This document shows positions 1 to 64,000 of a stretch of 64,000 nucleotides of DNA, piece after piece; the first letter of the stretch is position 1; every line of letters begins with the position of its first letter. The stretch spans positions 582,816-646,815 of the forward strand of contig JAPDJW010000002.1 in NCBI GenBank assembly GCA_029258885.1, written 5' to 3'. The position numbers were made by a program, and so were the translations under genes. Origin of the DNA: Thermoproteota archaeon (GTDB lineage: Archaea; Thermoproteota; Thermoprotei; Thermofilales; B9-G17). The notes below the pieces were generated by a model. It saw only the letters and a program-made list of their open reading frames with translations. It was not told where the DNA came from and did no database searches.

Positions 1-1
1 A

Positions 2-1741
2 ATACTGGTGTTAGCTTTAGTACTGGAAATTCCGAATTCCCTATCTGAACCTGTAAAGGTTACTGTTAAGAAGGAGGTTGTATACAACTATACCCTTGAT
101 ATAAAGGGTAAGGTAATATCTTACTACATTAGAGTTAAGATCGTAATTAAATCGGATGTTGCAGAGAAGCTGACGATAATCGATAAAATCGGTAACATAG
201 ATATTGATAGCCTAAAGATGTTGTCTGGGCCGAAGCCCAGTGAGGTGACGGAGACGGGTAACGGCACATGTATGCTACTGTGGAGTGACGTTAAACTTGA
301 AAAAGGGTATATAGTGCTCGAATACATGGCGAGCGTGAAGACCATGCCGGAGTTTGAGGTGAAAGTGGACATTACCTCAAGTAATGGAACCCTGAACTAT
401 GCCAAATACATATTTGAGAACGTAAACGAAGGGGATGTAGTAAACCTTAAAATCAGCTTTAAGAGCAATCCAGGAGAATACTTAATAGTGGATGGAGAGA
501 AAATAGTCTATCCCTATATAGCGTTATTCGTGCTAACGCATCCTAAAAACATGCTTGATTCCCTCGACTACTTACCGAGACCTAACATGACTGCATTACA
601 GGAGGATAATATGATGGCTTACTGGAACGTCATCTTAAAGGAGGAGATGCATATTGAGGCCTCGCTTCTGATTAAAAGCCTTGGAGCATGGAAGAGCATA
701 TGGATTAATCCGATAACAATTCAGCTGATAGATGATCCCTGGGCAATCCTCGCTAATCTCAGGAGATATAATATTGAGGAGCTGCTTAACGAAACCCTCG
801 CCAGCTATAATGAGTTAAAGAAGACAATGGATACGATAGATGAGATGAAGGAGTCGCTAAATCAGCTCGCCGATACAATGGAGACGATAGGCAATAAGGA
901 GATTGAGGCAGCTGAGCTCCTGCTGAACCTGACAAACACTTTTCAAGATTTTCTCTACATGATGGATTCTGTGAATCCTGAAAACGTGTCTAGAGCGATA
1001 TCTGAGACCAAGAATGCGATAAATAATACAATAGATGTTCTTACTTCAATCAGGGAATATATAGATAACAGCACGTACGCCGAAAACATGACTGAGGTCG
1101 TGGAGAGAATAAATCAAAGTGTAGAGCTACTGGAGTATATGTACAGTCTGCTTTCAGAGGTGAACGTGGAGGAAATATACCAGATAGTAGAGCAGCTGGA
1201 GTCGACGGCTAATACGGGTAAGGAGGCGGCGGGGCTGCTTTTATCCTCGGGTGAAATGCATCTTAAACTGGCTAGGATGATTAGGAACGAATACCTTATG
1301 ATGATAGATCAAATGTCCTATAATCTAACTGCAAAGCTGGATTACATGGAGGAGAGAATAAGGGAGCTTAATAAAACCTATAAAACTGTAAAGGCATATG
1401 AGAAGCTAGCTAACGAGAGGATAGAGGAGCTGAACAGAAGCATCGAAATATACTACAATGGAACGGAGGTTAAAGCATCAAAAACTTTCTCGGTAAAGCA
1501 CATTGTAGCAGTTAAGTTACCTATATTAGCCTCAAAGATAGAGGTAAGCGGGACGCCAGGCGGAGGATTGGAGGAAGAGGAGGAGAAGCGTGTACCATAC
1601 GAGTTGCTGATAATTCCCATAGCAATTATAGTTGTCCTTACACTATATCTAAGGAGGCCTAGAAAGCCTGTTCCTAGAGAAGAAATAGAAAAAAGGATAA
1701 TTAAGGAGATAGAGGAGCTTGAAAAGGAGCTACTGAAGTAA
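2..1741 (+). CDS. Membrane-anchored surface protein: beta-rich N-terminal domains, long coiled-coil stalk, C-terminal TM helix (5' end runs off the window)
   Basis: The frame is open from position 2 (ILVLALVLE..., signal-like), so the true start lies upstream of the window. It has about 230 aa of heptad-rich helix and a hydrophobic segment LLIIPIAIIVVLTLYL followed by RRPRK. Confidence 0.7.
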   Translation: MLVLALVLEIPNSLSEPVKVTVKKEVVYNYTLDIKGKVISYYIRVKIVIKSDVAEKLTIIDKIGNIDIDSLKMLSGPKPSEVTETGNGTCMLLWSDVKLEKGYIVLEYMASVKTMPEFEVKVDITSSNGTLNYAKYIFENVNEGDVVNLKISFKSNPGEYLIVDGEKIVYPYIALFVLTHPKNMLDSLDYLPRPNMTALQEDNMMAYWNVILKEEMHIEASLLIKSLGAWKSIWINPITIQLIDDPWAILANLRRYNIEELLNETLASYNELKKTMDTIDEMKESLNQLADTMETIGNKEIEAAELLLNLTNTFQDFLYMMDSVNPENVSRAISETKNAINNTIDVLTSIREYIDNSTYAENMTEVVERINQSVELLEYMYSLLSEVNVEEIYQIVEQLESTANTGKEAAGLLLSSGEMHLKLARMIRNEYLMMIDQMSYNLTAKLDYMEERIRELNKTYKTVKAYEKLANERIEELNRSIEIYYNGTEVKASKTFSVKHIVAVKLPILASKIEVSGTPGGGLEEEEEKRVPYELLIIPIAIIVVLTLYLRRPRKPVPREEIEKRIIKEIEELEKELLK

Positions 1742-1781
1742 TATAGGTTCCTAGCATTTAATGCTTTTCGGGAGGTATCTG

Positions 1782-1798
1782 TAAATCTCGGAGATTTA
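1782..1798. repeat. Perfect 8-bp inverted repeat TAAATCTC-G-GAGATTTA (possible operator or terminator)
   Basis: Read directly from the sequence, 40 bp downstream of the ORF1 stop. Confidence 0.4.
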
Positions 1799-2160
1799 TC
1801 TATTTAAGCTATTTTCCCTTTAACGTAGCGAAGTCCTGTAAAAATTTAGGGATATATTACTTCTTTAATATCCACTAGATTTGATTTATGATTTACTCGA
1901 GTCTATTTAATAAGTGAGCATAGCTGGACAATGTTGTCTGTTAAGCTCAAGTTTAGGAAACGATATAGGCATCTTTAATGACCCGGAGTTTCCTTGCAAA
2001 CAAATTCCTTAAGGCTTCTACTTAGATAAGATTTAACGTTAAGCTTATTAAGGTCAACAGTAAAATATTGTTCCCAATACAATATCTATTTAAAGCTGTT
2101 CATATTGTACCACGGTGTTTCCTCGGAAAATTTATATTTAAAGTGCAGTATAGTCAAACC

Positions 2161-3339
2161 ATGAAGCTATCATACATTCTCTTGCTAGTGGTCCTAGTAA
2201 TTGCAGCGTTTGGACTATACTTAGCCTATACTTATTTTATGATAAAGCCTGCAGAGTTAACAATCGATAAATCGAGTATAGAAATTACTGGTTGTATTGG
2301 ATACGCTGTATCGGTAAAAATCCATCTAACCAACGTTGGCGGAGCAGCTACAACAGTTAAATTATCCTTATCAGGTATAAAGGCGTTGATAAGCCCAGAG
2401 AGCGTTAAAATAGATCCTGGCCAAACAGTTGAGGTTGAAATATACGCCACGGTATATGATAAGGCTTCAGGAAGTTTAACAATAGAGTATGATGGAAAAA
2501 GTATTGAAGTACCAGTAAACGTAAACGGATATCTGACGGAGGAATGTCTTAAAAACTTCTATAGTTACGATAAAAGCCTACCACTTAACCCAGATGTAAG
2601 CCTTGTATCCAGCACCAAAAAGTTTGAGGTATATAAGGTGTATTATGACAGCGTTAACGGCCAGCGTGTACCAGCCCTACTCCTAAAGCCCAAAACTAAG
2701 CCACCATACCCCTACGTCTTCCTAATACACGGCCTCGGCAGTAAGAAGGAGAAATACCTAAATTTAATGGAGTTCCTAGCATCCAGAGGCTATGCATGCT
2801 TTGCAATAGACCTACCCCTACACGGCGAGAGGGGCGCAGGTAAGATAGACATCGAAAAAGATATACTTAATGTCATAATGCAGGCGGTATACGATATCAG
2901 GAGGGGGCTAGACTACCTCGAAAGTAGGGGAGATGCAGGCAAGATCTGCCTCTACGGAACCAGCCTCGGAGGAATAATAAGCTCAATAACACTAGGCGTC
3001 GAACAGAGATTCAGCGCAGCAGTACTGGTAGTAACAGGCGGAAATATCACCTACATACTACATAATAGCGTGATTGCAAGCGGAGTCAATGTCGATAAGA
3101 TACTCAGTAACCCCCTATTCCCATACACCGAGCCGCTAAACTACATAAGCTACTTCAACGGCCCAATACAGTTCCACCTAGGAGAAAAGGACGATGTAAT
3201 ACCAATCGAAGCAGGGCTACAGCTAGCCAACAAAGCAAAAAACAAGGAAGTATACACATACAACACGGGACACGGCATACCAGCGAACATGTTCATAGAC
3301 AAGGTTCTAGATTTTCTAGATAGAAACCTAAAAAGCTAG
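2161..3339 (+). CDS. Membrane-anchored alpha/beta hydrolase (esterase/dienelactone-hydrolase-like) with an N-terminal Ig-like domain
   Basis: Nucleophile motif GTSLGG, HGLG oxyanion segment, DDVIP Asp and GHG His. The probable start is ATG 2161 (MKLSYILLL, TM anchor) rather than the TTG at 2068. Confidence 0.8.
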   Translation: MKLSYILLLVVLVIAAFGLYLAYTYFMIKPAELTIDKSSIEITGCIGYAVSVKIHLTNVGGAATTVKLSLSGIKALISPESVKIDPGQTVEVEIYATVYDKASGSLTIEYDGKSIEVPVNVNGYLTEECLKNFYSYDKSLPLNPDVSLVSSTKKFEVYKVYYDSVNGQRVPALLLKPKTKPPYPYVFLIHGLGSKKEKYLNLMEFLASRGYACFAIDLPLHGERGAGKIDIEKDILNVIMQAVYDIRRGLDYLESRGDAGKICLYGTSLGGIISSITLGVEQRFSAAVLVVTGGNITYILHNSVIASGVNVDKILSNPLFPYTEPLNYISYFNGPIQFHLGEKDDVIPIEAGLQLANKAKNKEVYTYNTGHGIPANMFIDKVLDFLDRNLKS

Positions 3340-3570
3340 CATTCTTTCTAACATTTCCTCTCAACTAGCATTACTTAACGCTATTTTAAGCTATAGCAAA
3401 TTTCAGCTAAACAATTAATGTGATGTATTCACATTTCCATGAATAATTTAAAAATAATCTCGTGCTATACCTTAGGATAAAACTATATTCTAACCAGATA
3501 AGCTATTTCAAGAAATCCTTTTACCTCATTGGAGTAAAGCTTGAAGGTTATGAATTAAAATACTATGGAG

Positions 3571-4788
3571 TTAAGGGGCAACTTTAAACTCGTAACCTTT
3601 TCTCCTTAAGTCGCGTAATATTTCGTCTATGCTTTCCTTATCTGGGACTTCAAGCGTTATGGTTACTTCTACTTTACCTATTCTTACTGTTGGGCTTACT
3701 CTATCCTCTTCTATCGATATTACGTTTGCCCTAGCTTTAGCTATTGATTCAAGTACTTCCTTGAGTGTTCCGGGCCTGTCATTGAGTACTCCCTGTATCC
3801 GTATCTCCCTCCCCTCTACGACTAGGGCCTTATCTATTACCCTCGATAATAGTGGCATATCTACATTTCCTCCGCTGACAACTATAGCAACGTTCTTTTC
3901 TTTGACGTCTATTTTTCCGCTTAATACCGCCGCTACACCGACTGCTCCCGCTGGCTCGGCTACGAGTTTACACCTCTCGAGTAGCATGAACATTGCTCTA
4001 ACTATTTCATCATCGTCTACAAGCAGTACGTCGTCCACTATCTCGCTCACTATCTTAAACGTTAGGTCTCCGGGGCTCTTTATAGCTATGCCGTCGGCAA
4101 TAGTATCTATATCCCTAACCTTAACAATCCCACCCTTCTCCAGCGAGAGCTTCATGGACGGAGCCCCGCTCGCCTCGACACCGTAGACCTTAACGTCGGG
4201 CTTAAGGTTCTTCAATGCTATAGCTATACCCGAGATTAGTCCGCCGCCTCCTATCGGCACAACAACGGCATCTATATTCGGTAGATCCTCGTATATCTCG
4301 AGTCCTATAGTCCCCTGTCCTGCAATCACGTATGGATCGTTAAATGCGTGTATGAAGTCGATGTTCCTCTCCTTCGACAGCCTTACAGCGTACTCATAGG
4401 CATCGTCGTAGGTTCTCCCATACAGTATTACGTTTGCCCCATATCCCTTGGTGGCGACGACCTTAATGACTGGCGTGTATTTGGGCATAACTATCGTCGA
4501 TTTTACACCCAGTAATGTTGCAGCGTAGGCTACACCTTGGGCATGGTTTCCCGAGGATGCGGTTACACACTCCCTAATACCCTTAGCTTTAACGAGGTGC
4601 CACAGCTTATTATAGGCGCCCCTAGGCTTAAAGGAGCCAGTTTTCTGAAGATTCTCCAGCTTAAGGTAGATATTACCGCCAGTAAGTTTAGAGAACGTGT
4701 AGGATCTTGTGAGGGGCGTGCGGTGGACGACGTCCTTCAGTATTTCCTTAGCCTCCTTAATCCTATCAAATATGTCCGGGTATAGCAT
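3571..4788 (-). CDS. ilvA: Threonine ammonia-lyase (PLP-dependent, C-terminal ACT domain)
   Basis: Motifs KLENLQKTGSFKPRGA (PLP Lys), SSGNHAQG, PIGGGGL and SGGN, plus an ACT-like C-terminus. Confidence 0.95.
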   Translation of the reverse strand: MLYPDIFDRIKEAKEILKDVVHRTPLTRSYTFSKLTGGNIYLKLENLQKTGSFKPRGAYNKLWHLVKAKGIRECVTASSGNHAQGVAYAATLLGVKSTIVMPKYTPVIKVVATKGYGANVILYGRTYDDAYEYAVRLSKERNIDFIHAFNDPYVIAGQGTIGLEIYEDLPNIDAVVVPIGGGGLISGIAIALKNLKPDVKVYGVEASGAPSMKLSLEKGGIVKVRDIDTIADGIAIKSPGDLTFKIVSEIVDDVLLVDDDEIVRAMFMLLERCKLVAEPAGAVGVAAVLSGKIDVKEKNVAIVVSGGNVDMPLLSRVIDKALVVEGREIRIQGVLNDRPGTLKEVLESIAKARANVISIEEDRVSPTVRIGKVEVTITLEVPDKESIDEILRDLRRKGYEFKVAP

Positions 4789-4823
4789 CAGTTTATGAAT
4801 AAGTCTAGACGTTAAAAGCTTTG

Positions 4824-5594
4824 CTACGGCAATATATCCACGCCTACGTTAATCCAAGCCTCCCTACGGGCAATCCTATAGCCGACCCCCAGATAGGCTC
4901 TCACGGCCGGAACATTATCGACGTTAACCCATAAGCATGCATACCTGCTCTTCTCCAACGCTTTCCTCGAAACATAGTACGTAATTGCCTTACCCAGCCC
5001 CCTACCCCTATACTCGGGATCAACCCATATAGAGCCAACCATGGATACCTCAGGCTCGTGAACGTACAGGCCGCCGAAGGCTATAATCCTATTACCCATA
5101 ACTGCCCCAAATCTTTTCCCTAGATACTCCATCCTCCTTGATATGAACTCCGGTATCTCGTAGCCGCTTAGATCAGTTAGCTCCGTAAACAATACATTTA
5201 GTTTCATGAGCGGTTCCTTAAGCATATCACCTGTAGCATACATACTGTAGGCCTCGTATAGGCTTAAAGGCTTCACGTACCGCAACGCTATTTCCCTATA
5301 TCGAATCGGGACATGTATTATGGCTCTCTTAAGAGGTATTCTGGAAGACACGTATTCAAATAATTCCGAAACCGCTTCACCTTCTTCTCCATCGATAATA
5401 ATCGATAAGTGATCTCTTAAACCATGGAATATTAACGCATAACCTTTTAAGACGTCATCCTCATAGTAGGCGTAAACCGTAGTTGATTCCCTCAAATGCC
5501 TAATATCGTGAATCGTGTAGGGATGTAGAAACGGTTCCCTCAGCACATATCTAAGTACTTCATCATACATATTCTCCATTACCTTCATGGCCAT
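4824..5594 (-). CDS. GNAT-family acetyltransferase
   Basis: Acetyl-CoA motif A: VDPEYRGRGLGK; also NVPAVRAY. Confidence 0.85.
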   Translation of the reverse strand: MAMKVMENMYDEVLRYVLREPFLHPYTIHDIRHLRESTTVYAYYEDDVLKGYALIFHGLRDHLSIIIDGEEGEAVSELFEYVSSRIPLKRAIIHVPIRYREIALRYVKPLSLYEAYSMYATGDMLKEPLMKLNVLFTELTDLSGYEIPEFISRRMEYLGKRFGAVMGNRIIAFGGLYVHEPEVSMVGSIWVDPEYRGRGLGKAITYYVSRKALEKSRYACLWVNVDNVPAVRAYLGVGYRIARREAWINVGVDILP

Positions 5595-5767
5595 CAGCCT
5601 CTACCGGCTCATAATCTAACTCCATTCATTCCCCAGGAATTTCCTTAACTATTCTCAGGGGCATATAGATCATATACTTGCATTATGTTATAAAATTGGA
5701 GGCTGCATTAAACTATGTCTTCTCTTAATTAACTTTTTTATTAATCTAAAGATTAAATATTATTAAC

Positions 5768-6370
5768 ATGGAGCTCTCCTGCGTGCTTTCGAGTATTAAA
5801 ACCTATTCTGAGGAATTAGGTCTTGATTTATCAAAGCCTGAGGATCGTTTCAAGTGGTTTCTAGCTTCGATACTTTTCGCTAAAAGAATTTCAGCCGATA
5901 TAGCTAAGAGGACTTTCTTTAGGTTTGTTGAGGAGGATTTAACTACTCCAGAAGCTATACTTGAGGCTGGCTGGGATAGGCTCGTCGAGGTACTTGATTC
6001 AGGCGGGTACGTTAGGTACGATTTCTCAACTGCATCTAATCTTCTCGAAATTATGGGTAAGCTTAAGAGGGAATACGGTAGCATAGATAAGCTACACGAG
6101 GTGGCCAGCGACCCTAGGGATCTAGAGAAGAGGCTCATGGAGTTTAAGGGCATTGGTCCAGTATGTGTAAATATATTCCTAAGGGAGCTTAGAGGCATAT
6201 GGAGTAAAGCTGACCCAAAGCCCTCTAATTTAGCTGTCAAAGTGGCTGAGAAGCTGGGGTTAAAGGACGTGAAACCCTATGAGTCGCAACTAGTCAGAAT
6301 ATATCTTGAGTACTGTAAGAAGAGGAAATGTGATTCATGCCCAGTAAGGATGTTCTGTAAAGCCAGGTAA
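5768..6370 (+). CDS. HhH-GPD/endonuclease III-like DNA-binding protein with a C-terminal 4-Cys cluster
   Basis: HhH motif FKGIGP; C-terminal CKKRKCDSCPVRMFC. Confidence 0.75.
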   Translation: MELSCVLSSIKTYSEELGLDLSKPEDRFKWFLASILFAKRISADIAKRTFFRFVEEDLTTPEAILEAGWDRLVEVLDSGGYVRYDFSTASNLLEIMGKLKREYGSIDKLHEVASDPRDLEKRLMEFKGIGPVCVNIFLRELRGIWSKADPKPSNLAVKVAEKLGLKDVKPYESQLVRIYLEYCKKRKCDSCPVRMFCKAR

Positions 6371-6406
6371 TAGAGGGATTATCATTCAGCCATGATGTAT
6401 TTCAGG

Positions 6407-7798
6407 CTACTTCAGGCAAACTATTACTGTTAGATCATTAACGTTAGTCCCCGTTGGACCGGTATATATTAGGTGTTTACCTAGCGCTTTGAAGAATGAA
6501 TAAGTATCGTGTCTACGTAGGTAGTCGAATATGTCCAGCCCTCTTCCCTCGGCCTCGCGTATAGTATATGCGTCAACGATGGCGCCAGCTGCATCACTGT
6601 TTCCATCTATTCCATCGGATCCAATTGATGCAAGCACAGCCCCTTTCATTCCATTTAGGTAGAGCGCTGCTGAGCATGCAAGCTCCTGATTTCTCCCACC
6701 CCAGCCTCCTCCATATACATCCAAGGTTACAGTCGTTTCGCCCCCGACGAGTACAGCACATGGTTTAGCTAACGGCCGATCCCTATAGTATATCTGCCTA
6801 GCTATTGAAGCGAGCACTATACCTACTTCCTTAGCCTCTCCCTCAAGGTATGAGGTTAAAACCATGGCATTAAGACCTAAATCTAAAGCTCTACTATACA
6901 TTGTGTTCAGTGAAATTTCATTGCTGGCGATAATCACATTATACACTCTCCTAAAGACTTTATCTCTGGGCTTAACAGTCTCCTCTATAAGCCCGTTCAA
7001 GCCTTTTTCAAGAACGTTCAGAATACTTTTAGGAGCCCTATCGGCTACGCCGTACTTTCTCAGAACATTTAAGGCATCGCTGAACGTGGATTTGTCAGGT
7101 GCAGTCGGCCCTGAGGCAATTGTATCCAGAGGGTCTCCAACCACATCCGAAATTATCAGCGATAACACGGTTGCTGGATAGGCTAATTTAGCTAGCTTTC
7201 CACCCTTAAGCTTCTCAACATGCTTCCTAACAACATTTACCTCATTGATGTTAGCCCCACTTCCCAATAGGAGCTTAGTTAAAGTCATCATGTCATCCAT
7301 TGATACTTCATCGTAGGGACAGCACATAAGCGCAGAACCACCGCCGGAGATAAGACATATTATCAAATCCCCTTCATCGGCACTACTAACTAGTGAAATT
7401 ATCTCCTCACTATGTCTCCTATTCTCCTCACTAGGTATCGGGTGCGTGGCGCCTAGAAGCTTAATCTTTTTCAACTTATACCTGTTAACCAATGGCTTAG
7501 GGACTATGACATAGCCACAATCAATGAAATCCCCTAGAATCTCCTCAAGCGCTTGAGCCATGCCCCCCGAGGCCTTACCAGCACCAACCACATAAACCCT
7601 ATTGAAGGAACCTAGCTTCAGCCTATACCCGTCCACCCTAAGCTCTCCATCTTCAATCTTCATTTTCCTACGGACAGCCTCACGTGGATCGGCGGCAGAC
7701 AATCCCTCATCCAACAGCTCTAGAGCTATCCTACGTGCTTCCCTGGTAACTTTATCGTAGACGTCCAGAAGCTCATCCACATTCCTAATATACCTCAT
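6407..7798 (-). CDS. gckA: Glycerate 2-kinase (MOFRL family)
   Basis: Motifs GAGKAS, LISGGGSAL, SDVVGD, IASGPT, GGETTV, GGRNQE, SDGIDG and TGTNVND. The probable start is ATG 7798. Confidence 0.92.
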   Translation of the reverse strand: MRYIRNVDELLDVYDKVTREARRIALELLDEGLSAADPREAVRRKMKIEDGELRVDGYRLKLGSFNRVYVVGAGKASGGMAQALEEILGDFIDCGYVIVPKPLVNRYKLKKIKLLGATHPIPSEENRRHSEEIISLVSSADEGDLIICLISGGGSALMCCPYDEVSMDDMMTLTKLLLGSGANINEVNVVRKHVEKLKGGKLAKLAYPATVLSLIISDVVGDPLDTIASGPTAPDKSTFSDALNVLRKYGVADRAPKSILNVLEKGLNGLIEETVKPRDKVFRRVYNVIIASNEISLNTMYSRALDLGLNAMVLTSYLEGEAKEVGIVLASIARQIYYRDRPLAKPCAVLVGGETTVTLDVYGGGWGGRNQELACSAALYLNGMKGAVLASIGSDGIDGNSDAAGAIVDAYTIREAEGRGLDIFDYLRRHDTYSFFKALGKHLIYTGPTGTNVNDLTVIVCLK

Positions 7799-7848
7799 AG
7801 CATTCCCACCCAACATACGGTTGTTCATGCAATAAGTTTTAACTGGAT

Positions 7849-8175
7849 TTAATCTGCCTCCTTTAAACTATTAACCAACTCCTCCAGATACTTCAGTCCA
7901 TCCTCTAGCAGTCTCCTACCCTTATTCGTTATAGAGTAGTACTTCCTATTCCCAATAGTCTTTGAAACAACGTAGTTTGCCTTTTCAAGCTTCTTAAAAA
8001 CAACATATGGCAGCACTAGTCCAGGGTCGAACCCGTGCTTCTCCCTAATTATATGAATTATCTCGTATGGATACCTATCCCTACTTTTAAGGTATGCTAG
8101 AATATATATCCAGAGGCACTCCACGCCAGTCTTCTTCTTAAGCCTCCTCAGCGGAGGCTCCTCCCTTAATGTCAT
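7849..8175 (-). CDS. PadR-family transcriptional regulator
   Basis: wHTH pattern YPYEII ... LY/PYVVFKKLEKANYV ... RKYYSITNKG. Confidence 0.85.
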   Translation of the reverse strand: MTLREEPPLRRLKKKTGVECLWIYILAYLKSRDRYPYEIIHIIREKHGFDPGLVLPYVVFKKLEKANYVVSKTIGNRKYYSITNKGRRLLEDGLKYLEELVNSLKEAD

Positions 8176-8248
8176 GGTGTAATATTATAGAAAAGAATAA
8201 ATATCGTTTATTATCTAATATACGTTAGAATCTAATGGCTGTTAGATA

Positions 8249-9439
8249 GTGGTCGGGATGATAAGGGTAGTTGTAATCGGTCAGGGGCAGGTTGCCTCAA
8301 ACTTCGTTGTAGGTCTCGAGAGGCTGAAGAAGGGTGAGATAGAGCCGTATGGAGTTCCGCTGGCAGACATGGATTTAGGCTATAATTTTAACGATATTAA
8401 AATAGTGGGCTCCTACGATGTTGATGCTGGGAAGGTTGGTAGAAGCCTCTATGATGTAGCCAAAATGTACTTTAACGAGGAGATTATTCCAGAGGAACTT
8501 AAGGACATATATGTTAGGAAGGGTATCTCGTTGGGAAAGCTTCAGGACATGCCCTTCGATATCGTTTCATTGGATGAGAATAACGGAAGCCTAAGTGATG
8601 TAATTGATCTTCTCTATGAGGAGTGGTGTAGGCTTAAGCCAGACGTTGTAGTCGATTTAACGACCACGCAATACGGTATAGTTTTTAGAGACTTCAAGAA
8701 GCTTGAGGAGACGGTCCTCAAGAACAACAGGGAGCTCCTTACTCCAAGCCAGGTATACTGTTATTCCCTTATAAAATATGTTGAGAACGTTAGGAGCGCA
8801 GCTTACGTTAACTGTATTCCAGTTCCTATAGCTAATGACCCAGCTATAGTGGGTAAGATGATGGAGGCAGGTGGCCTCGTATTGGGGGATGATGGAGCTA
8901 CAGGAGCTACACCACTCACCGCAGATATTCTTAGACATATGGCTGATAGAAATAGAAAGGTTCTATCTGTGGCACAGTTTAACATTGGCGGCAACCTAGA
9001 TTTCCTAGCTCTCTTAAATAAGGAGAGGAATAGGGCTAAGGAGTTCACTAAATCAAGCATAGTCAAGGACATCTTAGGATACGATGCTCCACACTACATT
9101 AGGCCGACGGGATACCTTGAACCCCTCGGAGATAAGAAGTTCGTAGCAATGCACCTAATATACAAATCATTCAATGGCGCAGAGGACGAAATAATAGTAA
9201 ACATGAGAATAAACGACAGCCCAGCACTAGCAGGCTATGTAGTGGATTTAGTAAGGCTAAGTAAGCTGGCACTAGATAACGAGATCTACGGCACAGTATA
9301 TGAGATAAACGCCTTCTACATGAAAAGGCCGGGACCTCTGGGATCAAAGAGCATCTCAAAAATATTAGCAAGAAGACTCTTGGGAGAATGGGTCGGAAAA
9401 GCCGCAAGAAAGCCCGTTAAAGCATACGAGATTATTTAG
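8249..9439 (+). CDS. ino1: myo-inositol-1-phosphate synthase
   Basis: Rossmann IGQGQVAS; motifs GDDGATGAT, QFNIGGNLDF, GDKK and NDSPALAG. Confidence 0.92.
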   Translation: MVGMIRVVVIGQGQVASNFVVGLERLKKGEIEPYGVPLADMDLGYNFNDIKIVGSYDVDAGKVGRSLYDVAKMYFNEEIIPEELKDIYVRKGISLGKLQDMPFDIVSLDENNGSLSDVIDLLYEEWCRLKPDVVVDLTTTQYGIVFRDFKKLEETVLKNNRELLTPSQVYCYSLIKYVENVRSAAYVNCIPVPIANDPAIVGKMMEAGGLVLGDDGATGATPLTADILRHMADRNRKVLSVAQFNIGGNLDFLALLNKERNRAKEFTKSSIVKDILGYDAPHYIRPTGYLEPLGDKKFVAMHLIYKSFNGAEDEIIVNMRINDSPALAGYVVDLVRLSKLALDNEIYGTVYEINAFYMKRPGPLGSKSISKILARRLLGEWVGKAARKPVKAYEII

Positions 9440-9492
9440 GTTAATAGCTAGAAATTTGGCGATGCCTAAGTATAAGTAGTAGATGTGTAGTC

Positions 9493-9921
9493 TTAAGACA
9501 TTTGACTTCTAATGTTTTGTGGAATAGGGTTTTCAAATATCAAGCCGTATTTTCTGCATAATTTTTCTATGTGTTTATCGTTTGAAACTATTATTGGAAT
9601 CCTATTTTCAAGTGCAGTAGCTAAGAGTAGTGCATCACCTAATGGCACGTTTTCCTCTACAGCGATAGTGAATCCACCGCTCGACGGAGGGATTAGGTTT
9701 AAGCCTCTGGCTACCAGCTCTATTTTAGAGGCAACCTTAGATCTAGGCCTAACCCTATAATACCAATATAGGGTATTATAAGCCTCTAATAACACGGTAT
9801 GGGTAACATATAACTCAATCTCCCCCACTAGTCCTTTCTCTATCAGAGGCTTAACATATGGTGAGGCTACGTGATTCTCAAGCAAACTATAGGATAAGAT
9901 GTCAGCATCAAGCATCCTCAT
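9493..9921 (-). CDS. vapC: PIN-domain toxin (VapC)
   Basis: All four acidic PIN residues are present (LDAD, LEAY, GDAL, NDKH). It overlaps the upstream AbrB-type gene by 4 nt. Confidence 0.88.
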   Translation of the reverse strand: MRMLDADILSYSLLENHVASPYVKPLIEKGLVGEIELYVTHTVLLEAYNTLYWYYRVRPRSKVASKIELVARGLNLIPPSSGGFTIAVEENVPLGDALLLATALENRIPIIVSNDKHIEKLCRKYGLIFENPIPQNIRSQMS

Positions 9922-10160
9922 ATCTTTAATCCTCCATACCTATGCTTACCCTTCTCAGCATCAAGGTATCTATACTTTTCATCCACATACAGCTTTATTT
10001 CTCTAAACTTCTTCAGAACATCTTCCCCAGAAGCCTTCTTTAAAATGATCATAGATCCCCTTCTTTCAATAATCAGCTCATCCTTAGGCTTAAGCCCCTC
10101 CCTAAACTCAACAGGTATAGTTATCCTCCATCTATCGTCGATACGAACTCTTTTACCCAC
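9918..10160 (-). CDS. vapB: AbrB/MazE-fold antitoxin (VapB)
   Basis: Motif RVRIDDRWRITIPVEFREGLKPKDEL. The probable start is GTG 10160, behind a (GGGATG)n SD-like tract. Confidence 0.85.
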   Translation of the reverse strand: MGKRVRIDDRWRITIPVEFREGLKPKDELIIERRGSMIILKKASGEDVLKKFREIKLYVDEKYRYLDAEKGKHRYGGLKI

Positions 10161-10210
10161 TCCCCATCCCCATCCCACATATATACAATCAAGTATTTAA
10201 GTTTAAGCTA

Positions 10211-10225
10211 GGGAAAAGTTTAAGA
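10211..10225 (+). promoter_or_regulatory. BRE/TATA promoter for the C/D-box sRNA at 10252
   Basis: GGGAAAAG-TTTAAGA lies about 27-33 nt upstream of the C box. Confidence 0.55.
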
Positions 10226-10251
10226 TTTTTCTTCATTAATTTAATACTGGA

Positions 10252-10300
10252 GTGATGAAACCACCCACGCATTGAGCGATGATAGGCTGGCCGGAGCTGA
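10252..10300 (+). ncRNA. Archaeal C/D-box guide sRNA
   Basis: C box GTGATGA 10252-58, 13-nt guide AACCACCCACGCA, D' TTGA 10272-75, C' ATGATAG 10279-85, 12-nt guide GGCTGGCCGGAG, D box CTGA 10297-300. It is intergenic. Confidence 0.85.
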
Positions 10301-10307
10301 GCTTCTT

Positions 10308-11780
10308 TTACCGTTTAAATCTAGCCTCGCTTAGGAGTTTGTCAGCCTTAATACTATCAACTCCATGTTTAATAAGTAGGTTTCTGGCATAGTCTAGAAG
10401 CTCCCTTTCAATATCCTCTTCTAACGGCTCAACCTCGTGCCTGCGGTGGATTTCAAGTATCCTCTCCCTAGCCCGTGAGATGATGTCCTTTTTGCCGCCT
10501 CTAATCCACGCCTCTCTGCTCAGCCTATCGATGATATTGGATGGATGATATATGGTTTTCCTAAACCACTTTAAGGTATGTGTTTTTCTTAGGAAGTCTG
10601 CTTTGAAGCCAACTTCCCTAAGCACATCCACGGCCTCTGAATCCCTCTCAATATCTAGGAGTTCCCTAAACCTTAAAGCCATTGAACATATTTCAGCATC
10701 TATAACCAGTTTCTCCAGCGACTGTACGCTTTCATTCTCCATCATCCCCGGGCCACTTACAATATTTACTCCCTTGAGAACAGCTAGGAAGGCTCCGACA
10801 CCCACCTCGAATCCAGCCTGATAATCTATTACCTTTGAATCCGATATAGCCATGTAGGCGTGGCATGGTAAACCGTAGTATTTAGCGATGTCCACGTAGG
10901 ATAATGTTAAGGCTAACGCCTCAACGCCACATATGGATACAGTACCATATCTCATGTCAAACGAGCACGGTGAGCCTCCATATACGACTATCGAGCCCCT
11001 CCTGACGCACTGCGCTAAGACGAGCCCGGCTAGAAATTCAGCGTTATGTTGTACTAGGGAACCATATATGGTTACAGGTCCAGTTGAGCCGGGCGACGGC
11101 ATAGGAATAATCTCCAGCGGAAGCCCTAGTTTGACACAATCTATAATGTTCTGAGACGTAATATAGCTCCATTTAAGGGGCGGCGAGGGGCAGACATCGA
11201 ATACAGCTATCGGTTCATGTTTCATATCTTCTCCCTTGACGATGCTAATCATCCTAGACATTTCATATACTCCCTTATCCGAGAATGCTCCCGTTATAAT
11301 AGGCTTAGAGCTATTCATTAATACCACGAAAAGCCTCCATGAATCATAGATCTCGTTTGGGACATCGCTTGCAACAATGGCTGTCGACTGGAAAACCATA
11401 CTATCCAGCGCATCAGCCGTAAAGACAAACTCCGCCAAATCTCTAGTTATCGGCTTTCTAATATCGTTTCTATCGTAGTCATATACGTATATTGCAGCTG
11501 AACCCGGATTAAAGTACGTATTATCATCTCCAACGGTAAAGCATCTCCCTCCTCTTGAAGCATAGAGTTTAAATACCTTAGGAGTAGCCTTAATGCATTC
11601 ATCAGCTAAGGATGAGTTAATTCTAGCTACTTTCCTTTTATAATCTACGTTGCATCCATAGTCGTCGAGTGTCTTTAGGGCGTTCGAATTATCGATGAAA
11701 ACGCCTATATCCTCCAGTACGGATAAGCTATCTACATGAATTGATTCAACCAGGTTCTTACCTAATATGCTGAGCTTCAT
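10308..11780 (-). CDS. Trimethylamine-methyltransferase (MttB) superfamily protein, non-pyrrolysine type
   Basis: YGLPCHAYMAISDSK..DYQAG..GPGMME...EKLVID aligns with the MttB C-terminal motif. Ile (ATA, 10845-47) occupies the Pyl position and there is no in-frame TAG. Confidence 0.88.
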   Translation of the reverse strand: MKLSILGKNLVESIHVDSLSVLEDIGVFIDNSNALKTLDDYGCNVDYKRKVARINSSLADECIKATPKVFKLYASRGGRCFTVGDDNTYFNPGSAAIYVYDYDRNDIRKPITRDLAEFVFTADALDSMVFQSTAIVASDVPNEIYDSWRLFVVLMNSSKPIITGAFSDKGVYEMSRMISIVKGEDMKHEPIAVFDVCPSPPLKWSYITSQNIIDCVKLGLPLEIIPMPSPGSTGPVTIYGSLVQHNAEFLAGLVLAQCVRRGSIVVYGGSPCSFDMRYGTVSICGVEALALTLSYVDIAKYYGLPCHAYMAISDSKVIDYQAGFEVGVGAFLAVLKGVNIVSGPGMMENESVQSLEKLVIDAEICSMALRFRELLDIERDSEAVDVLREVGFKADFLRKTHTLKWFRKTIYHPSNIIDRLSREAWIRGGKKDIISRARERILEIHRRHEVEPLEEDIERELLDYARNLLIKHGVDSIKADKLLSEARFKR

Positions 11781-11804
11781 GAAGTAAAGTTAGTTTTCAG
11801 TAAT

Positions 11805-12113
11805 TTAAGGCTTTATCTTTAATCTCCCATATAGTTGATCAAGTTCTCTAACCGAGTGTGCATCGTAGCCGATTAACCATTCATCTCCATTATCGATCCA
11901 CACGTCTAGAATATCCTTGGACGACAGATTATACTTAACGTTATTCTTAAGGATAAGCCAGTGAACATTTTCCAGTAAAACCCTAAGCGTCTCCCGTACA
12001 CACTTCACCTTAAGCCAGCCTTTTTTCTTAAGAAGTAGTAGCGGATGAGCATATACAAGGTTAAACTCCGAATACCTATCGAGAACCTTCTCAGGCGACT
12101 CCAGATATTTAAA
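11805..12113 (-). pseudogene. C-terminal remnant of a probable PHP-family phosphoesterase
   Basis: The frame is open 12113-11805 with WLIGYDAHSVREL (like the PHP GSDAH motif). It is preceded in frame by TGA (12114-16), and the upstream region carries stops in all frames I translated. Confidence 0.4.
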
Positions 12114-12250
12114 TCACACAAGGACTACATGAAGGCCAAGGCTACATTAGGAATAGCAAAGTTCAGAGCTTTCCAGTCCCTAGGTACAAGTGTCCATACG
12201 CCGAGCAGTACTAGCTAAAGATCTATTCATGCTATAAATAGGGTTATAGG

Positions 12251-12697
12251 TTAAGATTTATTCTCCTTCTTTCTCTCTTCTCTATAGTCGATTACATCGG
12301 CTAACGTGCCGAGAACTATAGATAGGCTCAGCAAAGCTACAATTATCAGCAGAAGCTTAGATATGTTTAGGGTTAACACAGCTTCCTTATACTCTACATG
12401 AATTAGACCAAAGCCGCTCATCGAGAAGACATATACTAGATATATTACAAGAGAGAATCTACCTAGGAACTTAACAACTATGCTTAGGGGCTTTTCAGAA
12501 ACATATCTAATTAGAGATAGGATAGCTATAATAAAGCCTATGATACTGAGCGTTGACACGTCTAGATCCACTATTATATCCGGATACCTGGCTTTAACTA
12601 GGGATAGAATATACTGAGGGAGGTAGATGAACAATACTATATTAATTATAAATGATAATATTCCCAATGCGATTCCTTTAGGCTCAGCCCTGAACAT
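12251..12697 (-). CDS. 4-TM membrane protein
   Basis: Four hydrophobic segments; it overlaps the upstream gene by 14 nt, suggesting an operon. Confidence 0.7.
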   Translation of the reverse strand: MFRAEPKGIALGILSFIINIVLFIYLPQYILSLVKARYPDIIVDLDVSTLSIIGFIIAILSLIRYVSEKPLSIVVKFLGRFSLVIYLVYVFSMSGFGLIHVEYKEAVLTLNISKLLLIIVALLSLSIVLGTLADVIDYREERKKENKS

Positions 12698-13781
12698 CGC
12701 TTATAAGTACCTCCATATGTTTCTGTGCATGGAATGGCTCATACACCGTAATTAATAGATCCACCTTATCAAGCCTCTCTATCTTGAGTGCAACCATGGT
12801 GATATCGCCCTCGGCAAAGCCGTTAACAAAGTTTATGGTAACGTTTTTAGCTATCGAGAAATCGGAGTAGGAGGCTTCAATACAGGCTTTAATGGTCTGA
12901 TTAAAGCGGAAGCTACAGTTAACCACGTAGTGTAGTGTCACTTTAAAGTGTGTTGAATTAACATCCACCGTATTTACTACATTAACGCTCACGGATATAA
13001 GCGGAGAAAGGTGAATATTGGTCTCGTATACCTTACGGTCGCCAACGTAAATCTCAACCTTAACATCCCCGCCTTTAAACAGCAGCTTACCTATGCTAGT
13101 TTTCGAGGTGCGTATAGTAAGTTTAGTTGGACTGCCAGTACTAGATGATCGAACATTAAGCGAAGCGTTAATATCTGGACCCTGCATTACGATCCTAACA
13201 GGAATTTCCTTGATTGGAACAACTCCTATATGCCTTATGGACACGGGTATCTCAGCGTAAACCTCATCTCCCGATGCATAGAGGGCAAGCTTCTCCAGGA
13301 GAGGGCTAAAGTCCATAGCATAGATCGGCGTAGTCCAGGGGACGATCTTCCTCCAGTATAGCTCTACATCAACCCAGTAGGCGTACGTTAAACTCAATCT
13401 TGCAATTAGGGTGGCATTGAATGATCTAAAGAATGCCTCTATAAGCTCATCGCTTACTTCACCACTAAAATTGAAAACCTTGACCTGCTCAGCCCTACTG
13501 GCAGGAATATCGCCCAGCAGAGAGAACCCATGGTATATCGTATTGTTTGCATCATCCAATATATAATATTCGGCGGATAAATCCGTAATAGGATAGAAGC
13601 CTGGATTACGTATGTGGACGGGAATCTGCACATAAAGCGTGTTATTCTTAAAATTCCAGCTGATGTCTCCCACGGTAAATCTAATCGATAATGCCGAATA
13701 GATTATTGTAGCAACTAATATAATAACGATAACGTTAACGATGTAGGATGTGGCTCTAAGTATAGTTGAAATCCTAGACAT
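12684..13781 (-). CDS. N-terminally anchored extracellular protein with tandem beta-sandwich (LEA_2/WHy-like) repeats
   Basis: N-terminal TM; repeated 'IPVxIxNxGxxPI' units (VQIPVHIRNPGFYPI, AEIPVSIRHIGVVPI); many NxS/T sequons. Confidence 0.6.
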   Translation of the reverse strand: MSRISTILRATSYIVNVIVIILVATIIYSALSIRFTVGDISWNFKNNTLYVQIPVHIRNPGFYPITDLSAEYYILDDANNTIYHGFSLLGDIPASRAEQVKVFNFSGEVSDELIEAFFRSFNATLIARLSLTYAYWVDVELYWRKIVPWTTPIYAMDFSPLLEKLALYASGDEVYAEIPVSIRHIGVVPIKEIPVRIVMQGPDINASLNVRSSSTGSPTKLTIRTSKTSIGKLLFKGGDVKVEIYVGDRKVYETNIHLSPLISVSVNVVNTVDVNSTHFKVTLHYVVNCSFRFNQTIKACIEASYSDFSIAKNVTINFVNGFAEGDITMVALKIERLDKVDLLITVYEPFHAQKHMEVLISDVQG

Positions 13782-13974
13782 ACGTTACTATATAGCGAAC
13801 AACTAGTAAATAAACTTTACATATTTACCTATTAAAAGCATAAAGAAATTTTAAATCACTTATCAGTACTAGTTCAAAATTTTGCAATATAATGTTTTCC
13901 ATAAAGCCACAATTTACTACAACGTAAACTTAAAATAGATATACATTTTTACTAGCACCCTCATATCATAAATC

Positions 13975-14835
13975 ATGGGAAAATATAAGTACATAATATT
14001 TATCCTCGCACTAGCCCTACTTCCCGCGATGATACTGTTTAGAATACCTCGCAGTGAAGTTGAAGAGCCCAAACACGTAATCGATATAGGCGCTATAGAA
14101 TACGCTAACATTACAGTATTAATAGATAACAATGCCTTTAACGGCTTAAGAAGTCCATGGGGAATCTCAATATACGTGGAGACGCCGAATATAACGATAT
14201 TATTCGATACCGGGCCAAGACCAGAAGACCTAGAGTACAACTGTAGGCTACTTAAAGTAGATCTATCTAAGGTAGACATAGTGGTGCTATCCCACGAGCA
14301 TGGGGATCACATAGGAGGGCTAGGCTACTTAGCAGGCCAGGCGCCAAACGCAACAGTATACGTACCCTCAGGAATGTCCAATTTCGTTAAGAATGAAATA
14401 AGGAAACTCAACTTTAAACTGATTGAAGTAGAGCAGACAACTATAATATCCGAAGGAATAGCAGTTGTAGGTCAACTATATGGTCCACCGTACGAGCAGG
14501 CACTAGCATTAAATATCAAAAACCTAGGCCTAGTAGTAATAGTCGGCTGTAGCCATCCCGGAGTAGATAAGATAGTACATAAGATAGCCCTAGAAACAGG
14601 TGAAAAACCCTACCTAGTATTAGGAGGCTTCCATATGGCGGCGGCTTCAAAGAATAAGATAACATCCGTAATACTGAATCTTGTAGCCCATGGAGTCAAC
14701 TGCATAGCTCCAATACACTGCAGCGGCGACAACTTTAGGAAAATAATGAGCAAGGATTTCCGGGATAAATACCTAGAGCTACATGTAGGCTCGAGACTAA
14801 TAGTGAACTCAACTGGAGTATACCTCAGGGGATAA
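13975..14835 (+). CDS. Metallo-beta-lactamase-fold hydrolase (MJ0448-like) with an N-terminal TM anchor
   Basis: Motifs [25 protein letters not shown] and HCSG. Confidence 0.88.
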
Positions 14836-14875
14836 CGTTTTAACTCTCAAGAAATATTCATTGAGCGGTGATAAT

Positions 14876-15268
14876 ATGGCGAAGGAAATCATATATACGG
14901 GTAAAGCTCCCAAGCCGATAGGCCCATACTCTCAGGCAGTTAAGGTTGGAGGATTTCTCTTCGGCTCAGGTCAGATAGCCATAGATCCTGCAACTGGCGA
15001 GCTGGTTAGAGGCGACATAAAGGCCCAAACTAGAAGAGTCATGAAGAACATTAAAGCTATACTGGAGAGCTCAGGATACACCTTAAAGGATGTAGTTAAA
15101 GTCACAGTCTTCCTTAAAAACATTGAGGATTTCAAGGACTTCAATGAAGTATATGGAGAATATTTCAGGGAGGGGCCGCCAGCCCGAACAACAGTCGAGG
15201 TTTCAAGGCTACCCAAGGACGTGCTAATAGAAGTAGATTTTATAGCATACAGCAATAGGAGGAAGTAG
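14876..15268 (+). CDS. ridA: RidA reactive-intermediate deaminase
   Basis: Motifs [28 protein letters not shown] and VLIEVD. The probable start is ATG 14876. Confidence 0.93.
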
Positions 15269-15280
15269 CTATTCGAATAG

Positions 15281-15538
15281 TTAGCTTTTCTTCTTCCCGA
15301 ACCTATATATGATAATATAGGCTAAATATAGGATGATTAAACCTAGGGGATATAGGTTAGCTACAAGAAGCACGGCAAATATGAATGATAGCAAGATGGA
15401 CAACAGTATCCTAGCTACCCTATTCATGAGTTTTCTCAAGCTTACATATACAATAACGGCAGTAATAATCCAGAAAAATAGGAATACAGCTAGTGGTCCG
15501 TACTCAAACAGGTATCCTGAATACAGGTATACGCTCAT
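15281..15538 (-). CDS. Small 3-TM membrane protein
   Basis: 85 aa, three hydrophobic helices and a basic C-terminus. Confidence 0.55.
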   Translation of the reverse strand: MSVYLYSGYLFEYGPLAVFLFFWIITAVIVYVSLRKLMNRVARILLSILLSFIFAVLLVANLYPLGLIILYLAYIIIYRFGKKKS

Positions 15539-15658
15539 TACAATTTATTCATAAACCTACTTATCTATAAAATAGACGACCTTAAACTCTACATATGTCA
15601 AAAAGAATTCTACTAATAATAGAAATCTTTTTTAAAAAGTTTTCTAATAATATTATGT

Positions 15659-16966
15659 ATGTTTTCAAAGAGCGTGCTTAGAGGGATAGTGTTAGAGCAG
15701 CGTGAGGAGATGGAGGAAATATTCAGTGTGGAAAGGATAATTGAGAGGGAGGCTAAGGCTGAGGCTAGAAAATTCCTTAAATATCCGAATATACTAGCCA
15801 TATTAGGAGCTAGGAGATGTGGGAAGTCCATATTTGCGTATCAGCTCTTCAGAGGAAATGTTTATGCATACATAAATTTCGACGACGAAAGACTAGCCGG
15901 AATAGATGCAAGGGATCTAAATAGAATTCTAGAGGTATTCTACGAGATCTATGGCAGAAACCTGAGGAACATAATACTCGACGAGCCACAGAACGTCCCC
16001 AAATGGGAGCTATTCGCCAACAGGCTTAGAAGAACTAAAAAGGTTATAGTTACGGGAAGCAACTCCCAGCTACTCTCCGGCGAGCTGGCGACGGCATTAA
16101 CCGGCAGACACGTAACATTCGAACTATATCCCTTCAGCTTCAGAGAAGTACTCGAGTTCCTCGGAAAGCCTAAGGAAGCCTACACAACAAAGGAGAGAAG
16201 CGAGCTAATTGCAACCCTAAGAGACTTTCTCGAGAACGGCGGGCTCCCCGAGAGGTTCAAGTTTGGAAGGAGAATAATCAGGGAAGTATACAACGACATA
16301 ATAACTAGGGATATAGTTAGGAGAGGGAAAATTAAGAAGGAGGTTGAAGTTAAGAGAGCCACAAACTTCCTAATAAGCAACTTCTCAAACGAATTCACCT
16401 TCCGCTCACTAAAATCCATAGCAGGAGTAAAACACCTATCAACACTATCCAAATGGATCGAGCTAATGAAGGAGGCATACCTTATCATAGTACTGGAGAG
16501 ATTCAGCTTCAAAATAAAAAAGCCAACCTACGCGCCGAAAAAAGTCTACTTAATAGACACAGGCTTCACAACAACAGCCGGCTACAGAATAAGCGAGAAC
16601 ATAGGCAGACTAATGGAAAACACAGTAGCAGTCGAACTATTCAGGAGAAGAAGCTACTGGCACCCCAACTGGGAGATATACTACTGGAAAGACCACCAGC
16701 AGAGAGAAGTAGACTTCATAGTAAAAAACGGATCAGAAATAAGACAGCTAATCCAAGTAACCTACGCCACAGGCATAGACGAGATAGATAGAAGAGAATT
16801 AAAATCCCTAATAAAGGCAGGCGAAATATTCAACTGCAAAAACATGCTACTAATAACATGGGACTACGAGGATAAAATAAACATAAAAAACAGGATAATT
16901 AAAGCCACACCACTATGGAAATGGCTACTATCAGTCAACACGCATAAGGATAGAGCAACTAGGTAA
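15659..16966 (+). CDS. AAA+ ATPase, AAA_14/DUF4143 family (C-terminal wHTH and PD-(D/E)xK-like domain)
   Basis: Walker A GARRCGKS, Walker B ILDEPQ, TGSNS, KKVYLIDTG, ENTVAVEL and EVDFIV...QVT. Confidence 0.9.
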   Translation: MFSKSVLRGIVLEQREEMEEIFSVERIIEREAKAEARKFLKYPNILAILGARRCGKSIFAYQLFRGNVYAYINFDDERLAGIDARDLNRILEVFYEIYGRNLRNIILDEPQNVPKWELFANRLRRTKKVIVTGSNSQLLSGELATALTGRHVTFELYPFSFREVLEFLGKPKEAYTTKERSELIATLRDFLENGGLPERFKFGRRIIREVYNDIITRDIVRRGKIKKEVEVKRATNFLISNFSNEFTFRSLKSIAGVKHLSTLSKWIELMKEAYLIIVLERFSFKIKKPTYAPKKVYLIDTGFTTTAGYRISENIGRLMENTVAVELFRRRSYWHPNWEIYYWKDHQQREVDFIVKNGSEIRQLIQVTYATGIDEIDRRELKSLIKAGEIFNCKNMLLITWDYEDKINIKNRIIKATPLWKWLLSVNTHKDRATR

Positions 16967-17217
16967 CATTAGGTATATTAGCCCTAAACCTATATTCATC
17001 AAACTCTCCAATAGACATCCCAGTAGTCCTAGTAGCCTTATAAATATCACCGTCTCAACATAATACCTATTCCCTCCTCAATAAAATACAGCAAAGCAGC
17101 CCTAATACGTGGAGGCTGACTATTAATAAACTCCCAGTTGGCATTTTCCCTCCTAATTCTCCTAGCCTCCTCATCCTCTCTCAACCACTCCTCATACAAA
17201 CCAGACGAAACAATCAT
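16959..17217 (-). pseudogene. Small (about 78 aa) antitoxin-like/HTH protein gene disrupted by a 22-nt imperfect duplication
   Basis: Frame 1: MIVSSGLYEEWLREDEEARRIRRENANWEFINSQPPRIRAALLYFIEEG..* . Frame 2: GDIYKATRTTGMSIGEFDEYRFRANIPNVT*. Removing 22 nt (AATAGGTATTATGTTGAGACGG) fuses them in frame. Confidence 0.6.
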
Positions 17218-17250
17218 AAAATAATTTAAAACACGTCAATAATTCCTTTT

Positions 17251-17790
17251 CTATTTCTTCAGAACTATGATCCACTGGTTTTCGGGTATGCATACTACAC
17301 TATCCTTATTTAAGCTGATCGGTTTTTCGTTAGGTGTGAAGTGGACTTTGACGTAGAAGTCTACGATCCCTAGCCCTGGATTAATTTCATTGCTAATCTC
17401 TCCCTTGGATAGTACTATTGCTCCTGCGGAATTGCCGATAATATTTCCATTGAAATTTTTAATTAATTCCTCAATTCTCTTCTCCTTGATGGTTGAGTAG
17501 AGTATCTTTGGGTCGCCGCCCGGAAGATAGAGTATATCGGTCTTATCCAGTATCATCCTTATTTCCTCTTTTTCATGCCTCCTTTCGATGAAGTAGATTT
17601 CTCTGGCGCCTAGTTCTCTGAAGTAATCCGCTATTACTCCTCTATAATACCTCTCCTTTTCTGGGTCGTCTGTAGTCCAGGGGATAACTGCAATGCTTTT
17701 TCTCCTCGAAATCTTTACAATAGCCTCCAGCAGTTCTCTATTAGTTCTCCTCTTAATATCCTCTCCTCCCTGAAGAACTATTATCTTCAT
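17251..17790 (-). CDS. Peptidase S51 (peptidase E-like, class I glutamine amidotransferase fold)
   Basis: Motifs LYLPGG, GNSAGA (Ser nucleophile) and VKVHF. Confidence 0.8.
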   Translation of the reverse strand: MKIIVLQGGEDIKRRTNRELLEAIVKISRRKSIAVIPWTTDDPEKERYYRGVIADYFRELGAREIYFIERRHEKEEIRMILDKTDILYLPGGDPKILYSTIKEKRIEELIKNFNGNIIGNSAGAIVLSKGEISNEINPGLGIVDFYVKVHFTPNEKPISLNKDSVVCIPENQWIIVLKK

Positions 17791-17974
17791 GAGTTAGGAT
17801 AAGCTGTAATCAACCTTAAAGTTAACGTTAACCAGTCTCCCGTAACCGTTATTTAAAACGATGCATTTAATAGAATCACAATTTTTTAGCTATCTTTACT
17901 CAGAGTTCCTAGGCTATTTCTCCATTAATGATACTTTGGGTAATCTTTATTATCTAGATTATCTTATATTGGTG

Positions 17975-18253
17975 ATGGTGTTGGCTACACTATTGATTAA
18001 GGGAGTTTCCGAGGATTTACTTAAGGAGTTCAAGAGGCTTAAGGTTGAGCTTGACTGTAAGACTTGGGCTGAACTTTTAGAGAAGTTTGTCAGAATGAGG
18101 CGTGTTGAAGTGGTTATTGTGGATGAAGATTACCGAAGAAGGGCTAATGAAGGTGTTGAGGAGTTTATTAAGCTTAGAAGGGAGGTTTCAAGAAGGTGGC
18201 GCGGCCCCAGTGCATTAGAGGAGTTCAGGAGGTCCCGTAGGCATGTCGATTAG
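17975..18253 (+). CDS. vapB: Antitoxin (VapB-like, RHH-type N-terminus)
   Basis: TLLIKGVSEDLLKEFKRLK..TWAELL; ends ..ALEEFRRSRRHVD and overlaps the PIN gene. The ORF-track start at 17861 is probably over-extended. Confidence 0.65.
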   Translation: MVLATLLIKGVSEDLLKEFKRLKVELDCKTWAELLEKFVRMRRVEVVIVDEDYRRRANEGVEEFIKLRREVSRRWRGPSALEEFRRSRRHVD

Positions 18254-18689
18254 ACGTATACTCGTTCTTAACGCCAATGTTTTTATTGCAGCCTTAAAGG
18301 AAGATGAAGAGTTTAGTGATGAATGTGCCAATATTATACATGCCATTCCTAGAAGTTTCGTTTTAGCTGAACCAAGCATTGTGTATCAGGAGGTCTGCGG
18401 CACGCTTGCTAGGAGGGTTGGTTTGGATCTTGCGGATAAGGCTAGGTCTATATTGGATAAGTTTATAGAGCCAGCTCTACTCTTTAACTGTGATAAATCT
18501 TTCTGTCTCTCAGCCAGCTCTCTATGTCATATCTACGGGATATATTCTATTGATGCACTTTACCTGAAGGTTGCGCTGAATACGAACGGCATCCTTGTAT
18601 CGCTTGACAAGGAGGATTTTATAGAAAGGGTTAAAGAAGCTAATCCTCATATAGAGTTCTATCATGTCTCTGAATTCCCGTACCTCTAG
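18243..18689 (+). CDS. vapC: PIN-domain protein (VapC); first catalytic Asp replaced by Asn
   Basis: VLNANVF (AAC at 18270-72), QEV, IDALY and SLDKED. Confidence 0.82.
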   Translation: MSIRRILVLNANVFIAALKEDEEFSDECANIIHAIPRSFVLAEPSIVYQEVCGTLARRVGLDLADKARSILDKFIEPALLFNCDKSFCLSASSLCHIYGIYSIDALYLKVALNTNGILVSLDKEDFIERVKEANPHIEFYHVSEFPYL

Positions 18690-18870
18690 ATTGTCGTTCT
18701 GTTCTCCAGCACCCTAGATATTAAAGCTTTTAAGAAAAATATTTTAGCCGTTTATCAAATCTAATTTACTGATATTGCATGGCATACTGAATGAGGCAAA
18801 ATATCCTTAAACCTATTGTGCTTTTAAATAAAGGATGCCATTAGTTTATATCCGGCTTATATTGTAGTGT

Positions 18871-19476
18871 TTATTTGAATTGTCTACATTGAGGACAGTA
18901 ATACCTGTAGGCGAGTGGTACCCATCCCATTTTGCTTCCGCAGTCTGGACATATATCGGGTAGGTCTGGGGGTGGTGCGCCATCCGTTCTTCCGCCGTTC
19001 TTCATTACCCATTCCTCTATCGCCTTTTTCCAGTCTTCTTTCCCCGAGAATCCCTTAAACATGAAGGTGTATGCTCTGAATTTACCGCCTGTTAAATGTC
19101 CTACTGTTATCTGTGCTCCTGATAACGGTGGCTTATGGTATTGGACTAGCTTTACGTCCTTTAACGGTATGGTTATGCTGCCGGGGTTCTTGAGGTTCTT
19201 GTAGACATCGTTTAATGAAAGTTTCTTACCCGTTATAACCTTCCTGCCTATGCCGAAGGGAGTCATTGCTGCAAGTTCGCTGGCTACGAATCCCTCGGCG
19301 AAGCCTGTGACTACGAAGTATAGGTTTCTATTAGTTAATACTAGGAAACCTACCTGACGGCTTCTAACCATGCCTTCAGCCATTGCACGGCCTATATCCT
19401 CTGCGGTAAACTGTAGCGATACGGATCCTACGGAGACGTCCCCCTCCTGTTTAATAATATACTCTCCGGCCGACAT
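18871..19476 (-). CDS. PH-fold (bPH/GRAM-like) domain plus Pro-rich linker plus C-terminal zinc ribbon
   Basis: GFLVLTNRNLYF strand, ITIPLKDV, C-terminal helix EDWKKAIEEW, GAPPPDLP and CPDC-x14-CPQC. Confidence 0.65.
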   Translation of the reverse strand: MSAGEYIIKQEGDVSVGSVSLQFTAEDIGRAMAEGMVRSRQVGFLVLTNRNLYFVVTGFAEGFVASELAAMTPFGIGRKVITGKKLSLNDVYKNLKNPGSITIPLKDVKLVQYHKPPLSGAQITVGHLTGGKFRAYTFMFKGFSGKEDWKKAIEEWVMKNGGRTDGAPPPDLPDICPDCGSKMGWVPLAYRYYCPQCRQFK

Positions 19477-19626
19477 ACGCTCTAGTATAGAGTCTTATTT
19501 CTTAAAAGCTTTATCTACAGAATTACGTATGTGACCACTACGGTTGAAGTATACATACCACCTATATGTATCTTCAATTGAGATTTGATTCTCATAAAAT
19601 ATATTAAAAATTAGATTGAGAGAGGG

Positions 19627-19935
19627 TTAGCCTGGCGGTGGAGGAGGAGGCGGTGGCGGAGGCGGGGTCTCTTCTTTTTTGCCTCCACTTTTTAGCTCCT
19701 TAAGCTTTGCCTCCTTCTCCTTTAGCTCTTCCTCGATCTTTATCATTTCAGCGAATACCTCCCTTAGGTATGGATCTGCTGCGCCCTCGCTCTTAAACTT
19801 CTTATATATCTTGTAGCCAGCCTTCTTTGCCTCATCATCAAGCTTCCTACGGAGGTTTGTTATCTCAAGCTCCAGCTTAGCTATTTCGGACGTCCATTGG
19901 AGTCCGCCCTTAATTCTCTCCAGAATATCGGACAT
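19627..19935 (-). CDS. Small coiled-coil hairpin protein ending in 11 consecutive prolines
   Basis: Two heptad helices; tail KKEET-P11-G with mixed CCG/CCT/CCA codons; RBS GGTGA upstream. Confidence 0.75.
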   Translation of the reverse strand: MSDILERIKGGLQWTSEIAKLELEITNLRRKLDDEAKKAGYKIYKKFKSEGAADPYLREVFAEMIKIEEELKEKEAKLKELKSGGKKEETPPPPPPPPPPPG

Positions 19936-19968
19936 TTCTTCACCGTCTATATAATAGTTTAGGCGAAT

Positions 19969-21516
19969 TTATATGTTACTTTTCATAACCTTATCTAGAA
20001 GTTCTTTCATGTGTTCATTAACTATTCTCTTAAGCTTTATTTTTATTGGAATTTTTATTTTCAGTCTTTCCTCAAGGGCTTCAATAGTCTCTAGAACCGA
20101 TAGGCAGAAGTGTCGTTGAGTTAGTTCCTCCTGTATAGTTAGCTCCTCAAGTATAGTATTCCAGTTCAAGCGTGTTTTTAGAGTCTTAACTATTAACTCT
20201 ATATCAAGTATATCCCTGAATCTATCAGTAACAGACTTTAATAGGACTATATCCTCGTTTGACGCTAGATATAGGGTTAGCCTACCATATCTTCTAACGT
20301 CGGCCCGCCTTAACATGCTCTCGGTTAAAACGAGCTTACCTGCTATCCTATGGATATATAGGTCGATGCGGGGATATCCCTCCCTCTCAAATATCTCTAC
20401 GCTTTTTCCTCTCTCCCTCTTTATAACCTCAAATTCTACATATCCCTTGTAACCTATCCTTTTTAACGCCTCGGAAATTGCTTCGAATTCGCTTCTCGAC
20501 TGAACTACTAGATCTATATCTTTTGTTCCATCCTTCAAACGCCTTAAAACCATACATGCACCGCCAAAAAGATACGCTTTAACCTCCCTATCCAGCTTTC
20601 CTCCAAGTATCATAAAGAATTCTTCGGATAGCTTAGGATACCTTAATTTCTCGAGATCCACCGAATACATCCTGGCCTGCTCTTTAACCTCACTCCACGG
20701 GGGAAACAAGTCTCTCCTTTTCACATCCATGCCTCTAATGTACGCCTCAAGCTCCACCAGGTCTTCAAGTAGACTGTACTCCTCTGCAAGCTTCTGAAGC
20801 CTTCCATAATCGATTTTATCAATGTTTTTAGCATAGAATATCGCTATTAAGCCTCTTTCCTGAGGCGTCTCAGCCAAAATCCAAGCGTGGATAAGAGCCT
20901 CCTCAATTCCTATACTCATTGGCGGATAAACATAGTAGTCGTACGCTAAGCTAACCTCCACGCCCCATCTCCAGAAAACCGAGAAACCCGTCAGGGATCC
21001 CTCGGATTTCACGCCACGAGGAACCTTTCTAAAAATCTTTCCTGCAACAATTTTCCCCCGCCTAGCTCCAAGCCACTCTAAAAGCATTCGAAGCTTCGGA
21101 TCATCAACTAGATAGTAAAGCCCTCTATCATACTTAACGGCCATAGATAAGGTCAGCTTCCTCAGCAGCCTTAGGACATGCTTATAACTATAGCCTGTTG
21201 CTACGCTTATCTCCCTCGCCGACCTGGGCTTATCTAGAAGTAGCATTAAGACCTTAAAATAGCCCTTAGATAGAACAACTTCCAGATCGTACCTTCGATG
21301 GAGCTCGAGTATAAGATCCGCTAGAAAGCGGTCAATGAAATATCTGCCACGCTTCCCCCGCAGAATTAATCCTCTATCCTCCAGTTTCCTTAGTATACGA
21401 TATAACTGGCTATAGGATAGCCTAGTAGACTTTAAGAGGGCTTTAATATTTCCAGAACCTGCTCTAGTGATTTCCAGCAGAACCTTAACCTCACTCTTTG
21501 AGAACATCGCCATCAT
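19969..21516 (-). CDS. Fusion of tandem wHTH domains with a C-terminal AbiEii/DUF6036-like nucleotidyltransferase
   Basis: Two wHTH units (LSYSQLYRILRKLEDRGLI; YSYKHVLRLLRKL); NTase motif LFGGACM..R.LKDGTKDIDLV; helical end LLKSVTDRFRDILD. Confidence 0.75.
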   Translation of the reverse strand: MMAMFSKSEVKVLLEITRAGSGNIKALLKSTRLSYSQLYRILRKLEDRGLILRGKRGRYFIDRFLADLILELHRRYDLEVVLSKGYFKVLMLLLDKPRSAREISVATGYSYKHVLRLLRKLTLSMAVKYDRGLYYLVDDPKLRMLLEWLGARRGKIVAGKIFRKVPRGVKSEGSLTGFSVFWRWGVEVSLAYDYYVYPPMSIGIEEALIHAWILAETPQERGLIAIFYAKNIDKIDYGRLQKLAEEYSLLEDLVELEAYIRGMDVKRRDLFPPWSEVKEQARMYSVDLEKLRYPKLSEEFFMILGGKLDREVKAYLFGGACMVLRRLKDGTKDIDLVVQSRSEFEAISEALKRIGYKGYVEFEVIKRERGKSVEIFEREGYPRIDLYIHRIAGKLVLTESMLRRADVRRYGRLTLYLASNEDIVLLKSVTDRFRDILDIELIVKTLKTRLNWNTILEELTIQEELTQRHFCLSVLETIEALEERLKIKIPIKIKLKRIVNEHMKELLDKVMKSNI

Positions 21517-21614
21517 CTATGTCATTTAATGTTACCTAATGATACATAAAATGCAATAAACTTATAAACTTTTTTCAAAATAGATGCCGTAAAAACCTAT
21601 AAGATGACTGTTAA

Positions 21615-22285
21615 CTACTTTATCCTACCATCTATTAGCCTAAGGCTCCTGGAGGAGTACTCTGCAACCAATGGATCGTGTGTAACGACGATTACTGTTG
21701 TTCCATGTTCCCTGTTGATTCTCTTAATTAGGTCGAGTACTGCAACCTTGGATTTATAGTCTAGGTTACCGGTAGGCTCGTCACATACTAGAAGCTTAGG
21801 CTCGTTTATCAGTGCTCTAACTATCGCTATCCTCTGCCTCTCTCCACCGCTGAGTTGTGGAGGCCTATGTTTTTCCCTATGGGATAGGCCGAGCATATCC
21901 AATAGCTTGCGTGCCTTCCTCCTACCCTCCTTAACGCTAGCTCCACTTATTATCGCTGGTAGGCTACGTTATCGAGAGCTGTCAGTTCGGGTATAAGGTT
22001 GTGGAACTGAAATACTATCCCTATATTACGTAGCCTAAACCTTGCAAGCTTCTTTTCGGGCATTGACGTGATGTCTACGCCACATACCTCAACCCGACCG
22101 CTGGTAGGCTTGTCGAGGGTTGAAATTATGTTTAGAAGCGTCGTCTTACCGCTTCCCGATGGACCCATTACACAGAGGAATTCTCCATGCTCCACTTTTA
22201 GGCTGACGCCTTTAAGGGCCTTAACTTCTATCGGCCTATCAACGTATACCTTAGTCACGTTATCCAGTTTAACTATGCTACTCAA
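21615..22285 (-). pseudogene. LolD/MacB-type ABC ATPase split by a 1-nt deletion
   Basis: The 5' part carries Walker A GPSGSGKTT and the 3' part LSGGERQR and CDEPTG. The junction GTA GCC TAC CAG CGA TAA reads A-L-P-A-I-I-S-G if one C is restored (about 21960). Confidence 0.85.
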
Positions 22286-23416
22286 ACCTCATAACCTCCG
22301 CAGGTCTTATTCTAGAGGCTCTATAGGCTGAGTAGGAGCATGAGATGGAGGATATGGTTAGCGAGAACAAGAGTGCGGAGAAGAATATCCCTGTACTGAA
22401 TCTGAAGGGAACTTTAAGCGAAAAATACTCTACCGTAGCCTCCTTAAGGTAGCTGGCCGTAGCTAAGGCTAGGGTTGCTCCAGCTAAATACCCCAGTATA
22501 CCCCAGAGCACTGAAACTAGAAGATATATCAGGAAGACTTCCATCGAGGATGCTCCGATGGCCTTAAGTATGCCTATGCTCCTCTTCCTAGACTCCGTCA
22601 ACATTACCATGACGTTTACTATACCTAGACCTGTAATAACGAGTATCGAGCCTATAAGGGCATTCGAATAGAAGCTTTCAACCTCCAGAAGCTGTAGGAT
22701 ATTCTCCGCCAGCTCACTCCAGGGCTTAGCATCGTAGCCCATACTCCTTAAATCCTCTGCTAAACTATCAGATTTAAAGGGATCACGTAGCCTAACAGCC
22801 ACAACGAGGCTTTTGAGACCTGTAAGGTCCCTAAGCTTGGGTAGGCTAATGTATACGATGTATGAATCCAGCCCGGCTACGCCAGTATTAAAGATACCGG
22901 ATACCCTAAGCATCCATGGACGTCCACTAGGTAGGATTACCGTAACGTTTTCGCCAACATCGACTCTAAGTTCCTCCGCAAGCTTAACTCCAAGGATACA
23001 AGTATAGTTCTCAATAAGCCAGCCTCTCTCCACAATATATTCATCTATCCCGGACGCACTATGCTCCATCAAGTCATAGACCCCTATTAGCCTAACTCGT
23101 GCGAATATTCTTCGTGAACTGCTAGAGCTTCACATAGAATTCTAGGTGAATAGGCCTCAACGACGCTGTAGCCTTCCAGTACATCAGCTAAGCCTTCAAG
23201 TCGGCTCTCGTTAATCCTGACTTCGACGTGGGGTACTGCTAGCCCTAGGGAGCGGGATAACGTTACCTCCGTTAAACCATTAAGCATTGAATATGAAAGT
23301 AGATAGAGGAATGTAGCTCCCGTAACGGCGGCTATAATAACAACTGTCTGCTTCCTCCAACTCAAGAAGTACCTTGAGGCCATGAAGGCTATAAACCTGA
23401 AGTTAACATCCTCCAT
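22278..23416 (-). pseudogene. FtsX/LolC-E-type ABC permease split by a 1-nt deletion
   Basis: The junction TCG CAC GAG TTA GGC TAA reads S-A-R-V-R-L-I-G-V if one base is restored (about 23100). The C-terminal part has IGILKAIGAS and RASRIRPAEVMR. Confidence 0.82.
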
Positions 23417-23419
23417 GAT

Positions 23420-23983
23420 TCAGCACCTCATGAACCTAACGACCTCCCTAACGACCTCAGATATCTTTCCAGAATCCTTGAAGGCCTCTGGATGTATCAT
23501 GGCCTGAAACGATAGACCGTCGAGCATAGCCATAAAAAGCATAGCTTTCACTTCAGGCTCCCTAACGCCGTTACGTTTAAAGAACTCGGTGAGTAGGTCA
23601 AGGTATCTGCTATACAGTTTTCCTACGATATCCCCCCTACCCCTCCTCCTAAGCTCCTCATATATATTGGCTAGGAAGAGCATAGCCTTAAAATTACCCT
23701 TCAACGTGACACTAGTGCTAAGCCTAACGATCCTCCCAATCTTCTCCTCAAAGGATGCGTTGCTTTCAAGTATAGAGTTCAGGGGACGAGATACAATTAT
23801 ATCGAAGAACACCTTTAACACAGCCTCGGCTAAATCCGCCTTAGACTTAAAGTAGTGGAAGACAGCGCCCTTCGAAACACCAGCCTTAGACGCTACTTCC
23901 TCAACAGAAACCCTAGAATAAGGTCTTGATGAGAACAGCTTAAGGGCAGCCTCGATAATCTTCTTCTTAGTTTCGGAGATCAT
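23420..23983 (-). CDS. TetR/AcrR-family regulator
   Basis: Motif KIIEAALKLF...VSVEEVASKAGVSKGAVFHYFKSK. Confidence 0.93.
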   Translation of the reverse strand: MISETKKKIIEAALKLFSSRPYSRVSVEEVASKAGVSKGAVFHYFKSKADLAEAVLKVFFDIIVSRPLNSILESNASFEEKIGRIVRLSTSVTLKGNFKAMLFLANIYEELRRRGRGDIVGKLYSRYLDLLTEFFKRNGVREPEVKAMLFMAMLDGLSFQAMIHPEAFKDSGKISEVVREVVRFMRC

Positions 23984-23993
23984 ACAACATCAC

Positions 23994-24011
23994 ATACCGA
24001 CCAGTCGGTAT
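23994..24011. promoter_or_regulatory. TetR-type palindromic operator ATACCGAC-CA-GTCGGTAT
   Basis: Perfect 8-bp inverted repeat 11 nt upstream of the tetR start, between the TATA-like tract (about 24023-30) and the gene. Confidence 0.75.
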
Positions 24012-24299
24012 TATATTAATACATATAAAATATAAGCTTTATCCATCCTACGGTCTAAGCTTCTCCTAGTGTACTCCATAAAGAGTAGCCCTACCTCCCA
24101 GTCGGATAGGCATTTTACCTCTGGAAGCTTTATCAAAATTCTTTAAAGTATTCAGCCAGTATGTTTTCGAGTGCTCCTAGGGCAACTTGTTCAGCCATAA
24201 CCACCATAATATTTTTATAAAAAGGGTATATAGCTCTATCAAAGGTGCATTATGTAACACTTTTAAGCTAGATTACAGCTATTTACTATTGGTGATTTT

Positions 24300-25016
24300 A
24301 TGCCTGGATGGAAGAGGGTTTTAATAATTCTCCTTATACCCTTCGCCTTAAACTTGTCTATAAGCATGGTTATCTCGGCATATGCTGTCAGGCAGGCTAT
24401 TGAGCGCGATTTACCGCCAGAGGAGATAGGGTTTGAGGCTGCTAAGGCCCTCTTCACCTACAACTTCTACTGGTCTATCATACAGGTCACCCTAGGGCTC
24501 TACCTAGCAGGGAAAATGGGCGGTATGAAGTGGATTAAAGAGCAGTTTTCAAGCGAGGATTTCACTAAGTCGAAGCTCAACAGCATCCTAATAATTATTG
24601 GATTAATAGTGTTTTCCCAGCTCCTATTCATTATTGAATCCTATATTTCAGCGCTATCCTATGGGGGATACGATAAATATATTGAAATGTGGAATAGGCT
24701 GGTTAGTAGCCTCCCCCTCCTATCTAAAGTGTATTTAGTTGGGATAGCGCCCTTTACCGCTGGAATATTTGAGGAGATTATATGGAGAGGCTACGGCATT
24801 AATATGCTGGAGAAGGATTTTGACTCAAGGAAGGCAGTACTCCTGCAGGCTATAACCTTCGGACTATGGCATGTAACGCCATTGCATGTTGTCTTCACAT
24901 TTATCGTAGGGTTTGTATTCGGCTACATATATGTTAGGAGGAGGAAGCTCCTGGTAATATCGATAGCGCATATATTGACCGATATAGTGGGCTTTGGCAT
25001 GGCTTTTCTAAGATAA
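24300..25016 (+). CDS. CPBP (CAAX/Abi) intramembrane glutamic endopeptidase
   Basis: Motifs FEEIIWRGY, FGLWH and AHILTD. Confidence 0.88.
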   Translation: MPGWKRVLIILLIPFALNLSISMVISAYAVRQAIERDLPPEEIGFEAAKALFTYNFYWSIIQVTLGLYLAGKMGGMKWIKEQFSSEDFTKSKLNSILIIIGLIVFSQLLFIIESYISALSYGGYDKYIEMWNRLVSSLPLLSKVYLVGIAPFTAGIFEEIIWRGYGINMLEKDFDSRKAVLLQAITFGLWHVTPLHVVFTFIVGFVFGYIYVRRRKLLVISIAHILTDIVGFGMAFLR

Positions 25017-25048
25017 TACTTAAAATTTCCTTACTTTATTTATTACTC

Positions 25049-26320
25049 ATGTCTGAATTAATTGCGATACCAGAGGAAGTAATCAGCTATATCTACCTGA
25101 TACTATACGTATTTATAATAGGGCTAATCCTAACCGTAATATACAGTTTTATAGAGTGGTTCTCTAAGGATAGGGTTATAAAACTTATAGAGGGCAGGCG
25201 CGTTACAGTCTTTATAGGAAATGAGGCTATACACGGCAGGCTGGTGGCTCCATCTAAGAGCGGCGGAGCCTTCGAGATATTCTATGAACCCAATAAGATA
25301 GAAAATCCAGTATCCCTACTGGCCTTTCTAGTTGAAAACTATAAGGAGACTGGGGAGAAGAAGTTTATTAGGGAGGCTGAAACGCTAGTTAAGGACTTTA
25401 AATCGAGAGGGTTATTGCCGAGAAATTTCACCTTAAAGGATGTAGTGATTAATCCATGGTATCCTGCAAGCGTGGTTTCACGCAAGGTCTTCGCGGAGGA
25501 TCTAAACAACCTATACGCTATACTCATGTTCAGGCATATGATGACTGAGAGGGAGCTTAAGCACAAGTGGAGGGAGCTTAAAAACTTGTATCATCCATCA
25601 ATACACCATAGGATTAAGAGGAAGATCTATAACGCTGTATCATTCGCAAGGGATAAGCTAGCTTCAATGACCGCTGGAGTACCGCTGCCCTACCTGTCTC
25701 TACTGCCCTCAGACGTTCAGAAGGCTATTAAGGATGCCCAGAAACAGGCGATACTAATCATAGGCTCAAACTATAATCCACTGCTTGAAGACAGCATAGG
25801 TAGGCTCGTAACGGTTCAGGTTCAGGATATTGATGGCGAGATAAAGCTGTACCAGGGAGTACTCAAGGAGTATTCCTCAAAATACATAATGGTATATGAC
25901 GTCGACTACAGGATACAGATGATAACCGTATTTAAGGGCGATAAGGAGCTAGAAGGCTACCCGAAGCCAATATTCGAGCAACACGGCTTCATAATAGGAT
26001 CGGATAAACACCTAAAGATACTAGATACCGCCAGCTCAGGCAATGAATACAGGCTAACGCTAAGCAATATATCGAAGGAGCCAGTTAAGGTAGAAAAACT
26101 AGTGCTATCGGATAAAGAGGTACAGGTTAATAAAGTTCTCTTTCCAGGAGAGCAGGTGGAAGCATCCTTCAATATCGAAGGCAATGTTCCAAGTGAGCCT
26201 GAGGTAAAGGTGTACTACGAGATATGTAGGGAGGCGGACATAGTATGGCCCCTATCTAAGGCCAAAGTGATAGGCTCAGGAGATTATCCAGCAGAACTAC
26301 TCGAAGGAATACTCAGGTAG
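25049..26320 (+). CDS. Conserved hypothetical protein with an N-terminal TM anchor
   Basis: 423-aa ORF with one TM helix and two beta-barrel-like segments (VTVFIGNEAIHGRL; VTVQVQDIDGEIKLYQGVL). No catalytic motif recognised. Confidence 0.65.
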   Translation: MSELIAIPEEVISYIYLILYVFIIGLILTVIYSFIEWFSKDRVIKLIEGRRVTVFIGNEAIHGRLVAPSKSGGAFEIFYEPNKIENPVSLLAFLVENYKETGEKKFIREAETLVKDFKSRGLLPRNFTLKDVVINPWYPASVVSRKVFAEDLNNLYAILMFRHMMTERELKHKWRELKNLYHPSIHHRIKRKIYNAVSFARDKLASMTAGVPLPYLSLLPSDVQKAIKDAQKQAILIIGSNYNPLLEDSIGRLVTVQVQDIDGEIKLYQGVLKEYSSKYIMVYDVDYRIQMITVFKGDKELEGYPKPIFEQHGFIIGSDKHLKILDTASSGNEYRLTLSNISKEPVKVEKLVLSDKEVQVNKVLFPGEQVEASFNIEGNVPSEPEVKVYYEICREADIVWPLSKAKVIGSGDYPAELLEGILR

Positions 26321-26388
26321 AGTAGAGCCCGAATTAGATTTAACCACGCTAAATTTAATTTAATGCAATAGTTTCACTAAATTTGTTG

Positions 26389-26422
26389 TTATAATAATCA
26401 ATTTTATAGTTGATTATAATAA
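26389..26422. repeat. 13-bp inverted repeat with 1 mismatch and an 8-nt spacer
   Basis: TTATAATAATCAA-TTTTATAG-TTGATTATAATAA, located between convergent genes. Confidence 0.4.
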
Positions 26423-26620
26423 TTACGAGTCATTTTTGTTGATAGAGAGGATATATAGGCTTCTCAAATACAGGTCAGAGAGGCTAGACTTAAGGGGTGA
26501 AATCTACTACTGTATCGTAGGCAGAGATAGTGGATAAGGATGAGCTGAGGGGAGACATCGCAACTTGTTGTTGTATGACCTAGCGGATATGGAGTAGGCG
26601 GAGAACATTTAAACAAAGTT

Positions 26621-28306
26621 TTAAGTTAGATAAGATATCAGGACGAGCATTATGAATGATATTGCTATGAGCATTATCGAGGCGAAAAGGGAGGCCGGTA
26701 TCGCTAGGGATTCAACCATGTTTACAACCAGTGTTGATACGGTTATGTCGTTGCCCATAACTAGGAAGGTTGCCCCTGTTTCGCCCAGTGAGTGTGTAAA
26801 TGCCAGCATGCTTCCGGCTATAATCCCCCTCTTAATCATAGGCAACGTTATTGTTTCGGTTACATCATAGGGATTAGCCCCTAAAGTTCTCGCCGTATCC
26901 TCGTAGAACTCAACGTTATTTTCCCTATAGGATGCTAGGCTAGTTTCAACGATCACGGGCACAGAGAAAACTATGTGGGTTAATATTATAAGCCATATCG
27001 ACGGGCTTATCAGGTTTAAACCGTAGGGACCCCAGAGCAGTATCATCGATAAGCCTAGTGCGCTCGTCGGAACTACTAGGGGCACCTTAAGTAGTGCTCT
27101 AACGATGTTCCCATACTTTGACTTCACTATAAACATTACAAGGAATATTGCTAGATAGGCTGAGAGGAACGTGGATATAGAGGCTGAAATAAAGGATGTA
27201 ATCGTGGAGGATACTATAGCCTTAAAGTAGTTCGCTGGTCCAAAAAGCTGATAAAGTACGCTTCCCTTAACCCTACCAGTATAGGGCTCCCTCTCCCAGT
27301 AGGCTGCTGTGAAAGCTGCGAGAGTAGCTATAGGTAGGATTATAATTACAATAAGTGAGATTATCGATAGGGCATCCTTAGCAAGTGACAATCTACGTCC
27401 AACCCTACGTTCAAGCCTTATTAGTCTATCCTCGATGTTCTGGGGGATAAGTCTTAAACCTCTCGACTTCCACCCCCTACTGCTGAGCATATACTCTATA
27501 GGTAATATCAGGATTAACGCTATGGCTACTAATAGTGAACCTAGGAAGGCTGCTGGTGCAATCTTGTTCTCAAACTCCCACCTAACGATTGCTACTGATG
27601 CAGTTGTACTTACCCCTGCAACTATCATGGTGGCTCCAGTCTCACCCAGGGAGCGGGCGAACGCAAGCACGCCGCCGGAGAATATGCTTGAGGTTATAAG
27701 TGGAAACGTAATCTTCCTAAATGTTGTTAAAGGTTTTGCACCGAGCGAAGCTGAGACTATCTCGTACGCCTTCTGGACATCCATAAGCGCTGCAGATACG
27801 GTTTTAACGATATAGGGGAAGGTCAGCGATACGTGTACGATTAAAACTAGCAGAGGTATCTCAAACACGGGAACTACGGTATCTATCCTAACCTTTAGCC
27901 CTAGGAGGGCTGGCAGGCTCTCGCTTGCAGTCCACGTAATTAGTGTCGCGAATCCGAAGCCGGAGGTCGGTATTACCAGGGGTAGCGCTGTAAGCTGTTC
28001 GATAAACTTCTTACCTGGAAATTCCTTCCTAGCTATAAGGTATGCGAGAGGGACTCCTATGAGCATATCTATTGCTACGGTAACTAGAGCTAGCCTGAAG
28101 GATAGGGATAGATACCTCAGTATTTGAAGCCAGTAGTAGTTCCCTATGATGGGGTTAGCGAATATCTCCGTGTATACTTCGCCCCACCTGAGGAATACGA
28201 AGGAGAAGAGGTAGAAGGAAGGCAGAAACACGAATATAATCGACGCGACGACGATTATCGATTTAAGCAGGTACTCCAGCCTCCTAAGGCTCTTAAGGTA
28301 GCTCAT
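26621..28306 (-). CDS. ABC importer permease, two fused BPD_transp_1 domains (CysTW/ModB/FbpB-like)
   Basis: Two EAA-type loops (SASLGAKPLTTFRKITFP; ARTLGANPYDVTETITLP) and two SLGETGAT motifs. Confidence 0.9.
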   Translation of the reverse strand: MSYLKSLRRLEYLLKSIIVVASIIFVFLPSFYLFSFVFLRWGEVYTEIFANPIIGNYYWLQILRYLSLSFRLALVTVAIDMLIGVPLAYLIARKEFPGKKFIEQLTALPLVIPTSGFGFATLITWTASESLPALLGLKVRIDTVVPVFEIPLLVLIVHVSLTFPYIVKTVSAALMDVQKAYEIVSASLGAKPLTTFRKITFPLITSSIFSGGVLAFARSLGETGATMIVAGVSTTASVAIVRWEFENKIAPAAFLGSLLVAIALILILPIEYMLSSRGWKSRGLRLIPQNIEDRLIRLERRVGRRLSLAKDALSIISLIVIIILPIATLAAFTAAYWEREPYTGRVKGSVLYQLFGPANYFKAIVSSTITSFISASISTFLSAYLAIFLVMFIVKSKYGNIVRALLKVPLVVPTSALGLSMILLWGPYGLNLISPSIWLIILTHIVFSVPVIVETSLASYRENNVEFYEDTARTLGANPYDVTETITLPMIKRGIIAGSMLAFTHSLGETGATFLVMGNDITVSTLVVNMVESLAIPASLFASIMLIAISFIMLVLISYLT

Positions 28307-28315
28307 ACTACCACT

Positions 28316-29449
28316 CTATACTCCAGGATTCCTAACCTTCTCCCAGACCTTAAAGAGAGCCTCCAGAACCTCCCCACTAGGAGGCTTAAGAACCCTAACC
28401 TTAATCTCGTAGCTTACACCGTTATCCTCATTGAATATATCGCTTGATAGGGGAACCGCTGGATTAGCTGGCCTAAAGCCGTGCTTCTGAGCAAGCTCCT
28501 GAATCTCCGGCTGAAGTAGGAAGTAGAGGTACTGGGAGGCGGCGAATTTCTGCATTGACGTAACCCATTCTGCATCGAGGATGACGAATGGATGGTCGCT
28601 TAGCAGGGTGCCGAAGGTGGAGTATACGGCCTTTAGTCCATCACCCCACTTATTCCTAGCCTTCAAAGCGTTATCGATAACTATGTTCTCGTATACTCCG
28701 AAGAAGCTTATAGCATCGGGACCATTGTCTACAGCCCACTTACCGAAGAAGCCCGTGCTCTTACCGTAGGCGACAGCCTTAGACTCAATAGTCCTAACTA
28801 TCTCGATAACAGTCTCGTTCATTAAATCCTCCACTGTAAGCTGATCCGGCGTCTTACCCGCAGCTTCACAGAACTCCAGCAATACCGTCATTGTGCCGCC
28901 GTTGCTGAGCTGGGGGTCGGGATGACCCCACTTAAAGTCCACGTCACCTTCAGCGAGCCTATATAAGTCCATGAAGCAGGTGATGTTGTATTCATCTACC
29001 AGGCTCGACCATCCGGCTATAACTACCGGAGAGAGGACTAGAGGATACCATTCATTCGCTATCGTGTAGCCGTGTTCATCCATCCAGAGTTTATTAAGGT
29101 ATGGTATCCATATGCTTGAAGCCGGACTCCAGATGGTGGGTTTAACACTTCCGTGGATGATGAGGTTCACGGATTCATGGGTGCCAGCTGGGATAAGGTT
29201 TACCTTAATATCGACGCCGAATTTCTCCTTAAACCACTTCTCGAAAAGCGGCGTAACCTCCTCAATCCAGCTCTGTTTCTCACTTGAGTAAAGGAAGGTT
29301 ATCTCGATGCTCTTAACGACCTCGCCTCCACTACTTACGCTGGGCCTATACATGCTTGAAATAGCAGATGTTATAAGCATCCCCAGAATTATCCCCGTTA
29401 TAAGCAGGAGGTATCCTCTCCTCGGTAGCAACCTCATCGGCTTCACCAT
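28316..29449 (-). CDS. Membrane-anchored substrate-binding protein of the type usually fused to vWA (SBP_bac_11-like)
   Basis: Motifs YSSEK, WSPASS, SPVVIA, WGHPDP..SNGG, YGKSTG, YEN, SDHPF, GFRPA and NGV; ends at WEKVRNP with no vWA domain. Confidence 0.75.
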   Translation of the reverse strand: MVKPMRLLPRRGYLLLITGIILGMLITSAISSMYRPSVSSGGEVVKSIEITFLYSSEKQSWIEEVTPLFEKWFKEKFGVDIKVNLIPAGTHESVNLIIHGSVKPTIWSPASSIWIPYLNKLWMDEHGYTIANEWYPLVLSPVVIAGWSSLVDEYNITCFMDLYRLAEGDVDFKWGHPDPQLSNGGTMTVLLEFCEAAGKTPDQLTVEDLMNETVIEIVRTIESKAVAYGKSTGFFGKWAVDNGPDAISFFGVYENIVIDNALKARNKWGDGLKAVYSTFGTLLSDHPFVILDAEWVTSMQKFAASQYLYFLLQPEIQELAQKHGFRPANPAVPLSSDIFNEDNGVSYEIKVRVLKPPSGEVLEALFKVWEKVRNPGV

Positions 29450-30105
29450 TTCCTAACAACGAACTCCCTAATACAGTCACAAGTATCCTCGCATTTATCC
29501 GCCATCATCTCTATAGCATCAAGCAGGTGGAACGTCACTATGGCGAAAACCGGGGTAAGATTGCTACACTTATAGAGAAAAACTCTCCTAGCCTCCTGAT
29601 AGAGGTCATCAACCTCCTCCTCAAGCCTCTCGACCCTATCCGCCAAATCGAGGGTGGCTATGGGATCCTTAAACATCATAAGAATGCTTTCATGAGTAGC
29701 CTTAGCGGTATCCAGAACCCTATTTAACATTTTCAAGGCGACCTGCCTAAGCTCCGGACAGACGCCGTCTGGAGGTATGAGAGTCATTAGTCTGGCGGCC
29801 TCCAGCGCCCAGTCAGCCACCCAATCAACCTGCCTAACGATCCTAGCAAGATAAGTCCTTATACCGGGATCCATCTCAGCCTCAGCCAGTAGATCAAGGA
29901 TCTTCCTCCTAATACCGTCGGCCTCGCTCTCGATATTAGCTACCCTCTGAAACAATCCCTCATCTATCGTGCTTTCATCAGCCCATTTACTAGCGAACTT
30001 AACGAATTCACTTACAGTCTCAATAATGTGCTCCGAGTGTCTAACTATCTCCTCCCTAATCCTCTTCTGACGCCTAGCCGAAAACCAGCTTCCAACATCA
30101 CTCAT
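29443..30105 (-). CDS. DUF47 PhoU-like phosphate transport regulator
   Basis: Duplicated helical acidic motifs IESEADGIRR..DWVAD and LEEEVDDLY..EMMADKCED. Confidence 0.85.
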   Translation of the reverse strand: MSDVGSWFSARRQKRIREEIVRHSEHIIETVSEFVKFASKWADESTIDEGLFQRVANIESEADGIRRKILDLLAEAEMDPGIRTYLARIVRQVDWVADWALEAARLMTLIPPDGVCPELRQVALKMLNRVLDTAKATHESILMMFKDPIATLDLADRVERLEEEVDDLYQEARRVFLYKCSNLTPVFAIVTFHLLDAIEMMADKCEDTCDCIREFVVRKW

Positions 30106-31201
30106 AAGCTATCGCCTTATCTAAACCTTCCCTAGGATACTTAAAAATGTATGCCCTATCTAAAGTCAAGAAGACACGGGATCCAATGCTAACAGAGGGA
30201 GCGGATAAGCGTGGAACCTTAACTAAAACACTACCTCCACCAGTCTCAACCATGTAGCGGTAGTATGAGCCTAGAAAATTAACCTCCTTAACGATGCCTG
30301 ATATCGAGTTATCGGGTCTAGAGCCGCCAGCCCTAACAATCGACACGTGTTCAGGCCTAATCCCCAAAACAACCTTCTCGCCTATCCTAAAACCTATAGA
30401 CGATTCAACCAAGACGCGTTCCTCGCCGAGGTTAACCTTAACCCTACCATCCATCGTTTCCTCAACCAATCCCTCTAAGAAGCTGGCTTCGCCGCCGATA
30501 AACTTAGCTATGAAAGGCGTCTTAGGCCTAGCATATATCTCGAATGGAGTCCCAACCTGCTCCACCCTACCCTTCCTCATAACAATTATTCTATCGGCAA
30601 TGCTTAAAGCCTCCTCCTGGTTATGGGTAATATGCAGAGCTGTCAACTTAAGATCCTTGACGAGATGCCTAAGCTCGAACCTCAACGTCTTAGCTGCACG
30701 TGGATCAACCGAGCCCAAGGGTTCATCCAGCAACAGTATCCTAGCGCCAGCCGCAACAGCTCTAGCAATAGCCACCTTCTGTTGAGTACCACGGCTAAGC
30801 TCATGAGGCATAGCACTCCTCCTCAAGTGTAGAGACATAGACCTCAAGACCTCATTACCTATAAACTCAGCCCTATCGTATCCAAGCCCCCTCACAAGTG
30901 GACCGTAGGAGACGTTATCCCAAACATTCATATGTGGAAACAGGAGTATATCCTGCATAACAAGGCCGAGACCCCTCTCGCTGATAGGAACGTTATTTAC
31001 AAGCCTACCGCCTATATAGACCTCGCCCTCATCCGGCTCAATAATCCCGGAGATAACCTTAATTAAGCTGCTCTTCCCGCTTCCACTAGGACCTATAATA
31101 CAGACGTACTCGCCGTCAAATACCTTCACCGAAACCTTATATAGGGCGACTATACGCTCCTCATATATCTTAGTAACATTCCTAACCTCGATATCAGGCA
31201 T
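30098..31201 (-). CDS. ABC ATPase (PotA/MalK-like with TOBE), degenerate signature LSRGT
   Basis: GPSGSGKSS, LSRGTQQK, LLLDEP and HITH. The probable start is ATG 31201. Confidence 0.9.
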   Translation of the reverse strand: MPDIEVRNVTKIYEERIVALYKVSVKVFDGEYVCIIGPSGSGKSSLIKVISGIIEPDEGEVYIGGRLVNNVPISERGLGLVMQDILLFPHMNVWDNVSYGPLVRGLGYDRAEFIGNEVLRSMSLHLRRSAMPHELSRGTQQKVAIARAVAAGARILLLDEPLGSVDPRAAKTLRFELRHLVKDLKLTALHITHNQEEALSIADRIIVMRKGRVEQVGTPFEIYARPKTPFIAKFIGGEASFLEGLVEETMDGRVKVNLGEERVLVESSIGFRIGEKVVLGIRPEHVSIVRAGGSRPDNSISGIVKEVNFLGSYYRYMVETGGGSVLVKVPRLSAPSVSIGSRVFLTLDRAYIFKYPREGLDKAIAYE

Positions 31202-31202
31202 A

Positions 31203-32291
31203 TTACTCCACCGCAATAGCCTTCATTAAGCCTTCCCTCGGATACGGATAGATAAGCCCATACCTCGGGGGAAGGTGAACATAAACGTAATCGTCAACCT
31301 TAACATCGGGGGCAACGCTAGTCCAGACATTAACGTGCATCTCAACACCATTAACGTCAACCAAAAACCTTGTAACTATACCTATGAACTCCCTCTCCAC
31401 AACCCTACCCCTAAAAACGTTCAAGTCGGTAGGAGGCGGATCAACCGATAAAACGATGTCCTCAGGCCTATAGGCCACCACGACGTGCCAGAACCTAACA
31501 GGCCTAGTATATACGTGGATAACCCCCAGCTTATCAGTCTCTATAACCCCTAGGCCAAGCCTAATACCACGCAGAATACCCTCAATAAAGTTAACTTCAC
31601 TGAGAAAGTTGGCGACGAAGAGGTTAGCTGGGTTCATGTAAACCTCTCTCGGGGAGCCGATCTGCTGAACAATACCCTTCCTCAGAACCATCATCCTATC
31701 AGCAATACTCATAGCCTCCTCAACATTATGGGTAACATGGAGAACAGTTAAGCCCAGCTCCCTACAGAGATTCTTCAACTCGTACCTAAGCTCAATATTA
31801 AGAAGAATATCAAGAGCACTTAGGGGTTCATCGAGAAGAAGAAGCTTAGAACCAGCAGCCAGAGCCCTAGCCAAGGCAATCCTCTGCTGCTGACCACCGC
31901 TAAGCTCATGGGGATACGAATCCCTCCTATGATACAACCCAACGAGCTTAAGAGCATCAGCAACCTTCTCCTCAGGCAACCCCTTCATCCCAGCCCCATA
32001 CGCAACATTATCCCAAACAGTCATATGGGGGAAGAGAGCATAGCCCTGAGGCATATAGCTGACATTCCTAACTTCAGGAGGAAAATCCGTAACGTCAACA
32101 CCATCGATAATAACACGACCCTTATCGGGTCTAATGAGGCCAGAAATAACTTTAAGCAGGGTAGTCTTGCCAGCACCAGTAGGGCCGAGAATACAGAAGT
32201 ACTCCCCATCGCCAACCCTAAAGCTAACATTCCTCAAAGCCCTAATACTACCGTACGACTTAGACACTGAATCAACAACCAGCTCAGGCAT
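31203..32291 (-). CDS. ABC ATPase (PotA/MalK-like with TOBE), canonical signature
   Basis: GPTGAGKTT, LSGGQQQR, LLLDEP and HVTH. The probable start is ATG 32291. Confidence 0.9.
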   Translation of the reverse strand: MPELVVDSVSKSYGSIRALRNVSFRVGDGEYFCILGPTGAGKTTLLKVISGLIRPDKGRVIIDGVDVTDFPPEVRNVSYMPQGYALFPHMTVWDNVAYGAGMKGLPEEKVADALKLVGLYHRRDSYPHELSGGQQQRIALARALAAGSKLLLLDEPLSALDILLNIELRYELKNLCRELGLTVLHVTHNVEEAMSIADRMMVLRKGIVQQIGSPREVYMNPANLFVANFLSEVNFIEGILRGIRLGLGVIETDKLGVIHVYTRPVRFWHVVVAYRPEDIVLSVDPPPTDLNVFRGRVVEREFIGIVTRFLVDVNGVEMHVNVWTSVAPDVKVDDYVYVHLPPRYGLIYPYPREGLMKAIAVE

Positions 32292-32335
32292 CAAAAACCA
32301 AATACAAAACAAAAATATAAAGATGTTGCACAACA

Positions 32336-32779
32336 TTAAAACCTATATCTAAAACGCCTAAAAAGGAGCGGAGGAATAGAAACAGAGAAAACAGAAACAG
32401 GAAATAGGGGATTAGATAAAACATAGGCTAGAAAATCAATCCTAAAAAGGAGAATCAAAACATGATGCAAAGCATCAAGGGAAATAAGGAAAGTCAAGGG
32501 ATATATGGAATACAGGCAGGCATAGGACAAAACCCTGAAAACATCCCCGTATTCAACATACCTCCTGGAGAGCGAGAGAAAATACCTATGAAGAAGAATA
32601 AGTGAAGTATAGAGAATCGTAGCTAAAACGACAGCAACCGAAACAAAATACCTACCCAGAAAACCATAAAGGGGATTATGTTCACAAAAGCCGAAATAGG
32701 AAAGCTCATACCAAGTACATACGACACTAAACTCATTGAGAAATATGCCTAAAATCGATAGCCCAATAATTTTCTTCAA
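32336..32779 (-). CDS. Small multi-TM membrane protein (DUF5658-like)
   Basis: Four hydrophobic helices; E-x-NP motif (FCEHNPLY); strongly T-rich coding strand. Confidence 0.5.
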   Translation of the reverse strand: MKKIIGLSILGIFLNEFSVVCTWYELSYFGFCEHNPLYGFLGRYFVSVAVVLATILYTSLILLHRYFLSLSRRYVEYGDVFRVLSYACLYSIYPLTFLISLDALHHVLILLFRIDFLAYVLSNPLFPVSVFSVSIPPLLFRRFRYRF

Positions 32780-32965
32780 CTTCCTATTCGTACGCCCTCA
32801 CCTGTTTTTCACGAGTGTTCTATAGTGCATGCACGAAGCTTCGAGTTAGACTTTCTTCATTATATGGAATTTTCCATCCTTATTAGTACTTATTGTAGCT
32901 GTAATTCGCTCATATATTTTATCGGGCTGATGACTGTAACGCGCCCATATCTACAATGTCTTCCA

Positions 32966-34075
32966 TTATCTTCTATATATCTTAATTCTTCTTGTATGTT
33001 TTTCCAGTTCTTTCTCCAGTACTTCTACTCCTATTCCCGGCTTTTTGGGTACGTCTATTGTTCCGTCGTTGTTTAGCGTGAATTCCGGCTCAACTATGTC
33101 TTTCTTCCAGTACCTGTTGCTTGCCGATATGTCGCTTGGATAGATTACTCCAGGTAGCGATGCTAGGGCTACATTATGTGCTCTTCCTATCCCTGTTTCA
33201 AGCATGCCTCCTATCCATACACCTAGTCCATGCTGCATCCAGAACTTCTGGATTTCTATTGACGTAGCGTGTCCGCCCACTCTTGCGGGCTTAATGTTTA
33301 TTACCCTACAGCTTCCGATCCTGTATGCTCTTACGGCGTCCTCCAGGCATTTTATGCTCTCGTCCAGACATATATCCGTTTTAATCAGCTTCTGGAGGTA
33401 TGAATGATCTATCAGGTCGTTGTAGTCCAGCGGCTGCTCTATCATGAGCAGGTTGTAGTCGTCAAGTTTCCTCAGCGTCTCGAGGTCGTTTAACGTGTAG
33501 GCGGCGTTTGCATCGACCTGAAGCATTATATCAGGATATTCTTTTCTTATTCTCTCGACTACCTCTACGTCCCATCCCGGCTTAATCTTAATTTTAATTC
33601 TGGGATATCCCTCGTCGAGCCTACGCTGAATAACCTTAATCAGCTCATCGACGGTTCTCTTTATCCCTATGCTTACGCCGCTCACTATCCTATCCCTTAC
33701 GCCCCCTAGAACCTCGTATAGGGGCTTAGATTGGAGCCGTGCATAGCAGTCCCATAGAGCCATCTCGACTCCCGCCTTAGCCATGTTGTGGCCGCGTATA
33801 CTCTTAACTATATTCGGGAATTCCCGGGGTGACTCAAGCTCCCTGCCGAGAGTCCAGGGGATTATGTAGTCCTCGAGGATGTGCCAGGCGGTTTTAACGG
33901 TTTCATAGGAGTACCAGGGCCCGTATTCTACGGGTATTTCAGCCCAGCCCTCCACGTCGTCACAAATAATCCTAACGATGATGCAGAGCCTCAGGAGGGT
34001 TTTACCGAAGCTTGTCTCAAACTCCTCCTTAAGCTTCATCTCAACGATTCTAAGCTCAATAAGCCTAACCTTCAA
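32966..34075 (-). CDS. menC: o-succinylbenzoate synthase / N-acylamino-acid racemase (enolase superfamily)
   Basis: Motifs KIKIKPG, VDANAAY, IEQPL, LDESI, NIKPARVGG, GGMLETGIG and PSDIS. Confidence 0.9.
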   Translation of the reverse strand: MKVRLIELRIVEMKLKEEFETSFGKTLLRLCIIVRIICDDVEGWAEIPVEYGPWYSYETVKTAWHILEDYIIPWTLGRELESPREFPNIVKSIRGHNMAKAGVEMALWDCYARLQSKPLYEVLGGVRDRIVSGVSIGIKRTVDELIKVIQRRLDEGYPRIKIKIKPGWDVEVVERIRKEYPDIMLQVDANAAYTLNDLETLRKLDDYNLLMIEQPLDYNDLIDHSYLQKLIKTDICLDESIKCLEDAVRAYRIGSCRVINIKPARVGGHATSIEIQKFWMQHGLGVWIGGMLETGIGRAHNVALASLPGVIYPSDISASNRYWKKDIVEPEFTLNNDGTIDVPKKPGIGVEVLEKELEKHTRRIKIYRR

Positions 34076-34105
34076 GAGACCACCGCCTAAACATAATCCT
34101 GAACA

Positions 34106-34786
34106 TTATAATAATTTATTGATAACTAGCTTCGTTAGAATGCCCCGGAATTCGATGGAGTATTTAACTCCAGCCCTATCCAGCGCTTCCCAGATGAAGC
34201 CTTCAGTATACTCTCTCCTCGGTATACCATGCATTATCGCCGATAACTTTAGGAGGAGGGCTGGCCTATGCAGCTGCTTCGCAGTTTTCACTACATCCTT
34301 TAATGGTGCGTCGTGTGATAGTTCGTATATCCAGGCCTCCCCCCTTGAGGTTAGGATTCGCATACACTCCCTAAATACCTGCTCAGGCCTCCTTATGTGG
34401 TGTAGAGTTCCCGTCGATACAGCTAAATCTATGGATCCGTCCCTTATAGGTAACATGTGGGCGTCCGCGTTAACCACGTCCGCCATAACACCGTTTTTCC
34501 TGAAATTTCTACAGGCTATCCTAGCCATAGCGTAGGAGATGTCTATTCCAACCATTAGGTCTATGCTTATCCTGGAGGCTATTAGGGAGAGAAGCTTCCC
34601 TGGTCCACATCCAATATCGACTAGTTTTCTGGCTTTAAAGGAGCATACTTCATCAACTACCTGCTTATACTCTGGCTCAAGATACTTGGATACCACTTTA
34701 TCGTATAGCTGGGCTGGACCACGTGGAATACCTTGGCCCCACTTCTGGATTTCCATGAAAAGCTTATTGATTTTATCGAGTATCAT
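34106..34786 (-). CDS. Class I SAM-dependent methyltransferase (UbiE/Methyltransf_11-like)
   Basis: Motifs VDIGCGPG, GIDIS, ADAHMLP..D and LHH. Confidence 0.88.
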   Translation of the reverse strand: MILDKINKLFMEIQKWGQGIPRGPAQLYDKVVSKYLEPEYKQVVDEVCSFKARKLVDIGCGPGKLLSLIASRISIDLMVGIDISYAMARIACRNFRKNGVMADVVNADAHMLPIRDGSIDLAVSTGTLHHIRRPEQVFRECMRILTSRGEAWIYELSHDAPLKDVVKTAKQLHRPALLLKLSAIMHGIPRREYTEGFIWEALDRAGVKYSIEFRGILTKLVINKLL

Positions 34787-34830
34787 TGAATTAATTATTT
34801 ATTTAACCCATTAATATATGGGTGGCTTAC

Positions 34831-35607
34831 GTGTGTAGGCTGCTTGGAGCGATATCCAGCGATACAGTGAATATACGTTTAAGATTTTGTGGAGTTCCTA
34901 GAACTTCACCTTTCAAGCTTGTGTACGAGAACCCTGATGCTGTAGGTGTTGCATCGTATAGCGGGGACGGCTGGAGAGTATTTAAATCCTTGGTAAAGGA
35001 GTCTAGGAGCGGGTATCCTATAGGGGAGTTTAGGGGTAGGATAGTTATAGTGCATGTTAGGAATAGGCTTCAGGGAGAGCTTAATGAGGAGAACATTCAA
35101 CCCCTGAAGTATGGAGAATGGATTTTTGCTCATCATGGGCTAGTTGATAGGGTTAATTTAGTGAAGATGCTAAGGAATAGGTATCTCAGTGAGGCTAAGG
35201 GGAGATGCGGATCTAAGGCGTTATTCTGTCTAATACTTCAGGAGATTGAGGATAAGGGCGACTTCATCGAAGGTTTTGGGTCGGCTATAGATATGATAAA
35301 CAGGATAAGGGTAGGGTATACGTCCCTCAACTTTATAGCCAGCAATGGAAGATGCATGTATGCCTTAAGGTACTCCAGGGTCAAGACAAGCTACTACATT
35401 ATCTACTATATGGATGAGCCCGACGGCATGGAGGTTGATAGGGTGTCTGAGGCTACGAGTATGGAGGTATTCCTGAAATCTAGGGGGAGGACTATTGCTG
35501 TAGCTTCGGAGAGTATAGGCGGGTGGCTTAAGTGGCTTCCGCTACCAAATAAGCATTTAATTAAGGTTGATGAGAATCTAAATCTTGAAGTAATTAAGTT
35601 ACCCTAG
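34831..35607 (+). CDS. Class II glutamine amidotransferase-fold protein (YafJ/EgtC-like) with non-canonical active-site motifs
   Basis: GTG-TGT start gives an N-terminal Cys (MCRLLG) with RBS GGTGG; HVR, ENIQPL, FAHHG, LNF and VASE. Confidence 0.8.
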   Translation: MCRLLGAISSDTVNIRLRFCGVPRTSPFKLVYENPDAVGVASYSGDGWRVFKSLVKESRSGYPIGEFRGRIVIVHVRNRLQGELNEENIQPLKYGEWIFAHHGLVDRVNLVKMLRNRYLSEAKGRCGSKALFCLILQEIEDKGDFIEGFGSAIDMINRIRVGYTSLNFIASNGRCMYALRYSRVKTSYYIIYYMDEPDGMEVDRVSEATSMEVFLKSRGRTIAVASESIGGWLKWLPLPNKHLIKVDENLNLEVIKLP

Positions 35608-35683
35608 CACTATAGCTGAAATAGTGGATGTATATCCTTAAAATTGATATTTGTGAACAGCTAATTTATTGGCGGTGTAGCTG

Positions 35684-36040
35684 ATGTCTATAGGCTTAGG
35701 TCGTAAAGCTAGGAAGAAGAAGGAGATTGAGGAGGTTACTGAGGAAAGGAAGGTGGAGGCTGAAGAGTTTAGGGAGACTCTTCAGATTCTCTCGGACTTT
35801 ATAGTGGATAAGCTTCCAGCAGTTCTAAAGAGTATAACCGATACGATCTACAGTGAGGAGAATGCTAGGAAGGTTGCTCGATGCTTCGTCGCCTTCTATC
35901 AGGAGCTCATTAGAGGAGGATTATCTAGGGAGGAGGCCTTCGAGATGGCGAAGAAGTACTATGAGGAGTCGCTTGCACTAAGCAAGATTTTAAGTTCGAT
36001 ACCTAAGTCCGCAAGGTTTGAGGTATCCAGAAGGGATTAG
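35684..36040 (+). CDS. Conserved hypothetical helical protein
   Basis: 118-aa ORF with RBS GGTG; acidic/amphipathic helices. Confidence 0.7.
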   Translation: MSIGLGRKARKKKEIEEVTEERKVEAEEFRETLQILSDFIVDKLPAVLKSITDTIYSEENARKVARCFVAFYQELIRGGLSREEAFEMAKKYYEESLALSKILSSIPKSARFEVSRRD

Positions 36041-36118
36041 TTGTGTAAAATGAGTTTAGACTAATTTTTTCCATACCCCCTAACCCATTAATCCCTTTAA
36101 CTAAATTAATAGCCCTAG

Positions 36119-36315
36119 ATATACAGCGAAGGAATGCTAGGAGTCGAGCGTTTAAAACCTTTAAATCGGAGCTTGTTAAAGGAGGTATCCCCGAGGAAGC
36201 TATGGCGAGAATATACATCTCTGGCGTAAGTATGCTTGGAAACCACATGATAGAATCTATTAATGATGGCACGTTTATGTCGATGCTGAAGTCTCTAGCT
36301 AAGAGGTCTGCCTAA
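36119..36315 (+). pseudogene. Decayed tandem paralog of the 35684-36040 gene
   Basis: ATATACAGCGAAGG-AATGCTAGG versus ATCTACAGTGAGGAGAATGCTAGG in the intact gene. It translates as NARSRAFKTFKSELVKGGIPEEAMARIY versus NARKVARCFVAFYQELIRGGLSREEAFEMAKKY. Confidence 0.6.
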
Positions 36316-36703
36316 ACTCCTTAACTATCTGCTCGAAAATTTTTCTATCTCCAGCCAGCAGGATACCGTAGCTAGCTATCTCCTCAACTACCTTGCTTCC
36401 ACGTCTAGCCATCTCAAGGATTTCATCCCTAGTATATACTCTGGGCTCCACATCCACGCTTAACGTGGGATCTAGGAAATCCTTTATCCTATCCATAGGT
36501 CTACTCGGGACATTATCAGCTATAACCACTACATCAGCGTCCGAAAACGCTGTATAGTCCCCCCTTGCAAGCGACCCCACGAGAATAACCGCTAGAGCCC
36601 CCCTGTTGATAGCTCTCTCAGCATAGCCTTTAAGCTCCTCAGTAACCCTCCTATAATCCAGCTTAAAGAATCTTACTTCTGCAGTATTCGACGATTCTCT
36701 CAC
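36299..36703 (-). CDS. Minimal nucleotidyltransferase (MNT antitoxin)
   Basis: GS-x10-DxD motif GSLARGDYTAFSDAD. Confidence 0.88.
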   Translation of the reverse strand: MRESSNTAEVRFFKLDYRRVTEELKGYAERAINRGALAVILVGSLARGDYTAFSDADVVVIADNVPSRPMDRIKDFLDPTLSVDVEPRVYTRDEILEMARRGSKVVEEIASYGILLAGDRKIFEQIVKEFRQTS

Positions 36704-37052
36704 AGTACCTCACCGCCCTCCTAGCATCCTCCTCCGAGTAATAGTCCATTGGAGCGCCCTCGGGATGAAAATTTGGATATCTCGTCGGAATATAGTGCCT
36801 ATCAAGCTCCATAGCCATATCCACAAGCTCCTGAGGAGGCCTTAAATCATCTGGAAGATTCCTAAGCATGCGTGAAACCGAGTGACCCCAAACTTCAACT
36901 CCAATATGCTGGTAAAGAGCCTTTACAGCTTTCTCGGCCGCCTGTTGCGATGCAAAGCATGCCCACTCGTAGTCCCCCATCTCTAGGGATCTTCTCGCAT
37001 GCTCTAAGTCCCTTAGAGCCTGTCTAAGCCAATCTCTCGCCCTAGATACCAC
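36663..37052 (-). CDS. HEPN-domain protein (HEPN-MNT toxin-antitoxin pair)
   Basis: Motifs WACFASQQAAEKAVKA, GHS and YIPTRYP; overlaps the MNT gene. Confidence 0.9.
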   Translation of the reverse strand: MVSRARDWLRQALRDLEHARRSLEMGDYEWACFASQQAAEKAVKALYQHIGVEVWGHSVSRMLRNLPDDLRPPQELVDMAMELDRHYIPTRYPNFHPEGAPMDYYSEEDARRAVRYCERIVEYCRSKIL

Positions 37053-37062
37053 TGAACGTCAC

Positions 37063-39186
37063 CTATTCCTTTACTTTAAAGAACTTCACCCAATCGGGCT
37101 GTTCAACGCTGTCCTTCTCGAGCATCTGCCTCCATTTTTCATCTGTAAGCCTATCCGACTGGGGCCATGTGAACTCGTAGTAGCTCATTACGAGCCCTAC
37201 TCCACAGTAGAGCTTACCATCCTCAGCCTTATACACCACGATTATCGGATCAAAGTATCCGGTTCCAACCTCGAGGACTCTATTGGTGTTTGGGTCGGTG
37301 AAAACGTCCGCTATTATCCTAGGATCCTTAACCCTCTCCTCAAGCCCCGAAATCAGGCTTCTCAATAAGGCGCCGTAGCTCAATATCAGCTGTGCCTCCT
37401 CCTTAGTTAACGCCTCGCCCTTCAGCTCCTTAAGCGAAATTTCAAGCAGCTTACTGAGGAGCGATATGAACCTTGAGAGATCCTCCTCCATATCCTCATC
37501 CAGTAGATTCAGCGCCTTTAAACCCTGTAAGGTCGCATTAGCGAGATTCATTAGCCTGTAGTATAGTATTGGGTGTGGCTCAACGTATCCGGGATGTGGC
37601 GATTTCGGCGGTATCGATACCTTCGCGGCGTAGGGCTGCTTAGCATAGAGGATGGTATCATGTCTAAGCTGAGCCCAGCTTGACATCATCGTATTTAAAT
37701 CCTTGTACCTCCAGGCCTCAGTCTGCATAAATGTTGGATAACCCTTAGTGGAGTAGTTGAGGAGGGACTTTATCGTGTAGAGCCAGCCCATATAGAGGTT
37801 TCTGCTCCACTCTTCATCGGTTATATTTGCAACATACTTCTTCATCTCCTCAAGCTTATCCTTGTAGCCTGGATACTTAGACTTATCCTCCTCCAGAAGC
37901 TTCTCGGCAATGCTTGATCCTAAGGCGGCGGCTATATCTAGGCCCTTAACCATTGTACGGTAAGCAACCTCCGGATAGCAGAGCTTCTGGTGAATATATC
38001 CGTCCAGAATGAAACGTTGACCCATAAACCTTAACCCAGCTAGGCTCGGTATCTCACAGGGGAAAACGGGGCTACTAACTATCTTAGCTTTGTTTTTTAA
38101 CGTAATTTTACTCCTGAACAGATCCAGTCTCTCAACGTCGTTAACCATATCTGGAGTGAAGTTGCCGTAGACCTCCTTCATCGTCTCAAGGTAGTCGTAG
38201 AAGTTCAGGTCGTCGGATTCACCGACTATGAATGAGGTAGGTAGATAGACTTTCTCCCACAGCTTCAGGCAGCTTACGCCATCAGCGTTAGTATTAACCA
38301 TTAGGTAGGTTAATATCAGGGCCTGTGCTGTCTGAAGCCTAGCAAGCTCAACCGGCTGATAGGGTGATGAGTTCGCCTGGAAACGCATCCTGCCGAGCCA
38401 TATCATACACCTAAAGTATTGCTCCAGAATAGGCTTCTCGGTGTAGTGTCCCCTCGGAATGTACTGGGTATAGTCTTCATTATACATAAATATGGGACTT
38501 ATACACTCCGGGCATGATGCCGATAGAATGAGTTCGAGCTCTCTATCCACTAGATCCTCAACTACCTCCGGAACATCGGTGAATGGATTCAGAAGCTTGA
38601 GTGCAACCGTAATGAATGCGAGGTCCCTAAGCGTGGCGTTCCTAGCTAAGGTATTCTCCGGCAGTTCATAGTATAGTTTAGCTAATTCGTCCTTAAGTGA
38701 GGTCAACAGCTTTTTAAGTATTGGTATGAACTTCCTCTCCTCGAGCTTCATAAGGATGTGGTCGAAGAAGGCGTGGTATATGAATAGCACGGAATCCGTG
38801 GTTACGAAGACGGGTATTCCGCTATCAGCTATAGACTTATAACCCTGGTATAGGTTGTCTATTCTTCCATCAACAACTACGAATCCGTTGCTGGATAGCA
38901 TCTCTAAAGCCTTACTGTCCAGCGTAAACCGTTTACATACAGAATCCCAGTTGACGACATCCGATGGATTAACGGGTAGATTATAAGATGGGGCGTTAGA
39001 TACTATGATAAGCCTACTTGATGTGGTTTTAAACACTGAGGAGCCATACTTACCGCCCTCTACAAGCACTTCCTCCCCCCTAGCCATCTTTACAGGATAC
39101 ATAAGCTTGAGGATGAGATGCACTGATAGCGCTGTATTCACTAAAATTGTAGCCAATAATAACAGTACTGCGGTATTTCTGCTCAA
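37063..39186 (-). CDS. DUF3160-family secreted/membrane-anchored protein
   Basis: Motifs FVTTDS, EDYTQYIPRGHYT, YFRCMIWLGR, RFMGQRF, SWAQLRHDTILYAKQ, GYVEP, IADVFT and SYYEF; N-terminal TM. Confidence 0.85.
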   Translation of the reverse strand: MSRNTAVLLLLATILVNTALSVHLILKLMYPVKMARGEEVLVEGGKYGSSVFKTTSSRLIIVSNAPSYNLPVNPSDVVNWDSVCKRFTLDSKALEMLSSNGFVVVDGRIDNLYQGYKSIADSGIPVFVTTDSVLFIYHAFFDHILMKLEERKFIPILKKLLTSLKDELAKLYYELPENTLARNATLRDLAFITVALKLLNPFTDVPEVVEDLVDRELELILSASCPECISPIFMYNEDYTQYIPRGHYTEKPILEQYFRCMIWLGRMRFQANSSPYQPVELARLQTAQALILTYLMVNTNADGVSCLKLWEKVYLPTSFIVGESDDLNFYDYLETMKEVYGNFTPDMVNDVERLDLFRSKITLKNKAKIVSSPVFPCEIPSLAGLRFMGQRFILDGYIHQKLCYPEVAYRTMVKGLDIAAALGSSIAEKLLEEDKSKYPGYKDKLEEMKKYVANITDEEWSRNLYMGWLYTIKSLLNYSTKGYPTFMQTEAWRYKDLNTMMSSWAQLRHDTILYAKQPYAAKVSIPPKSPHPGYVEPHPILYYRLMNLANATLQGLKALNLLDEDMEEDLSRFISLLSKLLEISLKELKGEALTKEEAQLILSYGALLRSLISGLEERVKDPRIIADVFTDPNTNRVLEVGTGYFDPIIVVYKAEDGKLYCGVGLVMSYYEFTWPQSDRLTDEKWRQMLEKDSVEQPDWVKFFKVKE

Positions 39187-39270
39187 TCTACATCCACCAT
39201 AGAATATCTTAGGCTGAGTTAGTTATAAGGTTAGTTTTTGTACAATATTAGCACACCACTTATATGGGTC

Positions 39271-40107
39271 CTAAGCTGGGGGATCCGTGTCTCTCTCTCT
39301 GGGGCCATGTCTTCGCTGACCATATTCAGGCATCCTTCTAACAGGCCTACTGGTGGACGCTGTATCACTAAACATTACATGTATCTTCATCCCAGCTACA
39401 AGGAATAGTATGGTGAAGGCTAGCAGTGCAGCTGCATCTAGGACTGGGTTAAGGTAGCCTCCTCCAACCGAGCGCCTCATTAGGTCGTTACAGTAGGTGA
39501 GGGGTGAGATGAACGCTATCGTCCTCTGCCAATCAGGGAGGTTTTCTAAGGGAATGAATACTCCGCTTATAAACAATAGTGGAAGTCGGAGAAAGTTTAA
39601 AGCCATAGTTACGTTACCGGGATATTCTGTAGGGTATGAGGCGAACATCATTCCGAGGGAGGCGAAGCACATCGATGAAAAGAATATTCCCACAGCCAGC
39701 GAGAGGAGGTTGACTACCTCAACGCCCAGGAATAGGAGGCCTATAAATACTGGCACTATCGATATTGAAATACTATATACCATGCTGCAGAGGATTACGC
39801 CGAGAAGTATTGAGTAGAACGATATAGGGGCAACCAGTAATCTCTCAATTGTTTTAAGCCTCCTCTCCATAGGCAATATCATCGGCCCAACTGATGAGGA
39901 GCTGAAGAGTAGAGTTATTGAGATAAGGCTTGAAATTAGCATACTTGCGGGAATCCTCCTTCCAACGGCAAAGGAGAGGAACATGAAGAGCGGGAACATG
40001 AGGCCGAACATTATAGTTCCAGGCCTTATGTAGTATATCCGCATATACCTCCTAGCGATGGATATCGATGCTCCAATATCCCATCTAATACGTTCCAGAA
40101 CGTTCAT
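39271..40107 (-). CDS. ABC-2 type exporter permease
   Basis: Six TM helices; ERLLVAP, FISGVFIPLENLP and SPLTY. Confidence 0.88.
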   Translation of the reverse strand: MNVLERIRWDIGASISIARRYMRIYYIRPGTIMFGLMFPLFMFLSFAVGRRIPASMLISSLISITLLFSSSSVGPMILPMERRLKTIERLLVAPISFYSILLGVILCSMVYSISISIVPVFIGLLFLGVEVVNLLSLAVGIFFSSMCFASLGMMFASYPTEYPGNVTMALNFLRLPLLFISGVFIPLENLPDWQRTIAFISPLTYCNDLMRRSVGGGYLNPVLDAAALLAFTILFLVAGMKIHVMFSDTASTSRPVRRMPEYGQRRHGPRERDTDPPA

Positions 40108-41039
40108 CCAACACCACCCCCAGTAAGCTTCAGAAAGACGTCCTCGAGGCTCGGCCCCAAAGTATTAATGCTAATAATTTTAAGCCCATTCCTCCTGACA
40201 TAATCGAATAGCTCCTCCAGGGCATCGGGAGGACTGGATGTATAGAGCCTAACCTTATCACCCTCCTTACGCACCGTATGAACCACGGGAATACTCCTTA
40301 AATCATCCAGAACCCTAGGAGAGAGCTTATCGAAGGCTACAACTATTGACTGAACGCTTTCAATCGTGCTCTTCAGTCTCTCGGGCGAATCTATAGCCAC
40401 TATCCTCCCCCTATATATGATCGCCACCCTATCGCAGAGAACGTTAGCTTCCTCAATATTATGCGTCGTAAGAAATACTGTGACTCCCTCTCTATTCAAT
40501 CTCCTAATAATGTTCCTAATAACTATAGTACTACGGACGTCGAGCCCCGAAGTAGGTTCATCGAGAAACAGGAGACGCGGCCTATGTATTAGAGCCATAG
40601 CGATCGTAAGCCTCCTCCTCATACCCTTCGAAAAGGTCCTAACCTTCTCATGCCTACGCTCATAGAGGCCAAATAGCTCAAGCAGTTCTCTTCCATACAC
40701 TCTCCTCTCGTCCTTCGGAACACGGTAGAGTTCTCCCATAAACATCAAGTTATCCCACGCTGATAAATAGTCATAGACATTGGAAAATTCCGGAACAACG
40801 CCAAAAAATCTCCTGGCTCGAATAGCTTTCTTCAGAATATCGCAGCCAAATATCCTAGCGGTGCCTTCAGTAGGCCTAGTTAATCCAGTAAGCATACGGA
40901 TAGTAGTAGTCTTACCTGCACCGTTTGGACCCAGAAAGCCGAATATTTCACCATTTCTAACCTTAAAGTATATATGGTCTACCGCCAGTATTCTGCCGTA
41001 ATACTTCGTTAATCCAAGCGACTCAACGGCATACTCCAT
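40104..41039 (-). CDS. ABC-2 type exporter ATPase (DrrA/CcmA-like)
   Basis: Motifs GPNGAGKTT, FSKGMRRR, LFLDEPTSGLD and LTTH. Confidence 0.92.
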   Translation of the reverse strand: MEYAVESLGLTKYYGRILAVDHIYFKVRNGEIFGFLGPNGAGKTTTIRMLTGLTRPTEGTARIFGCDILKKAIRARRFFGVVPEFSNVYDYLSAWDNLMFMGELYRVPKDERRVYGRELLELFGLYERRHEKVRTFSKGMRRRLTIAMALIHRPRLLFLDEPTSGLDVRSTIVIRNIIRRLNREGVTVFLTTHNIEEANVLCDRVAIIYRGRIVAIDSPERLKSTIESVQSIVVAFDKLSPRVLDDLRSIPVVHTVRKEGDKVRLYTSSPPDALEELFDYVRRNGLKIISINTLGPSLEDVFLKLTGGGVG

Positions 41040-41085
41040 GATCCACCATCATTTACGTGCATATGCACATAAAAATACGTTACGC

Positions 41086-41445
41086 CTATTTCTCGCAAGC
41101 CTCAATTATAGCCGAAATAATTGAAATAACCTTCTTAAGCCTGCCAACAGAATCACTCAGATAATCTAAGCCTAGATCAGTTATTCTATAGATCCTCTTG
41201 GCTGGACCGCTCTCCGGAGTACTCCAAGTTGAGGATATTAAACCATTCTTCTCCATTCTCCTAAGCAGGATATAGATTAGTGATCTCGGAACTTCGAGCT
41301 TATATTCATCTCTTATCTTCTGATAAATTTCACTGCCGTAAGTTGGCTTCTGCTTAATTATACTAAGTATGGCTAGATGTAACAGTCCTCTAACGGGAAT
41401 ACCCCTAAGCGGTGGAGGATCATAGAGTCTATTCGAGTAACACAT
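41086..41445 (-). CDS. PadR-family transcriptional regulator
   Basis: Motifs YGSEI, IYILLRRMEKNGLI and GPAKRIYRITDLG; heads the ABC-2 operon. Confidence 0.88.
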   Translation of the reverse strand: MCYSNRLYDPPPLRGIPVRGLLHLAILSIIKQKPTYGSEIYQKIRDEYKLEVPRSLIYILLRRMEKNGLISSTWSTPESGPAKRIYRITDLGLDYLSDSVGRLKKVISIISAIIEACEK

Positions 41446-41534
41446 GCATCACACCAACATATGTATCTAAGATACTATAATATAAGTGTTACTATTAACA
41501 CCCGCTTTCAGATATATGAAATATAAGGTTTACT

Positions 41535-42815
41535 TTAGGTCGACCTTATTCGAGCAATAGCTTCCTCAATCGTAAGAGTTTCCTGGGTTTTTTCAACTAG
41601 ATCCTTTAATGTAACCTTATTTTCACCGAATTCCTTCCGACCTATAATTATCTGAAACCTGTATCCGCGTTTGTCCGCCTGCTTAAGGGAATCCCTTATG
41701 CTTTTACTATAAAAGTCTAGAACTACGGGTATCTTATTTCTCCTCAGCTGCTCTGCAACCATTATAGCGTATCCTCTAAAGGATTTATCCATATAATATA
41801 GGTTTACTATGTTTACCTCATTCGTTCCCCTGTATGTGAGGGCCATAGCTATCCTATCAACCCCTAATGCGAAGCCCGTGGCCGGAACCCCCGGCTTCCT
41901 GTATAAACCTATCAGCTCATCGTATCTTCCGCCGCCACCTATAGCTAGCCTTGAAAGCCTATCTCCACCTGAACAGAACGCTTCGAACACTAACCCCGTG
42001 TAGTAGTCTAGTCCTCTTACTATTGAGCAGTCTAGAAATACCTTCTCGATAACGCCGTATTCATTGAGTATCTCCGAGAGCTCCCTAAAGAACAAGGCTA
42101 TATTACTGTCATAATTTGAGGCGGCTTCATAGGCTTCATTGAATGGAACAAGCGTTGATGAAAACTCGCCGATGTCGTCAGCTTTTCCCTCTAATCCGAG
42201 CTTAGCTAGCATGTCTCTAAACTCTTCAGGACTAATTTTTTTCTTCTTATCTATAACTCTCAGGACTTCGTACCTTATCGATTTGTCAATGCCCATGGTG
42301 TCTAATGCGGACATAACGAGCCTCCTATCGCAGACCATGACCTTAGGTTCGGGAACACCGACCTTTTCGAGACATTTAACCATTAACGCTATGACTTCTG
42401 CATCAGCATCAACTTTGTCTGAACCGATTAATTCAACTCCAAACTGCCAGAACTCCCTCCAGCGTCCGGCCTGAGGTTCATCGTATCTCCAAACCCTGCC
42501 GAAGTAGCACCATTTAATAGGCTTAGGTAGCGAAGGGTTTGCGGCAATATACCTGGCTAGAGGAACTGTATAGTCGAAGATCAGTCCTAGTTCCCTGCCA
42601 CCTTTATCCTTGAACCAGTAGATTTCATCCCTAACGTTCGGCCCAGCTTTTTTCTCGAGAATCTCTAGCTTCTCTAGAGCTGGGGCTTCAACCTCCCGAT
42701 AGCCCCAGAGTGAGGCTAATTCCAGAAAGCTTTCGCCCAGATACTTTATTCTACCCCAAATTTCAGGAGGATAATCCCTTAAACCACGTGGTGGCCTGAG
42801 GTATGCAATATTCAT
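41535..42815 (-). CDS. hisS: Histidine--tRNA ligase
   Basis: Motifs PRGLRDY, RYDEPQAGRWREFWQ, RGLDYYTG and GGGRYD; C-terminal anticodon domain. Confidence 0.96.
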   Translation of the reverse strand: MNIAYLRPPRGLRDYPPEIWGRIKYLGESFLELASLWGYREVEAPALEKLEILEKKAGPNVRDEIYWFKDKGGRELGLIFDYTVPLARYIAANPSLPKPIKWCYFGRVWRYDEPQAGRWREFWQFGVELIGSDKVDADAEVIALMVKCLEKVGVPEPKVMVCDRRLVMSALDTMGIDKSIRYEVLRVIDKKKKISPEEFRDMLAKLGLEGKADDIGEFSSTLVPFNEAYEAASNYDSNIALFFRELSEILNEYGVIEKVFLDCSIVRGLDYYTGLVFEAFCSGGDRLSRLAIGGGGRYDELIGLYRKPGVPATGFALGVDRIAMALTYRGTNEVNIVNLYYMDKSFRGYAIMVAEQLRRNKIPVVLDFYSKSIRDSLKQADKRGYRFQIIIGRKEFGENKVTLKDLVEKTQETLTIEEAIARIRST

Positions 42816-42867
42816 TCACCGCAACATCTAATTAATAAATATAATTATTAATGTTTCGCCGAGTAAT

Positions 42868-43233
42868 CTAGCGTCTCCATCTCTCTGGTGGAGTATAGTC
42901 CACCGACTTCAGGCTTCCATTGATGTATGCTTTAACGAGATCTCCTACTCTCCCTTCTGCTCCAGTAACCACTTTAATACCGTATTCGCTAAGTACATCT
43001 CGTGCCCTAAACCCTATGCCCCTACATATGACTACATCAACCTTTCTATCAGCTAAAAGCTTAGGGATTATTCCACGTGGATGTTCATATATATACGGAT
43101 TTTCTATGGATTCGACCTTAACGATTTCATTATCTTTAACGTGAACTAGGATGTAGATGGGTGCTCTACCAAAGTGTTCATATATGTGGCTATCCAGCCC
43201 CTTATCCTCTTCAACAGGCAGTGCAATTATCAT
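42868..43233 (-). CDS. NifB/NifX (FeMo-cofactor-binding-like) family protein
   Basis: Motifs HFGRAP and VDVVICRGIG; typical size. Confidence 0.88.
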   Translation of the reverse strand: MIIALPVEEDKGLDSHIYEHFGRAPIYILVHVKDNEIVKVESIENPYIYEHPRGIIPKLLADRKVDVVICRGIGFRARDVLSEYGIKVVTGAEGRVGDLVKAYINGSLKSVDYTPPERWRR

Positions 43234-43421
43234 GGAGGTATTATATGTTGTAGTTAGATATAAAAGTATTACGCTTTTGTATTTTAGGTTAAGCTTAAGC
43301 TATGATGCATTCTGTAGCATATGGACTAAGTTAAGCTTGAGCTAACGTTTTCAGATGAGTAGGTAATGTAGCTTAAAATAAGAGTAAAATATTAATAAAC
43401 CGAATATACAGGCGTGGGAGC

Positions 43422-44033
43422 ATGTCCAAGAATATTCCCGATGAGTTCATAGAGTTCATATTTAGAGAGAGGCGAAGGCTATTGGAAAAAGCTGTTGCTG
43501 GTAAAGCTAGAAGAGAAGATTTTCTCATAGGCTTCTTAAGACATACGCCTGCTGTGGTATCGTATGGTCCAGCCGGCTTAAATGCCTCCATAAAGGGTAT
43601 AGGCTTCGTAGTTAAAGACGAGTATTTAAAGGAGACCATAGACTTCCTCATGTCACAAAGAGATAAGGTGCTGAAGAAGCCTATGGAAGCCATGCGTATA
43701 CTACTTGAATACTTCTACGTTGAAGAGAAGATAGACTTCACCAAGCTATCAACTATAGAGCTGGCAAGAAGGCATACGTGGACTAATCTAAATGTAAACA
43801 GCGAGGCTACGCTCCTATTCTATGTCCCGCCTTCAAAGACGTATGAAGTAAGGTGTAAAGCAACAATACACATGGACGACGAGTACTGGAAGCTGGCAAA
43901 CCTAGTACACGACCTATACCACGTATACCCCTACGGAAGGGAGAGAGATTGGAGGAAAACTCCGGTCTACGTATTCCATATAAAGGAGATATACGATAAC
44001 GATCCAGCTAAAATGGGAGAAAAAATCTACTAG
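43422..44033 (+). CDS. FMN-binding split-barrel (pyridoxamine 5'-phosphate oxidase-like) protein
   Basis: HTWTNLNVNSEATLLFY..YEVRC..VFHIKEIYDN pattern. Confidence 0.6.
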   Translation: MSKNIPDEFIEFIFRERRRLLEKAVAGKARREDFLIGFLRHTPAVVSYGPAGLNASIKGIGFVVKDEYLKETIDFLMSQRDKVLKKPMEAMRILLEYFYVEEKIDFTKLSTIELARRHTWTNLNVNSEATLLFYVPPSKTYEVRCKATIHMDDEYWKLANLVHDLYHVYPYGRERDWRKTPVYVFHIKEIYDNDPAKMGEKIY

Positions 44034-44371
44034 AGGTACTGCCTAATAATCGGTGGAAGAGCAAGCTGCCTACCACTAACAATGTAGGCGTGTCTAAGCC
44101 TAAGCCTCTCGTAGCTCTTAGTCATAAACGTTAAACCATCCACATTGGCAACGTATACGTAGACTATCCTTCTACTTAAGATGCCTTCTTTACCAACTAC
44201 CTCCGCTACAATAGGTTTCTCCTTAAGAGCTACAACCTTCTCAAACTCTCTAGGCTCAACAATAATCACGGGACCGATAACTACGAGAGCTTTAGCGGCG
44301 GCAGCAGAAGTTGCAACAGCGCCAGCAACAGCACCAGCAACAGCACCAGCGGCAGCTGTGCTACCACCCAA
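44030..44371 (-). CDS. Hypothetical protein with an Ala/Gly-rich N-terminus
   Basis: 113-aa ORF with a TTG start; the N-terminus is encoded by a 12-bp tandem repeat. Confidence 0.55.
   Translation of the reverse strand: MGGSTAAAGAVAGAVAGAVATSAAAAKALVVIGPVIIVEPREFEKVVALKEKPIVAEVVGKEGILSRRIVYVYVANVDGLTFMTKSYERLRLRHAYIVSGRQLALPPIIRQYL
44313..44348. repeat. Three copies of the 12-bp unit GCAACAGC(G/A)CCA
   Basis: Read directly; encodes (GAVA)x3 on the minus strand. Confidence 0.8.
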
Positions 44372-44459
44372 CAGGGATTCACCGTGGTAACATATCTTAG
44401 CTCTGATAATTAAAATTATCCTTAATTACCAGTTATTCATAGATAGGAGTGGGGTTAAT

Positions 44460-45146
44460 ATGGATACCTCCAAGGACTATCGTATTCTCTACTGTGAGAG
44501 GATACTTGATAGGTTTATGAATGTTATAAGGTATTGGAAGCTACCCTATTATACGCTGAAGAGGGAGAAGGTATTAAATAGGGCTGAGAGGGTTAAGTCG
44601 GCTCTAATGACCATCAAATACTCCTTCCTGCCCCTGGATATGCTGTTGAAGTCGGATATGCTTAGGGAGTACGAGGATGCTGTTGAAGAGGTAGTTAAAG
44701 TGTTATCAGAGGAGAGGCCGATAATATCCGATGAGAAAACGAAGCTATCTTATGCTGAAATAAGGTATGCCACTAGAACTCTACGAACCCTTAGGAATAG
44801 GCTGATGCTCGGGGAGGAGAATAGAATTGAGTACGCTATAGATATTGTAGGCGTTGAGGTTGCATCGGTTTCGAAGCATCCTAGAGCAGATAGGCTCTAC
44901 ATAACTAAGGCTGGAACGGGGGAGGAGTCGTACATAGTAATTACGAATATAAGGGATGTAAAGAAGGGTGAAGTAAGGGCTATAGCTCTACTGCCGCCAG
45001 CTCTAATAATGGGCGAAGTAAGTGAGGCGATGTACTGTTCAAATCCACTACCGCCTGAGTATAAGGGTAGGCGGCCGCCGAGCAACCTGATATTCCTAAG
45101 CGAAGTTACAAGCCAAATAGAGGGGGTGTTGAAGTCTACCCCTTGA
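44460..45146 (+). CDS. RNA-binding protein with a C-terminal EMAP/Trbp111 tRNA-binding domain (COG2517-like)
   Basis: VGVEVASVSKHPRADRLY, VITN, ALLPP and VSEAM; helical N-terminal domain. Confidence 0.8.
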   Translation: MDTSKDYRILYCERILDRFMNVIRYWKLPYYTLKREKVLNRAERVKSALMTIKYSFLPLDMLLKSDMLREYEDAVEEVVKVLSEERPIISDEKTKLSYAEIRYATRTLRTLRNRLMLGEENRIEYAIDIVGVEVASVSKHPRADRLYITKAGTGEESYIVITNIRDVKKGEVRAIALLPPALIMGEVSEAMYCSNPLPPEYKGRRPPSNLIFLSEVTSQIEGVLKSTP

Positions 45147-45648
45147 GTAGGCTATCTATTTCGCTTGCAAGCACGTTGTATTGAGTTACGCCTATATGCT
45201 TATGTTTAATGCAGCCGTCTTTATCTATGATTATCAATGTGGGAATGTACTTGATTTTATATTTTGATGCAACATCCCCATTAACATCGAGGAGTATCGT
45301 CCAGTTAATCTTGTATGCTTGGGCAAATGCCGCAACAGTACCTTTGCTCTCCTGAATATTTATCGACAGGATAACTACACCTTTCGATGAATAGGTATCG
45401 TAGATTTTACCTAGAATAGGCATCTCCTGCCTACAGGGCTTACACCATGTAGCCCAGAAGTCGAGTATCACGACGTACCCTCTTAAGTTACTCAGCTTAA
45501 TCTTAGTGCCATTTAATGCTTCAAGCTCAAAATCGGGCGCCATATTTCCTGAACTCTCAGGGGCAAATAGGTTTTGATAAACTGAATATAGGATAACGGC
45601 TCCCAGTATAGCTGCTATTAATAGAAGAATATAGCCTACAGTCTTCAC
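45136..45648 (-). CDS. TlpA/ResA-like membrane-anchored thioredoxin
   Basis: Motifs APDFEL, DFWATWCKPC and IPTLIIID. Confidence 0.92.
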   Translation of the reverse strand: MKTVGYILLLIAAILGAVILYSVYQNLFAPESSGNMAPDFELEALNGTKIKLSNLRGYVVILDFWATWCKPCRQEMPILGKIYDTYSSKGVVILSINIQESKGTVAAFAQAYKINWTILLDVNGDVASKYKIKYIPTLIIIDKDGCIKHKHIGVTQYNVLASEIDSLLKG

Positions 45649-45756
45649 GGAATCACCTAAATTGTATAGTTTACCTATCCAATAAAATTATCGTATCAGG
45701 TTTGGGATATGAACCTCGAAAAACTAATAATGTTCTCTCTCGTGTAGTTAAGTTAG

Positions 45757-45806
45757 ATGATGAAAGGTCGGTGGAGCGAGTAGGTGAGCGGCGCGTCCTT
45801 CGCTGA
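45757..45806 (+). ncRNA. Archaeal C/D-box guide sRNA
   Basis: C box ATGATGA 45757-63, 12-nt guide AAGGTCGGTGGA, D' GCGA 45776-79, C' GTGAGCG 45784-90, 12-nt guide GCGCGTCCTTCG, D box CTGA 45803-06. It is intergenic. Confidence 0.8.
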
Positions 45807-45880
45807 GCAGCGTTGAGTTAGCATATTAAAATATTCCATTAAGGTGGAATAGAAAGATAATTAAATCGTTATTATGGAGT

Positions 45881-47161
45881 TTACTGACCCCCAGCTTTTC
45901 TCATCATTTTAACAACCATGGGGAGGAGATGCCATCCATGCTCTATTAATCCCAGTGATCCGTTTCTACAGTCTTTCTCTGTAAACCTCTCTATTCCATC
46001 CCCCCCTATTCCAGGTATGTAAACAAGCACTGGCACGGGATCATCTGTATGAGCCTTATGAGTCCAAGGCGTAGCATGATCGGACGTAACGATTATGGCT
46101 GTGCTGCCAAGATCTATTGATTCAAGCAGTGGCTTTGTAAAGTACTTGTCTATAAGTTCTATAGCCTTAACTTTCCTCTCCAAGTCTCCGTCGTGTCCAG
46201 GCTCGTCCGGCCCCTTTAAGTGCACGTAGACAGCATCATACCTCTCCAGGAGCTTAAGGGTTGTCTCAAGCCTATTCTCGTAGTCGGCCTTCTTATCCTC
46301 AGTCGGCGGAGGTACCTCAGCTATATCCATTCCGACGAGCCTGGCTATGCCCTTCTCAACGGGCATTTCAGCGACAGCTACAAATCTCATTCCATACATC
46401 TCGTTTATAGGCTTAACCTTGACAATTTCGCCTCCAGCGTCCCTCAGAAGCATAACGTTAGCCTTAAGCTTGCCCTTAAGCTCCCTCTCAACGTTAACCG
46501 GGTGGTTATCGAGTATCTCAATAACTTTTCTCGTAAACGTGTTTACAAGCTCGGCGGTGCGTTTAGCCTCAATGCTATCATCCAAGGGCTTACATTCAGT
46601 AAGCTTCATCTCAAACTTCTTCGCGGCAATAGATATCTTTCCAACCTTAACGTATGCTGGGTCGGTATTCCCAACGTTATCGGATAGCTTGTATGTTCTA
46701 CTGCCTATAATTACTACGCCTCGGTGGCCGACGGTGGCAGCAACCTTAGCGTAGCCATCGTATAGTCCCAGTTCCAGACCATTAATAGACTTAGCCAGCT
46801 CGGCTGCTTCACTACTCTCGAGGTCCCTGCCACACCTCCTATCTATAATCCTTAAGGTTTTCGGATCTATCGTAGCGAAGTTAGCTCTAAATGCAACTTC
46901 ATAGCCTGGTTTTAGGTCAAGCCCTGCTCCAAGTGCTTCCACGGGTCCCCTGCCAATGTAGTGTTTATGCGGGTCATATCCCAGTATCGAGAACACTGCT
47001 GAGTCGCTCTCAGGAGCTATACCTTTACCAATGGTATACATTAAGCCGCATTTTCCTTTCGGCGTAAGCGAATCCAACGCAGGCTTAACAGCCTTCTCGA
47101 GGGAGGTCACATTATTCGGAGAATCCGCAGCGCCATCGATTATGAAGTATATTAGTTTCAT
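45881..47161 (-). CDS. apgM: 2,3-bisphosphoglycerate-independent phosphoglycerate mutase, archaeal type
   Basis: Motifs IIDGAAD, PESDSA, AFRANFAT, HLKGPDEPGHDG, SDHATP and HTDDPVP. Confidence 0.93.
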   Translation of the reverse strand: MKLIYFIIDGAADSPNNVTSLEKAVKPALDSLTPKGKCGLMYTIGKGIAPESDSAVFSILGYDPHKHYIGRGPVEALGAGLDLKPGYEVAFRANFATIDPKTLRIIDRRCGRDLESSEAAELAKSINGLELGLYDGYAKVAATVGHRGVVIIGSRTYKLSDNVGNTDPAYVKVGKISIAAKKFEMKLTECKPLDDSIEAKRTAELVNTFTRKVIEILDNHPVNVERELKGKLKANVMLLRDAGGEIVKVKPINEMYGMRFVAVAEMPVEKGIARLVGMDIAEVPPPTEDKKADYENRLETTLKLLERYDAVYVHLKGPDEPGHDGDLERKVKAIELIDKYFTKPLLESIDLGSTAIIVTSDHATPWTHKAHTDDPVPVLVYIPGIGGDGIERFTEKDCRNGSLGLIEHGWHLLPMVVKMMRKAGGQ

Positions 47162-47293
47162 TTCAAAACACCCATTCTACAATACATCCAGACATTATAA
47201 ATTTACCTCATGAGATAGGCTTTAGAAAAACGTGGTCCGAACCCAATTGATAGATCTCTAATTCTTAGAAAATGTTTCAGTAAAATATTTATA

Positions 47294-47315
47294 GTAGTAC
47301 TAAAATGGTAGTACT
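47294..47315. promoter_or_regulatory. Tandem GTAGTACT repeat (14-bp period) just upstream of the antitoxin gene; candidate autoregulatory operator
   Basis: GTAGTACT at 47294-301 and 47308-15, immediately downstream of TTTATA. Confidence 0.45.
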
Positions 47316-47536
47316 TGATGTACGTGAAGGTTACTAGGAAGGGTCAAGTTACGATACCTAAAGTGTTTAGAGACAGGCTGAATATATCTGAGGGCGATAT
47401 TCTTCTAGTAGAACTTAAGGAGGAATGTATTATTTTCCGTAAGCCTAAGTTGCCGAGCCCGGGAGAGCCCGTGGGGATGGATAAGTACCGTGAAATACTG
47501 GAGGAGCTTGAAGAGGTTAGAAGGAATTGGCGCTAG
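47315..47536 (+). CDS. vapB: AbrB/MazE-fold antitoxin (VapB)
   Basis: Motif VKVTRKGQVTIPKVFRDRLNISEGD. Confidence 0.9.
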   Translation: MMYVKVTRKGQVTIPKVFRDRLNISEGDILLVELKEECIIFRKPKLPSPGEPVGMDKYREILEELEEVRRNWR

Positions 47537-47928
47537 TATTTGATACAAGGTTTTTGATCGCACATACATTTCCCCCAAGCATGGAGCATAGGAGGCTTAT
47601 ATCCAGCTTTTTATCCAGAATTATAGGGGAGGAGCTATATATTCCCTCAATCGTAATTGTAGAGTATATAAGGGTCGTTGGCAGGAGAATAGGCATAGAT
47701 GCCGCCGAGACGAGGATAAGGTCGTGGATAAACAGTGGAGTGAGGCTAATTACATTGGATTACGATACATCGATGGAGGCAGGAGAGCTGTCGGCTAAAT
47801 ATCCCTTCATCCCAATGGCAGACATAATTATAACTACTTTAGCGAGGAAGATTAAAGCAAGAGTAGTAACCGACGATAAGCATTTTCAGACGCTTGGGAT
47901 AAAGACCATATGGTATACGCTTAGGTAA
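47527..47928 (+). CDS. vapC: PIN-domain toxin (VapC)
   Basis: Motifs FDTRF, VEY, ADII and TDDKHF. Confidence 0.88.
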   Translation: MALVFDTRFLIAHTFPPSMEHRRLISSFLSRIIGEELYIPSIVIVEYIRVVGRRIGIDAAETRIRSWINSGVRLITLDYDTSMEAGELSAKYPFIPMADIIITTLARKIKARVVTDDKHFQTLGIKTIWYTLR

Positions 47929-47981
47929 CCTAAGTTTAATACTTATAAGCTTTATCCTTATAGAATAGCTGGTGAAATATT

Positions 47982-48491
47982 TTGAGCGAGCTACTGCTTC
48001 CATATCCCTACTCGAGAGGCGGATTGTATATGCGCTTAATAGGTACTATATGTATCACGTTATTATCCTTTTATCTGCTTTTCAATACGTCAATTATTGA
48101 GTTCATCATAAGTTATCTACTGGCATTTCCTTTAACATACCTATTCTTCACCTTAAGGAGTTTCACGAGAACGAAGAGGATGTTGAGGAGTCTGTCTAGA
48201 AACGGTAGATATGTTCTCTCGAGGCGTAAGGAGACAGGGTACTATAGGTTTTTCTTAACGCTATTAATAGTAACGATAGCGCCTTTCATTCTAATAGCTA
48301 TTCATCCGGTAATAGCCCTAGGCTTTATACTAGGCTTTCTTTGCGGACATGGCTTCTCCGAATTAACACATTACGCTTACGTTAAAAGTGTAGAGAGTGA
48401 GCTTGGAGGTAAACTATACTATTTCATATCGGAACAGGATGTAGAAGGCTATTTCTATACAGGCGTTAGAGTTCTGAAGCATAAATATTAA
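47982..48491 (+). CDS. 4-TM membrane protein
   Basis: Two TM hairpins separated by a basic loop. Confidence 0.6.
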   Translation: MSELLLPYPYSRGGLYMRLIGTICITLLSFYLLFNTSIIEFIISYLLAFPLTYLFFTLRSFTRTKRMLRSLSRNGRYVLSRRKETGYYRFFLTLLIVTIAPFILIAIHPVIALGFILGFLCGHGFSELTHYAYVKSVESELGGKLYYFISEQDVEGYFYTGVRVLKHKY

Positions 48492-48954
48492 ATTCGTGAG
48501 TGAATGTAACGGGAGTATTGCCGAAGCGAGTCTTAATGTATACGTCAAGCACTATAGTAACTTTAACAGTATTATTAACTATGTTACGTTTAAGCTTAAA
48601 TTCAGGGACTTCAAGTTTAACTGTCCTGATTTTCTCTGCCCCTGGAGCTAGAACTAGAGGAGAACCATAAAAGTTTTCGCTATGTGCGCGTGCAATTTCA
48701 CTTCTAAAGTATATTTTATATATAATCATGGTAACTTCAAGCTTCTTAACTCCTTCATTAAGTATTCCTAAGGATATGCTTAGATAGAGTTTATCTCCCT
48801 CACGACAAATAGATGAGTTGTAGAACTTAACTTCAAGCTTTCTTATAGAGCTTATCCTCATACTGTAGTCACAATACTCATACATTAAAAGTATAACTAA
48901 CGACAAAGATATGGCTAGGTATAGTCCAAATACTATCTGAGTAGACTTCATCAT
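48466..48954 (-). CDS. Membrane-anchored single beta-sandwich protein (LEA_2-like)
   Basis: N-terminal TM; LSISLGILNEG..VLAPG pattern; co-oriented with the opp operon. Confidence 0.55.
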   Translation of the reverse strand: MMKSTQIVFGLYLAISLSLVILLMYEYCDYSMRISSIRKLEVKFYNSSICREGDKLYLSISLGILNEGVKKLEVTMIIYKIYFRSEIARAHSENFYGSPLVLAPGAEKIRTVKLEVPEFKLKRNIVNNTVKVTIVLDVYIKTRFGNTPVTFTHEFNIYASEL

Positions 48955-48961
48955 TATCCCT

Positions 48962-49351
48962 TCAACGCTGTGACAAGTATATTCCCAGTGGTATAAATAT
49001 TGCTGATATAGGGAATATTATAAACGCAATATATGTCACAGTATTTCTAAGAACAAATATCGTAACTAGCTCGGCCGCCAGGTTACCAATGAAGACTTCA
49101 ATAGGATACCTTACCAAAATTATTGTTATAAAGATTGAAGCCACAACGGACGCCACATATCCTAGAAAGGCCTGCCTTAAGTTTTCTGCCAGATATCCAT
49201 AAAGCATGGATATTAATCCGAAAAAGAGAGCATAAATAAATGAGTCCACGTTAATTCTGCCTGTAAACACGTGTTGAAATAAGACGTATGTAAGCGATAG
49301 AGTATAAAGCAAATTTATAAGTATAAAACGTACAATATTTTTTACTCGCAT
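48962..49351 (-). CDS. 4-TM membrane protein
   Basis: 129 aa, hydrophobic; starts 1 nt after the oppC stop. Confidence 0.6.
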   Translation of the reverse strand: MRVKNIVRFILINLLYTLSLTYVLFQHVFTGRINVDSFIYALFFGLISMLYGYLAENLRQAFLGYVASVVASIFITIILVRYPIEVFIGNLAAELVTIFVLRNTVTYIAFIIFPISAIFIPLGIYLSQR

Positions 49352-49352
49352 T

Positions 49353-50801
49353 TTAACGCCTTACTCTAAGCTTTGGATTTAATATCTCGTCAAGGGCGTG
49401 TCCCAGTAACACGAAGGCTAATGCTAGGAAGGTTATAGCCAGCCCCGGAGGAATAATCCACCACCACATAAATCGGAAGAACGCTCCAGCATACCTTGCA
49501 CTATACAACATTCTACCCCAAGATGGAACCGATGGATCACCTAAGTTCAGGAAGCTCAACGTTGCCTCCAGTAGTATTGCGCCCGGGACTCTCATGACTA
49601 GAGTTATATAGATTATCGGTGTCAATTGCGGCAAGATATGCCTAAAGATGATATACATATCTGATGCTCCTATGGCTTTAGCCGATTCAACGTACATGCT
49701 ATCTCTAATAGACATAACGTATGCACGAGTATTTCTGGCGAATCCCATCCAGCTGAAGAGCGCTATGAGTGCTATTTCTAGATACAGACTTTTTCCTATG
49801 AAGACGCTTACCGCTATGATTAATGGGAGTATTGGAGTGAACAGCAATGTATCGGTGAAGTACATTAATATCTGGTCTACTATCCCGCCTTTATATCCGG
49901 CTATAATTCCCACAACTAGGCCCACGGACACCGATATTACTGAAGCTAATACGCCGACAAGTAATGATACTCTCGTTCCATATATTAGGTTTGAGAATAT
50001 ATCGCATCCTAGGTTATCGGTGCCTAAGACGCCGTAGAGTCTCCCATATACTCTAAACTGTTTTACTCCTAGTGTGACTTCAATTCTTCCACTTCCCTTA
50101 GCGGTGAGTATGAATACTTTAAGCTGAAGCCTATACTCTCCTTTTTCATTGAGTATTTTCTCTCCTAAGTCGTCGTGAGGTGAGAAGCCAAGCTTAAGCT
50201 TAAGATATAAGTCCCTAGCATCGTATGATGCTGGTGTTTCGAGGCGGGATAGATTGTAGGCTATTGACATGCTATCGTAGAGCTCGTACATTCTACCCTT
50301 TGGAGTTATAATGTAGCACTTTATTCTAATGTAGCTCCCGGTGGCGTTATAAATGGCTACCCTGAAGGGTATTCTACCGCTAAATCTCTTAGGTGGATCG
50401 TAGGTGTAGGTGAATGTATATTCAAGTGTGATGGTTCTAGTCTCTATTCTATCACTACAGTGTGCTGTTATAATGGTGTATTCCCCGTCTCCGTTTATGG
50501 ATATGTCTTCACTGGCATCCTTAACAAGCCAGTCGTTATAGCCGATATTTATGAAGACGTTTCTCGGGAGGTTGCTGTATTCAGGAAATATCGAGAACCA
50601 TTCGGGATAGGCGTAGCTATCGGCTAGACCAGGTTCGTTAGGATCGACAGGGGCTATTATGGGAGCAAAAATAGCTACAAAAATATATATGATTAGTATT
50701 CCCAATCCGAGTAAACCTGTCTTATATAGCTTAAGCTCCAGTAGGAAGTCCTTAAGGGCCATAAGTTTCTCGGATCTGACAGTACTCTTCAATTCTATCA
50801 C
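49353..50801 (-). CDS. oppC: Oligopeptide ABC permease OppC/DppC with a large extracellular insertion
   Basis: Motifs LGTDNLGCD, GTRVSL, ESAKAIGASD..IFRHILP, LSFLNLG and PSWG. Confidence 0.9.
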   Translation of the reverse strand: MIELKSTVRSEKLMALKDFLLELKLYKTGLLGLGILIIYIFVAIFAPIIAPVDPNEPGLADSYAYPEWFSIFPEYSNLPRNVFINIGYNDWLVKDASEDISINGDGEYTIITAHCSDRIETRTITLEYTFTYTYDPPKRFSGRIPFRVAIYNATGSYIRIKCYIITPKGRMYELYDSMSIAYNLSRLETPASYDARDLYLKLKLGFSPHDDLGEKILNEKGEYRLQLKVFILTAKGSGRIEVTLGVKQFRVYGRLYGVLGTDNLGCDIFSNLIYGTRVSLLVGVLASVISVSVGLVVGIIAGYKGGIVDQILMYFTDTLLFTPILPLIIAVSVFIGKSLYLEIALIALFSWMGFARNTRAYVMSIRDSMYVESAKAIGASDMYIIFRHILPQLTPIIYITLVMRVPGAILLEATLSFLNLGDPSVPSWGRMLYSARYAGAFFRFMWWWIIPPGLAITFLALAFVLLGHALDEILNPKLRVRR

Positions 50802-51796
50802 CTCAATCTAACCCTTGGATCTAATAGTGCTATAACTATATCCGCTATGTAGAGAGATATAACTGTCAACACTACCTGTATGAAGAGCACAGCTTGAACT
50901 ACTGGATAATCGAATTGAGTAGCTGCATCGAAAAGCCACCTGCCCACGCCATACCAGGAGAAGACAGTTTCGGTGATAACAGCACCAGATATTATTCCGG
51001 GAAACTCTAGCGCAAGTATCGTAATTACTGGTGCAAGTACGTTCCTTAAAACATGCTTAAGCATAACTTCTCTCTCAGTTAGACCCTTAGCTCTAGCCGT
51101 TATCACGTAGTCCTCTCCAAGCTGAGTTAAGAATAAGTTTCTTATGAAAAGCGCGAAGCCTCCAACGCTTGTTACAAGCAATGCAGTTAACGGTAGAGCC
51201 ATATGCCATAGTAGGTCGGCCACGTATCTGACGGGATCCCTTGGGGGAGGTCTAGAAATTGAACCAGCTATTGGGAACCACTTTAGGTAGAATCCGAATA
51301 CTAATAATAGAAGTAGTCCGACGTAGAAGAGCGGAAACGCGCTTATAAATATACTGGAGCCTATAACTGATGCATCAAATCTAGTCCCCCTCTTGGATAC
51401 AGCAATAATGCCTATTATAAGTCCAAGAATTATGGTTAATACGGTTGAAGTACCTAATAGCAGAACCGTATTTGGCAATCTTTCCATAAGCTCAGAGTAT
51501 ACGGGTCTTCTGGTATAGAACGAGAAGCCGAGCTGACCCGTGAATAGTGAAAGCACATACTTAACGAACTGTGATAAAAGTGGTTCGTCAAGACCGAACT
51601 GCCGCCTAATAATTTCCTTCTGTTCCTCAGTTAAGTTAGGGTTTAGGAAGAAGAACGAAGGATCTATGCCTAGCACATAGTATGGTAGGACCCTTAAAAG
51701 GAGGAATTGAAGTGTTAGGGATGATATAACGACAGCGGCTCTATCAACAGCTCTTTTTCCCATGTATTTGAGTAGCCCACTCCCACGTGCGCTCAT
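50798..51796 (-). CDS. oppB: Oligopeptide ABC permease OppB/DppB
   Basis: Motifs FGLDEP, GQLGFS, DYVITARAKGL, ETVFSWYGVG and DYPV. Confidence 0.92.
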   Translation of the reverse strand: MSARGSGLLKYMGKRAVDRAAVVISSLTLQFLLLRVLPYYVLGIDPSFFFLNPNLTEEQKEIIRRQFGLDEPLLSQFVKYVLSLFTGQLGFSFYTRRPVYSELMERLPNTVLLLGTSTVLTIILGLIIGIIAVSKRGTRFDASVIGSSIFISAFPLFYVGLLLLLVFGFYLKWFPIAGSISRPPPRDPVRYVADLLWHMALPLTALLVTSVGGFALFIRNLFLTQLGEDYVITARAKGLTEREVMLKHVLRNVLAPVITILALEFPGIISGAVITETVFSWYGVGRWLFDAATQFDYPVVQAVLFIQVVLTVISLYIADIVIALLDPRVRLR

Positions 51797-51860
51797 ACTA
51801 TCAACTCTGAGTAGTGATATAGGATATTGGAAATTAAAAAATTAAGGAGTTATTTAAAAA

Positions 51861-54047
51861 TTATTTTGTTTCGGTCTCTTCTCCTTCCTTTTTAATCTCA
51901 GCTTCTTCCTTAGGCTTTAATTCAGGAAGCTCTTCCTCCTCTACTTTCTTCTTCTTTTTCAGTAGTAGCACTATTACTAAGACTATTACTACAACGATAA
52001 CTAGAGCTATGTACGGCAAGTACTTCTGCCATAGAGGTAAAACAGTTATAGATACCGTAATAGTTCTCTTTAGCTGACCTATACCTATGCTCTGTACAGC
52101 TGTGACTCTGAGATCATAGTCTCCCTCAAGTCCTCCTGTATCTATTTCAGCAGTATAGGTTCCTCCTCCTACGTGGGTTGCAGCAACAGATTTAGCTACC
52201 TCCCCGTCCTTAACAAGCTCTATTGTGACGGTTGCATTGGTAACTATGTTGCCAAGGTAGTCTTTAACATTTATCTCCACGGCGAGCTTATCGCCTGAAT
52301 ATAGGGTTTCATCGTACTTAGTTAATGTTATGCTTAATGTTTTCTCTGGATGTCTCTTCCAGTAGTTTACGTTCCACGTAAGTAGTATGTATTCGCCCAA
52401 CTTTCTCTCCTTAAATATAAATGGTCCTGTTCCAATGAGGCATGTTAACCCTGGAACTGATGGATGCTCAACCTTGCTTGGATCCCATGACTCCCATCCA
52501 CCGTGCTCCTCCAGTAGCGTTGTATTGCCCCATATATGCTTCGGAACTATTGGCACGTTGAGGTCATATAGATACGCCCAGCTTGTGCTGTTAATATATA
52601 CTGCAATGGTATAGTCGTCTATAACTTCAGTCTTAAACATGCTCTCGAATGCCTTAGCGTATCCCTGCCTAGGCTTATTCTCTTTAATGAACCAGAACGT
52701 GAAATTCACGTCGTAAGCTGTAAATGGTACGCCATCATGCCAGGTTGCATTCTTAACTAGGTAGAAGGTTATTTTCATGCCCTTAGATCCGTCAACATCT
52801 ATCTCCTCCATAGTCCATTTCTCGGCAAGCCATGGATAATCTGCTGAGACTTCGTCCGGATTGGCGATGAAAAGTGTCTCGTATACCATGTCAAGTACCT
52901 GCCATTCGTCGCCAGTTAATGCTACGAATGGATTAAGTATTCTCGGGTCAGATCCAAGCGCTTCTCTAAATCTGCCACCTAGCGGCTGTGGTATTCTGTG
53001 TATATCCAGTAGGGTGAGGTAGTTCTGGCCGCCAACAGGCTTATTCAGTACTACGCCTGCAATATCTGTTCTGAAACCTACGTTACCACGTCCCATATAT
53101 ATGGGTATGTATGGAAGTAGCTCAGCAACCTTCTCCTGGGCTTTCCACAGCCAATACTGTGCCTCAGTAATGTTCGTAGTGTAGTAGAATTTCTCTAGAT
53201 ATTCATCAAGTTCAGGGTCACTTATGCCCCAGAAGTTCCATGAGCCACCTGTTCTAAATAATTCGTAGGCTAGTGTTGGTACTCTACTCCACCCTAGGTA
53301 TAAGATGAACGACTTAAATGTTCCAGCGAATATCTGAGAGACCAGTGCCTGGAACTCTATAGCCTCAACCTCAAGTGGGAGACCTATATCCTTAGCATCC
53401 TTAACTATGTGTTGTGCCTCCTGGAATAGCCATGGAGCCTGCTCAGCTGGAGGTACTTGAATGTAGAATGTAGGTAGCTCATTTCCATTTGGGTCATACC
53501 ACTTGTTTGCCTGTTCATCATAGGTAAATCCGGCATCAAGTAGCTTCTGTTTAGCTAGCTCTTTACTATATGGATAGGATGGTACGTTGGGATTAGACCA
53601 TGCACCAAATGCTGGTGGGATAGGGGATTCTGTCGGATATCCGAATCCCTGAAATACCTCCCTTATAATCCATTCTCTATCTATTAAATGCGCGACTGCC
53701 TGCCTTATTGCGGTGTAGTTCCATGGATACTGCTTACAGTTTATTCCAAGGAACTGCAGGTTAAATGTCTGGTATGATAGGATATATATGTTGGGATCAT
53801 CTTTAACTTCCTCAAGCCTTGTAGCCTGAATGTACGCAGTATCGATATCGCCTGCCTTAAATGCCATCAATTCAGCATCATAGTCAGTAATTATTAGATA
53901 CAGGTATTCGTCAACTCTAGGTCCATAAGGTTCCCACTGCCAGTTTTCCTGCTCAGTTGGAACAGGGGCTGCATCAATTTTGGGTATTAGAAGTAGGGAT
54001 GGCGCCAGCAATACTAATATTACCAATATTGAATATATCTTCTTCAT
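51861..54047 (-). CDS. oppA: Oligopeptide ABC substrate-binding protein OppA/DppA with C-terminal Ig-like domain, TM anchor and charged tail
   Basis: Motifs WHDGVPFTAYDVNFT, IGTGPF and IRQAVAHLIDR; signal peptide; C-terminal TM followed by KKKKK and an acidic tail. Confidence 0.9.
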   Translation of the reverse strand: MKKIYSILVILVLLAPSLLLIPKIDAAPVPTEQENWQWEPYGPRVDEYLYLIITDYDAELMAFKAGDIDTAYIQATRLEEVKDDPNIYILSYQTFNLQFLGINCKQYPWNYTAIRQAVAHLIDREWIIREVFQGFGYPTESPIPPAFGAWSNPNVPSYPYSKELAKQKLLDAGFTYDEQANKWYDPNGNELPTFYIQVPPAEQAPWLFQEAQHIVKDAKDIGLPLEVEAIEFQALVSQIFAGTFKSFILYLGWSRVPTLAYELFRTGGSWNFWGISDPELDEYLEKFYYTTNITEAQYWLWKAQEKVAELLPYIPIYMGRGNVGFRTDIAGVVLNKPVGGQNYLTLLDIHRIPQPLGGRFREALGSDPRILNPFVALTGDEWQVLDMVYETLFIANPDEVSADYPWLAEKWTMEEIDVDGSKGMKITFYLVKNATWHDGVPFTAYDVNFTFWFIKENKPRQGYAKAFESMFKTEVIDDYTIAVYINSTSWAYLYDLNVPIVPKHIWGNTTLLEEHGGWESWDPSKVEHPSVPGLTCLIGTGPFIFKERKLGEYILLTWNVNYWKRHPEKTLSITLTKYDETLYSGDKLAVEINVKDYLGNIVTNATVTIELVKDGEVAKSVAATHVGGGTYTAEIDTGGLEGDYDLRVTAVQSIGIGQLKRTITVSITVLPLWQKYLPYIALVIVVVIVLVIVLLLKKKKKVEEEELPELKPKEEAEIKKEGEETETK

Positions 54048-54178
54048 TTACCCACCCGATTAATTTTCTTTAATACTACTCTCTATGACCTTATAAAACT
54101 TTCTACTTTAAGCAAAATATTTCCAAAGGTATTTACTGTGAAGCAGGAGCAAGCTTAACTTAAAATAACGTTAAACAA

Positions 54179-55174
54179 TTATTTAAAAAGATGGCATGCA
54201 ACAAAGTGATTATTTGATACTTCCTCTAGTAGCGGCTCCTTTTCCCTACAAATTCTCGTGGCATAAATGCACCTTGGGTGGAACCTACATCCTCTAGGAA
54301 TATTTATTGGTGATGTCACCTCGCCCTTTATTGGTATTTCGCCTATCTTATCCCTGGGATCGGGAGTCGGCACAGCCGAAATTAGGGCCTTAGTATAGGG
54401 GTGATATGGATTATCTATAACTTCCTCAGCTGGGCCAAGTTCAACTATCTTCCCCAGATACATAATACCTATTCTATCGCAGATATACTTTGCAACAGCT
54501 AGATCATGCGTTATAAATAGGTAAGTTAAGCCGTGTTCCTCTCTAAGCCTAAGCATTAGATTTAATATTTCGGCTCTAATTGACATGTCAAGCATAGACA
54601 CCGGTTCATCAGCCACTATAAATTCTGGATTTAACACTAGTGCTCTGGCGATAGCAACTCTCTGTCTTTGTCCACCACTTAGCTCGTGTGGACGCCTATA
54701 TATGAAGCTTTCAGGAGGCTTTAATTCAACGTCTTCGAGGGCTTTCAGAACCCTTTCATACCTCTCGCTTTTATCCCCTATCTTATGTATCCTTAGCGGC
54801 TCCTCAACTATATCGTGCACTGTCATTCTCGGGTTAAGCGACTCATACGGGTCCTGGAATATAATTTGTGCTTTCCTTCTAAACTCCTTTAGCTTTTCAT
54901 AATCGTACTCTAAGACGTTTTCTCCCTTAAAGAAGACTTTACCTGCCGTAGGCTCAATTAGCCTGAGGATCGTTCTCCCGGTGGTTGTCTTTCCGCATCC
55001 CGACTCTCCTGCTAAACAGAAAATCTCTTTTCTATGTATCTTAAACGTCACGCCATCAACTGCTCTAACGTAGAGCTTAGGCTTTCTCCTAATTACATCC
55101 AGTATACCCGCTCTCACAGGGAAATATTTCTTTAAATTTATAGCTTCAACCACTGGCTGAACCAAATGCAACAC
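54179..55174 (-). CDS. oppF: Oligopeptide ABC ATPase OppF/DppF
   Basis: Motifs GESGCGKTT, LSGGQRQR, HPYTKAL and GCRFHPRC. Confidence 0.92.
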   Translation of the reverse strand: MLHLVQPVVEAINLKKYFPVRAGILDVIRRKPKLYVRAVDGVTFKIHRKEIFCLAGESGCGKTTTGRTILRLIEPTAGKVFFKGENVLEYDYEKLKEFRRKAQIIFQDPYESLNPRMTVHDIVEEPLRIHKIGDKSERYERVLKALEDVELKPPESFIYRRPHELSGGQRQRVAIARALVLNPEFIVADEPVSMLDMSIRAEILNLMLRLREEHGLTYLFITHDLAVAKYICDRIGIMYLGKIVELGPAEEVIDNPYHPYTKALISAVPTPDPRDKIGEIPIKGEVTSPINIPRGCRFHPRCIYATRICREKEPLLEEVSNNHFVACHLFK

Positions 55175-56138
55175 CCCTCAGCTCTTCGAACCTATGACAT
55201 TTAACAAAGTGATGAGTTGAAACCATCGTGAATTCGGGCTCCTCTCTAGAGCATGTTTCTATCCTAAACGGACATCTCGAGTGGAACCTGCATCCAGGGG
55301 GAGGTCTGAGGAGGTTTGGAGGAGCGCCAGCTATTGATTGAAGCTTCCTTCTCTTCCCTTTAATGCTTGGAACTGAGGAGAGAAGGGCTTTAGTGTATGG
55401 GTGTAACGGATTAGTGAATATTTCAACTATATCCCCATACTCGACTATTTGGCCAGCATACATTATAGCTATCTTATCACTCAGCTCACTTACCATCGAT
55501 ATATCATGGGAAATTAATATTACGGAGAGCTTAAACCTTCTTTGAATATCCTTTATCAGCTTAAGTATCTGTGCTTGAACTATTACGTCAAGAGCAGTTG
55601 TAGGCTCATCCGCTATTACTATGTCGGGATTCAGGGCTAAAGCCATTGCTATCATTGCCCTCTGGCGCATGCCCCCGCTAAACTCGAAGGGGTAGCTGTT
55701 TGCTCTAGAGGGATCTATACCGACCATCTCCAGTAGCTCTCTAACCCTCCTCATAGCGGTCTTCTTACTAACCCTTTTATGGATCATTATGGCCTCGGCT
55801 ATCTGATCACCAACCTTTATAACCGGATTTAAAGCGTTCATGGCGCCCTGGAAGACCATTGATATACGTTTCCACCTAATCTCCTTCCTAAACTTCTCCA
55901 AATCCATCTTTAGGATGTCTACGCCGTCTAACAGTATCCTTCCACTATATATTTTGGCGTTTATAGGAAGTATCCTCAGAATGGTTATAGCTAGGCTGCT
56001 TTTACCACAGCCGGATTCCCCGACGATGCCTAAAGTTTCGCCGCGGTCAAGAGAGAATGATACCCCATCCACGGCCTTAACATGACCCTTACCCAGTATC
56101 TCATAGTACATTCTCAGGTTTTCAACTTCGAGCAGCAT
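55146..56138 (-). CDS. oppD: Oligopeptide ABC ATPase OppD/DppD
   Basis: Motifs [25 protein letters not shown] and GCRFHSRC. Confidence 0.92.
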
Positions 56139-56293
56139 CTAATCACGTATCGCTAGTTGTAACTTAGTTTTCTTTAAACAATTTTCCTAATATATTTAAC
56201 TTTACTCTTAATCCCTATTTTACACGTATTATTCGGTCGTGCTTAAAGATATAAACTTTAAAATATTATTATTCTAAGGAACCTTGAGGTGGT

Positions 56294-57106
56294 ATGGTGG
56301 AGCTTAAACTTGTCGAGACATTTTTCAAGAAGAAACCAGGCGGATTCTTCGTAATTCCCGAAAGCGAGCCAACGTTCTCGGCGGCGTTGGCTACCGATTT
56401 CCTCATAGAGTATTTAGGATTAAAGGAAATTGGCTACATTAAAATACTGGATAGACCATTAACGATATATGTTGTTGACGGATCATTTAAGCATGCACTA
56501 AGGATCTTCGGTAGGGAGGATCTAAATCTCGCCGTTTTAAGGCTGTATCATGTGGACGTACCTAAAGGGGAGATTGGATCCTTTTATGCTCATTTAAGCA
56601 GGATACTGATGGAGTGGATCGAGAGAAGTGAAATAGAAACTCTTCTCGTATTAGGAACAATGTATCCGGTTGAGGAGAAAGAGAGCGGCGATGTCTGGAT
56701 AGCTACTGAGGACTGGCTTCGCGAGAAATATAGTAAATATGGCTTTAAACCACTACCCTCGACAACTATTTCGGGGTTAGCTGCAAATATGCTGGAGGAG
56801 TGTTTAGTGAAGAGAATCGATGGAATATATCTGGCAGCGGAGTCCGAGGTCTACAGGCTGGTATCTGAGCTAGGCAAGAAGATTAGTGAGGGAACTTTAA
56901 AACAATCGCAGGCATTCGAGTATCTTGGAAGGGTTATTCCGGATGTTAGGGCAGCCACGCTTCTAGTGGAGGCTGTATCGAAAATACTTGGATTAAAAGT
57001 TGATGTTAAAAAACTTATGGAGGTTAGGGATTCATACAATAGGCTTTATACGCAGGTAATGGAAAAAATTAGGGCTGCAAGGACTGTTCCGGTCTTTGTA
57101 GGATAG
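56294..57106 (+). CDS. PAC2-family (proteasome assembly chaperone-like, PbaA/B) protein
   Basis: PAC2 pattern: ALATDFLIEYLGLKEIG, ISGLAANML, PDVRAATLLVEAVSKILGLKVDVKKL. Confidence 0.7.
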   Translation: MVELKLVETFFKKKPGGFFVIPESEPTFSAALATDFLIEYLGLKEIGYIKILDRPLTIYVVDGSFKHALRIFGREDLNLAVLRLYHVDVPKGEIGSFYAHLSRILMEWIERSEIETLLVLGTMYPVEEKESGDVWIATEDWLREKYSKYGFKPLPSTTISGLAANMLEECLVKRIDGIYLAAESEVYRLVSELGKKISEGTLKQSQAFEYLGRVIPDVRAATLLVEAVSKILGLKVDVKKLMEVRDSYNRLYTQVMEKIRAARTVPVFVG

Positions 57107-57107
57107 C

Positions 57108-57800
57108 CTACCTTCTAGCTCTTTTTATAATTGTATCGCCGATCTTAATTCCAAGCGGAATGACTAGATATTTTGCGCCCTTACGTTCTCTAGGTAACTT
57201 TACGACGAATCCCCTGATAGTGACGTCGGTATTTGGCGATATATAGTCCCTCCAATCCACCTCTGTACCGTTTTCAGATACCCATTTACCTTTCATAACA
57301 ACTAGCCCCGTAATGTTGCCCTTAGTAACTATGATGTAGTTATCCCCAATCTCGGATACAGTAGCGTTGAATGTAGCCTTCCTAGCATGGCTTCTAATCC
57401 ACCTATAGATTCTCCTCCTAATCAGCTTGACCAACCTAGCCCTATATATGGTGAAGTTATCGGCCTTAATCACTAGAGCTACGGGCACGCTCCTATTGTT
57501 AGCCCTAACAACAGTGGCTAACACCCTAATCTCCATGCCATCGTTGAACAGATCCTTAATTTCGCTCCAATTATATACCTCCCTATCCTTAACCCATTTC
57601 CCGCCACAGAACAGCGGTATGCTCCTATTTATCCTCTCAACATACACCTTCAGCCCTTTATCTCCAACCTTCTCCACGACACCCGAAAACCTGACTGTTC
57701 TTCTAACTATCTTCGGTTTAGCCTCAACTGCTATCGTGAATACGGATGCAATGCTTAATGCAACTATTATTACCAGCAGTATACCTAATATCCTGTTCAT
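57108..57800 (-). CDS. Secreted basic protein with two OB-fold-like (DUF5666-like) repeats
   Basis: Signal peptide; internal repeat F.G.V.xxGD...GKWV...W...(D/E)(I/V)xxR. Confidence 0.6.
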   Translation of the reverse strand: MNRILGILLVIIVALSIASVFTIAVEAKPKIVRRTVRFSGVVEKVGDKGLKVYVERINRSIPLFCGGKWVKDREVYNWSEIKDLFNDGMEIRVLATVVRANNRSVPVALVIKADNFTIYRARLVKLIRRRIYRWIRSHARKATFNATVSEIGDNYIIVTKGNITGLVVMKGKWVSENGTEVDWRDYISPNTDVTIRGFVVKLPRERKGAKYLVIPLGIKIGDTIIKRARR

Positions 57801-58078
57801 TCGACCACCAAATACCCTGATGGGGGGTATTTAAATAAAGGTTATGTACTTATCGTACATATCGTGGGAAAGCCTAAACATCTAAAGATATCGAAAATTA
57901 GCCTAAGGTTAGTGTGTGTCTCAACAGCTGAAATCGCCACTTGGTATATCTGACCGGCATCGAGCTTAGGAACTTTTGCACAATTCAGATAGTAAAATAA
58001 GGCTAAGGGACTAGGGATGAGATAGTTGTTTCAGAAATTAGTGATAGCCTCAGAGGGGAGGAAGGGAATAACCCGATT

Positions 58079-59554
58079 CTACCTCATGGCAAGGTATCTC
58101 CCCACTACTTTCCATGCAGATACCGGCTGAACCTTTTTCTCACGTCTCTTAACGTGTGGTTTAGGTAGGAGCAGTGTATCGAATTTACCGATTGAGCTAA
58201 GTATATTGTGTTCATACAGGAACCTGGTGCCGTAGTCTCCCTTAATAAACATTGGATGATTTAGAACTGTTAAATGTAGCGGAATATTTGTCTTAATTCC
58301 GCCTATAACGTATTCCTTAAGCGCGTTCATCAGCCTTTTAATCACTTTTCCCCTATTGCCCGCCCATACTATAAGCTTGGCTATCAGCGGATCATAATAT
58401 GGGGGGACGCTGTAGCCAGCATACACGCCGCTATCAACCCTAACCCCGAACCCGCTTGGCTCACGATATTCCTGAATTAGCCCTGGCGATGGAGTAAAGT
58501 TAGAATATGGATCCTCCGCGTTAATCCTAGCCTCAATTGAGCAACCTCTCCTAAGTATCTCGTTTTGACTATACCTCAGCTCGTATCCAGCAGCAATGTA
58601 CAGTTGCTCCTCGACGATATTCACTCCCGTAACCATCTCGGTTATTGGATGCTCGACCTGAATTCTGGAGTTGACTTCTAGGAAGTAGAAGTTCCTGCTA
58701 TCAGGGTCAAATATGAACTCCACGGTGCCAGCATTCACGTATTTAACTGCTCTAGCCATCTTGACGGCGAGCTCGGTAACCCTCTTCCTCTCATCCTCGC
58801 TCAACGCAGGGGATGGTGTCTCCTCTATAACCTTCTGAAACCTCCTCTGTATGCTACACTCCCTCTCAAATAGATGAACGACGTTGCCGTGTCTATCGGC
58901 CAGTATCTGTACCTCGATGTGTCTAGCCTTAGGGAAATACTTCTCCAGGTATATTTCGGATTTGCCGAAAGCCGACTCAGCAAGTTTCCTGCTATACCTG
59001 AAGTTATTCAGGAGCTCCTCCTCACTATAGCATACCTTCATTCCAATGCCTCCACCACCTAACGCTGGTTTCAATATCACAGGATAACCAATCTTCTCCG
59101 CAAAATCCAGAACCTCCTCCTCGCTCGTAAGGGCCTCCCTAGTTCCGGGAACCACCGGAACCCCGCTATCAATAGCCGTATTCCTTGCCGCAACCTTATC
59201 TCCAGTAAGCTTCTGAACATCGCTACCGGGTCCAATAAAGATTATGCCCTCCTCCTCACATCTCTCAGCAAACAATGGATTCTGTGATAGAAATCCGTAT
59301 CCTGGATGTATTGCCTCAGCATTCGATCGCTTAGCTACATCTATTATCCTCTCAATATTTAGGTAGCTTTCGCTCGGCGTTGAGGAGCCAATATAATAGC
59401 TTTCATCCGCCAGCAGGACGTGGAGAGCCCTCCTATCAGCATCCGAATACACAGCAACGGATTTAATGGATAGATCCTTAAGAGTCCTAATTATTCTAAC
59501 AGCGATTTCCCCTCTATTAGCCACCAGGACCTTCTTAAATGGAGGCTTATCCAA
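58079..59554 (-). CDS. accC: Biotin carboxylase subunit
   Basis: Motifs VLVANRGEIA, HPGYGFLS, GGGGIGM, RECSIQRRFQK, EVNSRIQVEHP, RINAED and YDPLIAK. Confidence 0.95.
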   Translation of the reverse strand: MDKPPFKKVLVANRGEIAVRIIRTLKDLSIKSVAVYSDADRRALHVLLADESYYIGSSTPSESYLNIERIIDVAKRSNAEAIHPGYGFLSQNPLFAERCEEEGIIFIGPGSDVQKLTGDKVAARNTAIDSGVPVVPGTREALTSEEEVLDFAEKIGYPVILKPALGGGGIGMKVCYSEEELLNNFRYSRKLAESAFGKSEIYLEKYFPKARHIEVQILADRHGNVVHLFERECSIQRRFQKVIEETPSPALSEDERKRVTELAVKMARAVKYVNAGTVEFIFDPDSRNFYFLEVNSRIQVEHPITEMVTGVNIVEEQLYIAAGYELRYSQNEILRRGCSIEARINAEDPYSNFTPSPGLIQEYREPSGFGVRVDSGVYAGYSVPPYYDPLIAKLIVWAGNRGKVIKRLMNALKEYVIGGIKTNIPLHLTVLNHPMFIKGDYGTRFLYEHNILSSIGKFDTLLLPKPHVKRREKKVQPVSAWKVVGRYLAMR

Positions 59555-59784
59555 ACACTACCACCACTGCTGAAGAACTAGATACAGAGGACTAATAACA
59601 TTTATGCCATATAGAACCAACAAAAATATTCCAAAAACAACGTTAAATTCAAACCATTAATTCACAGAAAAGTGAACTCCATAACCCAGCTAGAGTATAG
59701 CCCCAAAGTTAAATGAGGAAGACTTTTATCCATCAAGCTCAAGTATAACATTACCTATATAGCGATCTTACCTTCACTAAAACG

Positions 59785-59982
59785 ATGTCCAGTGTTTTGG
59801 AAAAGAAAATTCTAGAGAGCCTAAAGGAAATACATACTAAACTCGATGCAATAATCGCCAAGATCGTGACTCTAGAGGAAAAGATAATTGAGACAGAGGA
59901 ACCTGAGCCCGAGGACGTAAAAGCTTATCATGAAGCAGAATATAGAAAAAGGCGAATTCCAAAGCACTTCAAAAAATACTAG
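59785..59982 (+). CDS. Small antitoxin-like protein, C-terminus possibly frameshifted; no toxin gene follows
   Basis: Coiled coil followed by EEPEPED, similar to the 60096 gene (EEPEEWE). TAT AGA AAA A GGC GAA TTC suggests an extra A in an A5 run. Confidence 0.5.
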   Translation: MSSVLEKKILESLKEIHTKLDAIIAKIVTLEEKIIETEEPEPEDVKAYHEAEYRKRRIPKHFKKY

Positions 59983-60095
59983 AGGATTATAAAATTAATT
60001 CTTTTCATTATTTTTAATTTTTTATCGATAAAACACTTCAATAATTAGCAGTGATAACGACAATTTTTAATACTTCTCCGCTTTAATATCCCTGT

Positions 60096-60284
60096 ATGGA
60101 AGCTGTTTTAAAAGAAGTTAAGGCTATTAGAAGCATGCTTGAATTTATCATAGAATATATTGTTAGAGTCGAAGAGCCGGAGGAATGGGAGAAAAAGCTA
60201 ATAGAAGAAGCCCTAAGCGACGAAATTCTAGATGAGGAAGAAATATGGAAGACTTTAGGCTTAAAATCAAGAGAAAAGCCTTAA
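60096..60284 (+). CDS. RelB-type antitoxin
   Basis: 62 aa, acidic; overlaps a relE-like remnant. Confidence 0.6.
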   Translation: MEAVLKEVKAIRSMLEFIIEYIVRVEEPEEWEKKLIEEALSDEILDEEEIWKTLGLKSREKP

Positions 60285-60518
60285 AATCGATAAAACAATA
60301 ATTCACAATATAGAGAAAAATTCATAGAAATTTTTCAAACACTAAAAAGAGATCCATTACCTTTTAGAAGGTTTGATGTAGTTAAACTAAAGGGCTATAA
60401 AAACCTCTACAGAATTAGAATAGGAAAACTAAGGATAATATATCAAGTCAATTGGGCAGAACGTGAAATAGTAATATTAGTTATCGCTGAAAGAGAGAAA
60501 GCATACAAAGAAATCTAA
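60245..60518 (+). pseudogene. relE: RelE/ParE-family toxin, frameshifted (not in the ORF track)
   Basis: MEDFRLKIKRKALKSIKQ* and then, in the +1 frame, SQYREKF...DVVKLKGYKNLYRIRIGKLRIIYQVNW...REKAYKEI*. Confidence 0.8.
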
Positions 60519-60550
60519 ATAAAATAATCTTTAATATAACTGATAAATTC

Positions 60551-60580
60551 ATCATAGAACACATTGTTAGAGTTAAAGAA
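60551..60580 (+). repeat. Degenerate copy (25/30 identity) of 60147-60176 from the antitoxin gene
   Basis: ATCATAGAACACATTGTTAGAGTTAAAGAA versus ATCATAGAATATATTGTTAGAGTCGAAGAG; all 5 differences are transitions. Confidence 0.6.
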
Positions 60581-60810
60581 TCGAAATTCTTTCATCCAAG
60601 CTCATTCATAACCCTAGAACCGAATAGAAGCCTTATTCCCCATCAATCTAACAGCCTACAGAATTAATTTTATAAAATTTTCATACATATTATGGAGAAG
60701 CAATAAAGATAATAGCTGTCGCAGTAAACATTCTCTACAACATTAATTGTAGCTCCCTCACCAGCCATTCCTCAAATACCTCTCTAAATACTTTTTCCAT
60801 AGGGTATTTT

Positions 60811-60844
60811 ATAGGAAACAAAATTATAGACTTTTGTTTCCTAT
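60811..60844. repeat. Perfect 13-bp inverted repeat ATAGGAAACAAAA-N8-TTTTGTTTCCTAT upstream of birA
   Basis: Read directly from the sequence. Confidence 0.75.
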
Positions 60845-60979
60845 GGATGTATTAGCGAAACAAGCCGCCATGTCCTATCTGAAGCGACATTACATTAGGA
60901 ATCCGTATAGGTTATTCAGATAAGCTGAGAGGGCTGGCAGGAGTTAGAATTTATATTCTTGGAGAGGTATATCGTTTTC

Positions 60980-61723
60980 ATGAGCGGTAAAGTGTTTGAA
61001 ATTCTCAGGTTTGAAAAGTTGGATTCGACGATGGATAAGGCTTTTGAGCTGGCTAAATCGGGATGCGGCGAGTGGACTGTAGTTGTAGCTGAGGAACAGA
61101 GCATGGGTAGGGGGCGTAGGGGCAGGAAGTGGGTGTCTCCAAGGGGAGGATTATGGTTCTCCATAGTATTAAAGCCGAAGTTCAATCCAATCTTCCTCCC
61201 ACTGGTAGGTATAGCCACATCATTATCCTGCGCTGAAGCCATAGAGGAGAAATTTGGGCTTAAAACTAAGGTTAAGTGGCCCAACGACGTATATATAGAC
61301 TCCAGTAAGGTGGGGGGAGTTCTAGTAGAGGCACTCTACAGGAGCGGTAAAGTGGAGTTCGCAATAGTTGGAGTAGGCCTAAACACTAATGTCCATCCTC
61401 AGGTTAAAGGTCTAGACGCTAAAGCAACTAGTCTAAGCAGGTTGTTGGGCAGGGAGATAGACAACGAGGAACTACTAGAGTATATCCTCGATAAGTTGAG
61501 GGAATACTATTTAATGATACCTGATCAGAGGGAGAACATAATTCGAAGATACCTTAAACGCATGATGTTTAAAGATGAAATGGTTAAGATATCGATCAAC
61601 GGTAAGTGGATATACGGGAAGCTACTGGGTATAGACGATCTAGGCAGGATAGTTATAAGGGATGAAGAGGGATACGTTAAACACCTAAACGTCGGCGAGG
61701 TTGAGAGGGTTAGAAGAAGCTAG
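60980..61723 (+). CDS. birA: Biotin--protein ligase, without an N-terminal HTH
   Basis: Motifs DSTMD, AEEQSMGRGRRGRKWVSP, KWPND, KVGGVL and VGVGLN. The probable start is ATG 60980. Confidence 0.93.
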   Translation: MSGKVFEILRFEKLDSTMDKAFELAKSGCGEWTVVVAEEQSMGRGRRGRKWVSPRGGLWFSIVLKPKFNPIFLPLVGIATSLSCAEAIEEKFGLKTKVKWPNDVYIDSSKVGGVLVEALYRSGKVEFAIVGVGLNTNVHPQVKGLDAKATSLSRLLGREIDNEELLEYILDKLREYYLMIPDQRENIIRRYLKRMMFKDEMVKISINGKWIYGKLLGIDDLGRIVIRDEEGYVKHLNVGEVERVRRS

Positions 61724-62094
61724 CCGCTGGGCTCAATTTCCATAAGTGGCTGATTGGTCTTAACCACATCCCCCTCTCTAACAAATACTCCCTTAACCGA
61801 GCCATCAAGGTTTGAAGTTATTTCAACCTGAGTCTTCATCGACTCTATCACTATCACTACATCTCCCTTGGAAACCTTATCCCCAACCTTCTTATGTATC
61901 TCCATAACCCTACCGCCTATAGGCGTTATTATCATGCGATCCGAAAATCTCGGTATACGTGGCATAACCTCGCTTGCAACTTTCCTCTTCACCTTAGCGC
62001 TCCTTAGAAAAGATGATAAATCCTGCTTTTTAAGCTGTTCAACCTCAACCTCATACACTTCATCCTCAATAACAATCCTATACCTCTTCTTCAT
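61720..62094 (-). CDS. accB: Biotin carboxyl carrier protein
   Basis: Biotinyl domain IESMKTQVEI; TPIGGRV and VREGDVV. Confidence 0.9.
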   Translation of the reverse strand: MKKRYRIVIEDEVYEVEVEQLKKQDLSSFLRSAKVKRKVASEVMPRIPRFSDRMIITPIGGRVMEIHKKVGDKVSKGDVVIVIESMKTQVEITSNLDGSVKGVFVREGDVVKTNQPLMEIEPSG

Positions 62095-62243
62095 GTAAAT
62101 CTCCTAGCTACATCAAGTCTCCCCGAAATCTTCCAGGAACTATATTTAAAGCTTTTATACCCAACCCTCCCAACGCTACTCCTTCTAAGCCTATAGTATG
62201 CATATGCAGCCACTATGGCTATTAACTCCCTCCTTCTAGACAT
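62091..62243 (-). CDS. Unannotated 50-aa acyl-CoA carboxylase accessory (epsilon/PccX-like) subunit
   Basis: MSRRRELIAIVAAYAYYRLRRSSVGRVGYKSFKYSSWKISGRLDVARRFT*. It starts 9 nt after the CT stop and its TGA overlaps the accB ATG (ATGA). Confidence 0.75.
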   Translation of the reverse strand: MSRRRELIAIVAAYAYYRLRRSSVGRVGYKSFKYSSWKISGRLDVARRFT

Positions 62244-62252
62244 AGCCGATCA

Positions 62253-63821
62253 CTAGACGGGCATCAAACCATGCTTCTTAGGTGGAGGCCTAATATACTC
62301 CCTCTTGGATTCAATCAGTTCAAGTGTCTTTACTAATATTGGTCTTGTCTCGCTTGGAATTATCACTGAATCAATGTAGCCGAGCGATGCAGCGTAGTAT
62401 GGATTAGCGAATCTCTCTCTATACTCCTTAACGAACTTCTTAAGAAGCTCCTCGGGGTTCTCGGCTTTAGCAAGCTCCCTCTTATAGATTATTTCAATAG
62501 CTCCCTCAGGACCCATAACTGCTATCTCGGCAGTAGGCCAGGCATAAACTATGTCTCCACCCAAGTGTTTGCTGCCGAGCGCTATATAGGCTCCACCGTA
62601 GGCCTTCCTAACTATAACTGTTATCTTGGGGACTGTTGCCTCCGAGTAAGCGTATATTATCTTAGCGCCGTGTCTAATAACTCCACCGTGTTCCTGCGCT
62701 GTACCTGGAAGGAAGCCCGGTACATCGACGAAAGTTAATATAGGTATGTTGAATGCATCGCAGAATCTTACGAAACGGGATATTTTATCGGCTGAATTTA
62801 TATCCAGACAGCCCGCGTAAACCTTGGGTTGATTAGCAACTATACCTACAACGTGACCATTTAGCCTCCCAAATCCAACTATAGCGTTTGGAGCGAAAAG
62901 CTCCTGAACTTCCATAAAACTACCTTTATCCAGTATCTCAATTATAACATCCTTCATATCATAGGGCTTCATAGGATCTTCTGGAATCATGTTATCCAGC
63001 TCGGGACTCGTCCTATCAGGCTCGTCCTCGGGCTCAACATACGGTGGGTCGTCCATATTATTCGATGGAAGATAGGAGAGCAGCTTCTTTATACCATTTA
63101 AACATTCCTCATCGTTCTCATAGACAAAGTGTGCTACGCCGCTAATCGTCGAGTGGACATCAGGTCCGCCGAGCTCCTGGAAGGTTACCTCCTCACCTAT
63201 AGCCGCCTTAACCACCTTAGGACCTGTTACAAACATAAAGCTTTTCCCAGTCATAAATATGAAGTCAGCCAGCGCTGGCGAATAGACGGCGCCGCCTGCA
63301 CATGGGCCCATTATAGCTACAATCTGGGGTATAACTCCAGAAGCCATAACGTTTCTATAGAATATCTCCCCATAGCCCTTAAGCGACGCTACACCCTCCT
63401 GTATCCTAGCTCCACCCGAATCATTTAAACCTATCACGGGAACCCCTATCTTCATCGCAATCTCTATCGTTCTAGCAATTTTCTCAGCATGCATTTCGCC
63501 CACACTACCCCCCATAAACGTGAAATCCTGAGAATAAACCATCACTGGACGGCCATTAATGGTCCCATATCCCGTGACGACGCCGTCCCCATAGGCAAAC
63601 TTCTTATCCATTCCAAACTCCCTACACCTATGCCTAACGAAGGTACCGAATTCTATAAATGAGCCTGGGTCAAGAAGCTTCTCAATCCTCTCCCAAGCCG
63701 TCAACTTACCCGCTTCGTGTTGCCTCTGAATCCTATCGATGCCTCCGCCGAGCCTAGCCTCCCTATATCTCCTCCTAAGCTCCTCAATCCTACCCGACAA
63801 AAACAACACCTTAAACCACAA
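62253..63821 (-). CDS. pccB: Acyl-CoA carboxylase carboxyltransferase subunit (PccB/MmdA-like)
   Basis: Motifs GDGVVTG, GGSVG, DSGGARIQEG, GPCAGGAVY, VANQP, DVPGFLPG, RKAYGGAY and KKHG. Confidence 0.93.
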   Translation of the reverse strand: MWFKVLFLSGRIEELRRRYREARLGGGIDRIQRQHEAGKLTAWERIEKLLDPGSFIEFGTFVRHRCREFGMDKKFAYGDGVVTGYGTINGRPVMVYSQDFTFMGGSVGEMHAEKIARTIEIAMKIGVPVIGLNDSGGARIQEGVASLKGYGEIFYRNVMASGVIPQIVAIMGPCAGGAVYSPALADFIFMTGKSFMFVTGPKVVKAAIGEEVTFQELGGPDVHSTISGVAHFVYENDEECLNGIKKLLSYLPSNNMDDPPYVEPEDEPDRTSPELDNMIPEDPMKPYDMKDVIIEILDKGSFMEVQELFAPNAIVGFGRLNGHVVGIVANQPKVYAGCLDINSADKISRFVRFCDAFNIPILTFVDVPGFLPGTAQEHGGVIRHGAKIIYAYSEATVPKITVIVRKAYGGAYIALGSKHLGGDIVYAWPTAEIAVMGPEGAIEIIYKRELAKAENPEELLKKFVKEYRERFANPYYAASLGYIDSVIIPSETRPILVKTLELIESKREYIRPPPKKHGLMPV

Positions 63822-64000
63822 TTCCCATAAAGATATTTTAATGTTAACTCTTAGATTTGTAGGAAGTTATACCGGTGCTGACAACTTAAGTTTATTGGGA
63901 GGGTCCGTAGCCTATAATGTATGGGCAACAAGCAACATAAGCTCTTTAGGAGACTACGGACCCCATTATGGATAATGCTCTACGCAATATATCTTTATCT

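Follow-up and report, generated by a model that had tools for sequence, protein, structure and literature searches.

A conserved archaeal ABC importer operon with a sulfate-binding-like substrate-binding protein and a PhoU-type DUF47 gene, possibly serving phosphate uptake

The window, a stretch of 64,000 nucleotides from an uncultured Thermoproteota archaeon, contains five co-oriented minus-strand open reading frames (ORFs) at positions 26621 to 32336. They encode, in order, two ABC ATPases (ATPase1 and ATPase2), a DUF47 protein, a substrate-binding protein (SBP), and a fused double permease (Table 1). The junctions from ATPase1 to the permease measure −14, −8, −7, and +9 nt, and ATPase1 likely starts at Met16 (position 32291), where its homologues begin. 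The initial annotation had described five packed or overlapping minus-strand genes, which the gene calls and domain content bear out, as does the identical five-gene order in all 14 of the related genomes fetched (14/14). Such a shared order is not a chance arrangement. The region upstream of ATPase1 is rich in pyrimidine. It includes a 147-amino-acid hydrophobic ORF (positions 32336 to 32779) that is unconserved, with no tblastn match in the relatives, and the region had no Rfam match; no riboswitch or other known RNA was found in it. The operon is at present misannotated, for example, as "Ca-activated chloride channel family" or as an iron/polyamine-type ABC transporter, and our search of the literature found no description of such an operon type.

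Table 1. Features of the operon and its upstream region (positions in the window)
Feature	Position	Strand	Description
ATPase1	31203..32291	-	ABC ATPase with C-terminal TOBE_2; longest ORF extends to 32336
ATPase2	30098..31216	-	Second, distinct TOBE-type ABC ATPase; 14-nt overlap with ATPase1
DUF47/PhoU_div protein	29443..30105	-	220 aa; overlaps the genes on both sides
SBP	28316..29449	-	377 aa; N-terminal membrane anchor; class II SBP fold, predicted
Fused double permease	26621..28306	-	561 aa; ~12 TM helices; two BPD_transp_1 stretches
Upstream region	32292..32965	-	Presumed promoter and leader, between menC and ATPase1

Domain searches placed ABC_tran and TOBE_2 in each of the two ATPases. 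ATPase1 has canonical motifs (GPTGAGKT, LSGGQQQR, LLLLDEP, and HVTHN). ATPase2, which is 43% identical to ATPase1, has intact Walker A, Walker B, and H-loop motifs and a degenerate signature motif, LSRGTQQK. Wherever both ATPase genes precede the SBP gene, the second ATPase keeps the degenerate form (LSRG, LSLG, or LSMG). The two proteins stayed below the curated cutoffs of the PstB model TIGR00972 (133 and 124 bits in a whole-genome search; cutoff, 343) and the CysA model TIGR00968 (248 and 210 bits; cutoff, 343). The same was true of the WtpC model (298; cutoff, 440) and the ferric, FbpC-type model (228; cutoff, 496). The best ATPase model was PhnT2, yet its score (308.8) was also below the cutoff (457.7).

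The permease carries two EAA loops (SLGETGAT at ~219 and ~506), both of the ModB/CysT type; only its N-terminal half passes the ModB model TIGR02141 (191.1 bits; cutoff, 182.6). It falls short of the Pst permease model TIGR02138 (35.9 bits in the whole-genome search and 64.2 bits in a single-protein scan; cutoff, 196), the sulfate-type model TIGR00969 (157; cutoff, 240), and PhnU2 (73.8; cutoff, 593). The best-scoring models for the halves were ModB, CysT, and WtpB, with ThiP, PotB/PotC, and PhnU far lower.

In Pfam, the SBP matched SBP_bac_11 (PF13531; E = 3.3e-12) and otherwise only PF13416. It had no NCBIfam match and passes no curated ModA, WtpA, Sbp/CysP, or PstS (TIGR02136, TIGR00975) model. 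An N-terminal helix (residues ~11 to 33) anchors it in the membrane. All motifs quoted in the initial annotation were located in the protein: YSSEK (residues 54 to 58), WSPASS (107 to 112), GHPDP..SNGG (175 to 185), YGKSTG (228 to 233), YEN (253 to 255), SDHPF (284 to 288), and GFRPA (324 to 328). The protein finishes at residue 377 with the sequence WEKVRNPGV and lacks a vWA domain. Beyond the archaeal orthologues, the closest relatives are SBP-vWA fusions (30 to 38% identity), which share the same conserved loops. The kinship with these fusions, stated in the initial annotation, is thereby confirmed, as is its view of the SBP as lying outside every characterized family.

Structural comparison gave the SBP more distant relatives. 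The AF2 model (pLDDT, 95.7) had sulfate-binding proteins as its top solved folds (5um2, Z = 28.2; 1sbp, Z = 28.0), with ~295 residues aligned at only 16 to 17% identity, and PstS was absent from the top matches. Just below Sbp, at a Z of 25, were PhnS (2-aminoethylphosphonate), AfuA, VcA0625, and HptA (hexose phosphates); thiamine-, polyamine-, and ferric-binding proteins lay 1 to 5 Z units below Sbp. A single-SBP sequence search of the PDB reached an E value of 0.06 only. The PDB profile was rebuilt from stand-alone SBPs, a profile including the vWA fusions having been swamped by vWA matches, and here sulfate-binding proteins were again on top (E = 1e-7) and were the only matches. The protein-atlas neighbors of the SBP are sulfate-binding clusters as well, and hhalign paired the SBP with E. 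coli Sbp at 94% probability. In a remote alignment (16 to 20% identity), the conserved Ser/Thr/Gly loops and Tyr253 of the family presumably occupy the sulfate-ligand positions of Sbp. The five loops that match this small-anion site (YSSEK, G-T/S90, SNGG, STG, and YEN) show the strongest conservation in the family, which also has several invariant Trp residues and invariant charged residues (E57, K58, H176, D285, and H286).

The DUF47 protein matched PF01865 (PhoU_div) with 77.6 bits (1.1e-21; cutoff, 24.4). It also had one PF01895 (PhoU) match (27.9 bits, 3e-6; cutoff, 23.5) and scored 17.9 bits against TIGR02135 (cutoff, 130). It has two ExxxD motifs (E59..D63 and E162..D166) and is presumed to be a PhoU-like accessory regulator. 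Its linkage to the transporter, which the initial annotation had proposed to survey, is conserved: the gene adjoins the transporter across three distinct gene orders. ORF clustering places it there in 32 of the 43 complete loci, and the tblastn match in L107 brings the count to 33. Five complete loci lack it (L044 to L047 and L050). The suggestion that DUF47 here replaces the usual PiT partner did not hold up. The genome retains a separate PiT and DUF47 pair (the DUF47 of PiT is at C1:121015-121623), and on a tree, the ABC-linked DUF47 copies form a group apart from the PiT-linked ones.

We then considered the gene neighborhoods of the operon. In L085 and L087, an AbrB-PhoU regulator is followed by pstS-pstC-pstA-pstB-phoU-DUF47-SBP-permease-ATPase-DUF47. 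The pst genes are found within ~5 kb of the operon in L059, G201, and G251, and PiT adjoins it in L060, L081, and L117. A putative AbrB-PhoU regulator is divergent from the SBP gene in ~18 loci, including metagenome-assembled genomes labeled Odin- and Baldrarchaeota, and the regulator-pstS and regulator-SBP spacers have a common motif. The neighbors that recur across lineages are pst, phoU, PiT, AbrB-PhoU, and DUF47; cys or mod genes are never among them. No phosphonatase, C-P lyase, phosphite dehydrogenase, or phosphatase was conserved as a catabolic partner beside the operon in 80 loci, and no iron, thiamine, or polyamine genes were found nearby. An LMWPc/ArsC-like gene recurs in only six closely related loci. 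The phosphate link of the initial annotation is strengthened by the adjacency of pstSCAB-phoU, PiT, and AbrB-PhoU; the ligand itself is something that we still infer.

In the genome of the window (99.9% complete), no protein scores as PstS, PstC, or PstB above curated cutoffs, and the PstS-type family PF12849 has no match anywhere. The genome encodes a separate, bona fide WtpABC elsewhere. A Sat-type ATP sulfurylase was not found in this genome, and its PAPS-reductase-family matches are long fused ORFs that do not settle the matter of sulfate assimilation. In G026 and G027 (92 to 93% complete), the operon is the only candidate phosphate transporter, with no Pst, PiT, or NptA; G028, from the genus of G026, has Pst together with a decayed copy of the operon. 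Among 41 relatives, 9 have both the operon and Pst, 9 the operon only, 14 Pst only, and 9 neither. Strict phyletic complementarity is rejected by these counts, as Pst co-occurs in 9 of the 18 operon-bearing relatives. Across 201 sampled Bathyarchaeia genomes, the anticorrelation with Pst was borderline (6/19 versus 104/182; P = 0.05 by Fisher's test, ignoring kinship), and this census is weak because all three systems are absent from 56 of the genomes. The gene neighbors in many related genomes suggest that the operon is an undescribed phosphate-type importer able to stand in for classical Pst.

We favor, with a probability of roughly 0.55, the reading that the operon encodes an ABC importer of the Pho regulon, that its ligand is phosphate or a closely related phosphorus oxyanion, and that DUF47 throttles it. 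It would be a type I importer of the oxyanion class. The surface-anchored SBP, a remote relative of the sulfate-binding protein, would capture a small oxyanion of tetrahedral shape (inorganic phosphate, or a phosphorus oxyanion very similar to it, being the most likely) and hand it to the fused 12-TM permease of the ModB/CysT type. Transport would be powered by a heterodimer of the two TOBE-bearing ATPases, with one consensus composite ATP site and the other predicted to be degenerate because ATPase2 has LSRG for LSGG. The co-translated DUF47/PhoU_div protein may act on the ATPases as PhoU does on PstB, throttling uptake or reporting transporter activity when cytoplasmic phosphate suffices. 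In other lineages, the divergent AbrB-PhoU regulator that governs pst appears to govern the operon too, and in the genome studied here, which lacks Pst, the operon would provide a high-affinity phosphate route beside the low-affinity PiT.

PstSCAB-PhoU resembles this operon in being a type I ABC importer that depends on an SBP and has a PhoU-type accessory protein encoded alongside, and in related genomes the operon lies directly downstream of pst or in its place, with the same AbrB-PhoU regulator. Every component, however, appears to belong to another family. The SBP is of the Sbp-like SBP_bac_11 family and PstS of PBP_like_2; unlike those of PstSCAB, the permease is fused and ModB/CysT-like, and the ATPases bear TOBE domains and form a proposed heterodimer; the accessory protein matches PhoU_div most strongly, whereas Pst is partnered by the two-domain PhoU. 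The PitA-PitR pair (PMC13170248, PMC7326077) has an accessory protein of the same PF01865 family with the ExxxD motifs kept, but its partner is PiT rather than an ABC importer. ModABC/WtpABC resemble the operon only in the N-terminal half of the permease, the SBP having no ModA or WtpA match, and the PhnS2T2U2 and Fbp-type importers share only the fused-permease layout.

Several observations speak against phosphate: the nearest solved folds bind sulfate, with PstS not among the top matches, and the co-occurrence with Pst, together with the adjacency to pst in several loci, could reflect a different ligand. The borderline anticorrelation in Bathyarchaeia and the five complete loci without DUF47 also count against the favored reading. 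The operon might instead import another phosphorus source (phosphite, thiophosphate, pyrophosphate, a phosphonate, or a small organophosphate such as glycerol phosphate) as a Pho-regulon scavenging system beside Pst, like bacterial Ugp or Phn. A complete pst directly beside the operon in L059, L085, L087, G201, and G251 is in line with this, since a pair of neighboring transporters fits a pair of distinct ligands, and so are the ranking of PhnS, AfuA, VcA0625, and HptA just below Sbp, the subthreshold lead of PhnT2 among the ATPase models, and the invariant Trp and charged residues, which exceed the needs of a bare oxyanion site. We nevertheless think it unlikely, as the 80 loci show no conserved catabolic partner, the PhnU2 and PhnT2 scores are far under their cutoffs, conservation is strongest at the small-anion site, and G026 and G027 would be left without any orthophosphate transporter.

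A sulfate/thiosulfate or molybdate/tungstate-type importer, with the PhoU-like genes serving general anion-transport regulation, would account for the sulfate-binding folds, profile matches, and atlas neighbors of the SBP, for the ModB match and the EAA loops of the permease, and for the TOBE domains, which CysA, ModC, and WtpC have and PstB lacks. The likeness to CysPTWA with Sbp (1SBP, 5UM2, and SubI 6DDN) spans the whole SBP domain and includes counterparts of the anion-binding loops (WEN/YEN), with a permease and TOBE ATPases of related type. Identity to Sbp is low, however, no ModA, WtpA, or Sbp/CysP family model is matched, and the SBP family has its own invariant E57, K58, H176, and SDHP. 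Given also the WtpABC already present, the missing Sat-type sulfurylase, and a context that is phosphate-type and never one of sulfur assimilation or mod genes, we judge such a ligand quite improbable. Cargo other than an oxyanion (a metal ion or chelate, a polyamine, or thiamine), with a DUF47 role unrelated to phosphate, seems very improbable. The corresponding binding proteins trail Sbp by only a few Z units, a fused permease with TOBE ATPases resembles Fbp/Thi-type systems, and the invariant Glu, Asp, His, and Tyr could bind a cation; against this, the permease halves score best on oxyanion-type models (ModB, CysT, and WtpB), genes for such cargo are missing nearby, and the phosphate-type context would be left unexplained.

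The SBP-vWA fusions, annotated as "substrate-binding and VWA domain" or "Ca-activated chloride channel homolog," have a homologous SBP domain but are arranged in tandem alongside genes for PspA, an AAA ATPase, and unknown proteins, with neither a permease nor DUF47, whereas the archaeal protein lacks vWA and lies inside a transporter operon. In 80 vWA-fusion loci, the neighbors were PspA, an AAA ATPase, and unknown proteins, and no phosphate context was found (a PstS-like gene occurred in ~4/80). The idea that the operon gives a ligand clue for the whole fusion family thus gained no backing from these loci, and phosphate as that clue is speculative.

If the operon does import phosphate, it would add a new pairing to the rule linking every PhoU clade with a single family of Pi importers (PMC13170248). 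We tentatively entertain, as possible though not probable, a Pst-independent family of phosphate ABC importers in Thermofilales-like Thermoprotei, Bathyarchaeia, and Asgard archaea. With its Sbp-like SBP, ModB/CysT-like fused permease, asymmetric ATPase heterodimer, and own PhoU_div clade, it would bring the known pairings of a PhoU clade with a Pi importer (PhoU-Pst, PitR-PitA, and NptA) to four, and bacterial SBP-vWA fusions might, by extension, be extracytoplasmic sensors of the same oxyanion. The operon would offer a testable starting ligand for that large, uncharacterized family, a natural example of phosphate binding by a recruited sulfate-type scaffold, and, in its ATPase pair, an example of a type I importer in which a degenerate ATP site is conserved. 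Bathyarchaeia and related lineages rank with the most abundant archaea of sediments, and how they acquire phosphate is judged in metabolic reconstructions solely by their Pst and PiT genes. Should the operon prove to be a phosphate importer, genomes scored as being without high-affinity uptake would in fact have it.

In general type, the system is an ABC importer that depends on a substrate-binding protein and has a partner of the PhoU type. Gene calls on the window gave five minus-strand ORFs separated by junctions of -14, -8, -7, and +9 nt, and all of the motifs that the initial annotation had read in the substrate-binding protein (SBP) are present in its translation. The operon end placed at 32291 in that annotation corresponds to an internal Met codon (Met16) in the longest ATPase1 ORF and agrees with the start of homologous ATPases. 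The SBP has a single N-terminal transmembrane anchor, and each of the two permease halves carries an SLGETGAT EAA loop. When the five proteins were scanned against NCBIfam, no curated equivalog was found except for the N-terminal permease half, which was narrowly over the cut-off of the ModB model (191.1 versus 182.6 bits); the SBP had no NCBIfam match at all.

Features of the operon, its surroundings, and other loci (domains from Pfam)
Record	Coordinates	Strand	Feature	Domains
Window	31203-32336	-	ATPase1	ABC_tran + TOBE_2
Window	30098-31216	-	ATPase2	ABC_tran + TOBE_2
Window	29443-30105	-	DUF47, 220 aa	PhoU_div/DUF47 (1.1e-21), weaker PhoU match
Window	28316-29449	-	SBP, 377 aa	SBP_bac_11
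Window	26621-28306	-	Permease, 561 aa	Two BPD_transp_1 stretches
Window	32336-32779	-	Hydrophobic ORF, 147 aa, TTG start	
Window	32966-34075	-	menC (o-succinylbenzoate synthase, low-GC/archaeal type)	
Window	24300-26320	+	CPBP/CAAX-type intramembrane protease (238 aa), then 423-aa protein without family match	
Window (G000:C1)	21555-22228 (604370-605043)	-	Two neighbouring ABC ATPase fragments, one with 2 TAG codons	
L099	12720-13124	-	LMWPc (low-molecular-weight phosphatase/ArsC-like) gene	
L031 (G028:C18)	about 5284-9818		Decaying operon copy	
L036 (G000:C2)	5928-7901 (75928-77901)		MoeA fused to C-terminal PBP_like domain, 657 aa	

The gene directly upstream of the operon, menC (363 bits; cut-off 201), is not kept beside it in relatives. 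Between menC and ATPase1 lies a pyrimidine-rich gap of 630 nt that is largely occupied by the hydrophobic ORF. This ORF matched nothing in Pfam, nor in 14 related loci by tblastn, and is either a small membrane protein restricted to the lineage or a spurious reading frame in the leader region. Both plus-strand genes at the other end are convergent with the permease gene, and the ATPase fragments beyond them look like a decayed ABC ATPase gene.

ATPase1 has the full set of canonical motifs. In ATPase2, Walker A, Walker B, and the H-loop are intact, with LSRGTQQK in place of the expected LSGGQ. The second ATPase has LSRG or LSLG/LSMG in every locus with both ATPase genes before the SBP gene, and in some others too, and operons with one ATPase have a canonical LSGGM. 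Given the general geometry of ABC dimers, the degenerate signature of ATPase2 suggests that, of the two ATP sites in the transporter of this lineage, one is consensus and the other degenerate. The second ATPases of two loci (L109 and L113) carry the variant LSGG[VI]AQM, found in some Bathyarchaeia operons, so the asymmetry of the pair differs in form between lineages.

To place the SBP, we searched 1.8 billion cluster representatives. The closest matches were archaeal stand-alone proteins; those ranked behind them were mostly proteins of 555 to 650 aa with 30 to 38% identity, and all four of these that underwent a domain scan were SBP-vWA fusions, which upholds the statement in the initial annotation that this SBP type forms part of such fusions. 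Longer fusions have an additional OpuAC or SBP_bac_3 domain or a Ser/Thr kinase. The AF2 model of the SBP is confident (pLDDT 95.7), and its top Foldseek ranks were the sulfate-binding proteins 5um2 and 1sbp, with VIA re-comparison giving Z scores of 28.2 and 28.0, respectively, over about 295 aligned residues. These were followed by a thiamine-binding protein (Z 27.2) and then by SubI, AfuA, PhnS, and HptA (Z about 25). Sulfate-binding proteins were also the only PDB matches of the stand-alone SBP profile (1sbp, E 1e-7), and hhalign matched the family to Escherichia coli Sbp with 94% probability. In that alignment, the residues that we take to be the Sbp ligand contacts from the 1SBP structure correspond to conserved positions of the SBP: Asp11 to S55/S56 of YSSEK, Ser45 to T90, Ser130-Gly132 to the SNGG loop at a helix start, Ala173 to the region of the invariant S231-T232-G233, and Trp192 to the invariant Y253 of YEN, a motif present in SubI as well. 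Judged by alignment, these loops fit a predicted site for a small tetrahedral oxyanion. Residues found only in this SBP family are E57, K58, H176, and the SDHP segment; E57, D285, and H286 are candidates for reaching the anion site, where a carboxylate acceptor would be a hallmark of phosphate selectivity, as in PstS.

SBP homologues with 55 to 72% identity occur in MAGs labelled Thermoprotei, Thermofilaceae, and Bathyarchaeota, and the stand-alone copies in Asgard archaea are more distant (34 to 44%). The order ATPase1-ATPase2-DUF47-SBP-permease was kept in 14/14 related genomes with fetched flanks, the copy in G028 being broken by stop codons; in this decaying operon, the stop codons lie in the SBP, the permease is in fragments, and DUF47 is truncated. 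Eighty further loci showed three layouts: the same order, SBP-permease-ATPase(-ATPase)-DUF47, and DUF47-SBP-permease-ATPase. Among the 43 complete loci (whole transporter plus at least 1.2 kb on either side), two ATPases were found in 24 and one in 19. A DUF47 gene lay at most 600 nt away in 32 by ORF clustering, or 33 when L107 is added by tblastn, and the synteny survey proposed in the initial annotation recovered the linkage across all three gene orders. The retention of DUF47 through these rearrangements is good evidence for its functional link to the ABC transporter. In a DUF47 tree, the PiT-adjacent copies (the genome's own and those of L060, L081, and L117, where PiT adjoins the ABC operon) fall outside a group of 50 ABC-linked DUF47s, whose support is modest (89/65) and whose inner clades are well supported.

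The gene neighbours are phosphate-like. In L085 and L087, the ABC operon lies directly downstream of a complete pst operon in the same direction (divergent AbrB-PhoU regulator, then pstS, pstC, pstA, pstB, phoU, DUF47, SBP, permease, ATPase, DUF47), with all pst genes over NCBIfam cut-offs, and pst occurs within about 5 kb of the operon in L059, G201, and G251. In about 18 loci, including MAGs labelled Odin-/Baldrarchaeota, an orthologue of this AbrB-PhoU regulator is transcribed divergently from the SBP gene itself. The element CTATATAGTTTATATA...TGTAG...AACTAT recurs in the spacer between regulator and pstS in L087 and in the spacers between regulator and SBP gene, and it may include the regulator's own promoter as well. 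No catabolic enzyme was broadly conserved beside the operon in 80 loci. Six loci, from closely related Bathyarchaeia, have an LMWPc gene convergent with the operon end, which could hint at arsenate handling or reflect lineage synteny only.

The window's genome (2.1 Mb, 99.9% complete) has one PiT with its own DUF47 and a bona fide WtpABC. A whole-genome search found no PstS and no PstB or PstC over cut-offs, the best PstC-like sequence being the operon's own permease; a Sat-type ATP sulfurylase was not found in this genome. Its fused MoeA-PBP_like gene, outside the window, adjoins a second MoeA and MoaA in a molybdopterin/tungsten cofactor cluster. Among the relatives (n = 41), all those with a completeness of 90% or more carry one or more of PiT, Pst, and the ABC operon. 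The operon is the only one of the three in G026 and G027 (92 to 93% complete) and G012 (85%), which also lack NptA; G028, a congener of G026, has Pst (pstS/pstC/pstA on contig C6) besides its decayed operon. Pst co-occurs in 9/18 relatives with the operon. Among 201 sampled Bathyarchaeia genomes, 19 have the operon and 56 have none of the three systems. Pst was present in 6/19 genomes with the operon versus 104/182 without (P = 0.05, kinship ignored), and both Pst and PiT were absent in 10/19 versus 56/182 (P = 0.07, kinship ignored). The census is consistent with a phosphate ligand and does not decide it.

The operon combines sulfate/molybdate-like components with phosphate-like gene neighbours, and we found no paper describing this operon type. 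A 2026 study assigned one phosphate-importer family to each clade of PhoU-type regulators, pairing PhoU with Pst, PitR/PhoU_div with PitA, and a PhoU domain with NptA (PMC13170248), and contacts of PhoU with PstB and PhoR have been reported (PMC7326077). By analogy, the most likely role of the DUF47 in this operon is to modulate the importer's ATPases, and orthophosphate or a closely similar phosphorus oxyanion is the most likely ligand. There are three main rivals to this ligand. The direct adjacency to pst would suit a phosphorus source other than orthophosphate. The resemblance of the SBP fold to Sbp and of the permease to ModB, together with the TOBE domains of the ATPases, would suit an oxyanion without phosphorus; the third rival is a ligand that is neither a phosphorus source nor an oxyanion.

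The initial annotation had also seen in this importer a ligand clue for the SBP-vWA family. In 80 metagenomic loci, SBP-vWA genes usually form tandem paralogues, with an uncharacterised 241-aa protein downstream of them in 30 loci, PspA/IM30 in 13, and an AAA ATPase in 11. The gene group resembles a module for membrane stress more than one for transport. Their surroundings had no DUF47 match; just 2 loci had a permease match, and about 4 had a PstS-like gene. Context adds no independent support for the clue; what stands are the conserved loops common to the window SBP and the fusions, which make it plausible that both bind the same ligand class.
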